Below, piece by piece: positions 1 to 64,000 of a DNA stretch of 64,000 nucleotides. The notes below the pieces were generated by a model. It was given only the letters and a program-made list of their open reading frames with translations, did no database searches and was not told the origin of the DNA. The DNA is from Podarcis gaigeae (lineage: Eukaryota), in the NCBI GenBank assembly GCA_964106915.2, contig OZ066919.1. One strand, given 5' to 3'. The stretch's first letter is position 1. The number at the start of each line of letters is the position of its first letter. A program made the position numbers and the translations under genes.

Positions 1-2487
1 GCCTTCTTCGGGCCTTGAGAGCTCACGGCCAGGGTCCGCTGCGACCCGAGCTGTTGAAGAAGTACCTGCCTTCGAGGGATGAAGAAGAGGTGGGTTGAGG
101 CGTGGCCACGTGGTGGAGGGCAACATTCGAACTTGGCCGGGCTGTGAACTTACTAACAACCCCACGAGTTGGCGGACTGATGGCCAGCATGCAGGGTTTG
201 GAGATGAGGACTCCATCTCTGGTCAGCCACGAGAGCTAGGTGGCCTTGGCAGATAAATCATAAGGGATGAATTGGGAGAGACCTATGCTGCTTTTTTAAT
301 CCTGGCAAATCGTAGTTAAAGGGGAGTAATTGCAAACTTTCTGACTTGAAGAAATACCCAGTTTTTATGTCTTCAGAAAGTAGGATACTGTCTTTCCCAA
401 AACATGTATGTCCCCTAAGTTGTGCTGCTCTTGCAGATCATAGCATTTGTGGAGCACCTGAAAGAGCGTGTGGCAAAGGAAGCAGTCAAGGAACAATATC
501 AATATCGCCAGCGTAAACAGAAGGATGCTCCTATTCCAGCACCTATTGAGGTATGAGAGTTTTTAAAGTGTAGGTAATGTGATATGGCACAACATAAGCT
601 AAGGGCTATTCATACAACTGACACTTCCTTTTTTTTTAGATATGGACAGAGTTAGCTGAGAAATTGACAGGTCCCCTTGAGGATGCTGTGGCAACTGCTT
701 TTTCCCAGGTAACCTTTCCCATGATCTTAATAAGATAGATATTGTTCTTGGTGTAGTAATTTAAGATATCTGTATGTCTCCATCTGACAAAATGTCTCTG
801 AAATACATGGCTCTGTCCTGGTTCTTTTGGTTCTTGTATAACTTTTCAGACAGATTTAATGCTGGGAAATGTATTTGGTTTACTAGAGAATCCCTGACTG
901 CTTGGCATACAAAGTCCATACTTGATTGTGACTTTTTCTCTACTCATTAGGTTTGGACAATTGCATCTACTGAGCCACTCACCTTGCTCCATTCCGTGCC
1001 TCCAAAGTCAGTGGTGATAAAGAATTCTCAATGTACATCCCAAAATCTTCATAGTGAGAGTAGGAAATCCAACGAAGAATCTCATGAACCAACTGTATCA
1101 TCAGATGTAGAGGAAATAGCCCCTGCAGAAAACAGTGGGTTCCATGTGGACTTTGAAAAGATCTACAAGTACCTTTCTGTGATCTCACGTGGCTGTAAGG
1201 CACCTGAACTCCCACCAGGTGGTAAGTCGGTGTTTGTGTTGGACCAAGATGAATTTAAATAACAGGCAGCTACTGGAAGAAATGTTTCTGCATTGGAATG
1301 TGACTCCAGGTAACCAAGACATCTATTACATCATGCCTACTGTATTCTTGGTGCCAAGCAAAAACATTTCTCCTTATGGAAGCTGCCTTATTGAGTTTTA
1401 TTTGCAATCATTCCATCCCTTCCTTTTTATTCTGTTGCTTTTTCTTTATTGTGCCATTTTTGTCATCTGCTTTGGAGTTCTATTTCAGCTGAAGGGCTCG
1501 ACACTAAATCTTAAAAATGCTTCCCAGAAATGGAGCATCCCCTAGGACTGGAAACACTATGTGTCCTGCCAAAAACTGTACTCCTTCTGCCAAAACTTCC
1601 AACAGATTTAGTGCTACTAAAAGCAACAACCACCTTGCTGGAACCACCTTGCTGGGCATAGTTGGGTAACTTTTGAGTTTACTGTTGTGGATGATGGGTG
1701 GGATTTGGGGGACTAAGGAAAACATTTCAGAAGGGAATTGTTTGTTATGTTTCTCCCCACCCCCCCAGTGAAAATATGAGTGGCCCGTGAGCGTGGAGAC
1801 AGGGAGAGTTTTCCTAGGTGAGAGGAAGCAGCAACTTGTCATATAATGTAAAACAGATAAAAGGTTCTCATCAGATTTCCAGTTTTTAAAATAAAACTTC
1901 TTATATAGAAAGTTATCCTTAACGTCTAAGACATAATTTTTAAAAATCTAAAATAGCTTAGCTGTTAATGTGAGAAAATTTACTACATTTGTTACACATG
2001 TTGGAGGCAGGGTGAAGTTTCAGAATCTGTAACTGGAGAACAGGAGATAAAAAAATCCTACCTATGTTTCTGCCAAAGTGAGTGTAGCCACTCTCCTCAT
2101 ACATTTTGCTTGCTTTCTGCAGAGTCAGCTGTGGTCCTAGATTTGCTACTGTCACTGCCAGAAGAGCTGGGCTTTCTGGACTTTAAGAAGCTGAAGAGTC
2201 ACATGCACAAATGTTACACAGAGTTGAACACCCACTACACAGGTGAAAGAAGCAGAATGAAAGAGGGCAACCAGCCTGTAAACAATAATGGGGAGCTATT
2301 TCCGCATGTGCAGCCAGCTACTAGTGGCTTACCAGAACAAGAGGAGAGTAGTTGTTCTCCTACCACTTCCAAAGATGATGCAACTTCTGCCTCTGCCATG
2401 GACTGGAAGACTCTGGGTATCTGCCCTTTGAATCCATTCTTGTTTCCTTTAGCTATCCTTGCACGTAAAGAAGAAAGCTTTGACTGA
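1..2487 (+). CDS. SNAPC2: snRNA-activating protein complex subunit 2 (5'-truncated by window)
   Basis: GT-AG exons <1-89, 437-550, 640-708, 951-1221, 2123-2487 join in phase. Translation contains PAPIE|IWTELAEKLTGPLEDAVATAFSQ|VWTIASTEP, VDFEKIYKYLS, ESAVVLDLLLSLPEEL and GICPLNPFL, matching recalled human SNAPC2 motifs. Confidence 0.93.
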
Positions 2488-3707
2488 GGGAACTCGATTC
2501 TGTGCTGCCCAGTAATGAACTATGTCCTCTCATAACATGTGAGGGAAGACTAAACAAGCTTGCTGAGCTTTCCTTAGCCATGATCCCCCTCATCGTAGCA
2601 TGGGGGTTAAGCAGCCTGACCTGCTCTTTTACACCTTGGCTCATGAGTATGATACTTGTTTTGTATTAATATTATATGTACACTGAAGTCTGGTCTTACT
2701 ACTCCACGACAGCTGCTAGATCTTATTTGGCCAGTTGCTATGAAGCAGCTCAGAGATGGCCTTGAGTGTTAATCTTGACCTTCGTCTTCTACAGATCATT
2801 GCGGTTAGTAAAATAAGTGATGTTGGATATCATCCCTGAGTCACAGAATAGTCAAATTATTTTGTAATAACCGTTTTTAAAAAAATATATATGGACCTGA
2901 AAAATATCAGTTGCAAAGCTGTAATAATCTCATATTACTTGCCAAGTGCCTTTTGCCTTCTACCTGTAACATGCTCACCAGGGGTTACCTTCAATAAGTT
3001 TTGAGGAGCTATAGAAGCCATGAAGGCTTTAACTGAAATAAACTAGGGAAAGTTAACTTATAACACGCTTAGGAATGTTACTGTTAAGCAATGCTTGATG
3101 ATGTAGTATATCTTCTTGGAAGAAATGCCCCCCATCTACCACTAACACAATACTGAACTGTTATAGTTGTAGGCACTGAAGAATACAAAGATGAAGTTAC
3201 TATGTTATAGCATAGAAGCATAAATGCTACAGCAGCCTGTGTCAAAACGTAAACCCTCCATGTAGCATTAGTACTTATTTTATTAAGGAGATATTAGTAT
3301 GGATATACTTGGACTCATAACAGCTCATAGCAGTATTTGTCATAAACTGGTGGGACTGGGGAAAGAAAGCATACTTTGTAACATAACATAACTAGCACCT
3401 TAAGTAAATATTACTTCAAACATAGATTAAATGCACTTCTCAAAATCTGAATTTTAACTGACCCATGTTAACTTGGGAAGGAGTTCCTAAATTGGCAACA
3501 TGCATATATAGTTTAACAAATTACTACAATTTAGCATCTTTGCTTTATTTATTTTATTTGAAGAGGCCTCCTGTAGAGAATGTAAGTAACAGGCAAGTCC
3601 TAGAAGACTAGTGTGCCATCTTTGTAAACTCAGACTCTTGGCATGTCGTACACGCATTATGTGCTGCACTGAGAGCAGCAATTTCATTCACTTTTATGTC
3701 CTTTAAA

Positions 3708-3727
3708 AATAAAGTGCATTCTTTATT
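3708..3727. terminator. back-to-back poly(A) signals between convergent SNAPC2 and PIF1
   Basis: AATAAA (+) at 3708-3713 and AATAAA (-) at 3722-3727. Confidence 0.45.
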
Positions 3728-4033
3728 ATTCAGTGTGTCAAACTCTTGCCATAGGTACAATACTGTCAATGCTGATGTTTGAATTAAAAGACTTCATGAA
3801 GGTGTGATAGCAGAACATCTTACTACCATCCTAATAACAGAGTTTGGTTAAAAAATTGATAGCCTGTGGAAAATGTTTCCAGGATGTTGTTCTACTGCTA
3901 GAAAACAGAATGATCCTGGAAGTATCAGGAGCTGCAGTGCAGAAAATCCACGAGCTGATTCTCCATGGAAGAAGTTTGCCACTTAGTGGTGTAGATTCAA
4001 TAAAAGTACAAGGAGCAATAAAATATGTAAAGT

Positions 4034-7000
4034 TCAGGCAGCTTCTTCATTTTCTTTATTGGCTTGAATAGAGGAGTGCAGCAAAGCCTAAAGAACAAAA
4101 GTAACAAATCATACACAGCAACTCACACTTTGTATGATTCCCCCAGGGGTGGAGGAAGGTGTCGCCACTGAGGGGGGTGACAAAATGCTGGGCGGCACTC
4201 ACCGTGGGGCCTGCAACAAACCTGAGCCATGTGTCTCTCCTGGGAGTGACACAATGGCTTGGGCGCCCACAGGCTCCACACTGCCCCAAACGGTCCGCCT
4301 GCCACCTCTCAGCTGTAGGGCGGCTGAGTGGGAGGAGGCAGGCAGACTCCTTGGAGGCCCCACAGAGCGTCCTGCCCCGGCTTGGGTGGCCCCACCCCTG
4401 GGCACAGGGCATGTGTGCCTCCCCAGGCACCCAATCAGCTTGCTCCGCCACTGTGATCCACTGGGGGGGGGGGGGATTTCTGCCATATGGAAGGAAGGGG
4501 CAAGGATTCACTATGACCTTCCACTACTTTTTTCTTTAATAAAGTATGGGCTTGTAACAGTATATTTTTCTTTGGAGAGGGAAATGTAGGGAAGATACAT
4601 TTTGCAATTAGGGCTGCAGACAGATAATCACTCAAGAGCATTGTGTCTATTTCAGGGTTACAGAGGAATGGTGGCCAGATATCCCTAATTCACAATGCCA
4701 TTAGTAACCTGTGGCCCTTGTTCCAGGTTTCTTTATTGCCCTTCTCCCACCCTCCTCCCTTTGCAGTTTATACAACACAAAATCAGAATGTCTTAAGTTG
4801 CAGATGGTTATGGTAGCCTAGTGGCAGATTATCACTTTACCTGGCTTAGAAATTTTTCTCTCTTCAAGTGCTTGTAGAACTGCAACACATATGGATTGGC
4901 TCTCACTACCTTGGGATCAAAATCCAGAACACGAAGACCTGCAAGGCTACGTGCTCGAGAAAGTGCTACATAAGCCTGGCCAAATTCAAAAACACGAGCC
5001 AAGGAAATCTCAACGCAGTCCAGAGACATACCCTAAGAAAAGAGAAAAAGTCAGGAAGCAGATACTCCCTAGTTATTCTGATAAGTATGTGCACCCCCAG
5101 TACAGTAAAGTACCTATATATTTTATGTATGATGCTTGATTCCACAAAATGGGTACCAGGCAAATAGGAAGAATTAACACTGCTGAACAGCATTTCCACA
5201 GTTCCCTCACCCTTTATATTTTTGTTTGCAGGGTGGTGTGATTTTCCAGTGTTTCTAGAATAGCCACATGTTGCAAGGAAAACAGCTTGAGTTTGATTGG
5301 TGTACAGGATTGGTCTGCCTAGATTCCACTGACTTATCGGGGGACAAGACAAATGAGCAGATTCTTACAGATCCTGCATAGATGTGGAGCCCAAGTGGAA
5401 ACATCCCAGAACCATAGTAACTTTGGTGGGAGCCTTAGTACAGATAAACCTAGTTAAACACAAGTTCCTTACAGACGTCCCATTATGGACCATTTTTACT
5501 GTCTTGAGTTCTTGTACAGAATATCACACAATCTATCACTAACCTGGCTCTTATGGATGGAAATGGCCCAGGCAAGTTTTAGCGGTAGCTGCTGGCGACT
5601 CAGATAAATTCCTGCTGGTCCCTTTAAAACCCATCGTTCCAACCCAACAACATTAGTGACGCCACACAGAAATCTCACTTTCGGTAGCCCTGTAGAAAGA
5701 GAGTCAAGTCAGAACTCTGATCTCCTATGCCCAGGAGTCAGGGGCAGGTAACCTCCCAAATATCTATTGTCTTTAAGGAGATACTGCAAGGCAGCCTAGA
5801 ACTCATCCACTTGAGTTCATGCAAATGGGATGCTAGTAGAATAACAGCTCATATACAAAAAACTGGATGGCAAAGAACAGCAACTGTGTCTCAAAAAATC
5901 CACCACCTCTGGCACAGTGCAGAGGCACCCACCATAGTTTCATTGTGAATCTATAAGAGTTCAGACACAGTCCGAAGAACACCCAGTCATGGGTGATAAG
6001 TGCATCTGTCAGAAACTAACCTTTTCCTTCTGTTTCAAATCCAATCACAACTCCACGAGCCCCATTCACAAGACCTTGGGACACATCAAGATTCTTAGTA
6101 AGCATCACCTAGTGAAAGAATGTAAAAATTACTAATGAAGAAAAACAGCTTTCACCTGTCCAGTCAGTCGACTTTATTGTACACAGTCAGCATTAACAGT
6201 AGAGTCTCAAGAACTGCCACTGAAAACAAACAAGAATGTCCCCACCCTGTTCCTCGGGTAGGGAAAGCCTCATACTTGTTTGGATGTTATTCACTGTATA
6301 CACTTTTATCCTGCTTTTCAAGAAGGCAGCACACAAGGTAGATAACCAAACATACAGTGAAATATTAAACACATATATATGAGACCGGGGGGAAAACAGT
6401 AATCCATCTAATAAAGTGAATAATGTGTTGAAAATGGTAACTGGCCTCAGTTAAACTTTAATGTTACAATACAATCTCAGTTAAACAGCATGACAGATTT
6501 GCCACCCATATTTAACAGCTGGGTGCAGCTCTTAAAAGACAAGGACTGTGGCATTTGGCATGGCCTGACTTCCCAGTTTTAAGGTTTAAAAGTTATCAAA
6601 AGCAGTGCACAACCAACTCAAAGAAAGCAAATGGGAGCCACTAGGGTCCATAAGAGTATCATTTCACTCAGCTGATACTCTAGGTTCTGTCATGTGACGA
6701 TCTGTCCAACCTAGCCATGGCAGTGCAGGTAACAATTCCTGAGAAGCTATAATCAGTGCTAGCCAGCCACGCATTTGTAAGGGAGAAATCAGTACTGTAT
6801 TAATAGAATGCAAGGAGTAACTGAATTGCTCAGCAGGCAAAACACTGAGCACATATAAATAGCTTGCAGATGTGTCCAAGCCTATAGCTCTGACATTCCA
6901 AGCTAAGGTCAACAATTACCTGTAACTGCCACCATGACTCCCTCAAATGAACTATATAATAGTTCATGAGTGTATCTGAAGAAGTGTGCATGCACACGAA

Positions 7001-10000
7001 AGCTCATACCAAGAACTGACTTAGTTGGTCTTTAAGGTGCTACTGGAAAGAATTTTTTTTGTTTATATAATAGATATTTGTTATAGAAACCATTCATTTT
7101 ATGATTACTCTGCTTGCCTGCTCCTGTAACATCCAGTCAGCATTTGCCTGTAACTCTTTATGCTGTCATATTCTGCATCAAGAGGACTCCAGTATCCTAG
7201 GGTTGGGGACCCCCTTTTGTGAGACCCCATGGGAAAGGTGGAGAATACAGGACTGTGGCGCTAGTGTGAGAAGCAGATAACATAAAAACCTTTCTTCCCC
7301 CCCCCCCAAAAAAAAAGCAAAATTCCATTGCCTACTAAAGAACCGCCTCTCGCTTGGGCAATGCTCACCTGGGCACCTTGCTTAAGTTCAATGTTGCTGC
7401 TTACTGGACACTGTGCATCAAGAGTTTTCACCAGTACAGGGTCACTATCCACTGCCTTGAAGGACCTTCGTTCTCCTAGAAGACAGACAAGATGTAAAAA
7501 ACTTGCATCCCTCCTACCTGATGTGTTTTGAAAGGGTTTCTTCCCAATAGCTGAGCTGCATGTAGGAGGCTCTGTTTCATCCTTCCACAGCCCCAGGTGT
7601 TGTGAGCTCCAAGTATTAGGCTCTGCACACTATTCTGAAAGCATAATTCTGTAAAATTCCAGAATTCCATACAATACATATCATAATATGTTTCCCACTT
7701 CTGCAGATATCAGCAACAGAAGAAAATATTATAAAATAAATAAATGTGTCCTTGTATTCACCTATCAAAAAGCGGTGGCAAGAATATCCGGACTGGAAAA
7801 CTTAACTATTGGTGTCAGTATTGCCTAATTTTATAATGGTCTCATGTTGTTTTATTCAGAAAGAAGAGGGGCAGGGCAAGTTCCCAAGTGTTGGTTCCCA
7901 GCTCTTAGCTGAAAGTCTGTCTCTAAAAGGAAAGGGCTACTTGCCACAGTTGGAGTCATTGCAGCATTCTCACCAGGCAACTCATCCAGCCTTCTAGCAT
8001 TTGTGAGCTCCACATCATCCTTGTGCGTGCACAACCGGGTAGCCAAGATTCCATCTTTCTCCACCCGATGGGTAGCTGTTAGAGTTAGCTGTCTGGTAAC
8101 CTCCTCTGTGCATCTGAATGGGGACAATTAAAATTAAGAAGACATTTGTATCTGATGAGAAACATTGAAGACCAAGAAGAACTATCAAGCTTGCTACTGC
8201 GCCCATTCAAATTACTTTCCATGAGAACATGAGGCCGTAACCAGCACCAAAACATGGAGATCAACTCTGCATCGCTAGTATATGAGCGAGGATGCTTGCA
8301 GCTGAAGGAATACCCCAGCAAGCACAGTACCTCTAAATTCCCCATTCCTCCACACCCAGTGTCTCCCAGCATTTCTCCATGGTTCCTCAAAGAGTACTTG
8401 ACCCAAATTTCAAACAGTGCAATGAGTTTAAAGGAAGTATTGGAGCAGGCCAGCCAACTTGACAGAAGCAGCTATATCAGCATTCAAATGTTTGGTGATG
8501 TCTCTCTAGACATAGGACTTCCACCCCAAGAGATTAGAATCTCCCCAGCCAGATATTCTGCTGGGGGAGGATGGCATCTCACCTGCCCAGGCGGACAGTA
8601 TGCAGAAGAGAAATGAAGTCCCTGTCAGTCTGCCTCCGCACCTCTGTCAGCTCCATGTTCAGGTGGATACACTTGCGCCAGCTCTTTGCCTGTGAAGGAA
8701 ACCCTTTGATCAAACTATAGCTCAGCCTGTGACAAGAGCATGCAGTGACAAAGAGCAACAGCAGCACACCTGGAAACAGAACCTGGGCTGCTCGGAGGAT
8801 TTGCTGACAGGAGGCAGCTGCAAAAAGTCTCCACATACGATGAGTTGGATTCCTCCAAATGGATCCTCACATTTCCTGACCGCTCTACCAAAAGAGAATG
8901 GAGACACCTTCAGGGAGCTGATTTTATTCTGATCCAAGAGAAAAGAAATGCAATGTCCTAGACCAAGGATGGGAAGCCTATGGCCCTCCAGATGTTGTTC
9001 TACTGCAGTTCCCATGATGCCTGGCTGTTGGTCATGCTGCTTGGGACTGATGGGAATTGTAATCCAAATGCATCTGGAAGATTCCCTGTTCCTGTTTCCC
9101 TTGCAACTCTAACACATGCTCTGCATATGCTAAGACAGAGTAACAAATATAATTCAGTTCTGCTTCTCTCTGTGGCTGCAAACCCCCCTTCTAGGACCAC
9201 ATTATACTTAAGCAGTCATTTTAAAACTATTGTGCATGGACAGGAGCATGGGAAACAGACAGGACTGAAGCACAGAGATGGCAATGCTGACTGGTGGCTC
9301 TGGGTGGACACTGGCCACAGCATTACCAAAACTAGATGTGGGACTGAAGAGAATACACGGGCAAAGCTGTGAGTGTGAGACTGTTTGCTGCAGAATTGCA
9401 TCAAGTGCCTGCTTAGGCAAAACTTTAGAACAACTATGCAATGTTTTGTCTTCTGCCCTATTAATACCCTCCCCAAAGCCATGTACACACAGGATTAATG
9501 CAAGTGCAGCAATATCCCCCAAAAGGAAGACTCCACCCACCTAGCTACTGCCTCCAGTTTATCAAAGAAATCCCCCTCCACCATAGAGATTTCATCTATG
9601 ATCAGATGGCGGCTGTTCAGCCATTGTTGCCGAATTCCGGGTCTCTGAGCCAGCTCAATGCACTGATGTAGGGAGGCCTTTCCTGACCCGATACCTATCA
9701 AAGGAGAGGGGAAAGAGTATGTCAGCAGTAACCCATCACTAGGCTCTTTTCCGCTTCCCTCCTTTCCCAGGATCCCAGTTACCTGCAAAGGCATGGAGAG
9801 TAGTGCCACCAATCTGACATGCTGCCACCCCTGTGCTGGCTGTGGCATAAGTGCTGTTTGGAGGCAGCGAGGCTATGATCTTTTTCAGCAGGTAGGATTT
9901 CCCAGTCCCTACAAAGAGAGCCCTTGTATTTAGAGGCACACAATCTAAATTTCAGTTTTACAATTACTCCAGCACCATTCATACTTCCCTTCAAAGCGGA

Positions 10001-11723
10001 ACTATTTAAATGGCAAGAGGCAGATGCAAAACTTGATCAGTTTTAGAAGTGACACCTAGATTGTAAATCAAAGTCGACTCAATGGTATGTATCTCTCATA
10101 AATCTCCACCTGCCCCATGCCACTACCCCCAAAAAGAGAGACATCAGAATCACCAACTTTACATACCTTAAATTCCAGGTTTGTTCAGTCCTGGAAGGAA
10201 TGCGAGATTCCCACCATAGTAGATGAAGCCACTACAACCTCTAACCTGCAAACACATAGACCCTCCTTGACCCTCTTCTCTCACCAGCACTGCCTGTGAA
10301 GAAAACATTCTTCCCACTCAGCACTGCATTCAACACCATTGACTGTTCCTGGGAGAGTTTTGCTCGGGAGCACATGGACCAAGTCTTCTTCACCTGCTGC
10401 TTTTCAGCCACCTGAAAAGAGCACAGAAACCTGCCTTATGCTGAGTCAGACCAGTGGCTCATTTTTGTTCAGTACTGTATCCACTGACTGGGAGCAGCTT
10501 CAGACAGGGGTGTTTTTAGCCCCACCTGGAGATTATGTGGGTTGAGCCTATGACATTCTGCCTGCATAACAGAAGTTAATACATTCCCCAAAAGGCAAAC
10601 TCCTCTGAATCCTAAGTGCTCATGAGAATTTTCCACCCCATCTCTCTTGATTACAGCAGCCAGAAAGGAGAATGCCTCTCTTATCCAGAGGGATAGTTCT
10701 TTGAATTTCAATTGGACCAAAGAAGCCTTACGTTCAAATAAAATAATAATTTGACCTTGCCCATACTACTATGGAAGTTCTGCTCAGGTATCCGCCAGTA
10801 AGACCAGCATGCATTGGAGAAAGGGCCTACTCTGTGGTGGCCTCAGTTATGGAACTTGCTAAGTGAGTTTCTGAAGTGCTTAAGGAGTGCATGAATCTGT
10901 CACTTTGCATAACCACAACTTCAGCATATGGGATTAGCAGTTGAGTATGTCCACTTTTCAGAAACTAGCCACCACTCTTATGCCAAGGATGGGGAACCTC
11001 CGGGTATCCTTGGACTCCAACTCCCAGCAGTCCCAGCCAGCACTGCCAGACCATGGGTGATGGGGGTTGGAGTCCAACAATACCTGGACGGCCAGAGATC
11101 TTTTTGTTATGGGCAGCTCCCAGCTAGATCATGCTTTCCGGCAGAAGCCGGCTCACCTGTTTCCCATCGATGGACTCACTTCGGATCCGCTTCCGAGACA
11201 CGCAGCGTAAGGGCTGACCTTTCCGCGGGGTGCTTGTCACGTCAGTCAGAGCCTGCCGGCCGCTCGCCTGCTGCAAGTCGCGAGTCTGCACCGGGCTCAC
11301 CGTGTCGAACGTCCGCGGGAGGCCAGCGAGAAGCCGCGTTCGCTCGGCCACAGGCTTGGTCCCCCTCTGGGCGGCTGCGTGCTTGATGCGCAGCGTGTGG
11401 ACGAAGCGGCGCAGCCGATCCGGAGGACAATTAGAGAGCAGCAGCTGCACGTGATTGTGGTTTGCACCGAGCTGCACCGAGCTCTTCCCCTCCTTCACGA
11501 AGCGTGTAAACAGCCGCACTTCACCCCGCCGCAAGGGGAAGTTCTGGGGGCGCCCCGGACCGCTGGCGCTGGCCACTTGCAGAACCAGCTCCTGGAACTC
11601 GTCCCGGCCCAGCGTGACCCAAGCATCGCGGAGAAGCACACGATTCGGGGCTGCTGCAGCACCCAGGTGCTCGATCGCTACGGTGCAGCGAACCCGACCG
11701 TCCGCTTCGGAGCCTGGTTGCAT
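4034..11723 (-). CDS. PIF1: ATP-dependent 5'-3' DNA helicase PIF1, 640 aa
   Basis: Exons 11723-11157, 10411-10285, 9908-9783, 9694-9541, 8884-8770, 8689-8583, 8113-7974, 7475-7369, 6108-6021, 5689-5544, 5032-4841, 4087-4034; all GT-AG and in phase, 1923 nt total. Walker [51 protein letters not shown] and [12 protein letters not shown] are present. The short last exon is the least certain. Confidence 0.96.
4144..4453. mobile_element. GC-rich MITE-like insertion in the last PIF1 intron
   Basis: Imperfect TIR CAGGGGTGGAG/CTCCGCCACTG with an abrupt GC shift. Similar CAGTGGCGGAG end at 35860 and a related GC-rich patch at about 53358-53549. Confidence 0.5.
6963..7063 (+). mobile_element. Penelope-like retroelement terminal fragment with 10-bp target-site duplication
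   Basis: TATATAATAG direct repeat at 6953-6962 and 7064-7073. The insert TCTGAAGAAGTGTGCATGCACACGAAAGCTCATACC...TTAGTTGGTCTTTAAGGTGCTACTGG resembles recalled reptile Penelope pLTR ends. Confidence 0.7.
6972..7009 (+). ncRNA. minimal type I hammerhead ribozyme motif
   Basis: Stem I GTAT/ATAC, core CTGAAGA (6976-6982), palindromic stem II GTGTGCATGCACAC, GAAA (6998-7001), vestigial stem III and UC cleavage site (7004-7005). Confidence 0.7.
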
Positions 11724-11879
11724 TCCGTCCGACTGAAAACGAGGAGGCAACGCAAAAGTCGAGACCTGCTAAAATGTTTGTACTGAAAAGACGCCGACTT
11801 CTTGCTGCCTTTCCCTTTCGCGTTGATTTCGACAGCCACTTATTTCTCCCATGTGCCTAAGTAACTCTTCCAGCCGTGC

Positions 11880-12135
11880 CTTAGCTTCTGCTGCAAGCTG
11901 ATTCAAACCTTTAACGGGGTCGCAGCAGCCAATCAGCGCTGCGGGAGATTTAACTCCTCGGCCAATGAAAAAGAGAAGGGGCGCGGTCAGAATCCCGGCG
12001 CAACTTTCGGCTGCGACGTTCCGCTCGGTTGCTAGGATACGAAAAGGTGGGGAAACGCCGCCCGCAACATACACGAAGGGCATTTTGGGGCGCTCCGGGC
12101 ACGTTCTAAATAGCCTCCCACCCAGATAGCGGCAG
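11880..12135. promoter_or_regulatory. CpG-island bidirectional promoter PIF1/CFAP144
   Basis: CpG-rich from about 11150 to 12290. CHR element TTTGAA on the minus strand at 11902-11907; CCAAT boxes at 11929-11933 and 11962-11966; X-box-like GTTGCTAGGATAC at 12028-12040. Confidence 0.75.
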
Positions 12136-15100
12136 ATGGCAGGAGCCGTGCGGGTCCCAAAGGAACCATTGGACCCAGTAAGCCAGAACAAGATCTTCTG
12201 CGAGACGGTCCGGAAGGAGCTACGATGCCAGCGCCTGCAGACGGAATACGCGATGAACCCCCTCATGACGGGTACGGGGGTACCGGGGGGAGGGGAGAGA
12301 CTTCTCCCCTTCTCATGGGCAGACGGAGCTTCCCAGTCCCCTGTCTCTTGACTCCAGCTCTAGTTTTCCCCCTTTCCACGAATGCACCGTGTTTGGGTGC
12401 TGGTTGTCATACGTTTCTAGAAGATCAAGTCACCTGCTGCAAACTGAAACAAAAAACCACCACCAGAGGGGTTTGTGGCACTTTAAAGAGTGTGATCCAC
12501 AGGTTTGTGGCGCACATACACACACATCTGTGTAACGGAGGGAAAGTTGAAGGTTGGAAACAAGTAGGAAAGGAATGCAAAAGCAGTATTGGTAGTTGAG
12601 TTAGACCTTAAATGTTTGCAGACTGACCCTCACAGCAATAGCAATTTGTGTTATCACATAAATTGCACTTTAAATGCCCAAGCAGAAATATGAGCTGCAA
12701 TACGAGTGGTTAGATCTCCATAGTATCAGAGTCGTTTAGGTGCAATAACTAAAGGGGAGGGGCTGTAGCTCAGTGCAAGCGGAAGATCTCAAGTTCAACC
12801 TCAGCATCTCTAGGTGAGGCTGGGAGAAAATCCTGCCTGAAATCCTGGAGAGCTGTTGCCAGCCGGTGTGGACCATACTGCGTTACATGGACCAATAGTC
12901 TGACTCGGTATAAGCTTCCTATATTCCTAAACTACGGTACATTCTCAGTGCCAAACTGAATTCAGGAGGGATTCATAGAATAGAGCCATTTGTTGGTAAC
13001 ATCTTTGCAGTTTTCTGTGTGTGTGGATTTGCAGTCCTAAAACTCAATAAGACTTATGAAGAGCCGTTTCATAAACACATCAAAAAAGCTTGTTACAATA
13101 TCCTTTTGCCTCCACGTACTCCACATTACTGCTTACTCCCCATCAGGGCACCCACTGCTTTTTGAAGCCGCATTGACACTACGTTAGCCACAATCCATAC
13201 TGATCTTGACAAATACTATTGTTTGATGCATTTCCCATCCACCCCCCAACTTAGCTTTAATCTAGCTGGAAAACTGGGTGGGGAGTAAACAGCAATGTGA
13301 ACATTTGAGACAGCTATCTCACATGCCCAGATGAGCACACTTATACAGATGACAGCTTCATGAATAGGAGTTGGAAGGTGGGGATTGCAGGGGCAAGAAA
13401 TTGAAAAGATCTCACATGCGGGAAGACAACCCTGCCCTGTCTCCGATGTGACCACCACTGTGCAAATGCAGCTTGAAACACAGAAGCAGGGGCAAGGCCT
13501 TGCTGCATTTTAAGCCACTAATGTAAACATACCCTAACAGGCCTACCCCTCTGGAAACTAACATATTACACAAATCTCTCTAATAGTTTTGATCCCAAGT
13601 GCCAGTATTTTCCTCTAAAATGATGCACTGGCTTTGTAGTGTCTCCCATGCCTATCTGTGGGACCCCCAAAGGTTATGCAACAGTTGCCCCCCAAATATC
13701 CTTGTGGTTCTTTGAAAACCTGCATTTAAGAAAAAGGCCTAAATTCCTGCCAAAGACGGGTGGTGTGGGGAAAGAAGAATGATAAATTTCTAAGCTTTGT
13801 TAGTTTTCCTCTGCCCTTGCTTAAGGTTATCTAGTAATTAATTTGCCTTATTTTGCTTTTACCTTTAGTTTACACCATAACTCGAAAGCCTACCTCTTGG
13901 CATGATAACTTAGAGGAACCTGCAGATGGTAAGCACATGCTTTTAAACAGTTACATTTTAGGGATCAATCTTTTATTGGATCAATTCCTTTCCATGTATG
14001 TTGGAGTGCTGAAACTTTCAAGTTAAGAAAAAAGTCACTGCCATTATGTTTTTTTCTTAATGATATATTTTTGCAAATAAATATTTAAAAGCACAAGCTT
14101 CAATATTCAAAGCAACAAACCCTAACTTACCTAGCCACGCAGTGATACTATCAAACTTCCAACTTAATATTTCACTAGATTAGTTCCCATTTTATCTTTT
14201 TAATTCTTTACCTTTCTAAGGGTTCTGAGAGACCTAAATGGTGCTTGTTATGTTGAAATGCCTTTATCCAGGATATTGGTTTCAGGATGGACACTGGTTT
14301 GTGGCCTTTTTGTAAATTGAATTCTTGCCAGCAAATACTGTTGTAATATAGTTAAGCCTTTTGGAACAACAATGAAGTTAGCTTAAGGCCAGTGACAGCT
14401 AACCTTTTTGGAAGGGTAAAATGTAGAGCAGCCAAGAGGACATGTCTTTAGGAAATGAGGTTTTCTGCAACCTCTTTATACAAAATACTGCAGTCATCCC
14501 ATTTTACCAGAACAATGCAGGCCTCCTGTCTGCCTTAGAGAAGATGTGAACTTCACTGAAAATCTTTTCCCAGCCTCATTCTCCTGTCATGCATCTACAG
14601 AGTGAGAGCATGGCAGCATAGGCAAGACAAAGCCATAACACAAGCTAAGAGTGTGTTCTTCGGAAAGATTTAGTACCTGCTTTCCCAGCCTTCACAAAGC
14701 TCATGCCCTCCAGCTGTTTTGAATGACAACTCTTCATCAGCTCCAACCAGGACAATTGTACTGGCTGGGGCTGATGGAAGTTGTGGTCCCAAGCATCTAG
14801 AGGGCACCAGGTTGCCAAAGGGTGGGCTATCCTATCCTATGACCTGGTCATTAAATACAAAGAAAATTCAATTGCATTTTTACTAGGTTTGCCAGTTTTT
14901 TTAGATATTTGACACACACACAGAACGAAAGATACCAACTTTTTTGCAATGCTGCTCACAGAACAGGCAAAGCAGCTGTCCTTCCTCATTCACAGCAGGA
15001 ACCAACAGCATGTTCAACTCCTCTAACATTTTTTGAGGGGGTAGGTGGTGGGTATTATTAGTATATGATTTTGTTGTATCGTTTTGTTGTTTTGATGCAA

Positions 15101-16461
15101 GCCAGCTTGAGAGAATTGACCATGAAAGGCAGCATATGCATTGTGAAATAAATGAAGTATGTAAAAACTTCAGGTGCAAGCTAATAAGTTATGCAAGCAG
15201 AACAAACATTGAAATCAATAGTATATAAGCATAAGGTGAGAGCTGTTTCCTAGTTCTGCTGGATCTCTCAGCGGCGTTTGATACCATCGACCATAACATC
15301 CTTCTGGACTGTCTTGAGGGGCTGGGAGCTGGGGGCACTGTCCTACAGTGGTTCCGCTCCTTCCTCCTGGGCCATGTTCAGAAAGTGGTGGTGGGGGATG
15401 AGTGTTCAGACCCCTGGGCTCTCACTTGTGGGGTGCCTCAGGGTTCTGTCCTCTCCCCCATGCTTTTCAACATTTACATGCAGCCGCTGGGAGAGATCAT
15501 CAGGAGGTTTGGGCTGGGTGTTCATCAGTATGCAGATGATACCCAGCTCTACCTCTCTTTTAAATCAGAACCAGTGAGGGCAGTGAAGGTCCTGTGTGAG
15601 TGTCTGGAGGCGGTTGGAGGATGGATGGCGGCTAACAGATTGAGGTTGAATCCTGACAAGACAGAAGTACTGTTTCTGGCGGACAGGAGGCGGGCAGGTG
15701 TGGAGGATTCCCTGGTCCTGAATGGGGTAACTGCGCCCCTAAAGGACCAGGTGCGCAGCCTGGGAGTCATTTTGGACTCACAGCTGTCCATGGAGGCATA
15801 GGTCAAATCTGTGTCCAGGGCAGCTGTTTACCAGCTCCATCTGGTACGTAGGCTGAGACCCTATCTGCCTGCGGACTGTCTTGCCAGAGTGGTGCATGCT
15901 CTGGTTATCTCCTGCTTGGACTACTGCAATGCACTCTACATGGGGCTACCTTTGAAGGTGACTCGGAAACTACAACTAATCCAGAATGCGGCAGCTAGAC
16001 TGGTGACTGGGAGCGGCCGCCGAGACCATATAACACCGGTCTTGAAAGACCTACATTGGCTCCCAGTATGTTTCCGAGCACAATTCAAAGTGTTGGTGCT
16101 GACCTTTAAAGCCCTAAACGGCCTCGGTCCAGTATACCTGAAGGAGCGTCTCCACCCCCATCATTCTGCCCGGATGCTGAGGTCCAGTGCCGAGGGCCTT
16201 CTAGCGGTTCCCTCATTGCGAGAAGCAAAGCTACAGGGAACCAGGCAGAGGGCCTTCTCGGTAGTGGCGCCCACCCTGTGGAACGCCCTTCCAGCAGATG
16301 TCAAAGCGATAAACAACTACCTGACATTCAGAAGACATCTTAAGGCAGCCCTGTTCAGGGAAGTTTTTAACGTGTGATATTTTACTGTATTTTTGGTTTT
16401 TATGGAAGCCGCCCAGAGTGGCTGGGGAGGCCCAGCCAGATGGGCGGGGTATAAATAATAA

Positions 16462-16515
<54 letters not shown>

Positions 16516-17097
16516 TAATAGAGCACTGTAGCATTGTCACATCTAAAAATTTCAGTGCAATCTAAGTGCCTTGCACCCCGTCTACACTAAGCAAGTCTCA
16601 TTGCCAATGCTTTAACCCTATAGCTAAGTTCCTGAAACTAATTCATCATGCTGCACTTGAACCAAACAAGAAATACACAGAACCACAAACAGAAAGCCAA
16701 GAAATCGGCTGGTTTTCCTCACCTTTGGTAAGTGGGTTTTTAAGGAGCTTTTGGGGAAGTGTGTGTAGTTGCCTGGAATTTTAAGAATCCAGACTTTACA
16801 AGAAAATAATTTTAAGCTGTTATAGCTATGGAGAAAGCTTTGAAAGTTTGTAGGGAGTACCTGGTTGGCTATCAGAATCTAGACATTTCACCAAATGGGG
16901 AGATAGTTTGGGGGAAATATTCAAATCCTAGCTCCTCCCTTATGCCAAATGTTCTTATACTATGGTAATATTCTCCTTCACAGATCAGTGTAAACCGGAA
17001 TGACAACAGGCTATACTTCCCAAGTCGGAGCACTGAAATCACCAGATATATGGCTGCTATGTGGCGCCTGAAGGGGATGACAAAAGATAAGCGATAA
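12136..17097 (+). CDS. CFAP144: cilia- and flagella-associated protein 144 (FAM183A), 137 aa
   Basis: Exons 12136-12271, 13869-13928, 16624-16727, 16984-17097 in phase. Motifs [41 protein letters not shown] match FAM183. Sits next to EBNA1BP2/CFAP57 as in human. Confidence 0.92.
12752..12929 (+). mobile_element. tRNA-derived SINE (Squam3-like), internally deleted
   Basis: GGGGCTGTAGCTCAGTG A-box head, GTTCAA B-box remnant, and body CCTGCCTGAAATCCTGGAGAGCTGTTGCCAG...TGGACCAATAGTCTGACTCGGTATAAG resembling the recalled Squam3 consensus. Confidence 0.7.
15234..16515 (+). mobile_element. 5'-truncated L2-clade LINE (RT C-terminal half, 3' UTR, (ATT)n tail) in CFAP144 intron 2
   Basis: [45 protein letters not shown] and [15 protein letters not shown] in a single frame with one internal TAG (15799-15801). 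3' stem-loop followed by a TTA microsatellite tail. Confidence 0.92.
16462..16515 (+). repeat. (ATT)n microsatellite, LINE tail
   Basis: About 18 perfect ATT units. Confidence 0.9.
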
Positions 17098-17909
17098 AGG
17101 AACACAGCATTGCAGGACTTTAAGGGAAGGACTGTAGACATAAATTTAGGCTTCCAGACTTCCATGGTCTCCATCTTTTAATTAGTGCAAAGCATAAGAC
17201 TGAGGCCTGACACAGGGTGCAAGGCAGTGGGTATAGGAAAGTCCTGTGTTATGTGAACATTTAATATTACAATAAACCTGACCTGAAAGTGCCTGCTATC
17301 CTTTCTGCCACCATATTCATTTTGTACAAGTCATCAGTTTTTATAGTGGGTGGATAGGACAATCTGTTTCTCAACCAGAAGTTGTGGTATGAGCAGCAAC
17401 AGTAGTTCATGTGATTGTTTGCTGGTAAACCACCAGCTTCTGCTGTTGAATGGAAGAGGAGGACCCAATGCCCTTAGCAAAGAAAGTCATAAAGTGGCAG
17501 AAATACAAAAGCTGTTGCTTAGTACTCTGCATGCACCACTGCTGGGTGACAAGGAGGAGCACACAGGATGATGTTATGTACCAAAAAAATTGAAGGATTT
17601 AGTGAGACCCAATGCAAACCAGAAAGGATCTCCCCCAATCTGACACGGATGATCAAGCTATCAAGACTTTTTAATTCACAATCTTGCACAAGGAGGATCA
17701 AGAAAGAACAAATCAGTATGAAATATAGGCAACCAGAAGCATCTGCTTGTTATTTATGTACGATGGGTGTGTACACCCTGTGTCAGGCAGTACCACTTGC
17801 TGACTCTGAATGGCAATCTGAACGGCTATGTTGTCCAGGTCAGCATCACTTCACGCCCAACGTTCCGTAGGGAGTCACACTTCGCGAAGAAGGTCACCCA
17901 TTTTACTCG

Positions 17910-20900
17910 TTATCGGGAACGGTTCTTCATTTTCTGCCTCACCTTCTTCCCAGGCCTCTTCTAAAATGAGATACAAGTTGGATGTTATCATTTTACTACC
18001 TTAGCTATACTGTACAAGGGAAAGGGTGACAGCAGGGAGGGAGAGGGGGAGCTGTGTACCACAATGGGCTGTTTCACATGTAATGGCAAGCCAAGCCTTG
18101 TGGGTTGCTTTTCTGGGTCCAGGCGCAGGGCAGAGTGACTGAACAGTCCTGCTTGTTGCTCATTCACAGAACACCATGGTTTACTTGTTACTGTGGCTTA
18201 ATGTGAGGTGTGAACCCGCTCAGTGAATGCTCCACTAGCAGCCAGATTACAGCAAGATTTTCCCAGTTGGCAGCTGTTAGCTAATTTTTATTTATGCCAG
18301 CAGAAGACACGCTGATAAATTTTAATCATTTAATTTATGCACTTACAAATTTAATGAATTTATACCCTGCCTTACAAAGTTCACTAAAAAAGAAGATAGC
18401 AATATATAATGCAATGTAAGTAAAACTCAAACACACACCCACAATATGAACAGCAGCCATAAATAAATACTAAGAGCCCACTCTAAACCATAAGAAGTGT
18501 AGCCTGATTAAAATCCCTCCAAATTATATGAATGCATTGGTAAATTACTATAAGCCACTTCTGTCCATTAACATTAAATGTCTAAATAAAAAAAAATCAT
18601 GGCAGGTACTCACATTGGCACCCTTTTTCCCTGCTTTCCCAGGACCCTTGTGGTGGGCCACACTAGCACGGAAGTTGGATGTATCATTGTGACTTTCTCG
18701 AGTGTTCCATTTTGACCCTTTCTTCTTGCCACCAAAACCAAACTTCTGATTCTTGTAGCGTCGTTTGGCACTCGGTCTGAAAGAAAAACAACCAGCTAAT
18801 TATGGCTGGGTACTTAACCATCTCTCCCCCCAAAAACTGTCCGGCTCCTCAGCACACATTTTTACCTTTCTCTCCCTGCCCTCAAAAGGAATTATTCCAA
18901 CTTCAGTAAACCATTATTTTAAGGAGCACCCCACAGCCCATCCTGACACTTCGCAACCCGCTTCCCATTTTGCCAGACACCTAACGGCAAAGACTACTCA
19001 TTCAGCATCAAACAGAAACACTGGAAGCCAGTAGTCAGTTTGCTTTTTCTGTGCACCCAAACAGCAGCAGTTCTAAGGCTGTAGGTCTCAGACAGTTCGA
19101 TCTTACTAGGCTAGTTTTGCTGTAGCAATCAAGCACCCTGAGAGCATTAGTCTTAGGTGTTAGGTATAAAAGAAGTTAAATTTTTATCTTGGGCTCCAAT
19201 GCTGTCGGTGTGATGGCAGTGAGATCAACTTGGGATCCAACTGGCCAGCTCAGCCCCTCCCCACCTCCAAAACACCGTTTTGGAGAATTTCAGTGACTGT
19301 CACCAGCAGGCACCTCACTGACAACACTTGTGCACATGCATTTGCAAATGAAAGGGGCAGTGCCACATCAATGGAATGACATGCCACTCAGCTGCCATCA
19401 GGAGGCTGCTTTAGCTGAGAGAGCTGGGCAGAGGGACACCTTTGGCCAATCCAACCCCATCGCTGCCGCCTCGCTCCCCCTCCAGTGCTCTGCTAATGGA
19501 TCGACTTTTGTTATTAGAAGGACTTAGAACTTAAACACGAAACAAAACAAAACTGATCCAATAAAAGACTTATTCATGGTAAAGCAAAAGAAATGCAAGT
19601 TTTAGTAGACATCCTGGCACTTCACAGGCCTTACCCTTTATTTTTATGCTGGCCTCCAGCCCCTGCCTTCTTTCCCTGAGTTGCTGGTGCTTTTTCACCT
19701 TCCAAGAAGTCCAGCTTGTCGGAAAGACCTGCATAAAAGACAGAATAAATGAGCTGCATGCCAAGCCAGAAAAGAAACTCCAGGACAAACACTGCAGGAA
19801 GGCTTGCTTTATCGCCCAAAGGGGTATATCTATGCACAGGAATATTGTGCAGCATTTAGAACTAAGGCCTGGGGGCCGGATCCAGCCCAATCGCCTTCTA
19901 AATCCGGCCTGCGGACGGTCTGGGAATCAGCATGTTTTTACAGGAGTAGAATGTGTCCTTTTATTTAAAATGCATCTCTGGGTTATTTGTGGGGCATAGA
20001 TATTCATTCATTTCCCCCCCTCAAAATATAGTCTGCCCCCCCCCACAAGGTCTGAGGGACAGTGGACCAGCCCCCTGCCAAAAATGTTTGCTGACCCCTG
20101 ATTTAGACTCTCAAGTACTAGATTATAATTTCTATATTTTCTATGCAGCAGTGGCTGGAGGTATCAACAAGCTTTTCCACAAACCAAGTTCTTGCAACAT
20201 GGACTACACATAAGCCTTCCTTTAGGTATTCTACTTTCATGCAAAAGCAACACAGCAACAGCAGGGCTCTGAATCATGCAGGGAGCTTCCACAACCCAGG
20301 AAGCTCTCTGCTTCAGAAGTGTGCCCTCCCAAGTTGTGGAGGGACTGTGATGGAGCTGAGCATACTTAGTCCCTCTCTCATGTTGCTTTTACATGCAAGT
20401 GGAATGCCTGAAGAGGGATACAATTTTCTACTGCTGTAGTAAGGGTTGGGGGAGGGAGTAGTGAAGGATAAAGTGGAAGTGGAGTGCCTCGCCTTTCTGG
20501 TATTTCTTGATTGCATTCAGCATTGTGGATTTCTCCTTCTGCCTCTTCTGCAGCACCTCAGTTTGGACCTACCAACAAGAAATAAAAAGTGAGGCTTTCC
20601 TTCCACAGTACCCCAGTCCTTTCCAAAATGCTCCCTTTTTTGCACACACATGTATCCTTCCCACACCCTAGGAGTCCTGTTTATGATATTTCTAGATACT
20701 TAGGCCAAAGGATTCCAATGCTGAGACTGCCAATCAAAACAATGGGTGTGTCTTTCCCGCTTCCTCCATTCCAAGGGGGCTTCTATGTTTTTGTCACCAT
20801 TTTTCTCACCTTTTTGCCGTATTTTCTCAGGGCACGGAGCTGTTTGGCTCTTTCAGACTTTTCCATTGCTTCTTGTTTACTCTTCAGCTTATGCCGAATC

Positions 20901-23900
20901 TAATTGAGAGAGAGCAACCGAAGTGCTTTTTATGCAGATGAAGGCAGGTTCCTTGAATTTGTGACTATGGAAATCTGCTTGTTTGTGGCAATGATGCTCT
21001 TTTTAGTTTCAGAAATGAAAAGCAAAGCAGCTTAGTGTGCTGCACTCCTAAACGTGAATTTTGACAATTGCTTCAACTGTTTAGGACTACTCAGACTCTA
21101 TAACTGTTGGGCAAAAGTTGTTGTCTTTCTCCAGCAAGGTCACACAAGACAAGAAAAAGCATCATGCCAGAAACTCATAACCCACCATTATTTGTTGGAT
21201 ACATAATGACCAAAGAGAGAGGCAAGAGCAGATGCACAAGTTCACTATTAATGCCTCAAAATGCATCCATGGCCTTAGATGCATCATTCTGTTAATACAG
21301 GAAAAAATGACAGTTTTCTAAAGAGCTTGATAAGGATGTATTGCTGCCAAAGAATTGCTACAGAATCCAAGGCTAATTCTTTATTCCGAAGGCCCAAGAC
21401 AATATGCAGCAGGGATGGGAACCTCTGACCCAAAGGCTTAACTAGGCCTGACACAGGTCCCAACTGAGTCTGCAAGACCTGTTTCCCTAAACTACACACA
21501 TTTGCCCCATACCCAATGTTGTATGTGATAGCAGCATTATGTTCCACACAAAATCAATCTTCATTATAGTCCCTCTTTCTTAAGAGTTCAGTACAAACTG
21601 AAAATGCTCACAAGCAAGCTTTTTATGGCCTTTTATTAACAAATTTTTAATTAACATTTCATGATCTGTAGCATTATGCACTGAGAAGAACTTTGCTAGA
21701 GCTCTTTTTCTCCATTTGCTGATGCATTACAATCAGGCACCATCAAAATACCTGACCCAATGAGCCACAATTTTGTATATGACCAGCAACTGTTAACATA
21801 TCCATTATAGCAGCCAGATGAGAAAAGAAGAGGAACCATGCACCTTACCTTCTGCATCTGCTGATCAGATTTTGCCATCTCTGCAAAATAGTCATCAGGC
21901 CGCCTAGTAGGGATTTTGAACTTATGCAGCCGAGGCAAAGCTTCTAAAACAGATGCTTGGGCTTGACGATAGCTGGAAACACAGGATAATGTATTAAGAT
22001 GTTATATGTAAGCAGCCATTGGACCATTAGTAAATTGTTACTTTTTCCATTGGACAATAAAAAACTCTTGAACTACTAACATATTGTTCCATTGTGCATA
22101 TGGCTGAAAAAAGCTAAAAGCTCAACACACCAGGCTGATAAGAAGCAGCTCTACTTTCTATACACAGACTTACAAGCTCATCTCTCTCTTGAAGTCATCC
22201 TCAGGGTCAACATCATCTTTGTCAAGTGTTTGACTAGAAGCTGCATTTGTGGCACTTGTTTCCAAATGAGAGGTAACATCAAGCCTTTCAATCCAGGCCA
22301 GGTGTTTCTGGAATTCAGACAAGCACTGCTTCAATCCATCCTAGAAAAGAACATATTAATTGTGTATTAAATGCAACACAAAATCTACACGATAACTAAC
22401 ATGCCAACCATGTTAGAATCTCTCCTCCCCAAACAGACCATGTCCTGATACTCCCACCCCAAAAAGATGCATTGTCTTCTGCTCAGATGCCAGAGGTTTT
22501 TGAGCCTCAAACTCCTCCTAGTACTTCAGTCTTAACAATGACAACACAAACAGAGGCCAATACAGAATTTCTCCTATAAATTGGAAAGAAACTGAATAGC
22601 TTAAGGGATTTTATCAGCCTGCAGAACATGGTACCACTCTTAGTTTGATAGAGTGTAGTCAAATAAGTGTCAACTTTTTTTCTTGCCCCACCTCCAACAT
22701 GTCTTGATGGTCCAAATGAGTAAAGCATCAAGTTACCATGTAAGTGGTGGATGATGCCCAATCTAAAAGGTGAGACTCATTAAGCATGCAGATAAATAAG
22801 CCCAAGCCATTCCAAAAATAGAAAAGGACTATAGATGCCAGGAATTCAGTTTAAAGGTTTAGTTCAGCAGATAGACTGAACTGAGTGGCTGAACAATTTT
22901 ATTCTGGCTAAATGGTATACCCATCCAAATGAAGCTCAATCTGCCCACATAAATTAATCCCACAAAGGTCATGTTCGTACAGCACTCACCACGTTGTTGA
23001 AAGCTTTCGGCTGTCCCTCTAGCACAACGTTTAGGCCTGGCTTGATTGAACCTTTAGAAAATGCGTCTTGAAGCTATATGGAAGAAAAGTTATAAAATCA
23101 GCACCATCCCAGATTGCTGAAACAGAAGGATGTTAGCTCACCCACCCCAAACCCTTAATAATAGAAACCTTGGAAAAAGTAAGAAACAAAGCACACAGGA
23201 GCACAAGTGAGAGGAAACCTAAAATTAAGCGCTCAAATTGCAAGTGATTAGACAAAGCAGCTCTCTATCTGCCCTATGTAAGCATGCTTTGCTTTCGATG
23301 CTGAATTGACACTGTACTGTGACGTGCTACTGTGAACAGGTATTGGTGGCTAGGAGTGTGAGTCGGTAAGCTACTAACTCAAATTTCACTCTAGTCATAA
23401 ACCAACTAGGCAAGCTGCTATTCTTTCCACCTCAGCTGCTTACTTACAATATGAACAATAATATAGGGCTATTACTTAAAACACCAAAAAATGTATGTGA
23501 TGCATGATGAACCCATGAAATGGGTTGTGGAAGTTCCCTACACAATTCACTATGGAGAGACGTTCGGTGTTGCCTGGTGTTACACCATCACATGAGCAGC
23601 TCTAGCTAACATGGATTAGCCCTGCTGCCCCCGTGTTGCTTCTACATGCAAGTAAAGATATTTATATAGGAAAATGCCCTATATAAATTTTATTTTTTAA
23701 GGTATTGCTATTACATAAATATAGTCCTGTCTACAACCTTTGTAAGAAATGAAGTGTAGCCCTCCACAGCAGGCTACAGAGAAATGAGCTAAACATCACC
23801 AGCCATAACAAACATCCTGCCCACACTCCAGCGCAGCATGATCACAACACTAAACTTACCTCTCGGTCAGTGACAAGAGACTCTTCCGAATCCGATGACG

Positions 23901-23931
23901 AGAAGCCTTCCTCCATCTCTACGTGAGGCAT
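17910..23931 (-). CDS. EBNA1BP2: rRNA-processing protein EBP2, ~306 aa
   Basis: Exons 23931(or 23916)-23860, 23073-22990, 22340-22174, 21972-21849, 20899-20810, 20568-20493, 19728-19635, 18776-18614, 17960-17910. Motifs SLVTDRE|LQDAFS, DPEDDFKREMSFYRQAQ, RPDDYFAEMAKSD, KRRYKNQKFGFGGKKKGSKWNT. A non-coding first exon probably ends at 24310. Confidence 0.96.
19861..20100. mobile_element. hAT-like non-autonomous element in EBNA1BP2 intron, left TIR lost
   Basis: Right end TTTGCTGACCCCTG; ATTTAGA flanks both sides. Confidence 0.6.
23550..23613 (+). repeat. 64-bp dispersed duplication, copy 1 (copy 2 at 31806-31869)
   Basis: 62/64 identical to 31806-31869 by direct comparison. Confidence 0.9.
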
Positions 23932-24309
23932 TGCACACTGTGCTTTGGGGTGCCTCGAATCCACCGAGCTACACGAAGAATGATTTTTAAAAACAAAAAA
24001 AACAGAAAGTGAGCTCCACCTTCAATTTCTCCACTGGAGAGATTGGTATTGCTTCCCCCGCCTCCCCGCGGCCAGGTTGGTAAAAGACGGAGAAACGGCA
24101 TACATTTAAATTCCGGAATTGCTTCACCTGTTGAACTTCCACCTGCCGCCCCAACACATTCCTAACATTGCATTAAGCCGAACCTAGGGCTTCTTCCCTC
24201 CCTACAAACCGCCTCGCGTTTTATAATCCTGCTCGGAAGGAGCCCCCGCTGTATTCAACAGCGCTTACTCCCACGTAAACCGTACATGCGACTACAGACT
24301 TGGTCTTAC

Positions 24310-24560
24310 CACGAGTCCTCTTCTGGAGGCCCCTTCCACAACTCCAGCCAGACGCTGGTTCAGAAACCACGCGGAACGGCACAGAGCTACTTCCGGTTTC
24401 TGTGTCTTTCCTCTTCCGGTTAGAGTTCTCCACCTCCCCCGCCCGCTCGCCATGCGACCAGGACGCCGTCTCCATAGCAACCAGTCTCGGCTTCTTTTTT
24501 TCTTCTGCTCTTTTTACCTAAAGGCCAGAGAGAGAAGCCGAGAGACAGCTGAGCGAGCAG
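24310..24560. promoter_or_regulatory. CpG-island bidirectional promoter EBNA1BP2/CFAP57
   Basis: Tandem ETS/GABP sites (ACTTCCGGT 24389-24397, CTTCCGGT 24413-24420), GC box 24436-24444, and a 14-bp RFX X-box GTCTCCATAGCAAC at 24468-24481. Confidence 0.75.
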
Positions 24561-24751
24561 GACCCCAGAGGGGAGAGAGGTCTGGGTGGTTAGGGAAGAG
24601 CAAGACCTGGGACGAGCAAGCAAAACGACTTGGCGGGTCGGGGCCCCATCCCTGGGCGCCTGTTGGGGAAGGAGCACGACAACCCCACCTGGGAAATCTC
24701 CCTGACGTTTCTTTCTCCTTTTCCAGCAAAGTTTGCTGAATCTCAGGCGCC

Positions 24752-27700
24752 ATGTCGGTGATTGTGGCGCAAGCCCTCCACATCTTTGGCTTCCAGTCTC
24801 GGGTGGCAAATAATATTTGCTTCTTCGATGAACAGATCATAGTGTACCCTGCGGGGAATAGCTGTGTGAAATATCACATTGAGCAGAAATGGCAGAAGTT
24901 CATCCCAGGTAAATCAGCTTTCTCCTCTTGCTCCTCCCCATCCCACCCCGTTCTCCCATGTCCCCTCACTGCCAAGGCTGAAATTCAGGAAAGGAAGCGG
25001 GAAGGTGCAGCCACCCACCTAAAATATCAGTCTTCTAAATAGGCAATGCCTCGTCTGCATTCCTAGCTGCTGAAACTTCCCTTTCAGGTTTTAGACATGA
25101 TACTTGTGCTATTTCTTACTAATAAAGTAGCCACCTGGGTTTAAATAGTTGCAGTGTTAGATTCAGGCTCGGAACCACAGGTGTCAACTCTCGGATTTGA
25201 AAATAAGGGATCAGCAGCCTAACCTGTCCTGGAGACAGTCTACGGGATATCTAACAATCTGGGATAGCAGTGGGAAGTGGCGCTGGAATAAGGGAATTTC
25301 CCGCAAAAAAGGGGAAAGTTGACAGCTATGCTCAGAACCCACATATCACATTAAAGTTGTTTTCCAAAAAAATAATTACAGTATTTGTTTTTATATGCTT
25401 TCACAACAATGTCATTGACATTTGGTTGCAAAGTGGCTTCTGCCCATTGTTATGTTCTGTCTACATTTAGGTGAAATATAAACATTTTCGCTTCTTGTTT
25501 ATGCTGTTTTAAAATGCAACTTCCCATTAGGTGTATATTTTAGAGATGGTTACATTCAAGCATTGCTGACCAATTCATCTGAGTTTCCTTGGAATGTTTT
25601 TGTATAAACTGCTTAGATATTGATTATATTAAGTGGCATTAAAATGTCATAAATAAACAAAACAGATGTTCAGGAAACTATAGTTTAGCATCATGTGAAT
25701 GAACCTGGCTGAGATTTTTAAGCAGAGGTTGAATGGCCACCTGTCATGTGATTCCTTCATTGCAGGGGGTTGGACTAGATGACCCTTGAGGTTCCTTCCA
25801 ACTCTATGATTCTATGATTCCATGGGCTTCTCTCTCCTCTAGGGTGGCTGTGTTGAGGAGATTGGAAGCGCTAGCCTATGTTACCAGTTACCTGACATTT
25901 AATTATTGTTTATTGAAACAAGCCAAGTTTGTAAACCAATGTTTGAAGCTTGGCTTGTTTTAGTAAAGGAGAAAAGTGACTGCAATCCCCTCTCTGAGAA
26001 CCTGCATGGTCACACATTCATGCTAATACATAGATTCAACTATGCTAATACATAGTTTGGCTTAATGTTATGTGTGAACTGAGCCAGTGTCTCTACAACA
26101 ATGAAATTATTGGGATTTCAGTTTCCTGGATTATCATCTCTATAATCATCTCAGTAATATGTAGTTATTTCCTGAAGTCTTTGAAAAAAGTTGAAGCCCA
26201 CATGGGCAACCTTGATATTGGACTTGGCTCCTGAAAATGTAATGTTCCTACATGAAGCTCACATAAGCTTTTTCTCTGTGCTTTATAGGCTCAGAAAAGA
26301 GCCAAGGGATGCTAGCACTGGCAATTAGTCCAAATCGACGCTATCTGGCTATTTCAGAGATACTGCAGGATAAACCTACCATCACAATCTATGAACTGTC
26401 ATCTGTCCCATGCAAGAAGCGGAAGATCTTGAACAGTTTTGATTTTGCGGTCCAAGAATTTATTAGTGTAGCTTTTTCCCCTGATTCCAAATATCTAGTG
26501 GCACAGACAGGACCTCCAGAATCAAACCTTGCCTACTGGATGTGGGAAAAGCAAAGAACAATGGCAATTATCAAGGTTGATGTCCAGAACAATCCTCTTT
26601 ATCAGGTAACATAGAAGAGAAGCACCACATGCAGCAGTATAGTACTTGGGTACATGAGGTAATTATCACCACTTGTCATTGCCTCAAAGAGAGAGGCTCT
26701 GCCTCCACCATTGGAGACCTCAGTGAGAAAAGTTGCCATATGGAGATAGACTCAGTGTGAAATCTCAGATCTTCTGTTCACATTCACACATTTACATATA
26801 CGTCTGAGACACAGAACTTGCATGATTGAATGGGTATATAAGCATTGCAGCTCTGCAATTATACTTTTGTCTTTTTCTTGACCTTGGTGGTTAAGGTGTA
26901 TGGAGTGTCAGGGGAGGGGTAGTACTTCTGGTGGGGAACATATTGTGCTCCTTCTGAGGTAGTTTGTCTACCTTTGGTCCCCACCCTGTCACCTCTGGCT
27001 CCTAGAAGCCGTCAGCATGTGATAGCAGCCACGCCCCGGGAAATGTCTTCAACTGGCTGGCTAAACCAGGTGATGGGTCTCAAAAGCTTGGTCAGGTAGG
27101 AGCTTCCTCTGTATGTGAAGACAGGTCAGAGCAGATGAGACCAATAGTGGGTCCTACAGTCAAGAAGGTGTTTTCTGCACATGCTGTAGAGGGAAATGAG
27201 GGGTAGATGGGGTTTGTCAACCTGGGAAAGTAGCCCATCTAGGAGATCTTAAACCCCTGCTGCCTTTTGGGTGGTATCTTTGGGTGAAGAAAAGGCTAAG
27301 GAGTAAACCCTACACAAATCCAGGGTGGAGTCTCTAAGATGGTTGTATGGCACTTTGTGCTTCTCATTCTGGCAACTCCTTCAGCCAGGCTGGTGCCAAA
27401 CGTATTGCTCTGCTTTTCTTTGAACCACATCAGCAAGACCAAGAAGGGGATCTTGTTTGGGCAGCCCAGGACCTCCATACACACTGTCCAGGCTTGTGCC
27501 CTGGGGAGGTCACTTCAGTGCTGTTAACACAGCAGTTTGACTTCACCTCTGAAGGCGCACTCCATTTTCTCTTGTCTCAACAAGTGGTTGAGAATTGTAC
27601 TGCAGTGTAACATCCTTATTTATTTCACAAACTGTGTGTCCTAAACGTGGCTCCTAGCTAGAGTCAAGTTTCTTATTTAGGTTGCTTAGGCAGAACTGTG

Positions 27701-29179
27701 GAGTTACAAAGAAGGGCGGGACAAATTCCCTACTCCTTGTTTTATCATGGAGGCCTTTTTTCTGAAGTATTATGTTTAAATATTTATGATTTTTGTTCCT
27801 GTTTGTTTCCTTTATTTTTTACACATTTTATATTGTAACACTGGTGACCTTTGCTCTTAATTTTTTAAATCAATTGTTCATGTTGCTCATCAAGTAATCA
27901 TTTATTTTATGTTGCTTTCCTTTCCAGGTGAGCTTCAATCCACAGGATAACACCCAAGTCTGTGTTACAGGATATGGCATTTTTAAGCTATTTAGATACA
28001 CAGAAGGAACCTTAAAACAGACCAACTTCTTGCGAGGGGAACCTCAAAACTACCTGTCTCATGCCTGGCTTTCTGAAGAGAAGGTGATTGTGGGCACTGA
28101 CACAGGCAAGATCTACTTATTTGACTCCGGTGATCTTCGCTGGGAGACAAGTATTGAGCGCAAAGAGATAGTCTCTGAAGTAGATAAGGAGGAACCACAG
28201 CAGGATTCAGAGAGGTGAGACTGCCTTCAAACTATTGACACTAGAGTGGTCAATGCGCTCCAGCAGATAATGTGTTTTACTATGATCTACAAATGGTATC
28301 ATGGTCATGACTGTATTGCCTCTCTGAGAAAAGTTATTTCCTCTGAGGCAGCTCTCAGGCTTGAAAAGGTTGTCCACCCATTTTATACATACTTTCCAGA
28401 ATGTGAGTCCCATTGAACGCAGTGGGACTTAACTTCTGCATAGACATGCACAGGATTGTACCGTTTGTCCCACTGTCATATGGGACTAATCATGATCTGC
28501 CACACTTGTTGGAGGATGAATAACTGAAATTTATAAGATATTGTTTAAAAGCTTGTGTAAAGTGCTAATTAAATTTAAGAAGCATGCTTAGGATTGGAGT
28601 GTTAGGCTTTGTATACATTACTGGCTTAAAATGCAGCAAGGTCATTGCCCCTCTGCTGCATGTTGAATTGCATAGGCATGCCCTTGTATACCTCAGTACT
28701 GTTGGATATGTTTCCAAGTCACATGCCGTCTGCCCACATTAGTGGGCAGAGGGGGACATGGTGCATTCATGGGTGCATTCAATCCAGATTGACACCGGAT
28801 TGAGGCAAGAAACATGAAAACACAGTATTTCACAAACAACTACAGGACAGATGTCAATTGTGGCTAACATTGCATGGACATGGCTTCAGAAACCAGTAGT
28901 GAGAGTGCACTGAATGCAGAGTAAATGTGAGTGTGTGCACAGCTTTAGTATCTTCCCTAAACCCTTCAGCATGCTGACTTCGAAATGTTATACCAAGTTC
29001 AATGAGACGTATGTCCTAATATATGTGTACAAAATTTCAAATAGGGGAAACTTTATGTTGATACTAGGACTATGTGGTGTCTCTGAAATGAAAAAAACAA
29101 GTTTAAAATGAACAACAATCATTTTTTTATGCCTCATGCAACTGACATTTGGAACTTGTTAGACTTCTCTGTTTGTTCC

Positions 29180-29211
<32 letters not shown>

Positions 29212-32200
29212 GAATTTCTTTTTAAAGCCTTATTGAGTTTCCTGCTCACAATTCCCCTGAGATTTCCACTGAGGTGGTTTGTGAAACTGAAGCACAGCAG
29301 CAAGCATTTTTACCTCGGGTCTCTGCTATTGCTGCATATTCCAAGGGATTTGCTTGTTCAGCTGGTCCCGGGATTGTTCTACTGTTTGAAAAGTCAGATG
29401 AGAAGGAAGGTTACAGAGAAAGCCGAGAGATACGGGTAGGTAAGATGTCTGAGACATGGAATGCTTGATTTATTGCATAGCTCACCAACAATATAAATGT
29501 TCGAGGCAAAAGGAGGAGATTCAGCAGAAGTAGAACCCACACTGCGCCAGACACCACTCAACCCCAGCCGCAGGTAGGAGACAAACACATGATGAGGCAT
29601 TTGCTGATCCTCAACCAACAGACCCAGCCATATCAATGAGATCCAAGGTGGCTAAATGACAAACCCTACCCTGTGGTGCATCACAAGTCTTGCATACAGG
29701 AAGTCTCAGGTTCAGGCTTTGGATATGATATTGTGAGGACTGCTGGAGAAAGTCCTCACACACCTACAGATGCCAAAGGCAATCAGGGGAAGCATTCACA
29801 TTCCAGTTGGCTGCTCTCACACACCCAGGTTGCTGTTTGCATCTTGCAGCCACTATCATCCCACCTTGCTGTACTTGTTCCCTGCTCTGCTTGTTTAATT
29901 GATTGCCAGTCCTGCAGGTTATTGCTGCAGCAGACCTTGTTATTTGCCCACCCTATGCCGTCTGAATTATCATTGTAGCAGTAGTGAGCTTGTGAGCTGC
30001 AAGGAGCCTGCCCCCACCCTTCACTGGAGCTCATAGATGGAAGAGAATGTTGCTGAGTCATAATAGCAAAAATGGAGTACATGGTTCCAGCTAAACAGCC
30101 CATTCTCCATCCCCAGCTCCAGCCCCCTCCACCCTACAGAGGGTTCTGATGAGCTAAGAAAGAGCCTTGAATAAGAGATTGTGTTGACTGTAATCTTCAT
30201 TAGCCCTTATGAATCATGGGGTGGGGACATCCTTGCAGCAGCTGCAGTGATGAGATCATCAGGATGACGCTAGGTGGCAGCAGTGAGGTTGGGAGAGCTC
30301 CATGGTGGAAATACCCTTGTAGGTGTACACCTATCTGCAGGGCCAATGGCACCAACCCAATGCTTCCCCAACCTCACCACCACCACTTCATCCTGCTGCT
30401 GCTGGAAGGACATCACTGCCCCACTATTTCTTCTGCTCCACTGCCCAGGCTGATGGTGAGAGCTGTTCAGCAGTGGAACAGACCCCCACAAGAGGTCTCC
30501 TTCCTTGGACGTTTTTAAGCAGGGGTTGGATGGCCATCTGTCATGGATGCTTTAGCAGAGATTCTTGCATTGCAGGGGGTTGGACTAGATGACCCTTTGG
30601 TCTCTTCCAACTCTAAGATTCTATGATCCCTCAAAACACAAGGGCTGAAGAGCGTTTGACAATGTAAGGTAGGGGTGGATATTATGTTCGGTTCAAAATG
30701 TTCTTTTATATCCCCTATTTTACCAGCATAACATTGTGAGCACAGGGGTCAGGATTGGGGTTTGAGGGAATTTAGGTTGTGGACTAAGCCCTTTCTTCCC
30801 TGGAACTGCCCATTTTTGGTCCATGTGCCATTTTGGGTCTGTGCTTTTAAAGGTGAAAATCTTTATTAAGGTAATCTTGCTGCCATTGTACTGGACTAGA
30901 AAGTATGTATCTAGGAAAGTAGTTAACTAAGCTGCTTTATTTCATAGATTCCACAAGACCAGTGCAGCAATGATCCAAACCAGTCGGACAAACAGGATGT
31001 TGTTTGTATTGCCTTCAGTCCTGCAGAGGAAACACTTCTGATCAGCACAACTAAGAATCAGCTCTATCTCCTCTCCATATCAGCAGCTGAGATAAGCAAG
31101 GTGAGTTCATTAAGAGCACTGTGTTCTGAGCAACGACTTGGAAATGTGGTGTTCAAAGTAATTTTATATTCTTGTGCTGCAAAGAACAGAACAAAAACAA
31201 GAAACCAAGACAGTCTGGTAATATGACTGCATCAAGTCAGTTACTCAGCAACCCTAAAAAAAAGTGTTGAAAGGAGAACCAGCAACATAAAGAATACTCT
31301 CAATTGCACAGTTCCTTCACCAGTCATGATATCACCACTGAATTAACTCCTATAGCAACTTCACATTGAAAGCACCAATAACCATGCAGCAATATCATGA
31401 CCACACAACTCACGGCACTTAGGCCTTTCATTGGTATTTCCATCCGGACCATAGCCAGTATCAATTTATGGATATTGAGAGTGGCAGCCTTTCCTGTTGC
31501 AACCTCCTTTGCCCTGGTGCATAGACGTGTTGGTGCAATCGTCATCAAAACAATTCAAAATGTCATGTTCTCCTGCGAGACAGCAAGGACACATTTCAGC
31601 TATCTTAAATACCTCTTGCGGAAAATCTCCCCAAGATTTGTAAGGTCTGTTCTCCAGTCAAATTTCCAGTAGTGGCTGTTTCTGTTTGGACCTCTTCAGA
31701 GTACTTTTCTATAGTCACTGGTGTACTTCTCTACAAATGCCCTATTTGTCACTAGACTTTCCAGTGCTTTGATAAATTTAGTACATATCAAATGCCTCCT
31801 TTTTGCTATGGAGAGAAGTTCAGTGTTGCCTGGTGTTACACCATCACATGAGCAGCTCTAGCTAACATGTTTATGATATTTCACTAGGGGGAGACAGCTC
31901 ACTTTGAATACCTGAACCACCCAATACATTCTGCTTCCATTACTGGCTTGGATACCTGCATTCGCAAGCCCCTCGTTGCTACCTGTTCACTGGACAAATC
32001 TGTCCGCATCTGGAATTATGAAAACAAGTAAGGGGACATGATCTGTTGCACAGCCTTTTGATTTGTACTCGGACTATGAATTGTACTCAGACCATGAGTG
32101 AGTGGCAATTCACTACAGAGCCCCAGGCAATCATCAGGGCAAGTGTCAGTCCTATTCTGATAAAAAGAAACTGCTTATATTTACTCAGAGAAGAAAATAA

Positions 32201-35200
32201 TATTAAGAGATGGTGGTTGCTCTAGAAATCAGTTGATAGGCAAGGTTCAGATACATAATTGTACTTCTTCATGGGACTCCTGTGTATGTAACAGAAACAT
32301 AATCCTAGTTCTAAATACAGAAAAATCCATTAAAAATCTGGAGCTATCAAAATTAGAAAGCCTATTTCTTTTATCAACTTTAGGTTTAAAAAATGGCAAT
32401 TTTATTGATAGTTCTGGTTATACAAATTGATTCTCATGTGATGCTGAATTAATTTGGTTGCCTGACAGTATGAACTGCCTGTCATGTGAAAAATTATTTT
32501 TGCTGCCCTGATGTATGCATTGAAAGGGACTGGTATATGTATGACGCTGTCAAGTTGTCTTTGTTCCCCTTTGTTCCCTGTTCCCCAGCATTTGACCTTC
32601 TTGGGGGAACTGTGACCAAAAATAGCACTAGGTACAACTTTGTTGCACAGAAGCGTGATCTGTGCTTTGATTGCAATGGTTGCTCTTGCTGCAGCACACT
32701 GGACCTGTACAAGGAATACCAAGAAGAGGCATATGCACTTTCCCTTCACCCTAGTGGGCTGTATGTGTTGGTTGGTTTTGCTGACAAACTCCGACTTATG
32801 AATCTGCTTATTGATGACATCCGAACTTTCAAGGACTTCACTGTACGAGGGTGCAGAGAGGTGAGCAGTGCAAGGGAAGGAACTGGTGGAGGAGCTTGAA
32901 TGGGGAACACCAGATTGGGAGGTGGCACAGGCATTTTATGACTAGTAAGTTGTGTTACCACGTTTGCTTGGAACAGGTCTCTCCCTACACATCGACAGAC
33001 TATTTTTCTGTGTTCAGGAAATAACCCATACCAGAACACAATTTCTGGGGGAGATTTTGCTCAAATATGCTAGAGGAATTTCCCCACATTCTGCTGGAAT
33101 ACAGAGTAGGGTGTGATTCCAGAAGGGTCATTTCCAGGTACATACAAAAAGACTATTGCCTTCTTCCTATGGAATAAGGAGAGTCTTCGAGTTAGGTAGA
33201 GTTTAGGATACTTCTTGTACAGACACCTGAAGTCTCAGGGTTCTCTGTTGCGAATCAATTAGGCTAGGATTTGAAGGAAGATTCAACATTTAAGCATTTC
33301 AGAAGGTCTTATGCCAGTATAGAGTGGTACCTCCAGTTACAAATGGGATCCGTTCCGGAGACCCGGCTGTATCCTGAAATCTTTGTAGCCGGAGGCTACC
33401 TTCTGCGCACACGGCGCGATTGAGCGCTTCTGCACACACACGGTGTGCAGAGCACTTCTGCGCATGCACGCGCAGCGAAACCTGGAAGTATACATTTCCG
33501 GGTTTGCCGTGTTCGCAACCCTAAAGTTACATTACCTAAAGGTATAATTCCACTATATAGTGTGCGGATACCCCTTTTTCCATTTCAATAGAGTTCTGTG
33601 GGACCCTCAAGTAACTTTGTCCTAGTTTGGTAGGTCCTTAATAGCTCACTTTCCCAGACAAAATCTGGAGCCAAAGGAGGAGCAAAAATAGCAGAATACC
33701 ACTCTCTGACAACAGATGCATCTGGTTGTGATGAAGGATGATTAGAGGCTGTTTTCTGCATGGCCTCCAAATTATGGATATCTGGTACCTTCACAAAGAG
33801 GTTACCTATGTGAAGTCTCATTGCTTCGTGCTGTCTCCTGCTTCTGTCTACAGTGTGCCTTCAGTACAGGAGGTCATCTGTTTGCAGCAGTAAATGGAAA
33901 TGTGATTCACATTTATTCTGCCATAAGTTTTGAAAACATCATTAACTTGAAAGGACACAATGGGAAGGTCAGTAAGTAATGCCTACAATACAAGTAAAAT
34001 AGTACATTAAACTGAATATATTTGAAATGCCAAAAGAACAGGATTTCTCAAGAAGCTGGTTTTGAGGCTCTGCCTATGATTTAATTCTTTTTTTTATTAC
34101 AAAGGCACTAGAAACTAAAGAATAGGAGTGAAGGATTAAAAATACTCCAAGGTGCTCCTGAGTATAGTTCTCTGGCAGTGCAGATATAATTTGGATCACT
34201 TTTTACGAACAGTGGAATCAACTTTCTCCTCTGTTATGTGCAATAGCTTAGGTTAAAAGAAAGCCAGCATTTTTACAGTACTTTGTAATCCTATACACAC
34301 ATAGCTGGGAGTAAGTCCAACTGAACTCAGTGGGACTTACTACTGATTTTAATAGGAATGTGCTTAAATTTCTCTTGCTGAAATAGTAGGGCTTAAAAGT
34401 ACTTTTGTTTGTCTGGGCTCGGCTTATCAAGAAAACAGATATATTATTTAATGTTTGTTTACTGAATTGCCAACAACCTGTTAGATGACTGTGGAGACGA
34501 CATTCCCTCCACCTCCCTTGCTGTAATTGGCCTCCCAAATATCAGTGCAAAAAAGACTTGAAATACCCTGAATTTAAGAACTTTGACCCAATGAATTTTA
34601 AGGAGCAAGTGGATTCCTCTGGAACTGTCATCAGCCCTGCTTTGATGCCCTATTGATCACAAATAGGTAAATTCCAAGCTTATGAAATGTTTTGAGATAG
34701 CTCCATAAGTTCCACCCATGATTACCTACAGCAGTTCAGTGCCCTCTTATCTCACCATTTTGTGCTCGTGAGTCCAGTTTATAGTGAAAGAAGCTGAAGC
34801 TTTGCTAAGGAAAGCAAGGGAACTATCTGGGATGGAATGAGATAAGACTTATTAGCGATAAGGGAAAAGGTTAAACAGAATAAAGCAAGTTTGTAAACAG
34901 CCACTCTTATGTGATGAGAATTGCCTCCAGGCAACTAGGCAGATAATTTATTATAATTTGGGAGAGTTTCATAAATAATTTTATAATTGACTCCAGTATT
35001 TATAAACATTTTTAAGTTACTACAATATACACGAGAGCAAGGTGAATGTGAAAATGAAGCGAATACCTTTTTAACTGAGTTATTAGAAATATGTATGGGT
35101 TCAAAAACTACAGAGCATGTTTTTTGTTGTTCACTTTTTATTGATTTGTCAAAAAAGGCATAGAACTTTGAGCAGGGGAGGACAAAACCTGAGGAGCTAC

Positions 35201-38200
35201 AAGGACAGATAGTAATCTGCAGGCCTTTCCTTGCCGCTGGCTATTAGCTATGATGTGTTTGGAGACCAAATGTGTGAGCTGTTATAACTCTGGATTCAGT
35301 TCATGAACATAATTCCTGACCCTCTTAGCCTGACCTGCTGGATTATAATGGGAATCTTTATCTTAACTGCTTACAGGTAAACTGTGAGCACAAAGGACAC
35401 AGGGTGAAAAGGGGCTGTGTTCTGTGAGTTTCTTATGTAAAAGGTTTGATGCAATGACACCAGGTAAACAGGCAGAGTACCAAGCAGCAACCTGTCTCTT
35501 GTGCCTAAGTAAGGATTGCCTGAGCATTCTATATATATTCTCACTCGCCCCTCCAGGTACGCGCAGTGGCGTGGAGCATGGATGACTATAAACTGGTCTC
35601 CTGTGGCACAGATGGGGCAGTATATGAATGGAACCTCCAGAATGGCAAGAGAGAATCCGAGTGCGTGCTCAAGTCCTGCAGCTACAATGGAGTGGCAATA
35701 TCACCCGATGCAAAAGTCATATTTGCTGTCGGATCTGATCATAGCATCAAGGAGATCTGTGATTCTGCGGTGAGCTCATGTGCAGACACTTATGGAGCTG
35801 ATCAAAGTGCAGCAAACAATGCAGAAGAAAGTGAAGCTCAGTGAACCCAGTGCTGTAGCCAGTGGCGGAGCTTCATACTCCGGCAACGGGGGGCGGAGAG
35901 CAGGTGGGGGCGGGGTGCCCAGCTGGGGCGGGGGGGTAGCAGCCGCAATGGCACCCTACTGGGATTGCGCTGCCAGGGATGGTGCACTCCCCCCGCACTC
36001 CTCTTCCTCCGCCAGTGGCTGTGGCTTGCAGTTCCATCCCCCCCTCCAGCTTTTAACACCAGTGGTTGCCTATGCCATGTAGTGACAGTTGTGTTCATAG
36101 TTTCCTTCTTCTTCTCTATAAGAGTATAGCCATCTATGGAATCTATACCTTGCCTTGGTTGCCAAAAATTGAGGGTTTCTTCCCAGTTATGAAGTTGAGA
36201 AGGAAATTCATGACTCTTGAGGCGTTGAGAGGATAACAGGACATTCACAGTGGAGAGAATGAATGATGGATTTGTGTATCCTCTGCCACTTTCCAGTGCA
36301 AATTTAATCCTTGCTGAGTGACTTGCTAAAAGCATGGTGGGTGTCCTTTCTTTCAGATACTGCGAGAAGTGCCCACTTTTGAAGTTGCCTACACTTTCAT
36401 AGTGGTATCTCATTCTGGACGCATGGTGTTCGCCGGAACCTCTGCAGGGACCATTCGGTCCATGAAATACCCACTACCTGTGCACAAGGAATACAATGAA
36501 TACCAAGCCCATGCTGGTCCAGTCACCAAGGTAAAGGCCAAGTCAGTCTCCAGGTCAACTTAATTGCCAAAGCCTTTATTTATCCCTTCTTTTTCTGAGT
36601 CTGCAACAACAAATAATGAAAGGAGGCACACCTTATATCATGCAAAGAGCCACAAATGGGCATATCTAAATATGATATATTTATTGTGTATCAAAGTAGC
36701 TTAATAAGAATGACAATAGACAACAGAGTCTCTAATCACAGTAATGGGGAAAATAATGAGAATGAGTTCTACCTAAACAGTACACCCATCAGCCTCATTC
36801 TCTTCCAAGCTGAGTGTATGTAGCTGAGTGTATGTAGCTGGGAGAGTGTAGGGGAAATCTCTCTGGGTTGCTAACTTCTCAGACGCTGGAGTGCTTTACA
36901 ACATTGTTGCTGTACAGTACTATTTTTAAAATGTTATTTCATCCAGAAGGCTTGTTTATCACTTATACTTTCACCATAGGTTCCAGTAATGTTGAGAGCA
37001 AGGGTGTGAGGGTGACTGTGCTTCTTGGTGTCATGTTTAAAATCAGTCTACTACTGTGCCTCATTAAAAAGATAAGACTGAGATTGATAATGAGAGCGAA
37101 TGGAAAAGCCACTGAAAACAAGGGCAAGTTGTTAATTAAATGGATTCTGAGGAATGGACAACAGCCTGACAAATGGCAAGGGGAATGTTTGGAGCATAAT
37201 GGGGAAAGTGGAGAAGAAGAGAAGAGATATCACTAGAGGCAAAGAGATGGATATATTTTAAAAATAATTGATCCTTATTACTCCAGCATCATCTTCTGAT
37301 TCTGCCAACTGCCCTTTCTTTTCTCTGACTCTCCATTTGTGTTTTATTGGAGTTCAGTATGCCTTTTTTTCTCCACAGATGTCCATAACAGCTGATGATC
37401 AGTTCCTACTAACATCTGCAGAGGATGGCTGTATATTTATCTGGAAAGTTTATGACAAAGAAGGGCGGGGGTTGAAAAGGGAGAGAGATGTGCCATACTC
37501 TGATGAAGTATTGATCACTAGAACAGACATGGAAGAGAAGGTCAGTACGGATGAGTTTTGAAGTGGGAAGAGAACACATCAGAAGACGTTGTATCAACTA
37601 ACCCAAATGCGCTTTATCTCCATGGGGGCAGCACTTACCCAGTACATATCATGGCCCTAGTAGAGAGGTGACAGCAGGTTTGAATTAGCCTTATAATACA
37701 AGAATCAAACATTGTACACTTAAAATGTAGCTCATGAGCTACATTGCTCCCTGTCCTGAAACGTACTTCACATGTTATAGGAAATGCATATATATGGCCA
37801 GATACAATATATGCTGTCTTTATATATGATAGTTTTTCAGATAAACGTGAAGGGCAGGATTCACCTGGCACCCATCAGTGGAAGCCCTGTGCAAGGACTT
37901 TTGCTTGCGCAGTAGGGCTTCTTCCCCCACCTGCTTGAAATGGGCTCGGTGGGGGTTCGGAGAACCCCCAGAATAGCATTCTGGGTGAAGAGAGGGGGCA
38001 TTGTTCTGCCTGGCGTGCTAGAATGCTTGCACTAATGGAACGATTTGAAGGCCACCATTTTGAATTCCACCTGAAATGCCTTGTGTGTATCCATGACAAA
38101 TTTAACATATGAAACAGCCCTAAAATATAGATCTGGCAAGATACTATGTACAGTAGATTTTTATTTAATTTGGATATCTGAATGTTTTTCCACCAATTTC

Positions 38201-41200
38201 TTTTCTTATGATTCCTTACCCTGCAGACTCAGATAATGTTAGAACTAAAAACACGTGTAGAGGAACTGAAGATGGAAAATGAGTACCAGCTGCGCCTCAA
38301 GGACATGAATTATAATGAAAAAATTAAAGAACTAACTGAGAAATTCATCCAGGAAATGGAATCACTGAAAACCAAAAACCAGGTGAGGGTCCAGCAATAA
38401 CTACAACTCTCAGCATTATTGTGTCTTCTTTTTCCCATCATGCAGTCACCTGAGGGATTTGAAGGTTGGTATGCCTAGTTTCAGGTGTAATTCTCATCTC
38501 TATGTATTTCAGGTTTTGAAAGCAGATAAAGAAAAGCAGGAAGCACAGCACCAGGAACAAGTTGCAGAACTAACAGAGAAGCAGGCAAGAGAGGTGCAAG
38601 ACCTAGGTTAGGAGGACTTTAAGTCACACTTTCCTGCAGACTGTAAGAAAGGGCTTCAGTCCCTATGGTGAAAGATGAAGAAAGAAAACCTTTCCCATGC
38701 TGAGTGTTTGTCGGTCATGGCAAAGGGGCAACTTAGAGGACTGAGTACATAGGCATATTGACAATAATTTGCTTGAATGTAACTGGAATTAACTCATCTT
38801 TTTAATTATAATTATATCTCCCTGCCAATAAAGGCAGGAAGAAATGAGTAAACCTAATAAAGAAGAACATAAAGGGGCAATAGATAAGCAGGGCATAGTA
38901 AGATAGGTAACTTTCTGAAAACTGAGAATACCTTTTTAAAGCATCTTATCTCTGCAAGCCACCAAGAAACAAGGTTTTACTGCACACTTCTTCCATGGCC
39001 ATCAGTATATTACTGTCATTGCAAATCCACCACAAGTGGAGTAGTCTGTATCATCTTAGCATCTGCACAGCGTTATGCACGTCACATCATTCCCACTTTT
39101 GGGGGGATGGCATACAGAAGTTAATCCCCCAGTATTTTCTTTTGTGCCTAAAGAGCCAGAACTACTGAGTATGGAGTTCTGATGTAGATGCACCTGTAAA
39201 GAGTGTGCAAATGGGGCTTCAAAGCTAGTGATCGAGGAATAGTATGAGCTAGAGGAGAGAGATGTGAGCAGGCACCAAGATGTGGGTCTAAAACAGCTCC
39301 CTAAGACTAAGGATAACTGGGAGAGGACAAGACATACCTTACTCTGTAATACATCCCCCACCCCCACCCCACACATTAATTTGTTTTTTACTCTGTCTTT
39401 GGGTCAGAATCTGGCAATAACCAGAAGCTTCTGCTAGAGTTTGAGAAGTACCAGGAGCTTCAGATGAAATCCCAACGCATGCAGGAGGACTATGAGAAGC
39501 AGCTTCATGAAATGGAAGAGCACAAAAACCAGGCGCTGGAGGAGCTGACAGAATATTATGAGGCAAAGCTGCTTGAGAAAACCACTCAGCTGGAAGAGGT
39601 ATGAGCTGTGATGGTTTCATTTTTATTTATTTTTAAGGATGGGCACAGTTCTACTATGCTTGAAGTTACTCCTGATTCAGCCCTTCATCACTCTTCTGAC
39701 TTCCACTAGCTGTGCTCTGAAGTTGAGCTCTGATCTGTGTACACTTTTGTCCTTGCCCCTCCTGATTAGGCAACCATCACCCATCCCAAACACAGATCTT
39801 TCCAGTCTTCTTCTTCCCTGAGTGCTACATGTTAGTGCGTTTAACTTACAGTTCTGACAGATAAAACCCCTAGGCAGGCTGACCTGTTTCTGGCTTAGAT
39901 AGGATTGCCATATTTCAAAAAGTAAAAGTAAACCACACCAACAAAAAGTCTCTGTATGACAACATTCATACCGTATTTTTCGCTCTATAAAACACACTTT
40001 CCCCCTCCTAAAAAGTAAGGGGAAAGCGTCTTATGGAGCGAATGCAGGCGGGAAGCTCTGCTCAGCGTTCCCTTTAAAGAGCCATGTGGAGCGTGTGTGC
40101 GGCTCTTCGGGGCTCTTCGGGTTGCCCTTCTCCCTCCTTGGGGAAAAGCCCCCAAGAGCCACACACACACTCCGTGCGCTCTTTAAAGGGAGTGCTTCTC
40201 TTGGGGGAGCCTGGGCAGGGGATGAAGGCCAGGAGAGGCTACGCACGGCTATCCCATAAGCCAGGACAGCAAGTGGGATCACTGCGCAGTGATCCTGCTT
40301 GTTGTCCTGGCTTCTGGGATTCAGAATATTTTTTTTCATTTTTTCTTCTTCCAAAAACTAGGTGCGTCTTATGGTCTGGTGCGTCCTGTAGAGCGGAAAA
40401 TACAGAACTTTAAACAAAAGGAACACTATTCTTTAATCATTGTCCAGAAGCTTGTATATTGAAGCTTGTATATGGCAGGTTATTTATTGGATTTATATAC
40501 TGCCCTATACCCGGAGGTCTCAGGCCGGTTCACAGAAAAGATCAACACAAAAACCACAAAATATATAATAAAAATAAAAACAACATTCCAATAACACTAC
40601 CCCCCCTAAAAAAGAGCCACTCTACTGGAGAGGGATCCTACTAAGCAATTTCACAACTACAGAGATTCTAGTTTAAAGTACTCTTCAAGTAGATTATGCT
40701 CAACCCTTTTCACCTGTCCTTTCTGGCTGAAGTCAATGACAGCTCCAAACTCTCATTTTTCTATCCTTACTGTACTCAGAGTGACATAAGTAGCTGGATG
40801 TTTCTATCATTCACCTTTCCATACATATACTTTTTTATATCCAGACTTGCCCACCTGTCAGAGTTCACCTGCAAGGTTGGTGGAGGTAAAAATCTGGTGC
40901 ACTGGTCAGATCCACTTACCCACCACTAATTTATGAACTGGGGCATTCAGTGCTTTTGTAACATGTAATTAAGCCTCCAGCACTGTAACATCATGTTGCT
41001 GCATTGTCATCCCCGGAGAGCTTGTGTCAATTTGCCTCATCTCCAAACTAGCCCAGGGTCTTGCCTCTCCCAGGCAATCATTTCAGTCTGGTCCCTTAAC
41101 AGTGTGGCTCCTTTAACTCCTCCTTTTTACCTTTCTCCTTTCTAACTTTCAGGCTCAAGATGAATCAAGAACTCAGCTCCGAGAATTTGAGGAAACTAAG

Positions 41201-44200
41201 AAACAAATTGAAGAAGATGAGGATCGAGAAATCCAGGACATAAAAATTAAGTATGAGAGGCGACTTCGTGAGGAAAGAGAATCAAATTTGCGGCTAAAAG
41301 GGGAGACAGGAATCATGAGGAAGAAGGTATGCTCGCCTGTTTCAGGCTATCAGACTTCTGGTTTGTGATCATTTATTTCAAGATGTATATACCACTTTCT
41401 CTGTCAACAAAATGACAATAAAATAGATAACAAAATTATAAAAAGCAACACAAATTTTAATACCCAACTGTCTATTGAAACAGTGTTACAGAAATGTCAA
41501 CAAAAATCAATTTTACATCTAATGTAAAATTATTTCCTAAAATGCAAGGTTTTATCTAAAGGCTGGAATGCTAGCAAAGGGCCAAATTAAATGTTATATT
41601 AATTGTACAAATGGGCCTTGCATGCTTGTTTTCTTTAATTGTCAGATGATTGACAGGTGGGTCATCCCACCCACCTGTCCAACTCCCTTATGCAGCACTT
41701 CCCAATATCCAGCTGCCTATTAGGTGTTTGGGAAGTTCTGTGTAAAGTACTTGGCATGCTCAGCGTTTTCCAAGCACCCAGTATAGGGTTGGCAAAGCTC
41801 CTTTCTGCAAGAATCAGCTGTTTGACCGAGATTCCCATTAGAGATTTGGTTGCACAGCCAATCCTGCAGGTTTGAACTCACTGTCCATCAGTTGATGGGC
41901 CATGATCAACTCTGCTTCCTGAAGGCATCAGCTGTACAGAGATATGAAGATGCCCACCATGCAGCTTTCACTGATTCCTGTCAGCAGTTCTCATGGAACT
42001 GTTGCTGGGTGAGACACTGGCTTCAGACTGAAAGATACCTTATGCTTTTTTCTCTAGTTCAACAGTCTGCAGAAAGAGATTGAAGAGCGCTGCAGTGACA
42101 TTGAGGCAATGAAGGTGGAGCAGCAAAAGTTGCAAGGAATCATTAAAGCCTTAGAGAAGGACATCCAGGGACTGAAGAGAGAGATTCAAGAAAGAGATGA
42201 GACCATTCAAGACAAGGTGAGGTGCTTGGATCTATGCTCCTTTCCCACCCCTCTACCCCCAGCTGGATTTTGTTGTCCAAATCTACAAAGGCTCTGACCC
42301 ACTAAGCAATGGCTCTGTGTGTCTGAATCCCAGTCTGAAGGATGGAGCTTAGAATTCATTATCCCTTCTCTGATATTTCTGGCACTTTCCCTTTTTCCTT
42401 CTCATACACTACCATCCCACACATTGTCTCTTGACTCCACTGATGTAGGGCTGAAGTTGTAAGAGATCCCTCTGTCTCTTTAGACACCGCTCACCTCATG
42501 TCTCTATTTTATTTGTCCCAGGAGAAGCGAATTTACGATCTAAAGAAAAAAAACCAGGAACTGGAGAAGTTCAAATTTGTACTAGATTATAAAATAAAGG
42601 AGTTGAAGAAGCAAATAGAGCCGCGTGAGAATGATATCAAAGCTATGAAGGAGCAGATCCAGGAGGTGAGAAGTAGATTAGGCAGCCCACTCCCAGCCCT
42701 GAAGCTGGACCAACTTGAAGACCATAGCAGGCCACAGGCCTCCTTTAAAACCTCTTCTCTTCTCATGCATCTGTGCAGATGGAAGGAGAGCTGGAACGTT
42801 TCCACAAGCAGAACACACAACTGGAACTGAACATATCGGAGCTACGGCTAAAACTGAAAGCCACAGACCGGGAGATGCACAAAGAGATGCAAAAGGTGTG
42901 TCAAATGGCAGCTGAAAAAAGTGATACACCAAATTATAACTGGTCCTTCTTTAGGGTGTCGTATACAGACTAAGATGAGCTCTAAAGTTTCCTTCCATCT
43001 TTATGATTCTGTAATGGTAATTGAAATTTTCTTCCACTGAATCTAGTGTTTAAATTTCACATTAAAGCAAGGTAATGACAAATGTGTTGGGGCTGCTCTA
43101 AATAATAATTTAATAGGTGACTCTGCACATGCCTGTCCATGACTTGATGACTTGCATATGTAAAACAACCATTTCATTTCAGGCTTTCACATTATTTTGT
43201 ATCTCCTAAAACTGAATGCTCTGCTTTTTCCTGAAGACAACTTATACATTCAGCTGTCAGTTAACAAGCTATGTAGAGCTGGAAATTCAAGTGATGAAGA
43301 AGTATTGTGGGATTTGAAATGTTTAACGGGGTCCATCCTACCACTGTCCAGATAGATTGGGTACCCTCTGGCCAGTATTTGTCCCACAGACAATTTGTGA
43401 GATGTAATTTGAGCCAGAGCAAGGAAGCCTCACCAACAGGCAATGTATTCTGCTGCATCAAGCTTTGGTGTTCCTCTGACTGCAGGAACGAGACATGGAA
43501 GCACTTGTCAAGCGATTTAAAACAGATCTTCACAACTGTGTAGGCCTCATCCAGGAACCCAAGAAACTGAAGGAGAGCATCCGGGATATCTATGAAAAGT
43601 ATGTGCAGAAGGCAGATATGGTAAGTGAAAGTTCTTCTCTCTCAGCAGCAGATACCCACCATATTTCCTTTGAGCTCACTTCATTTGCTCCATCAGGTGG
43701 AAATTGTTGGCGTTGACACAGACTTGCATCAAGAGTACACACGGCAGCGAGAGCATCTTGAGCGCAACCTGGCAACACTGAAAAAGAAGGTGATAAAAGA
43801 AGGCGAGGTACATCGTGCAGACTATGTGCGCATCATGCAGGTACTAGCACTGTGAGGGGAAGCGGGCAGGTCCACTCTTCTAAACCGCTATAAGAAAAAT
43901 GTTCTATTTGCTCCATTCCCAGGTCCAGAAGGTCCAGAAAATTCAGTTTAAATAATGAATTTCAAATGTGGATTTGAAAAGTACTGTGGGTGGGATTCAC
44001 CTAACGAGTCCCATCAGCAGAAGATGGGACAAACACAAAACACAAGAACTTCTACTGGCACAACTGGGCTTTCCCATGTGCCCCCCTAAATTGGCTCTGC
44101 AGAGCTCAGGAGAACCCCTGTTTTGTTTTAATAGATAGACAATGCTTACCTGGCAAATATGGAGAACATATTGTTTAGCTCTTGGTCTTGTTCTGCATAT

Positions 44201-45399
44201 CGGTATACTTTTCCACAATGTCAGCGATCTCTTTTTGGTGTATAGAGAGTAAATTTCCTATCACCTTAGCTATGCTACATCTTGTTTCTGTAGGAAAATG
44301 TGAGCCTCATCAAGGAAATAAATGAGCTGCGGAGAGAACTGAAGGTCACCCGCACTCAAGTTCTTGACCTCCAGTCAACCTTGGGGCTCCTTATGAAACG
44401 CAAGAAGCAACCGGCGCAATCCTTAGGTAACTATGTTGTTATTCAGCTCACTTTCCCCTTCTACTCTTTCCCAGAATATGTTTCCATTTCTTTCCTTTTG
44501 GCCCCTTTTCCCTAGAACAGGGGTGGGCAACCGTTTTGTTCCCAAGGGCAACATGCAGCTGTTGGTGGTGCTGTATTGCCAGTGGGAGGGGTTGATCAAA
44601 AGTTGGCCCTCATGTTCTAGACTCACTTTGGTATTTTGATTATCTAAAAGATTATGTTCTGCTGCTATTGTAGATGCTGATCCAATTAAAAAAGGCACCT
44701 TACGTACTTTACAGTCATATTGCTCTGGGATTAACACAGTAACAGTTGTCTTTGCAAAACAACTGGTTGTAAGCAAAGCAAAAGCCTAAGTGTTCCAACT
44801 CCCATTCAATTTCAGTTCTACTTTTCTGCAAGGAGGATTGAACAAGATGCTGTTAGTGAGCTCCCACTCCCTAAGTTAGCATACCACCTCCTAGAGAGAG
44901 GTAGAGAGGATGAAAACATGCAGAGGTTCTTTAAGTCCTCTCACTGTTTCCTTACTGCTTATGGGGCAGGTGAACAGGCAGTGTCCAGGCAGGCAGTGTC
45001 GTGAAGTGTCCAGGAACTGTCAGTGGGCCTTGTTCTTTGCTGTAGACCTTGGAAATTGCCCAATAATTCCAACCCCTGTTTTCCTTTTGTCCTTTCTGTT
45101 GTGTTCATGGCTAACCCTCATCCTGGCTCATCTCTTTGGGGTATTTTCTACAGTTACAACCAAGCAAAGTGATTTTTCCATTTCCTCCAGCTCCCTCCCC
45201 TGAACGGCACACTCCAACCATCCTACGGTTGAATCCAGAGGAGGAAACGGAGAGGATCATTGAAATGCAGCGGTTGGAAATCAAGTACCTCCAAGATCAA
45301 ATGCAAGGGCAGGAAAAAACTCTCGCGGTTCGGCCTACACCAGGTTCGAAACTTCCCATGCTAGAACTGGACAGAAGCAGCCGTGAACAATCACATTGA
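24752..45399 (+). CDS. CFAP57: cilia- and flagella-associated protein 57 (WDR65), WD40 repeats plus long coiled coil, 1248 aa
   Basis: 22 GT-AG exons in phase: 24752-24908, 26289-26605, 27928-28214, 29228-29435, 30948-31100, 31888-32027, 32695-32860, 33854-33967, 35557-35769, 36357-36530, 37379-37540, 38227-38382, 38513-38606, 39408-39598, 41153-41326, 42058-42216, 42522-42665, 42779-42895, 43486-43620, 43697-43840, 44294-44426, 45191-45399 (3747 nt). WD40 N-terminal half and the [36 protein letters not shown] coiled coil. Head-to-head with EBNA1BP2. Confidence 0.96.
25715..25820 (+). mobile_element. CR1 LINE 3' end fragment
   Basis: GCAGGGGGTTGGACTAGATGACC...TTCCAACTCTATGATTCTATGATTC tail. 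Further copies at about 30511-30627, 50365-50425 and 50505-50575. Confidence 0.75.
26905..27585 (+). mobile_element. probable RTE-clade 5'UTR-derived interspersed repeat
   Basis: Composition break within a CFAP57 intron; GGAAAGTAGCCCATCTAGGAGA and GTAAACCCTACACAAATCC motifs resemble recalled RTE 5' regions. No RT ORF follows. Confidence 0.4.
29181..29211 (+). repeat. (GATT)7 microsatellite
   Basis: Seven GATT units plus a partial unit, ending about 15 nt before the CFAP57 exon 4 acceptor. Confidence 0.9.
30511..30627 (+). mobile_element. CR1 LINE 3' end fragment
   Basis: Same GGGTTGGACTAGATGACC...CCAACTCTAAGATTCTATGAT motif as 25715-25820. Confidence 0.75.
33322..33553. mobile_element. degenerate Tigger-like MITE
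   Basis: AGTGGTACCTCC...CCACT ends with TA-rich flanks and a CpG-rich interior. Confidence 0.55.
39971..40405 (+). mobile_element. TA-targeting DNA-transposon MITE (CCGTATTTTT TIR)
   Basis: TA-CCGTATTTTTCGCTCTATAA...TAGAGCGGAAAATAC ends; shares blocks with 55453-55711. Confidence 0.75.
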
Positions 45400-48300
45400 C
45401 ACGTGCAGAAGGCATCCAAACTTAGCTAATCTTCTCTGCATCTCTAGAGCAAGGACCCACTCCTACCCTGACCCTTTGGGTTCTTTGTTTTTGTTTTAGC
45501 ACCTCTGATTCTGGATAGGGAAAAGAAACAATAAACAAGTCAGACCAGATTTGTCTGCCTCTTGCTAATACGTTGCAAGTCTCCAAACATGAGAAACAAG
45601 TGAAAAAACAAGCAGAGCACCAGGGAAAAAGCTGGCTGCTCATAGGTGAGGCCATATCTCTACCGCACAGCATAGCTCTGTTTCAACTCAAAGCAAAAAT
45701 CCTGTTGGAGACAGGACCCTTGTGCCTAGCACTGATGCAAGAAAGTCTCAATACACATTCTCTGTCCCCTGAGCTAGTCTGGGAAATAAACGATTGCCTG
45801 CATCTTTTCCCATTGGCAGCAAAACTTGGATTGATGCTTTGTTCTGAGTTGCTCTTCCAGCTATTTGCAGAGCAGTAAGTCTGTGCATGGCTGACTGCAG
45901 GTGCGAACCTACTTACTTGAGCAATATCTCTCTCACTCACACACCCAACCTAGGAGTCCTCAATCCTTCCCCCTCACCCCTATATCTCTCTTCTCAAATA
46001 TATCTTGCTAACTAACTATTAACACGAATGTGACAAACCTTTCGACAGTGTGTGGATAATGCTAAATGGGAGATACTAAGGAAAAGAAGGGACCCACTAT
46101 CCCCATGAGTGTTAGATAGTAATGATAAATATATTTATTTAAATCATTTGTACAAAGAGCAGTGTGTGTTAAAAAAAATAGATACACCAGTTACACAAAA
46201 TCTGCAAAGCACAAAATAAACATATCTAATTAAACAAACCAACAAACCTGTCGGCTGAACTGAGGGCTAAACAGTAATATATTTGCATATGTAGGCACAT
46301 GTGCATGTGCACACCAAATGCCAATAGAGAGGGAGAATAATGGACCTTGGGGAATTCCACCTTGGGGCAACTGATGCTTGCCATGATACGCTTGTGTTGG
46401 TAGGTAAGGTGACTTGATAGGTAAGCATCAGGGCCTTCAATGGAAGTTGGAAGCATATTGACAGCCAGTGAAAATGCAATAAAACTGGCTGACTGTGTTT
46501 GCAACAATAATATGCCTTCTGCTTTTCGGATACCAACACTGACTGTTCTGTAATCTAATCTCCTTAGTAACGTATCCTTTTCACAACACAACTATTTGTT
46601 TTCTGTCCTCCATGAGGCAACAAAGCAAAAGCACTTCAGCAATTTATGGTGCGCTGGTGATAAGCTATACCCTTCAAGTTATTCCTCCCTGACTTCTCAG
46701 AACAAGACTTTGCAGCACCCTGGGTCAAGTAGTTTCACTATTCTCTTAATTATTTGCATTTACGAATCAAAAGCCTTCTGAAATTCCCCAATAACCTATG
46801 TTATGGGTAGTTGCTATAACTGCTTTAGAAACTTTTTTAGAAGATCAGCAGAGTCCTTAACAAGGCAGATGCTCTTCAGAGTAAGCTACATGTAATGCTT
46901 TCTATGAACTAATTAATAATATGCATGCCTACAATTCCTAAATCATTCATATCCCATGTTCTTCCGTATGTCCATCACTAATTCTTCTGGCAATGGCAGC
47001 GGATGTGAATCAATCTTTTTCTTGATAATTATTAGGTAGCTAGGAGTGATCTTCCTCTGACAGGTGCTTAAAACACTCCTTAATAGTTAAGTCTTTGCTC
47101 CACAATGGTGCAATGCTGCCCTCAGGTGAGAAGTTTTCCCCATGGTGCATGCACACACAGGCACTTCAGAAGATGTAAATAGAGAGCATACCATAAGGAT
47201 GTTGTCCTGATCAGAAAAGATTGCTGAACAACCCACTGCTGACAAACCATCTCACCAAGGGACTTTTGGAGTCTAGCACTTGCTGGAAGATTACTCCTAG
47301 ACCAGAGGAAGTTCATGGAACAGAGGCAGAATGGCAATGTAGGTTTTATTGGATGTTTTAGCTATGTTTACAGTCATGTCTTGGATTCTGAGGCAGCATA
47401 ACAATCCTTTGTGCTCATGTCATACCTGCATCACAAGGTAAGGTTTTTCTTTTCTTTTTTTACAAGAAGCTATGTTAGCATTTTTCTTTGTGTCAACATA
47501 GCTATGAAAACCATGCTTTGCATTCCAGTGCACACTTAGTCTTCATATTTCACCCAGTGTTTTCCAAATAAAACTTGCATGTTTTTAACAGGAATCAATT
47601 CACACACGGTATCAGCAGCATTGTCTCCTGCTGAAACATACCTGTTTAAATCAGACAGTATCTCTAGAGTAATATAAGTTGTGCAACTTGGTAGTCAACC
47701 AGAAGAAAGGTGTTGAAAATAGGGTTAGGGTGAGAATTAGTACCACACATTTATAGAAGGAAATGTGAATTGTCATGCACATAATCAGGCATTACACCAG
47801 ACAGTTTATGTTGCAAGAAGCCTACCAGAAGTTCAAAAAATCCTTCCAACTGAAGATATGACCATTGTCATTTATAGGAAAGGAATATGTGCTATTGTAT
47901 TACACTCGGGTAAGGGAAGACACAATAAATGAAGAGAGGGAAGAGTAACAGAATCCAATAACTCAGCATGATTTAGAAATCGCATAACCTGGAATTGTGA
48001 CTTTTTGTCAGAAACGAGGTAGGTAGGAAATGTGAAGCCAATGGAAGACAGGCCTTGTGGTTTGTGATGGCAAGGTAGGGGAGAAAAAGGAAGAAAAGCA
48101 ATCCTAGACTGCTGTTGTCACCATCAACCACAAATCTTTTAGCACTCAAAACCCTGGTGGCACTTTGCTTGGCCGTGTGTTGGGTATGCTGAACTCTGAC
48201 GTGAGCTTGCTGGATGACCATATACATGGTTCTCTTTCTATCACATTTCTCTATCAAATGGAAATGACAATACCACATATCATAAGCTTTCTCCACCCCC

Positions 48301-48617
48301 ACAATAATGAAGTACAGGCAGCACTGGAGTATTGAGATAAAAATATGTATTCAGTCAAGCCTTCAATCCCATGAAATGCAATGCATTTACAAGTCTTAGA
48401 AAATATCATATGCAATCTTCTTCCCCAAAAAAACTGAATGTTGTGTTGCACCAACTATCTTGAGTGTCCCATAGCAATGGTACTTGCCTACCCACTCAGT
48501 ATTACTTAAATATACCTCTGTATTGAAAGGTTTTGGGAACCTTAAATTAATGGATAGAAGGGGGGTGGAGAGAGATGGTTCATAGTCTCTCTATTTTGTT
48601 AATCCAAAAACCAAGTA

Positions 48618-48859
48618 CAGTGGTACCTCGGGTTACATACGCTTCAGATTACATACGCTTCAGGTAACAGACTCCGCTAACCCAGAAATAGTACCTCAGG
48701 TTAAGAACTTTGCTTCAGGATGAGAACAGAAATCGTGCTCCGGTGGCGTGGCGGCAGCAGGAGGCCCCATTAGCTAAAGTGGTGCTTCAGGTTAAGAGCA
48801 GTTTCAGGTTAAGAACAGACCTCCGGAACAAATTAAGTACTTAACCCGAGGTACCACTG
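48618..48859 (+). mobile_element. Tc1/mariner-pogo (Tigger-like) MITE
   Basis: TIR CAGTGGTACCTCGGGTTA...TAACCCGAGGTACCACTG with TA on both sides. Same family at 52173-52398 and 56025-56462; a relative at about 33322-33553. Confidence 0.85.
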
Positions 48860-49052
48860 TATCTTGTTTATTCACTTACTTTATTTTGATGAAACTATCA
48901 TGGGAGGAAAGGCTTTGAGGGTGTAAGGGGTTTGCTGCCCATCAGTCAAAGTCTGATCCATTCATTAGCCAATATTCCCACAAGTCCCTACTCTTTTAGA
49001 AATGATTATAGCATACTATCCTAGTCATACCGTTACTACTTAGACACCAAGG

Positions 49053-49188
49053 CAGGCATAGGCAAACTCAGCCCTCCAAATGTTTTGGGACTACAATCCC
49101 CATCATCCCTAGCTAACAGGACTGGTGGTCAGGGATGATGGGAGTTGTAGTCCCAAAACACCTGGAGGGTCGAGTTTGCCTATGCCTG
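49053..49188. mobile_element. hAT-type palindromic MITE with perfect 8-bp TSD
   Basis: TIR CAGGCATAGGCAAACTC/GAGTTTGCCTATGCCTG; TSD CACCAAGG at 49045-49052 and 49189-49196. Older relatives near 8963-9095, 10984-11100, 14700-14825 and 61846-61988. Confidence 0.88.
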
Positions 49189-52172
49189 CACCAAGGCCTT
49201 CAGAAGATCCTGCCCAGTCAGAACTTTTTCTCCCAAAGGCCAATAAAATGCTTTGCTTTAGGCTAAAAGAAAAGCTCTCTTTTCAAGAAGTCTGATGAAG
49301 ATTCCTACCTTCCTGACGGGTGCACAAAAATGCAGAATGGCTGTGTTTCTTTCCTGGCACCACCCTGCATCCTAAATGGCCCCATGCCTCTCTGCTCCCC
49401 CTTAGCAAAAGTCAAGAATGTGACTGCACTGCTCCTTAGGGGGTGGAAATGTGAACCCGTCTGGCAAGGAGCTTGTCCGGTGAGGGTTAACGTAGAACTC
49501 TTTCAACCTGTATTTGCTTACCTCTACCTGTATTGTATATCCTCCTGTTTCCCTTGCTCCATCAGCCTTCTTATTTCCGCTTCCCTCAAGCACACAGTCA
49601 CCAGGCTGGAATGCTTCCAAGGACAACAGCAGGTTGTCTCTCCATCCCCACCCTTCTGGAGAATGTACCTGCCTGGGCAAAGGTCAGTGTATGCTACGAG
49701 CCTATCAGATGTGGCACCTGGGCTAGGACAGGCTGAGGAAGGAGGTGGGACTTGCACCTGTTGCTTGACAGGTAGACGCAGGCAGGGAGGGAAGAAGATT
49801 TATTTTAATTTTATCCTCGGGCCACAACCTGAAAATTGTCCCATCCGTCAAGTATAATAGCAGGAAAAGACGATACCAGCATCCTGGCAAGTCCAAGAGC
49901 TTAGGCAAAAGAAACAAGACTTGATACAGCATCTTCTGTGAAGAATCAGCTTTAGGTGAGTGAAGCTGATGTCCCTTCCAGCAATTACCTGGTTGTCTCC
50001 ACTACATACTGTCATCTTCCCTTTCAGTCAAGGCTTGGCGTGGGATTGAAAGCTCTTCAAATTCCACACATACACGCTGCTCGTCCCTTGTTAGCCTACA
50101 ACTATATTTAGGGGCATTCCTGAGGGACTGGTGTGCCGCCTTTTGGCTCAGATACCTTCAGGATATGAGGATGTGTGGGAAGGAGATGGGGTCTTTCCTC
50201 AATGCAACTCTTCCTCTGATCACCAACACCACCATTATTTTAACTTCATTTAATAATGGCTTCCTAGGAAACATCTGTTGCACCTGTGAAACTGCTAGCA
50301 GATTTGCAGAGCTAAGCTGAGTCTGGTATGGTTTCATATTGGATGGGGGACTGTGTGTTGAGATTCCTGCATTGCAGAGGGTTGGACTAGATGATCCTCA
50401 GGGTCCCTTCAAACTCTACCATTCTAATATATCATGATCTCAAAGTGCCTGGAAGCATTCCGCTATGTCTGCCCTTGTTCAGTAGCCCCATAGACTTAGC
50501 TGTGATTCTTGCACAGCAGAGGGCTGGACTAGATGACTGTGGGGGTCCCATCCAACTCAACAATTCTACGGTTCTAAAGCAGGAAGGGATGAGAAGGAGT
50601 GCGAGAGGTCCTTTCCCATATGGGTTAATGCTGAATAGCTGACAATCCAAGCTGGCTGTAATCCCTTCCTGGCCGCAGGCAATCCAGCAAAACACAGCAA
50701 GCAGTGTGTTAGAAGCCATCGTGTGCCAACAGCAGCACAGATCCCAGGCAAGTACCGCTTAGAGCATGCAGCTGCTCTTTTGCCGGCTTGGCCTATAAGT
50801 GACGTGGATGGAACCATGGACTTGGATGCCTCTGCCCATGAATCCACAGGGTACAATCGGTTGTTCCTCCAGGAGTTCAAACTTCACACACAGGTAGAAT
50901 GGAAAGGCTTGTGTGATGCACAGAGGGGGTGGGGGAATTTATTCAACTCCTCCTGGCCTTCCTACAAGTCACTGAGCTTTGATTTCTGCATCAATGCAGC
51001 CTCAGCTGGCAACGTGCCCTGAAGAAGCCTGTTCTCCTTATGGTTTTAACAGTGATCTCATGCTCTGTCAGGCTTGGCCTGACACGGTCAGGCTGTGTCT
51101 GGATCAGGCCCCTCCCCTCTCTGACCACCTGGTTCTGCCAAGGCAAGGCTGAAGTAGCCACTGATCTAGATGTTAAGCAATTGGCCAGAATAAAGGGGAT
51201 CTGTTACAAGAGGAGCAGGGATTTTTAGCTATCCCCTTAGTTCCCTGTGAAGTAGTAGTACTTTCACTGAACATCTTCCAGATCTCTTAACTGACGCAGC
51301 AACAAGAGTTTAAACTGGCTTTTAAAGATAGCCTGGACCCTACTGACTTCTAAGTAAGTGTGCATATGATTGCAGCCTTAGATAGTGGTGGATTTTAACA
51401 GTAAGATGTTCGTATGATTAGACCTCACTTCACTTTGACCCATGAGCCACATTTCCTGCTTATGTTCAGTCCTGATACCTGACTGATATCTCCAAAGTGC
51501 AGTTATCTTTAGTGCTGAGCTGAAACAGGGTAGTGGTGCATTTTGTGGAGATCTCTGGCCCCTCTGATACGATGCCTTGCCTTTTCATCCATTTTTTTAC
51601 AATCCTTGGCAAAAGGGGATGAATAAACTGTAAGAAGGTGGATGCCGGAGGAAGAGTGTGCATGCCTCTGTTGCCAAAGCAACAGGGCAAACGTTCCCTC
51701 AGGCTGGGATGCACATACGAAGTGCCTCCCATTGAAAGGAATGCAATGCAGAGACAAGATATGCAGGTGTCATTTCTCTGGACTGCATTGCTTCCAATGG
51801 GATGCGCATCTCAAGGTGAGGGAGTTTCTCCCCCTTACACCAGTGGCAGTACAGGGAAACCATATTTGTGAAAAGGCCCTTTAAAAAAGGATAAAAGAGG
51901 ATGAAGGTAAGGGATTTTATTTATTGTGAAAACTTTCAAGTGGCAGCTTTTACAGTGAAAAATCGTAATGAAAATGCATCATAGCATTGTGTTGCTCTAC
52001 TTTTAGCATATCCTCCTACCAGTGTTTGGCATTTTTCCACCGCAGACGTGTAATGGTAAGAGAGTGAGCTGGTGCTTTATCGTGCAAGAAGCTTTAAACT
52101 CTGCCAGCTTAGACAGTGGGAGACAAAGCTCCCTCTCCACAAGGGCTGTCTTCAGTCATTCACATTACTGTA

Positions 52173-52398
52173 CAGTGGTAGCTCAGGTTAAGTACTTAAT
52201 TCGTTCCGGAGGTCCATTCTTAACCTGAAACTGTTCTTAACCTGAAGCACCACTTTAGCTAATGGGGCCTCCTGCTGCCACCGCGCTGCCGTAGCCCGAT
52301 TTCTGTTCTTATCCTGAAGCAAAGTTATTAACCTGAAGCACTATTTCTGGGTTAGCGGAGTGTGTAACCTGAAGCGTATGTAACCCGAGGTACCACTG
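52173..52398 (-). mobile_element. Tigger-like MITE, same family as 48618-48859, opposite orientation
   Basis: TA-flanked CAGTGGTA...TACCACTG ends; internal sequence is the reverse complement of the 48618 copy. Confidence 0.85.
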
Positions 52399-55300
52399 TA
52401 TACTCTATAGCAGGAGCGGGGAACCTCAGGCCCAGGTACCAAATGCAGCCTTGGGACTCTCCCTAAGCTACACCCCACATGGGTCCTACCCCACACCTTC
52501 TGTGCTTTGCCTTGGCTGGACTATGCCCTAGGCCTGTCTTGATTGATTGATTTTGTTTGTCTGGATGGGAGATGGAGAGATGTGTGGAATAAGGCCTACT
52601 CATATGTGGAATGAGGCCTACTTATTTGATTTTCTGTCCACTCTTTAAAAATTTTTTTTAAAAATTCCATTTATAGACTGCTTTACTATCCAAAACACCT
52701 CAAAGAAGTTTACATACAGAATACGTACGGTTAAACCATATTGAATGATTCACATAACAAAATACATAAAAATATACATATCCTAAAATGGTAATACGCC
52801 TCTGGCCCCACCTACTTTTGCTTCTGATCTTGCCCACCTCTGGCTTGTGGCCCTCAAGCTGTAAAGGCCCTAACCCTTGTGGCCCTAACCCTTATCCTGC
52901 TCTGTAAGAGGAATTGGGAGCCTGTGGATCTCGCCATTTCCATCAGTCTCGTGGGATGTCGCGAGTTGTAGCGCAACATCCTGAGAGTCACCGGCTCCCC
53001 ACTCCTGCTATAAAGTCACAAATGGTACTATACTATACAGTACGTAAAATACAGGTCAGTCCTAGGCAAAAGGTCGACAGCAAGAAGCTGAGTGGCTTTC
53101 AGAAGATTAAGGGGCAGCATGCAGATTTAGCAAGCACTGCATTTACTCATGAAAATGACTCTCTTTTTCGTTCTGTTCCTGCCATTTTCAATGTCCTTCT
53201 AAACAAAGTTTGTAGCTGTAGAGGCTGCAAAGATATTCCAAGGTCGCCTTGGCAGGGATGCACTTGCTTGGGACAGTAGCATTTCTGTCTGTTAAGTATG
53301 GGAATACTTAACAGCCATTTCCTGGAGATTCCCTGGAGGGAGACGTCAGGAGCACTGGCGGACGAAGGTGGGGGCATGAGGAGTGGTCCGGCCCAGGTGC
53401 TGTGCCGAGGGGGGTGACATCGCGGCCACCCCGCCCCCCGGGACACTCGGCGCTCACTGCGCACCCCCACTGCCTGCCACGCACCCCACGGGAGGCGCTC
53501 TATGCCCCCTGGGACGTGTGCCGGCCACACCCCCAAATGTACACCGCTGGTCAGAAGAGCAAGGTGTTTACTTGTGGTTACATGTAGAGACAACTGACAA
53601 ATGGTTTGCATCTGAGCAGAGGGGTGGGAGAGCTTACTACACAGAAGGTCCTAGCACCCTATCCAGGTCTCCGTTCTTCCTAGACAAAGACTTGGGTCTC
53701 AAGGGTTAAGGCAGCCTTGACGCAAGGATCTATTGTTCAACAAGCCGGAGAGCCAGTTGGTGACAAGAGGCAGATGCTGATGAGGAACCATGTGAGGCTG
53801 GTGCTGTGAATGGGGCTTTATTACTGTGTGGGATCCCTGCCCTCTGCCACTATCCTTGCTGCCAGCACCAGAGGCGAGCACAGCTCAGCTGAGGGATGTT
53901 GTGGCAATCTGATCCAGGAGCCCTAATGCAACTAAGCTTTGACAGACAAGGCAGGTACTCTACAAGACAGGTGCACCATAGCACCAGGGGCAAGTTTGCT
54001 GAGGGGAGATCCCAGACTGCAGCACCAGTGAGTGGAATCTATTAGAATTCCTGGAGGGGGGGCTGCTTATGAGGGCCCATTGACCCATCCCCATTAGGGC
54101 TGCCATAGGTCCAGATTTTCCCAGACATTACTGGGATTTCAAAGGCAGATTTGACATCTGGGGGGAATTTCCAAAAGGCGGCGCTTTGTCCTGGATCTTA
54201 GGCAAGTCGATTTGGGGGTCTTCAGCGTGTCCTGGTTTTTACTTTTTGAAATATGGCAACCCTAATCCTCATTGGAAGTGGGCTGTCATTGCGAAGGCCC
54301 CCATGTGGAAGATCACTTCAAAGAAGGATCTTTTATCAGCCCTGTGGAAGATGGAGTCTCATTTTAAGTATCCACTGGGAAGAAGCTTTATTGCAGGGGT
54401 AGCTTTAATGAGGTCCATCAATTTAGCCCTTGTGGTCAGATGTTGAAAAAGTGTAGCAACTGGGGCTGCTAATACTTTTCTGAAGATTGCTAGCTTCTAC
54501 TATTTATTCATTATGCTGAATACCCTGAGCATCTAAGGAACCAGCTATTTTTGCACATATTGCATGTATTTTCCAATAAGATATGCCGTTTTTTTTAAAA
54601 AAATGTGCTTTTATTTCACAGAATGATCACCAGCTCTAGTATTATACAAAATACCACCTTTCCTTTTTTTGTTTTCCAAACCATTCTTGATTTTTATTGA
54701 TAAGAAGTTCTAACCTAACTACTTACAACTTTCCAGCTGCCTACTCTGAATGCTGTAGTCCTACATTCATAAGCTGTCATGTGAAAGGTATTGCATATTT
54801 CTGCTTATTTTGGTTGCTTTTTTTCTGCACGTAAACCAGGCCTGTTATCTTCCACTAAGATTCATGAGGTAGGCAGAATTTGTACAGGAGCAATGCTGGT
54901 ATTTGGGGACTACTTTGATTTGTCTTGCTTAATAATCTCTAGCAACTGATTTGCTTTTCTAGGTGTTAAGCGTGCAGAAGCAATATTTATCTTACTTGAA
55001 TGGTAGCAGGGTAGGATACATGACGAAGGTATTCTTCCCCATGCCATTCCCACAACTTTGCTCCTAAGCAACCTTGTGGCTGCAGTCTTCTAACTACTTA
55101 CCTGGGAGTAAGCGCTGATGAACTAAATATGCATAGAATTTTACTGCGAATTTTAGCTGCTACTGACCTCTTTACTCTCTTCTTGTAATCATTTGCAGTT
55201 GTGTAGGCACACTACAAAAATCTAACTTCTCATTGTGGGTTTGCCCCTCGGTTTTATTTTTGCTGACTCTTTTGAAGCTTTTGACTTTGCGCTGTTGTTT

Positions 55301-55452
55301 TATCTGCTTTTTTATGTTGTGATTTTGCCTGCAGTTTTAAATTACTTGCTTCCCGTGGATATTGTGAACAGCTTTGAAAAGCCACAATGGCTGAAGATTG
55401 TTTTGAAAATCAGTTTATTAACAATCATCTTAAACCATTTGCATCATCTATA

Positions 55453-55711
55453 CCGTATTTTTTGCTCCAGAAGATGCATCAGACCATAAGACGCACCTAG
55501 TTTTTGGAGGAGGAAAACAATTAAAAAAATATTCTGAATCCCAGAAGCCAGAACAGCAAGAGGGATCGCTACGCAGTGAAAGCAGCAATCCCTCTTGCTG
55601 TTCTGGCTTCTGGGATAGCTGTGCAGCCTGCATTCGCTCCATAAGACGCACACACATTTCCCCTTACTTTTTAGGAGGGAAAAAGTGAGTCTTATAGAGC
55701 AAAAAATACGG
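55453..55711 (-). mobile_element. shorter copy of the CCGTATTTTT-TIR MITE
   Basis: TA-CCGTATTTTTTGCTC...GAGCAAAAAATACGG-TA; reverse-complement similarity to 39971-40405. Confidence 0.8.
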
Positions 55712-56024
55712 TAAATGTTGCTACTTTGCCTCACATTCTCTCCAGAGTGCTAATGAACTAAAAACCCGCAGACAAAGTAGGATATGATGATTTAAAAATC
55801 GTATGTGAAACCCAGCTCTCTCTTTGCCTCTTCAAGCCCAAATCTCCTTAGCCATCAGTGCTACTCCTCCTGCATGTAGGCTTTACTTTCTTGAATCCCT
55901 GGTGGTCATGACTTCTTTGGATTACATTAGGTGTGCTATTGTACTAATGAACCTTCCTGCACTGCTGTGAAAAGCTATAAGGATGTTAATCTATTTATAG
56001 ACTGCAAAGTGAATCAACAATATA

Positions 56025-56462
56025 CAGTAGTACCTCTGGTTAAGAACTTAATTCGTTCTGGAGGTCTGTACTTAACCTGAAACTGTTCTTAACCTGAAGC
56101 ACCACTTTAGCTAATGGGGCCTCCTGCTGCCGCCACGCAATTTCTGTTCTCATCCTGAAGCAAAGTTCTTAACCCGAGGTACTATTTCTGGGTTAGCGGA
56201 GTCTGTAACCTGAAGCGTATGTAACCTGAAGCGTATGTAACCTAAGGTACCACTGTGGTGCTTCAGCTTACAGACTCTGCTAACACAGAAATAGTACCTC
56301 GGGTTAACAACTTTGCTTCAGGATGAGAACAGAAATTGTGTGGTGGCAGTGTGGCAGCAGCGGGAGGCCCCATTAGCTAAAGTGGTGCTTCAGGTTAAGA
56401 ACAGTTTCAGGTTAAGCACGGACCTCCAGAACGAATTAAGTTCTTAACCTGAGGTACCACTG
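56025..56462. mobile_element. two fused Tigger-like MITE copies in inverted orientation
   Basis: Reverse copy 56025-56255 followed directly by a 5'-clipped forward copy ending 56462; TA outside both ends. Confidence 0.85.
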
Positions 56463-58499
56463 TACAACTTTTTAAAGATTTCAGCACAATCTTAATAATA
56501 GACCTGATAAGAAAGACCCTGTATGGGAACATTTTCTGCCCTTTGAAGATCAAATGTGTTGAGGTTGTGTGTATGTGTACAAGCATATGTATGCAGACTT
56601 GCATGGGTTGGGTTTTTTTGCCAAGTCTTTGAAAAGCCTAGTTTCCCCCCTGTTTCCAGCTACCTCCTGCCTTTGGAAACCTGCTGGAGAGGAACTGTGA
56701 GCAACATCTTGGGAGAGGTGAATGGAGAAGCAAGGCAAAACTGTCAAGATCCCTTGTTATTTTTGGTATTGCTAGGAGGTATAATGTTGCTAATGTAATC
56801 TTGCTATATTTATAGTACTGAAATGTGTTTTGTATGTTCTTAGATTTGCAGTTATGCTGTTGTTTATTATGCTATTATGGAATTATTCTTACGACGGTTG
56901 CTTTTCAGATGTGGTTCATTTTTATTTCTTGTAAAATGGTTCTTTTGTGGAAAGGCAACATACAAATAAGATGATTATTATTGTGATTTTAGCAGTTCTG
57001 GATTTAATGCAAGGCCATCTTTGGCCCTGATCCAGAGAGCTGTTCATAACCAGGTGTTGCATGCAACTATCAAAATGACGTCATAACCAAATGCACTGGA
57101 CCAAGAAAGCAGATATGTACCCATGTTCAGTAGCATCCAGTGCTGATCAGTACACATGTAAAGTGGATTTCTCCATTTGCTATTTCTCTCCACAGACAAT
57201 AGGACCCTGTGCAGGTTTTTGTACATGCGAAACAGCAAGAATAGCCCTAAAACAGATTAAGTGTAGCTACACATGAGAGAGCTGCATATTTGTCTAGACT
57301 ATCTTTGTTCAAATATGGAGGGGCCTGGAAGCAGTCTTCTGACAGTTATTTAACATTGACTGGAAAGTTCTGAACAGTTTTTTCATTGCTTCTGTGACAG
57401 TAATATGACTGGAGGATGTCTCCAATGATAAAAGCATATGATAACATGTATATTTTAAATATGAAAAAATAAACTAAAGGAAGAAATCACAAAACTTGGA
57501 TTTCTGCTTTGGCTACTCACGCTTCACCATTATCTAATGAAAGAACTGCCCAATTCTATTTATTTTTCTATCTCTCTTTTTCGTGTCATAAGCAAAGCTG
57601 GGTGCAATTCCCAATTGCCTCACTCCAGCACAGATGTTAACACAGAGAGTAGAACTCAGAATCCTGAGGAATAACAGCATTCATCGTTTTCAAAATGATT
57701 CTAAGCACTGTGGAGATAACATTGTCCTCAAGATGGGTGTGCAGCACATGGTAAAATCAATAAAGGCTGAGGCAGAGATGAGAACCGCATTTCCTGTATA
57801 GTTTTGGAGCTTCTCTATGACAGAATGATTTTGATTCTGCAAAACGAGAAAAATCTGTCCAAATGGTTTGTTTGTTTTCATATGGATAATTCAAGTGCAA
57901 ATTACAATTTACTTATGAAAGCAGAATTCTGCTTTTCTTGGCATGCGGATCTAGGGTTGGCAAAGTGCAGAATTTTGATTTATTTTCCTAAGGCATGGAC
58001 AGGGCTATTGCCCTGCCCATAAAAAGCAGGTTTTACTTGCATGGACATTAGCTGACCCCAGAGGGAGTGGCATTTTCCTTATGACTCTTTTTTCTTTGGA
58101 ACTCTGGGAGTGGAGTTTCAAGGGAAAGGAGGTGGGTCCCTTCCCTCTCTAGAGGCAATCTTCATTTCGTAACCTTTTGCCGTCATTTCATTTTTCAGAT
58201 ATGTGCCAGGATCCCCGTGAGCTTGGAAGCAAATGAGCTACAAGGCTGAAGCAGCTTTTCACTTTGGGCTTCAAGAGAGAGGAGTCCTACATTCCTCCTG
58301 TGCTGCGCTTCCAACAGCATACAGTAATACGCCGGCTGCAGGCTTTGGGCTCTGGCACTGCTCCCTCACATAGGAAGAAAAAGTGAAGGGTGCTGCCCTC
58401 TCCTGCTGGGAAATGTCACACCCATCCAGGCTTGCCAGCTGAAGCGGCAGCTCCATCTGCACAACCCACCTTTATGTAGGAGCCAATCCAGTGTCCAGC

Positions 58500-59171
58500 A
58501 TGCCTGAATTAGAGCCGCTGGGTGTGCCCAGACCCCCAGCCAACGCCAGCCGGATCCAGAGGAATATCCTGGAGGAACATGTGGAGCTATGGTGGTTCCA
58601 GGAGCCCAGAAAGTCATTTGTCTGCTATGGGGTAGCTGTGGCTCTGATCCTTGCCTGTGGGGTAGGTGGCATTGCACTGCTCTATAGTACAAGCAGCCGC
58701 TCTGGGGAATGGAGGCTGGCAGTGGGCACAACACTCTGCCTACTGGCGCTCTTGGTCTTACTGAAGCAGCTGCTGAGCTCGGCCATCCAGGACATGAATT
58801 GCATTCGCAGCCGAGAGCAAGTTGCGCTACTGAAGAGCGGTGGTGCCTCGGACTGTGCGGTGTTGCTCGTGACATCCCTGGTGCTGCTGGTGTGTGGCAC
58901 AGTCCTCACTGTGCTTTCCACCACCAGCGTTGGCAGCAACCCAACTGCCCAACGCCCCCTTGCCAGCATGTTTGTCAGTGGCATTGTGCTCACAGCCTCT
59001 GGAGCGATCATCCTGCTCAGCCTGCTGCTCTATTTGATGTGGACTTCTTGTTGCTCAGCTGTGCCTCCAAACCGGGACGCTGGGGACAACAGCACCCTCT
59101 TCACCATCTCGGGACGCATCTCAGCCGACCGGCGGCTCGCTCCTACCTCTAGCACAGCAAATCTCATTTAA
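58500..59171 (+). CDS. TMEM125: transmembrane protein 125, 223 aa, single coding exon
   Basis: ATG at 58500 inside ORF 58491-59171. [53 protein letters not shown] and four hydrophobic segments; lies downstream of CFAP57 as in human. Confidence 0.93.
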
Positions 59172-62100
59172 CCCTCAAGTAAACGCCTAGTGGCTGCCGC
59201 CGCCTTTGACCACAGGGTTGAACTCTCAATATTGGACTGGCATTTGCACTTTACGACAACCAGCCTGGCCCAGATGTGTCTTCCTGTGCTGCACTCAGCA
59301 ATGTGCCGGAATTTCTGCTGCAGAGCTGTGCTGCCAAGATAGCGGCCTGGGCTTGTTGGCCAGAGACCACAACACATAAAGATGTTTTCGCTACTGAGTG
59401 CTGGGAGATAAAGGTGTGGAAATAGTCGACGTTCCAAAGAAGGGCTTTTCTAGCACAACAGTGAAAATGGTACTAGAGGCTGTTCAATTTGGATAGAGTG
59501 TTTCTCTCACACACAAATGTTCGTTTCACTAATTAGTTTCCCCAACGTTTCTGAAGTGGCACCAGGCATTACCCCAACCTTTTTCTTTTTTAAAAAATAA
59601 TTTATATTGATTTTCCCAACCTCTTAATGTTTATCTTTGCAGCCCCAAGGTCTACTTACTTTTACAAAAATGAATGATGCAATTATACGGAAATGAAATT
59701 TGGTGCCCAAACCTTGTTTTTGTGTGATGTGATTGTCATTATCATGGAATGCATACAGTTCTGTTTTGAATGGATAGTTACATGGAGGCTGAGGGAGAAC
59801 TAAGCTGCATGGAGCATATATCCTAACAGTTTTATTGTCCTCGCCAGAACAGTGAAGACAGTGGCAGGCACGCACACACACACCCTTACTACCCAGCACT
59901 GGCCCCTGATAGCAGGATACATGGATGGGAGTGACATTTCCTTGCTTGAATGCTCCTGCGTACTCAGGATTAGAAACAAGACCATGGAAATTGATACCAA
60001 GAATGTGTGCATGTATACAAGATGAGCATCAATGTATGAGTGGCGAATACAGCTGGCATTGGGGGACTTAGTTCATAGAGTATGAGGAATTAATAACTAC
60101 TTTGCTTACTCAGGAGACCTCTAGACCTCTCTGTAAGGGAAATCATCAAAGCTAACAGCCAAGTAGGCTTGCTCTGTCTGTCAGTTTCTATCTAGAGCAC
60201 CTTCCCAAAAGGTCTTGAAGTAGACTCACATGAGGATACAAAAAAATCAGTGGGTACAATTTATTTTGTGACCACAATTGTGCCCAACTGAGTTTCCCCA
60301 CACTAGTGTAACCATATCTCTTTAGCTTAAATCAATTCTTAAGTTGAGGTGAGACCCAAGCCCTGATTTATAAAGGAGCCCAGAATCCACAGCCTCTGCC
60401 CTGAATGAGTTGATGTTCAACAGGCAGAGCAAGGGCAGTATTTGCAACAGCTGATATAATTTTTTTAAGGGCCAGGATCACTGAAAGGCTTACAATAGAA
60501 GCAGAAGCATGGCAATGTCTCCCATGATATACTACAGCAAGGCAGAAGGCTACACCATCACAATTTGGCCTTATACCAAACACAAACCATACAAGTGTAT
60601 GCCATCAGTATGCCAATTGGAGAATCTAGGTATTCTGTACAAAGAAACTCCAGATTGTGCACTCAACAGTAAATAATACAAATTAGGAACAAGTTAATGT
60701 TTGCTTTTTTCATTCCAAATACAAAATCTCAAGTTTCTTTACAGGAGATGTAAGGAAATGAGATGTGTGAAATGTTATGGTGGTAGTGAGGTCACCTACA
60801 GAGGAAATAAGCTGCAAGAGATTTAACTCATACAAGTCTCAAGCAGTCCTTTATTATTATTCTACTGCAGTACGATGCAGCAGGATAAATTTGTCTCATC
60901 TATTAATGCCTCTGTCAGCTCCCTAGATACAGTGCTGTATCTAGGGAATAATGATGCTTGGGTCAGTCTCCCTCCCCCTTTTAAATCTCATTTGATCATG
61001 TGTGCACTGAAAACCAATATGAAATAAAGTATAGAAATTGTAGTGGGTTTGTTGCTAGGAGTGTGGGCTACATGCAGTTATTCACCAAACTGGTTCAAGG
61101 CCCAAACTTAAAAGTGCACCTACTATTCAGGTCCAGGTGCTGTCATAGCAGATTTCTTTAGGATACCTTAGTGAATAATATGTTGGCATCCCAAGCAGAC
61201 CATGTTCCCATGACCCCTGCCCTACCAGCCCCCACACTATAAGTGCCATCCAAGTTGTGTTCACATGTCCTCAAAGAAACCATCTGTGATTAAACCTTAA
61301 GGTAAAAGCCCACAAATCCAAGGCTTCAAAGTCATATTCCTGTTCTTTATATCGCACAAAGGTGAAAGCCAAGGACACATTTTCATGCTCCAAGAATTAG
61401 GCATGGCTTTGATATAAGGCTGTGGATCTACTGCAAAAACTCAGTAAACTATATGTATATCCTTCAAGATTTTTCCAACATGGCAAAAACCTCTATGCCT
61501 ACTTAGAAGTAATCTCACTGGGACTTACTTCTGAGTAAATATGCAAAAAGAGGCACATAGTGTCTCTCTTTGTGAAAAGTTAGTAGGCAACTTGAGACTT
61601 GCACTTTTCTACTGTCTACAAACCAGCTCCAAGTCACATGGCTTGAGAATGTACAACAAAATGGTTATTTATTCAATTTTATTAATATCAAAAGCATATA
61701 CTGCAGAAATGTTAACAGCTCCTTAAGAATAAAGTAATGCACAATGGGGTACCCTTGACCCTGGCTACTCATGAGGCATGATGGCGTTCAACAGAGAGGT
61801 ACCTGCACTCCTCTTCATACCTTCAACCGTTACCAATTTCTTAGAACACGGATGGGGAACCTGTGGCTCTCCAGATGCTGTTGGATGGATACTCCAAATA
61901 TCCCTGACCATTGGCCATGCTAACTGGGGCTGATGGGAGTTGGGAGTCCAAACAATCTCTGCAGGACCACAGGTTCCCCAACCTTGCTCCAGGAGGGCAC
62001 AGAAAAAGAGAGGAAGGAAGTCAAGCTACAACAACTCCAAAAGACAAAGGTAAGAAGCCCAGTTGGTGACTGCAACAGCTTTGAAGCACTCTGGGCCACT

Positions 62101-63630
62101 GCTCTTTGAACAATGCCATAGTATCTGTAAAACTAATGGAGCGAAGGGAGGCTCAGGGGCCTAGCATAGGTGCAGGATGTTGAGGCTGATAAAATTCCTT
62201 CCTGTTTAATCAGAGGATAACTAGATGTAACAGGAACTAGATTTGCAGGCAGCATATGATCCCTTTACTCTTTAGGTTTTGGTCTCCTTTCCCCAGAAAA
62301 TACATGTCTAGTCAACTTTCCCAAGCACAGGGCTATCAAAGGAAATCTACAGCATAGCTTGGTCAAAAAGGGAATGATCTGTAGGAACAATCTTGGCCTT
62401 GTGTTAAAAGACAGCAGAAAGGCCACCGTCCAATACATGTGCCTGCAGAAGGTGATATTGGGCTCTACATCTTCAAGACTAGTCATTTGTGCATCCTTGG
62501 GCATACATGTGGAAAGTCAGAGAACTGGATGACTACTTTACTACCAAAATGAACAGCAGGAAGATTAGACAATAGCTCACCAACAACGGATTTTGGTGCC
62601 GACTACATGTGCATATGGCCATTCATAGGTGACATCTGCATGGATCTTAAGACATGGGCCTTGAGCTGTGTGCCTGTAAAAAGCTTGGAATACAATATTC
62701 CTGGTCTCAGCACCTCCACGTTTGCTTATGGAGCCAGTGACAGTTGTCAAGCCCTAGCAAAGACAGCATATTTAGTAGGCATTGAGTAAGGAACATGTAT
62801 GCAAGGAGAATTATTGAATTTCTACAATTCCATGGGTACTCAGGGATTATGCAAGCGCATTAAATGCTTGTGAGAAGATGTATGTGAAAACACATCCACA
62901 TTTCCACAAATCACACACTGAATGCATGTTTCTGTTAAAATTACACTAGAAGCTACGTTGCTTGTTCACACTGCCCCTTCTCAAAAAAATTCAATCTGAT
63001 GGCAAGGCACAATAGTTCCTGGTCCACACAGCAGCAGGTGAAGGAAGTGGAATGTTATAAGCATAGTCTTTGTAAATATAATGGTAGGACCGAGACCTCC
63101 TCAGCACTAACCCTGGTGTCTGAATTTGAATTATCAGATTAAAAAAGGAATAGCTGGTCTATTGCTCATTGAATGAAGGACCAAGCCTGCTGATGCATCT
63201 ACAAAATTTGCCATGACCACAATGTCAGAGAAGGTAGGAATGTCGGTTCCAAATAAAAGTCTGGCCACCTGTTCTCATGGGTCCTTCGACTGAGATCTGC
63301 ATTGAAGCAGCAGACTCCAGAGGTCTGAACAAAGACAAGATCATAGTAATTGTGTGAATGTAATGCATGGTTTAAAGGTACATGTAAGATCTTGATCTAC
63401 TGCCGTTATTCTCAAGTCAGGCTCTAACAATACCAAGAAGATTTGAGCAATGCATATTCATCTGAGTGTAACAGCATTTCTTACAAAGGGTCTGATCTCG
63501 GGTCTAGTAAAGGCTGAAGCCCATCTCAATATCTAGTTAACACAATAGTGCCAGTCTCCAGAAAGATGCTCAGTTTCCAGAAAGATGCTCAGAATTTCAG
63601 AATTAGGCACTTGATTCATACTCTAATGAG

Positions 63631-64000
63631 TTATAGCTCAATTTTACCGTATAGGTAAAAGACATGAGTGTTTCCATCTTCCCTCACTAAAATGAGGTTA
63701 TTACTATCAATGGCCAGGACTCTGGGTCTTCCCATCTGACCCTGGCCACTGAACACAACCTTCCCAGTATTATCATATGGCGAGAACTGTATCACTTTGA
63801 ACTGATCAATCACAAAAATGTTCTTGTCTTCATCAACACAAATGCTGAATGGCTTGGACAGCAGTGAAGTTGAGGGGTTAAGCACATTCAGAACAACCCC
63901 AGACTTCTCCATGACCACAATTTGTTTCTTAATGAAGTCTGAGACAACAAACTCCTCCCAGCTATTTACAGCAATGAACAGGAATTTCCCCCCATGATAG
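63631..64000 (-). CDS. C-terminal NHL-repeat beta-propeller of a TRIM-NHL (TRIM56-like) protein, 5' part outside window
   Basis: Frame is open from the window end to the stop at 63631: YHGGKFLFIAVNSWEEFVVSDFIKKQIVVMEKSG...LSKPFSICVDEDKNIFVID...GRPRVLAIDSNNLILVREDGNTHVF. It shows the NHL pattern P-x-x-I/L-x-V/I-D-x(3)-I-F/L-V and resembles the recalled TRIM56 C-terminus. Confidence 0.7.
   Translation of the reverse strand, partial: YHGGKFLFIAVNSWEEFVVSDFIKKQIVVMEKSGVVLNVLNPSTSLLSKPFSICVDEDKNIFVIDQFKVIQFSPYDNTGKVVFSGQGQMGRPRVLAIDSNNLILVREDGNTHVFYLYGKIEL

Follow-up and report, generated by a model that had tools for sequence, protein, structure and literature searches.

Minimal hammerhead ribozymes in Penelope elements of reptiles have already been described. 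Turtles and snakes are reported to have them, for the most part as isolated motifs that are 'probably related to truncated PLEs', and a minimal hammerhead failed to cleave as a monomer (PMC4209133). The hammerhead of the anole element PAc (Anolis carolinensis), which belongs to the Poseidon clade, required the element's own protein. In vitro, this element primed internally at two sites that bound its tail, both target strands were extended, the start site was alike on both strands, and ribozyme cleavage was unnecessary (PMC11167929). Penelope elements of Adineta vaga are flanked by duplications of 8-10 bp, and their head-to-head arms have been explained by self-priming on an antisense template (PMC3846280).

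We analysed a window of 64,000 nucleotides from Podarcis gaigeae, in which an intron of PIF1 carries a short insert with a hammerhead motif (Table 1). A first-pass annotation had described a recent, 101-bp mobile insert bounded by a 10-bp duplication. The direct repeat TATATAATAG does flank the insert on both sides, and in three other organisms (runs X4, X5 and X6, three of the four runs compared) the contigs skip exactly 111 bases, 6953-7063. Ten letters at the skip fit on either side, as expected of an empty site with a single 10-mer, and the flanks of these three relatives differ from the window by only ~1-2%. The search for an empty site in related lizards, which the annotation had suggested, thus upheld the duplication, and the insertion is recent, as annotated. 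A contig from a second sample of the window's organism (X2) enters the insert with zero differences. The insert is real. The length given for mobile sequence was too generous: only 6969-7063 is derived from the element, and 6963-6968 is junction filler. The filler at 6963-6967 is likely to be a fold-back templated insertion of the kind made by end-joining, since the flank at 6948-6956 recurs as its reverse complement at 6959-6967.

Table 1. Features of the insert and its surroundings in the window
Feature	Position	Strand	Basis
Approximate host PIF1 intron around the insert	6109..7368	-	Flanking exons end GAQ and begin VMLTKNL; PF05970 on upstream exons
Left target-site duplication copy	6953..6962	.	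Repeat comparison; single at empty site in X4, X5, X6
Junction filler TTCAT	6963..6967	+	Sequence comparison
Lone G	6968..6968	+	Native element base is C; outside the fold-back
+1 to +95 of the element's predicted transcript (5' UTR part of pseudo-LTR)	6969..7063	+	Identity to L244
Minimal type I hammerhead motif	6972..7009	+	Motif mapping; cut after 7005 predicted
Element-encoded T-rich stretch	7053..7063	+	Present in full-length copies, then tail and ORF; proximal of two preferred 3' ends
Right target-site duplication copy	7064..7073	.	Repeat comparison and empty site; first T possibly element-derived

By sequence comparison, the insert is a short front-end copy, one of thousands, of a young autonomous Penelope-type retrotransposon. 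One copy of that element (L244) consists of a pseudo-LTR, an intact 910-aa ORF and a second pseudo-LTR; identity of the insert is 97.9% over 97 nt to one of these pseudo-LTRs and 96.9% over 96 nt to the other. Pfam matches in the L244 protein, P0001, were to a reverse transcriptase (RVT_1, PF00078, residues 438-586, E = 9.5e-12) and to a GIY-YIG domain (PF01541, residues 808-856, E = 7.8e-6); a search of solved structures with P0001 found none related at E <= 0.01. The 95 element-derived bases of the insert are 97-98% identical to the stretch that directly precedes the ATG of this ORF, and mobilisation by a Penelope reverse transcriptase, as the annotation had suggested, is most likely. Direct repeats (pseudo-LTRs) flank the ORF in two further copies, L245 and L246, as in L244. 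A 32-mer from the insert occurs 7,115 times genome-wide.

The family displays the features of EN+ Penelope-like elements, namely a single ORF with reverse transcriptase and C-terminal GIY-YIG domain, pseudo-LTRs in partial tandem, an inverted 5' copy, and an optional tail of 30-40 bp at one end. P0001 also carries a CX4CxxC motif upstream of the GIY-YIG domain, in agreement with the CX2-5CxxC that marks the Neptune/Nematis type (PMC8557442); judged from this motif and the architecture, on which the type assignment is based, there is no structural difference between that type and the lizard family. The ATG of the parent lies at +101, and the insert stops 5 bases short of it. The T-run thus belongs to the 5' UTR of the parent, and the earlier picture of a unit made of ribozyme plus tail had to be given up. 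In the pseudo-LTR, TATATA starts at -30 and +1 falls within TCAGT; the TATA box is missing from the insert, which is likely a promoterless, inert by-product of element copying.

The hammerhead maps as first annotated. Stem I is formed by 6972-6975 and 7006-7009, followed by the CTGAAGA core (6976-6982), an extra A (6983), stem II as a 14-nt palindrome (6984-6997), GAAA (6998-7001), AGCT (7001-7004) and C17 (7005). With the metazoan Penelope minimal hammerheads (PMC4209133) it shares a short helix I, the CUGANGA and GAAA boxes, a UH cut site, an extra base after A9 and before 10.1, the G10.1-C11.1 pair, and a vestigial helix III with palindromic 15.2-16.2. It is distinguished from them by its perfectly palindromic stem II. 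This palindrome is unconserved, as older families of the genome have ordinary, non-palindromic loops, and the idea that it is a conserved dimerisation signal found no support. A covariance-model scan of 6700-7300, a check that had been proposed for the motif, matched zero Rfam hammerhead families at E <= 10, and a 121-mer folded no better than its shuffles (z 0.62). When the 47-nt motif was folded alone, the minimum energy was -7.8 kcal/mol and that of the hammerhead conformation -6.8 kcal/mol. In 32 older matches, 86 of 128 cells of helix I and 92 of 128 of helix II were paired, compared to 70.8 and 65.9 after shuffling, a contrast that is inflated because the 32 rows represent few related families of this genome. 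None of 2000 shuffles reached as high a value, and T-A/C-G and T-A/A-T swaps were present. The window contains one hammerhead match, with no tandem second unit at the PIF1 locus.

The annotation placed the insert antisense to PIF1, correctly (hammerhead on the plus strand, PIF1 on the minus strand by PF05970), and suggested cleavage of read-through RNA from SNAPC2, which lies upstream on the plus strand (1969-2484, PF11035). An insert selected by the host for cutting such plus-strand RNA antisense to PIF1 would be consistent with the intact motif, its strand and its position downstream of SNAPC2. We consider this extremely improbable. The 4.5 kb between SNAPC2 and the insert contain nine polyadenylation-type hexamers (AATAAA/ATTAAA), the insert is missing in the three close relatives, and an intact motif is expected anyway in a very young copy. 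A two-molecule fold prediction also favours a 14-bp stem II duplex over the active core, and the published hammerheads were inactive as a monomer (PMC4209133) or dependent on protein (PMC11167929). A host role of any kind is unlikely, and the PIF1 locus itself, one among thousands of young copies with no sign of such a role, carries little weight.

The point of interest is the family-wide pattern of ends. As the genome-wide copy check proposed earlier revealed, copies share a sharp 5' start. Exact counts of copies with a non-native base before a given position were 58 for -5, 371 for -1, 612 for +1, 2,605 for +2 and 64 for +38; these counts pool subfamilies, differ in denominator between patterns and are not free of point mutants, which made up 9 of 30 examined at +38. 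We scored 93 arms in the order in which they occur along the first 9.7 Mb of one contig: 41 start at +1 to +7, 6 at -30 to -1 and 1 at the cut site. Cut RNA was rejected as the main template, since starts at +38 (64) hardly outnumber those at the control position -5 (58), in patterns that cover different subsets of copies. Judging from the DNA ends and the spacing of motifs, the TATA/initiator promoter in the pseudo-LTR would start transcription at about +1 to +4. The 95-base insert probably arose when reverse transcription by the element's enzyme was primed within the 5' part of the RNA and proceeded to the RNA start. As the copy spans the cut site, the ribozyme would have been uncut in this template.

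The bases that precede the starts agree in part with a capped RNA end. A G stands before 15 of 22 starts at +4, and the loose letter before 6972 in the consensus is G in four of four runs; a copied cap would give such a G. At the largest peak, +2, the preceding base is T in 77 of the first 100 copies listed, which a simple capped start leaves unexplained. A cap-derived G at +1 had been suggested by the best BLAST hits, which are biased by the query, and was discarded, as the genome-wide counts do not favour G: it precedes +1 in 157 copies, fewer than A and T combined (455). For this reason, copying from an RNA cap is no more than a possible origin of G6968. A leader spliced at the CAG before +3 was ruled out, since 30 starts at +2 share only one T upstream.

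The cliff of starts also coincides with the first base of stem I (+4). Ordinary 5' truncation would be in line with this coincidence and with the description of Penelope-like elements as heavily 5'-truncated (PMC8557442, PMC8969392). In this reading, a long transcript would supply the copy from its 3' pseudo-LTR, and RNA structure or a bound protein would halt reverse transcription or repair on the 5' boundary of the hammerhead. About 28 of the 93 arms do extend beyond the cliff, upstream of +1, and longer templates were therefore used too. Nevertheless, we regard truncation as an unlikely source of the common boundary. Reverse transcriptase would reach the structure first at +41, yet the stops cluster only once it has been fully passed; a TATA box spaced at -30 and the additional G before starts at +4 suit an RNA end; and a long copy (L243) begins at the same point as the short ones and runs on into the ORF.

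At the other end, copies have two classes of preferred 3' end, the T-rich site and the end of the tail. Head-to-head inverted pairs were found in 43 of 61 sampled insertions, so that both orientations are present in these, and the target-site duplications of the sampled insertions peak at 12 bp. The annotation's view of the antisense orientation as the one expected to survive selection gains no support from this. Exactly one tail was present in 28 of 29 scored pairs and two tails in none (p = 5e-8), while unpaired arms comprised 12 with and 11 without a tail. The copy in the PIF1 intron has neither an inverted partner arm nor the 30-40 bp tail. These ends were probably generated as follows. 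The GIY-YIG domain would cut the target with a stagger, usually of 12 nt, and both target 3' ends would prime cDNA synthesis within the RNA, the first at about +95 (the T-rich site) and the second at about +132 (the tail end). Once extended to the RNA 5' end, the two cDNAs would be linked head to head through end-joining that adds small templated insertions. Against a different site for each strand stands the in vitro result on PAc, a Poseidon-clade element, whose start site was alike on both strands (PMC11167929). At the PIF1 locus, the arm from the T-rich site alone would have survived, the other target end being slightly trimmed and joined through the fold-back filler.

We tentatively extend the run-off to the start of the RNA into a proposal for the whole family, which we see as possible rather than probable. 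One ribonucleoprotein would prime both strands of the 12-nt staggered cut, obligatorily one per internal start site, and both cDNAs would end by run-off at the capped 5' terminus of an uncut RNA, the hammerhead not being used on the template. One asymmetric, two-ended reaction may then account for the many solo hammerheads of reptile genomes as well as for head-to-head pseudo-LTRs and the tail on one side. No run-off model for Penelope-like elements was found in a literature search that covered mainly open-access papers.

The annotation had instead considered a non-autonomous, retrozyme-like family. Animal non-LTR retrozymes (PMC7229834; 10.64898/2026.07.22.740005) resemble the insert in their type I hammerhead, short non-coding unit and link to Penelope-like elements; they occur as tandem arrays and circle RNAs with mostly canonical hammerheads, whereas the insert, 95 nt long, comprises one unit only, carries a minimal hammerhead and is near-identical to an ORF-bearing parent. 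A preprint reports retrozymes, derived from Penelope pseudo-LTRs, in four of five reptiles (10.64898/2026.07.22.740005). In the lizard genome, one locus (L164) consists of four head-to-tail 75-nt units with a hammerhead in each, and joints that lead from 7048 back to 6972-6974 were present in three of four runs, both of which would fit a self-propagating retrozyme- or SINE-like unit whose hammerhead-processed tandem or circular RNAs are copied in trans by Penelope reverse transcriptase, the insert being a monomer. However, L164 is the only multi-unit short array among ~280 loci, which overlap and are not a random sample, and the PIF1 locus holds a single unit. Copy ends fall at the boundaries of the tail and at the start expected from the TATA box, and rarely at the cut site. 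Unlike what is expected of a SINE, 30 copies with a start at +2 show no separate leader in common, the insert does not include the TATA box, which precedes +1, and its T-run is templated. Such a unit is thus quite improbable here, and the abundance of isolated minimal hammerheads in reptile genomes is explicable without a separate ribozyme-only mobile element.

Copying by internal priming and run-off, as favoured above, has a counterpart in PAc, which shares with the lizard family a tail within the first ORF codons, two preferred 3' ends and an uncut RNA template (PMC11167929). The PAc ORF begins inside the hammerhead, in stem II, whereas in the lizard family the hammerhead is wholly within the 5' UTR. 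To the Neptune/Nematis type (PMC8557442), the lizard family adds a quantified one-tail rule and a common 5' boundary of most arms. It represents a large, nearly undecayed natural dataset on how Penelope inverted pseudo-LTRs and tails are formed, and on the purpose of the hammerhead. Its sharp start, its one-tail rule and the rarity of ends at the cut site yield predictions for the published in vitro assay, for which an intact 910-aa copy exists. The elements of Adineta vaga likewise have pseudo-LTRs with a TATA box and an initiator-like motif, arranged head to head in inverted pairs of which one member may bear a tail (PMC3846280); the patterns of the lizard family suit priming from both target strands better than the self-priming model proposed there, which remains a candidate.

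Inspection of the sequence and comparison with other genomes both upheld the proposal of the first-pass annotation that a 10-bp direct repeat bounds a recent 101-bp insert with hammerhead elements; the orthologous site is empty in three relatives. Within the 101 bases we found GTAT, CTGAAGA, an extra A, a 14-nt palindrome, GAAA, GCTC and ATAC. In three of the four sequencing runs compared (X4, X5 and X6, from three other organisms, with flanks ~1-2% different from the window), one contig exactly skipped 6953-7063, and the 10 letters fit either side of the skip. The insert was present in X2, a second sample of the window's organism. The 10-mer pair is a true target-site duplication, and emptiness in three organisms with near-identical flanks, together with presence in X2, indicates that the insertion is very young. 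PIF1, the host gene, was identified by Pfam PF05970 on two upstream exons, and SNAPC2 lies upstream of the insert. Since it lacks a TATA box, the insert is probably not transcribed by itself, and we regard a role in the host as highly improbable. The reverse-transcriptase fragment elsewhere in the window was not similar to the Penelope element by blastn and probably belongs to another retroelement.

Coordinates of features in the window and at family loci
Feature	Position	Strand	Remark
Target-site duplication	6953-6962, 7064-7073		identical 10-mer flanking 101 bases
Junction filler	6963-6967		reverse complement of adjoining flank
Sequence matching the element	6969-7064		97.9% and 96.9% identity to the two L244 repeats
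PIF1 intron with insert	~6109-7368	-	neighbouring exons end GAQ / begin VMLTKNL
SNAPC2 and PIF1	1969-5040	+ and -	convergent; last identified exons ~2.4 kb apart
Reverse-transcriptase fragment	15235-15798	+	PF00078, E 2.3e-26
L091/L092 copies	G000:C1:4113000-4114900, 4134300-4135800		21 kb apart
L164 array	G000:C1:9790483-9793504, ~1500-1860		four head-to-tail 75-nt units, hammerhead in each
L243 unit	G000:C15:61016500-61021800, ~860-1870		870 nt, element start into ORF

A 32-mer from the insert occurred 7,115 times in the genome when arms rather than insertions were counted, and its reversed control 0 times. Longer copies continue upstream into a reverse transcriptase (RT) and GIY-YIG domain. 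Among six long loci fetched, L244 was intact with both repeats, arranged as a pseudo-LTR, a 910-aa ORF (RVT_1, E 9.5e-12; GIY-YIG, E 7.8e-6) and a second pseudo-LTR. Reading from the first ATG, the ORFs of L244 (910 aa) and L247 (915 aa) were uninterrupted, and the family may therefore still be active. A CX4CxxC motif, of a type that PMC8557442 gives as characteristic of the Neptune and Nematis clades, sits between the two domains of the L244 protein; in this motif the parent resembles these clades. Because the element's ATG lies at +101 (A6969 being +1), the insert corresponds to its predicted 5' UTR. The T-run, earlier taken for an added tail, is part of this 5' UTR; the tail of other copies extends from the T-run through the first 11-12 codons, and its end falls between +129 and +136 in 39 of the 41 arms that carry it.

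The insert motif fits the minimal-type hammerhead described in PMC4209133, in agreement with its initial assignment. The Rfam check suggested for it gave no match to any hammerhead family around the insert, and folding of the whole insert stretch with its duplications was no better than shuffles. A motif search that fixed the variable core position as U returned 43 matches and 0 controls. When the 11 matches with the young family's stem II were left out, helix pairing in the remaining 32 was 86/128 (70.8 shuffled) and 92/128 (65.9 shuffled), reached by 0/2000 shuffles, in a test made generous by the 32 rows representing few related families; compensatory swaps were also present in these helices. 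The perfect stem II palindrome was not conserved among older families. Judged by its sequence, the insert carries a genuine minimal hammerhead motif. The older, decayed families at L249-L280 share the core and differ in helices I and II; in some of them, but not in the young family, AATAAA follows soon after the cut site.

In the parent, TATATA is found at -30 and +1 lies within TCAGT. Among the first 93 of 100 matches listed (genome order, contig C1), arms started at +1 to +7 in 41 cases, +8 to +20 in 19, +21 to +36 in 4, the cut site in 1, -30 to -1 in 6 and further upstream in 22. Exact counts across the genome, requiring a non-native base before the position, agreed with this distribution (-5, 58; -1, 371; +1, 612; +2, 2,605; +38, 64), although they include related subfamilies and point mutants (9/30 checked at +38) and the +38 pattern spans a narrower subset of copies than the others. 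Truncation linked to RNA structure might also explain copy ends, which we consider unlikely. No shared leader preceded +2 in 30 copies compared. G preceded 15/22 starts at +4, and the loose letter before 6972 was consensus G in all four runs, as a copied cap would give. However, T (native base, A) preceded 77 of the first 100 listed +2 starts, counted by eye, possibly as an extra base appended to the RNA end without a template, and G was not favoured before +1 starts; both argue against a simple start picture.

Both ends fell within the loci for 61 insertions (3 open-ended ones excluded), of which 43 were head-to-head inverted and 18 single. Target-site duplication length peaked at 12 bp, and duplications of at least 11 bp accompanied 32/43 inverted and 8/18 single insertions (p 0.04, without shuffle control; lengths 4-6 are at chance level). 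Among 29 pairs whose two arms each contained an exact anchor, 28 had exactly one tailed arm (p 5e-8); the remaining pair was nested with neither arm tailed, and no pair was two-tailed. Unpaired arms were tailed in 12 cases and untailed in 11. At L091/L092, the inner arm of a nested insertion and a second copy have a common downstream flank, which suggests template switching or flank DNA copied from the neighbour.

In PMC11167929, an anole Penelope-like protein in vitro cuts and extends both target strands and primes at two internal RNA sites that delimit the tail, with ribozyme cleavage dispensable. From these data and the family patterns, we infer that transcription would begin at about +1 to +4 and that the enzyme would cut the target with a ~12-nt stagger. 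Priming would occur at the T-rich site for one target end and at the end of the tail for the other, and both cDNAs would extend to the RNA start and then join head to head; the window copy would have retained the T-rich-site arm alone. As this copy spans the cut site, its template was uncut. The insert is a real, young Penelope fragment, and probably inert.

The run-off, one-site-per-strand reading was not found in the literature searched, which was partially covered, and the genomic ends of the anole element mapped in the PMC11167929 supplements may affect how new the 5' cliff is. The locus itself is of a known kind, since earlier papers already describe minimal hammerheads in reptile Penelope repeats, mostly single motifs from truncated elements (PMC4209133), one-end-only tails with inverted 5' copies (PMC8557442, PMC3846280) and a repeat with TATA and initiator-like motifs (PMC3846280). 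The main value lies in the family-wide end pattern.

That the insert is instead a retrozyme-like unit is favoured by the four-unit array at L164, and seems to us very unlikely. This array sits inside one inverted insertion, and runs X2, X5 and X6 also contain joints leading from 7048 back to 6972-6974; this Penelope family may directly give rise to a retrozyme-like array. The unit at L243 is rejoined via a single G to +4, so that a short tandem with an internal deletion results.
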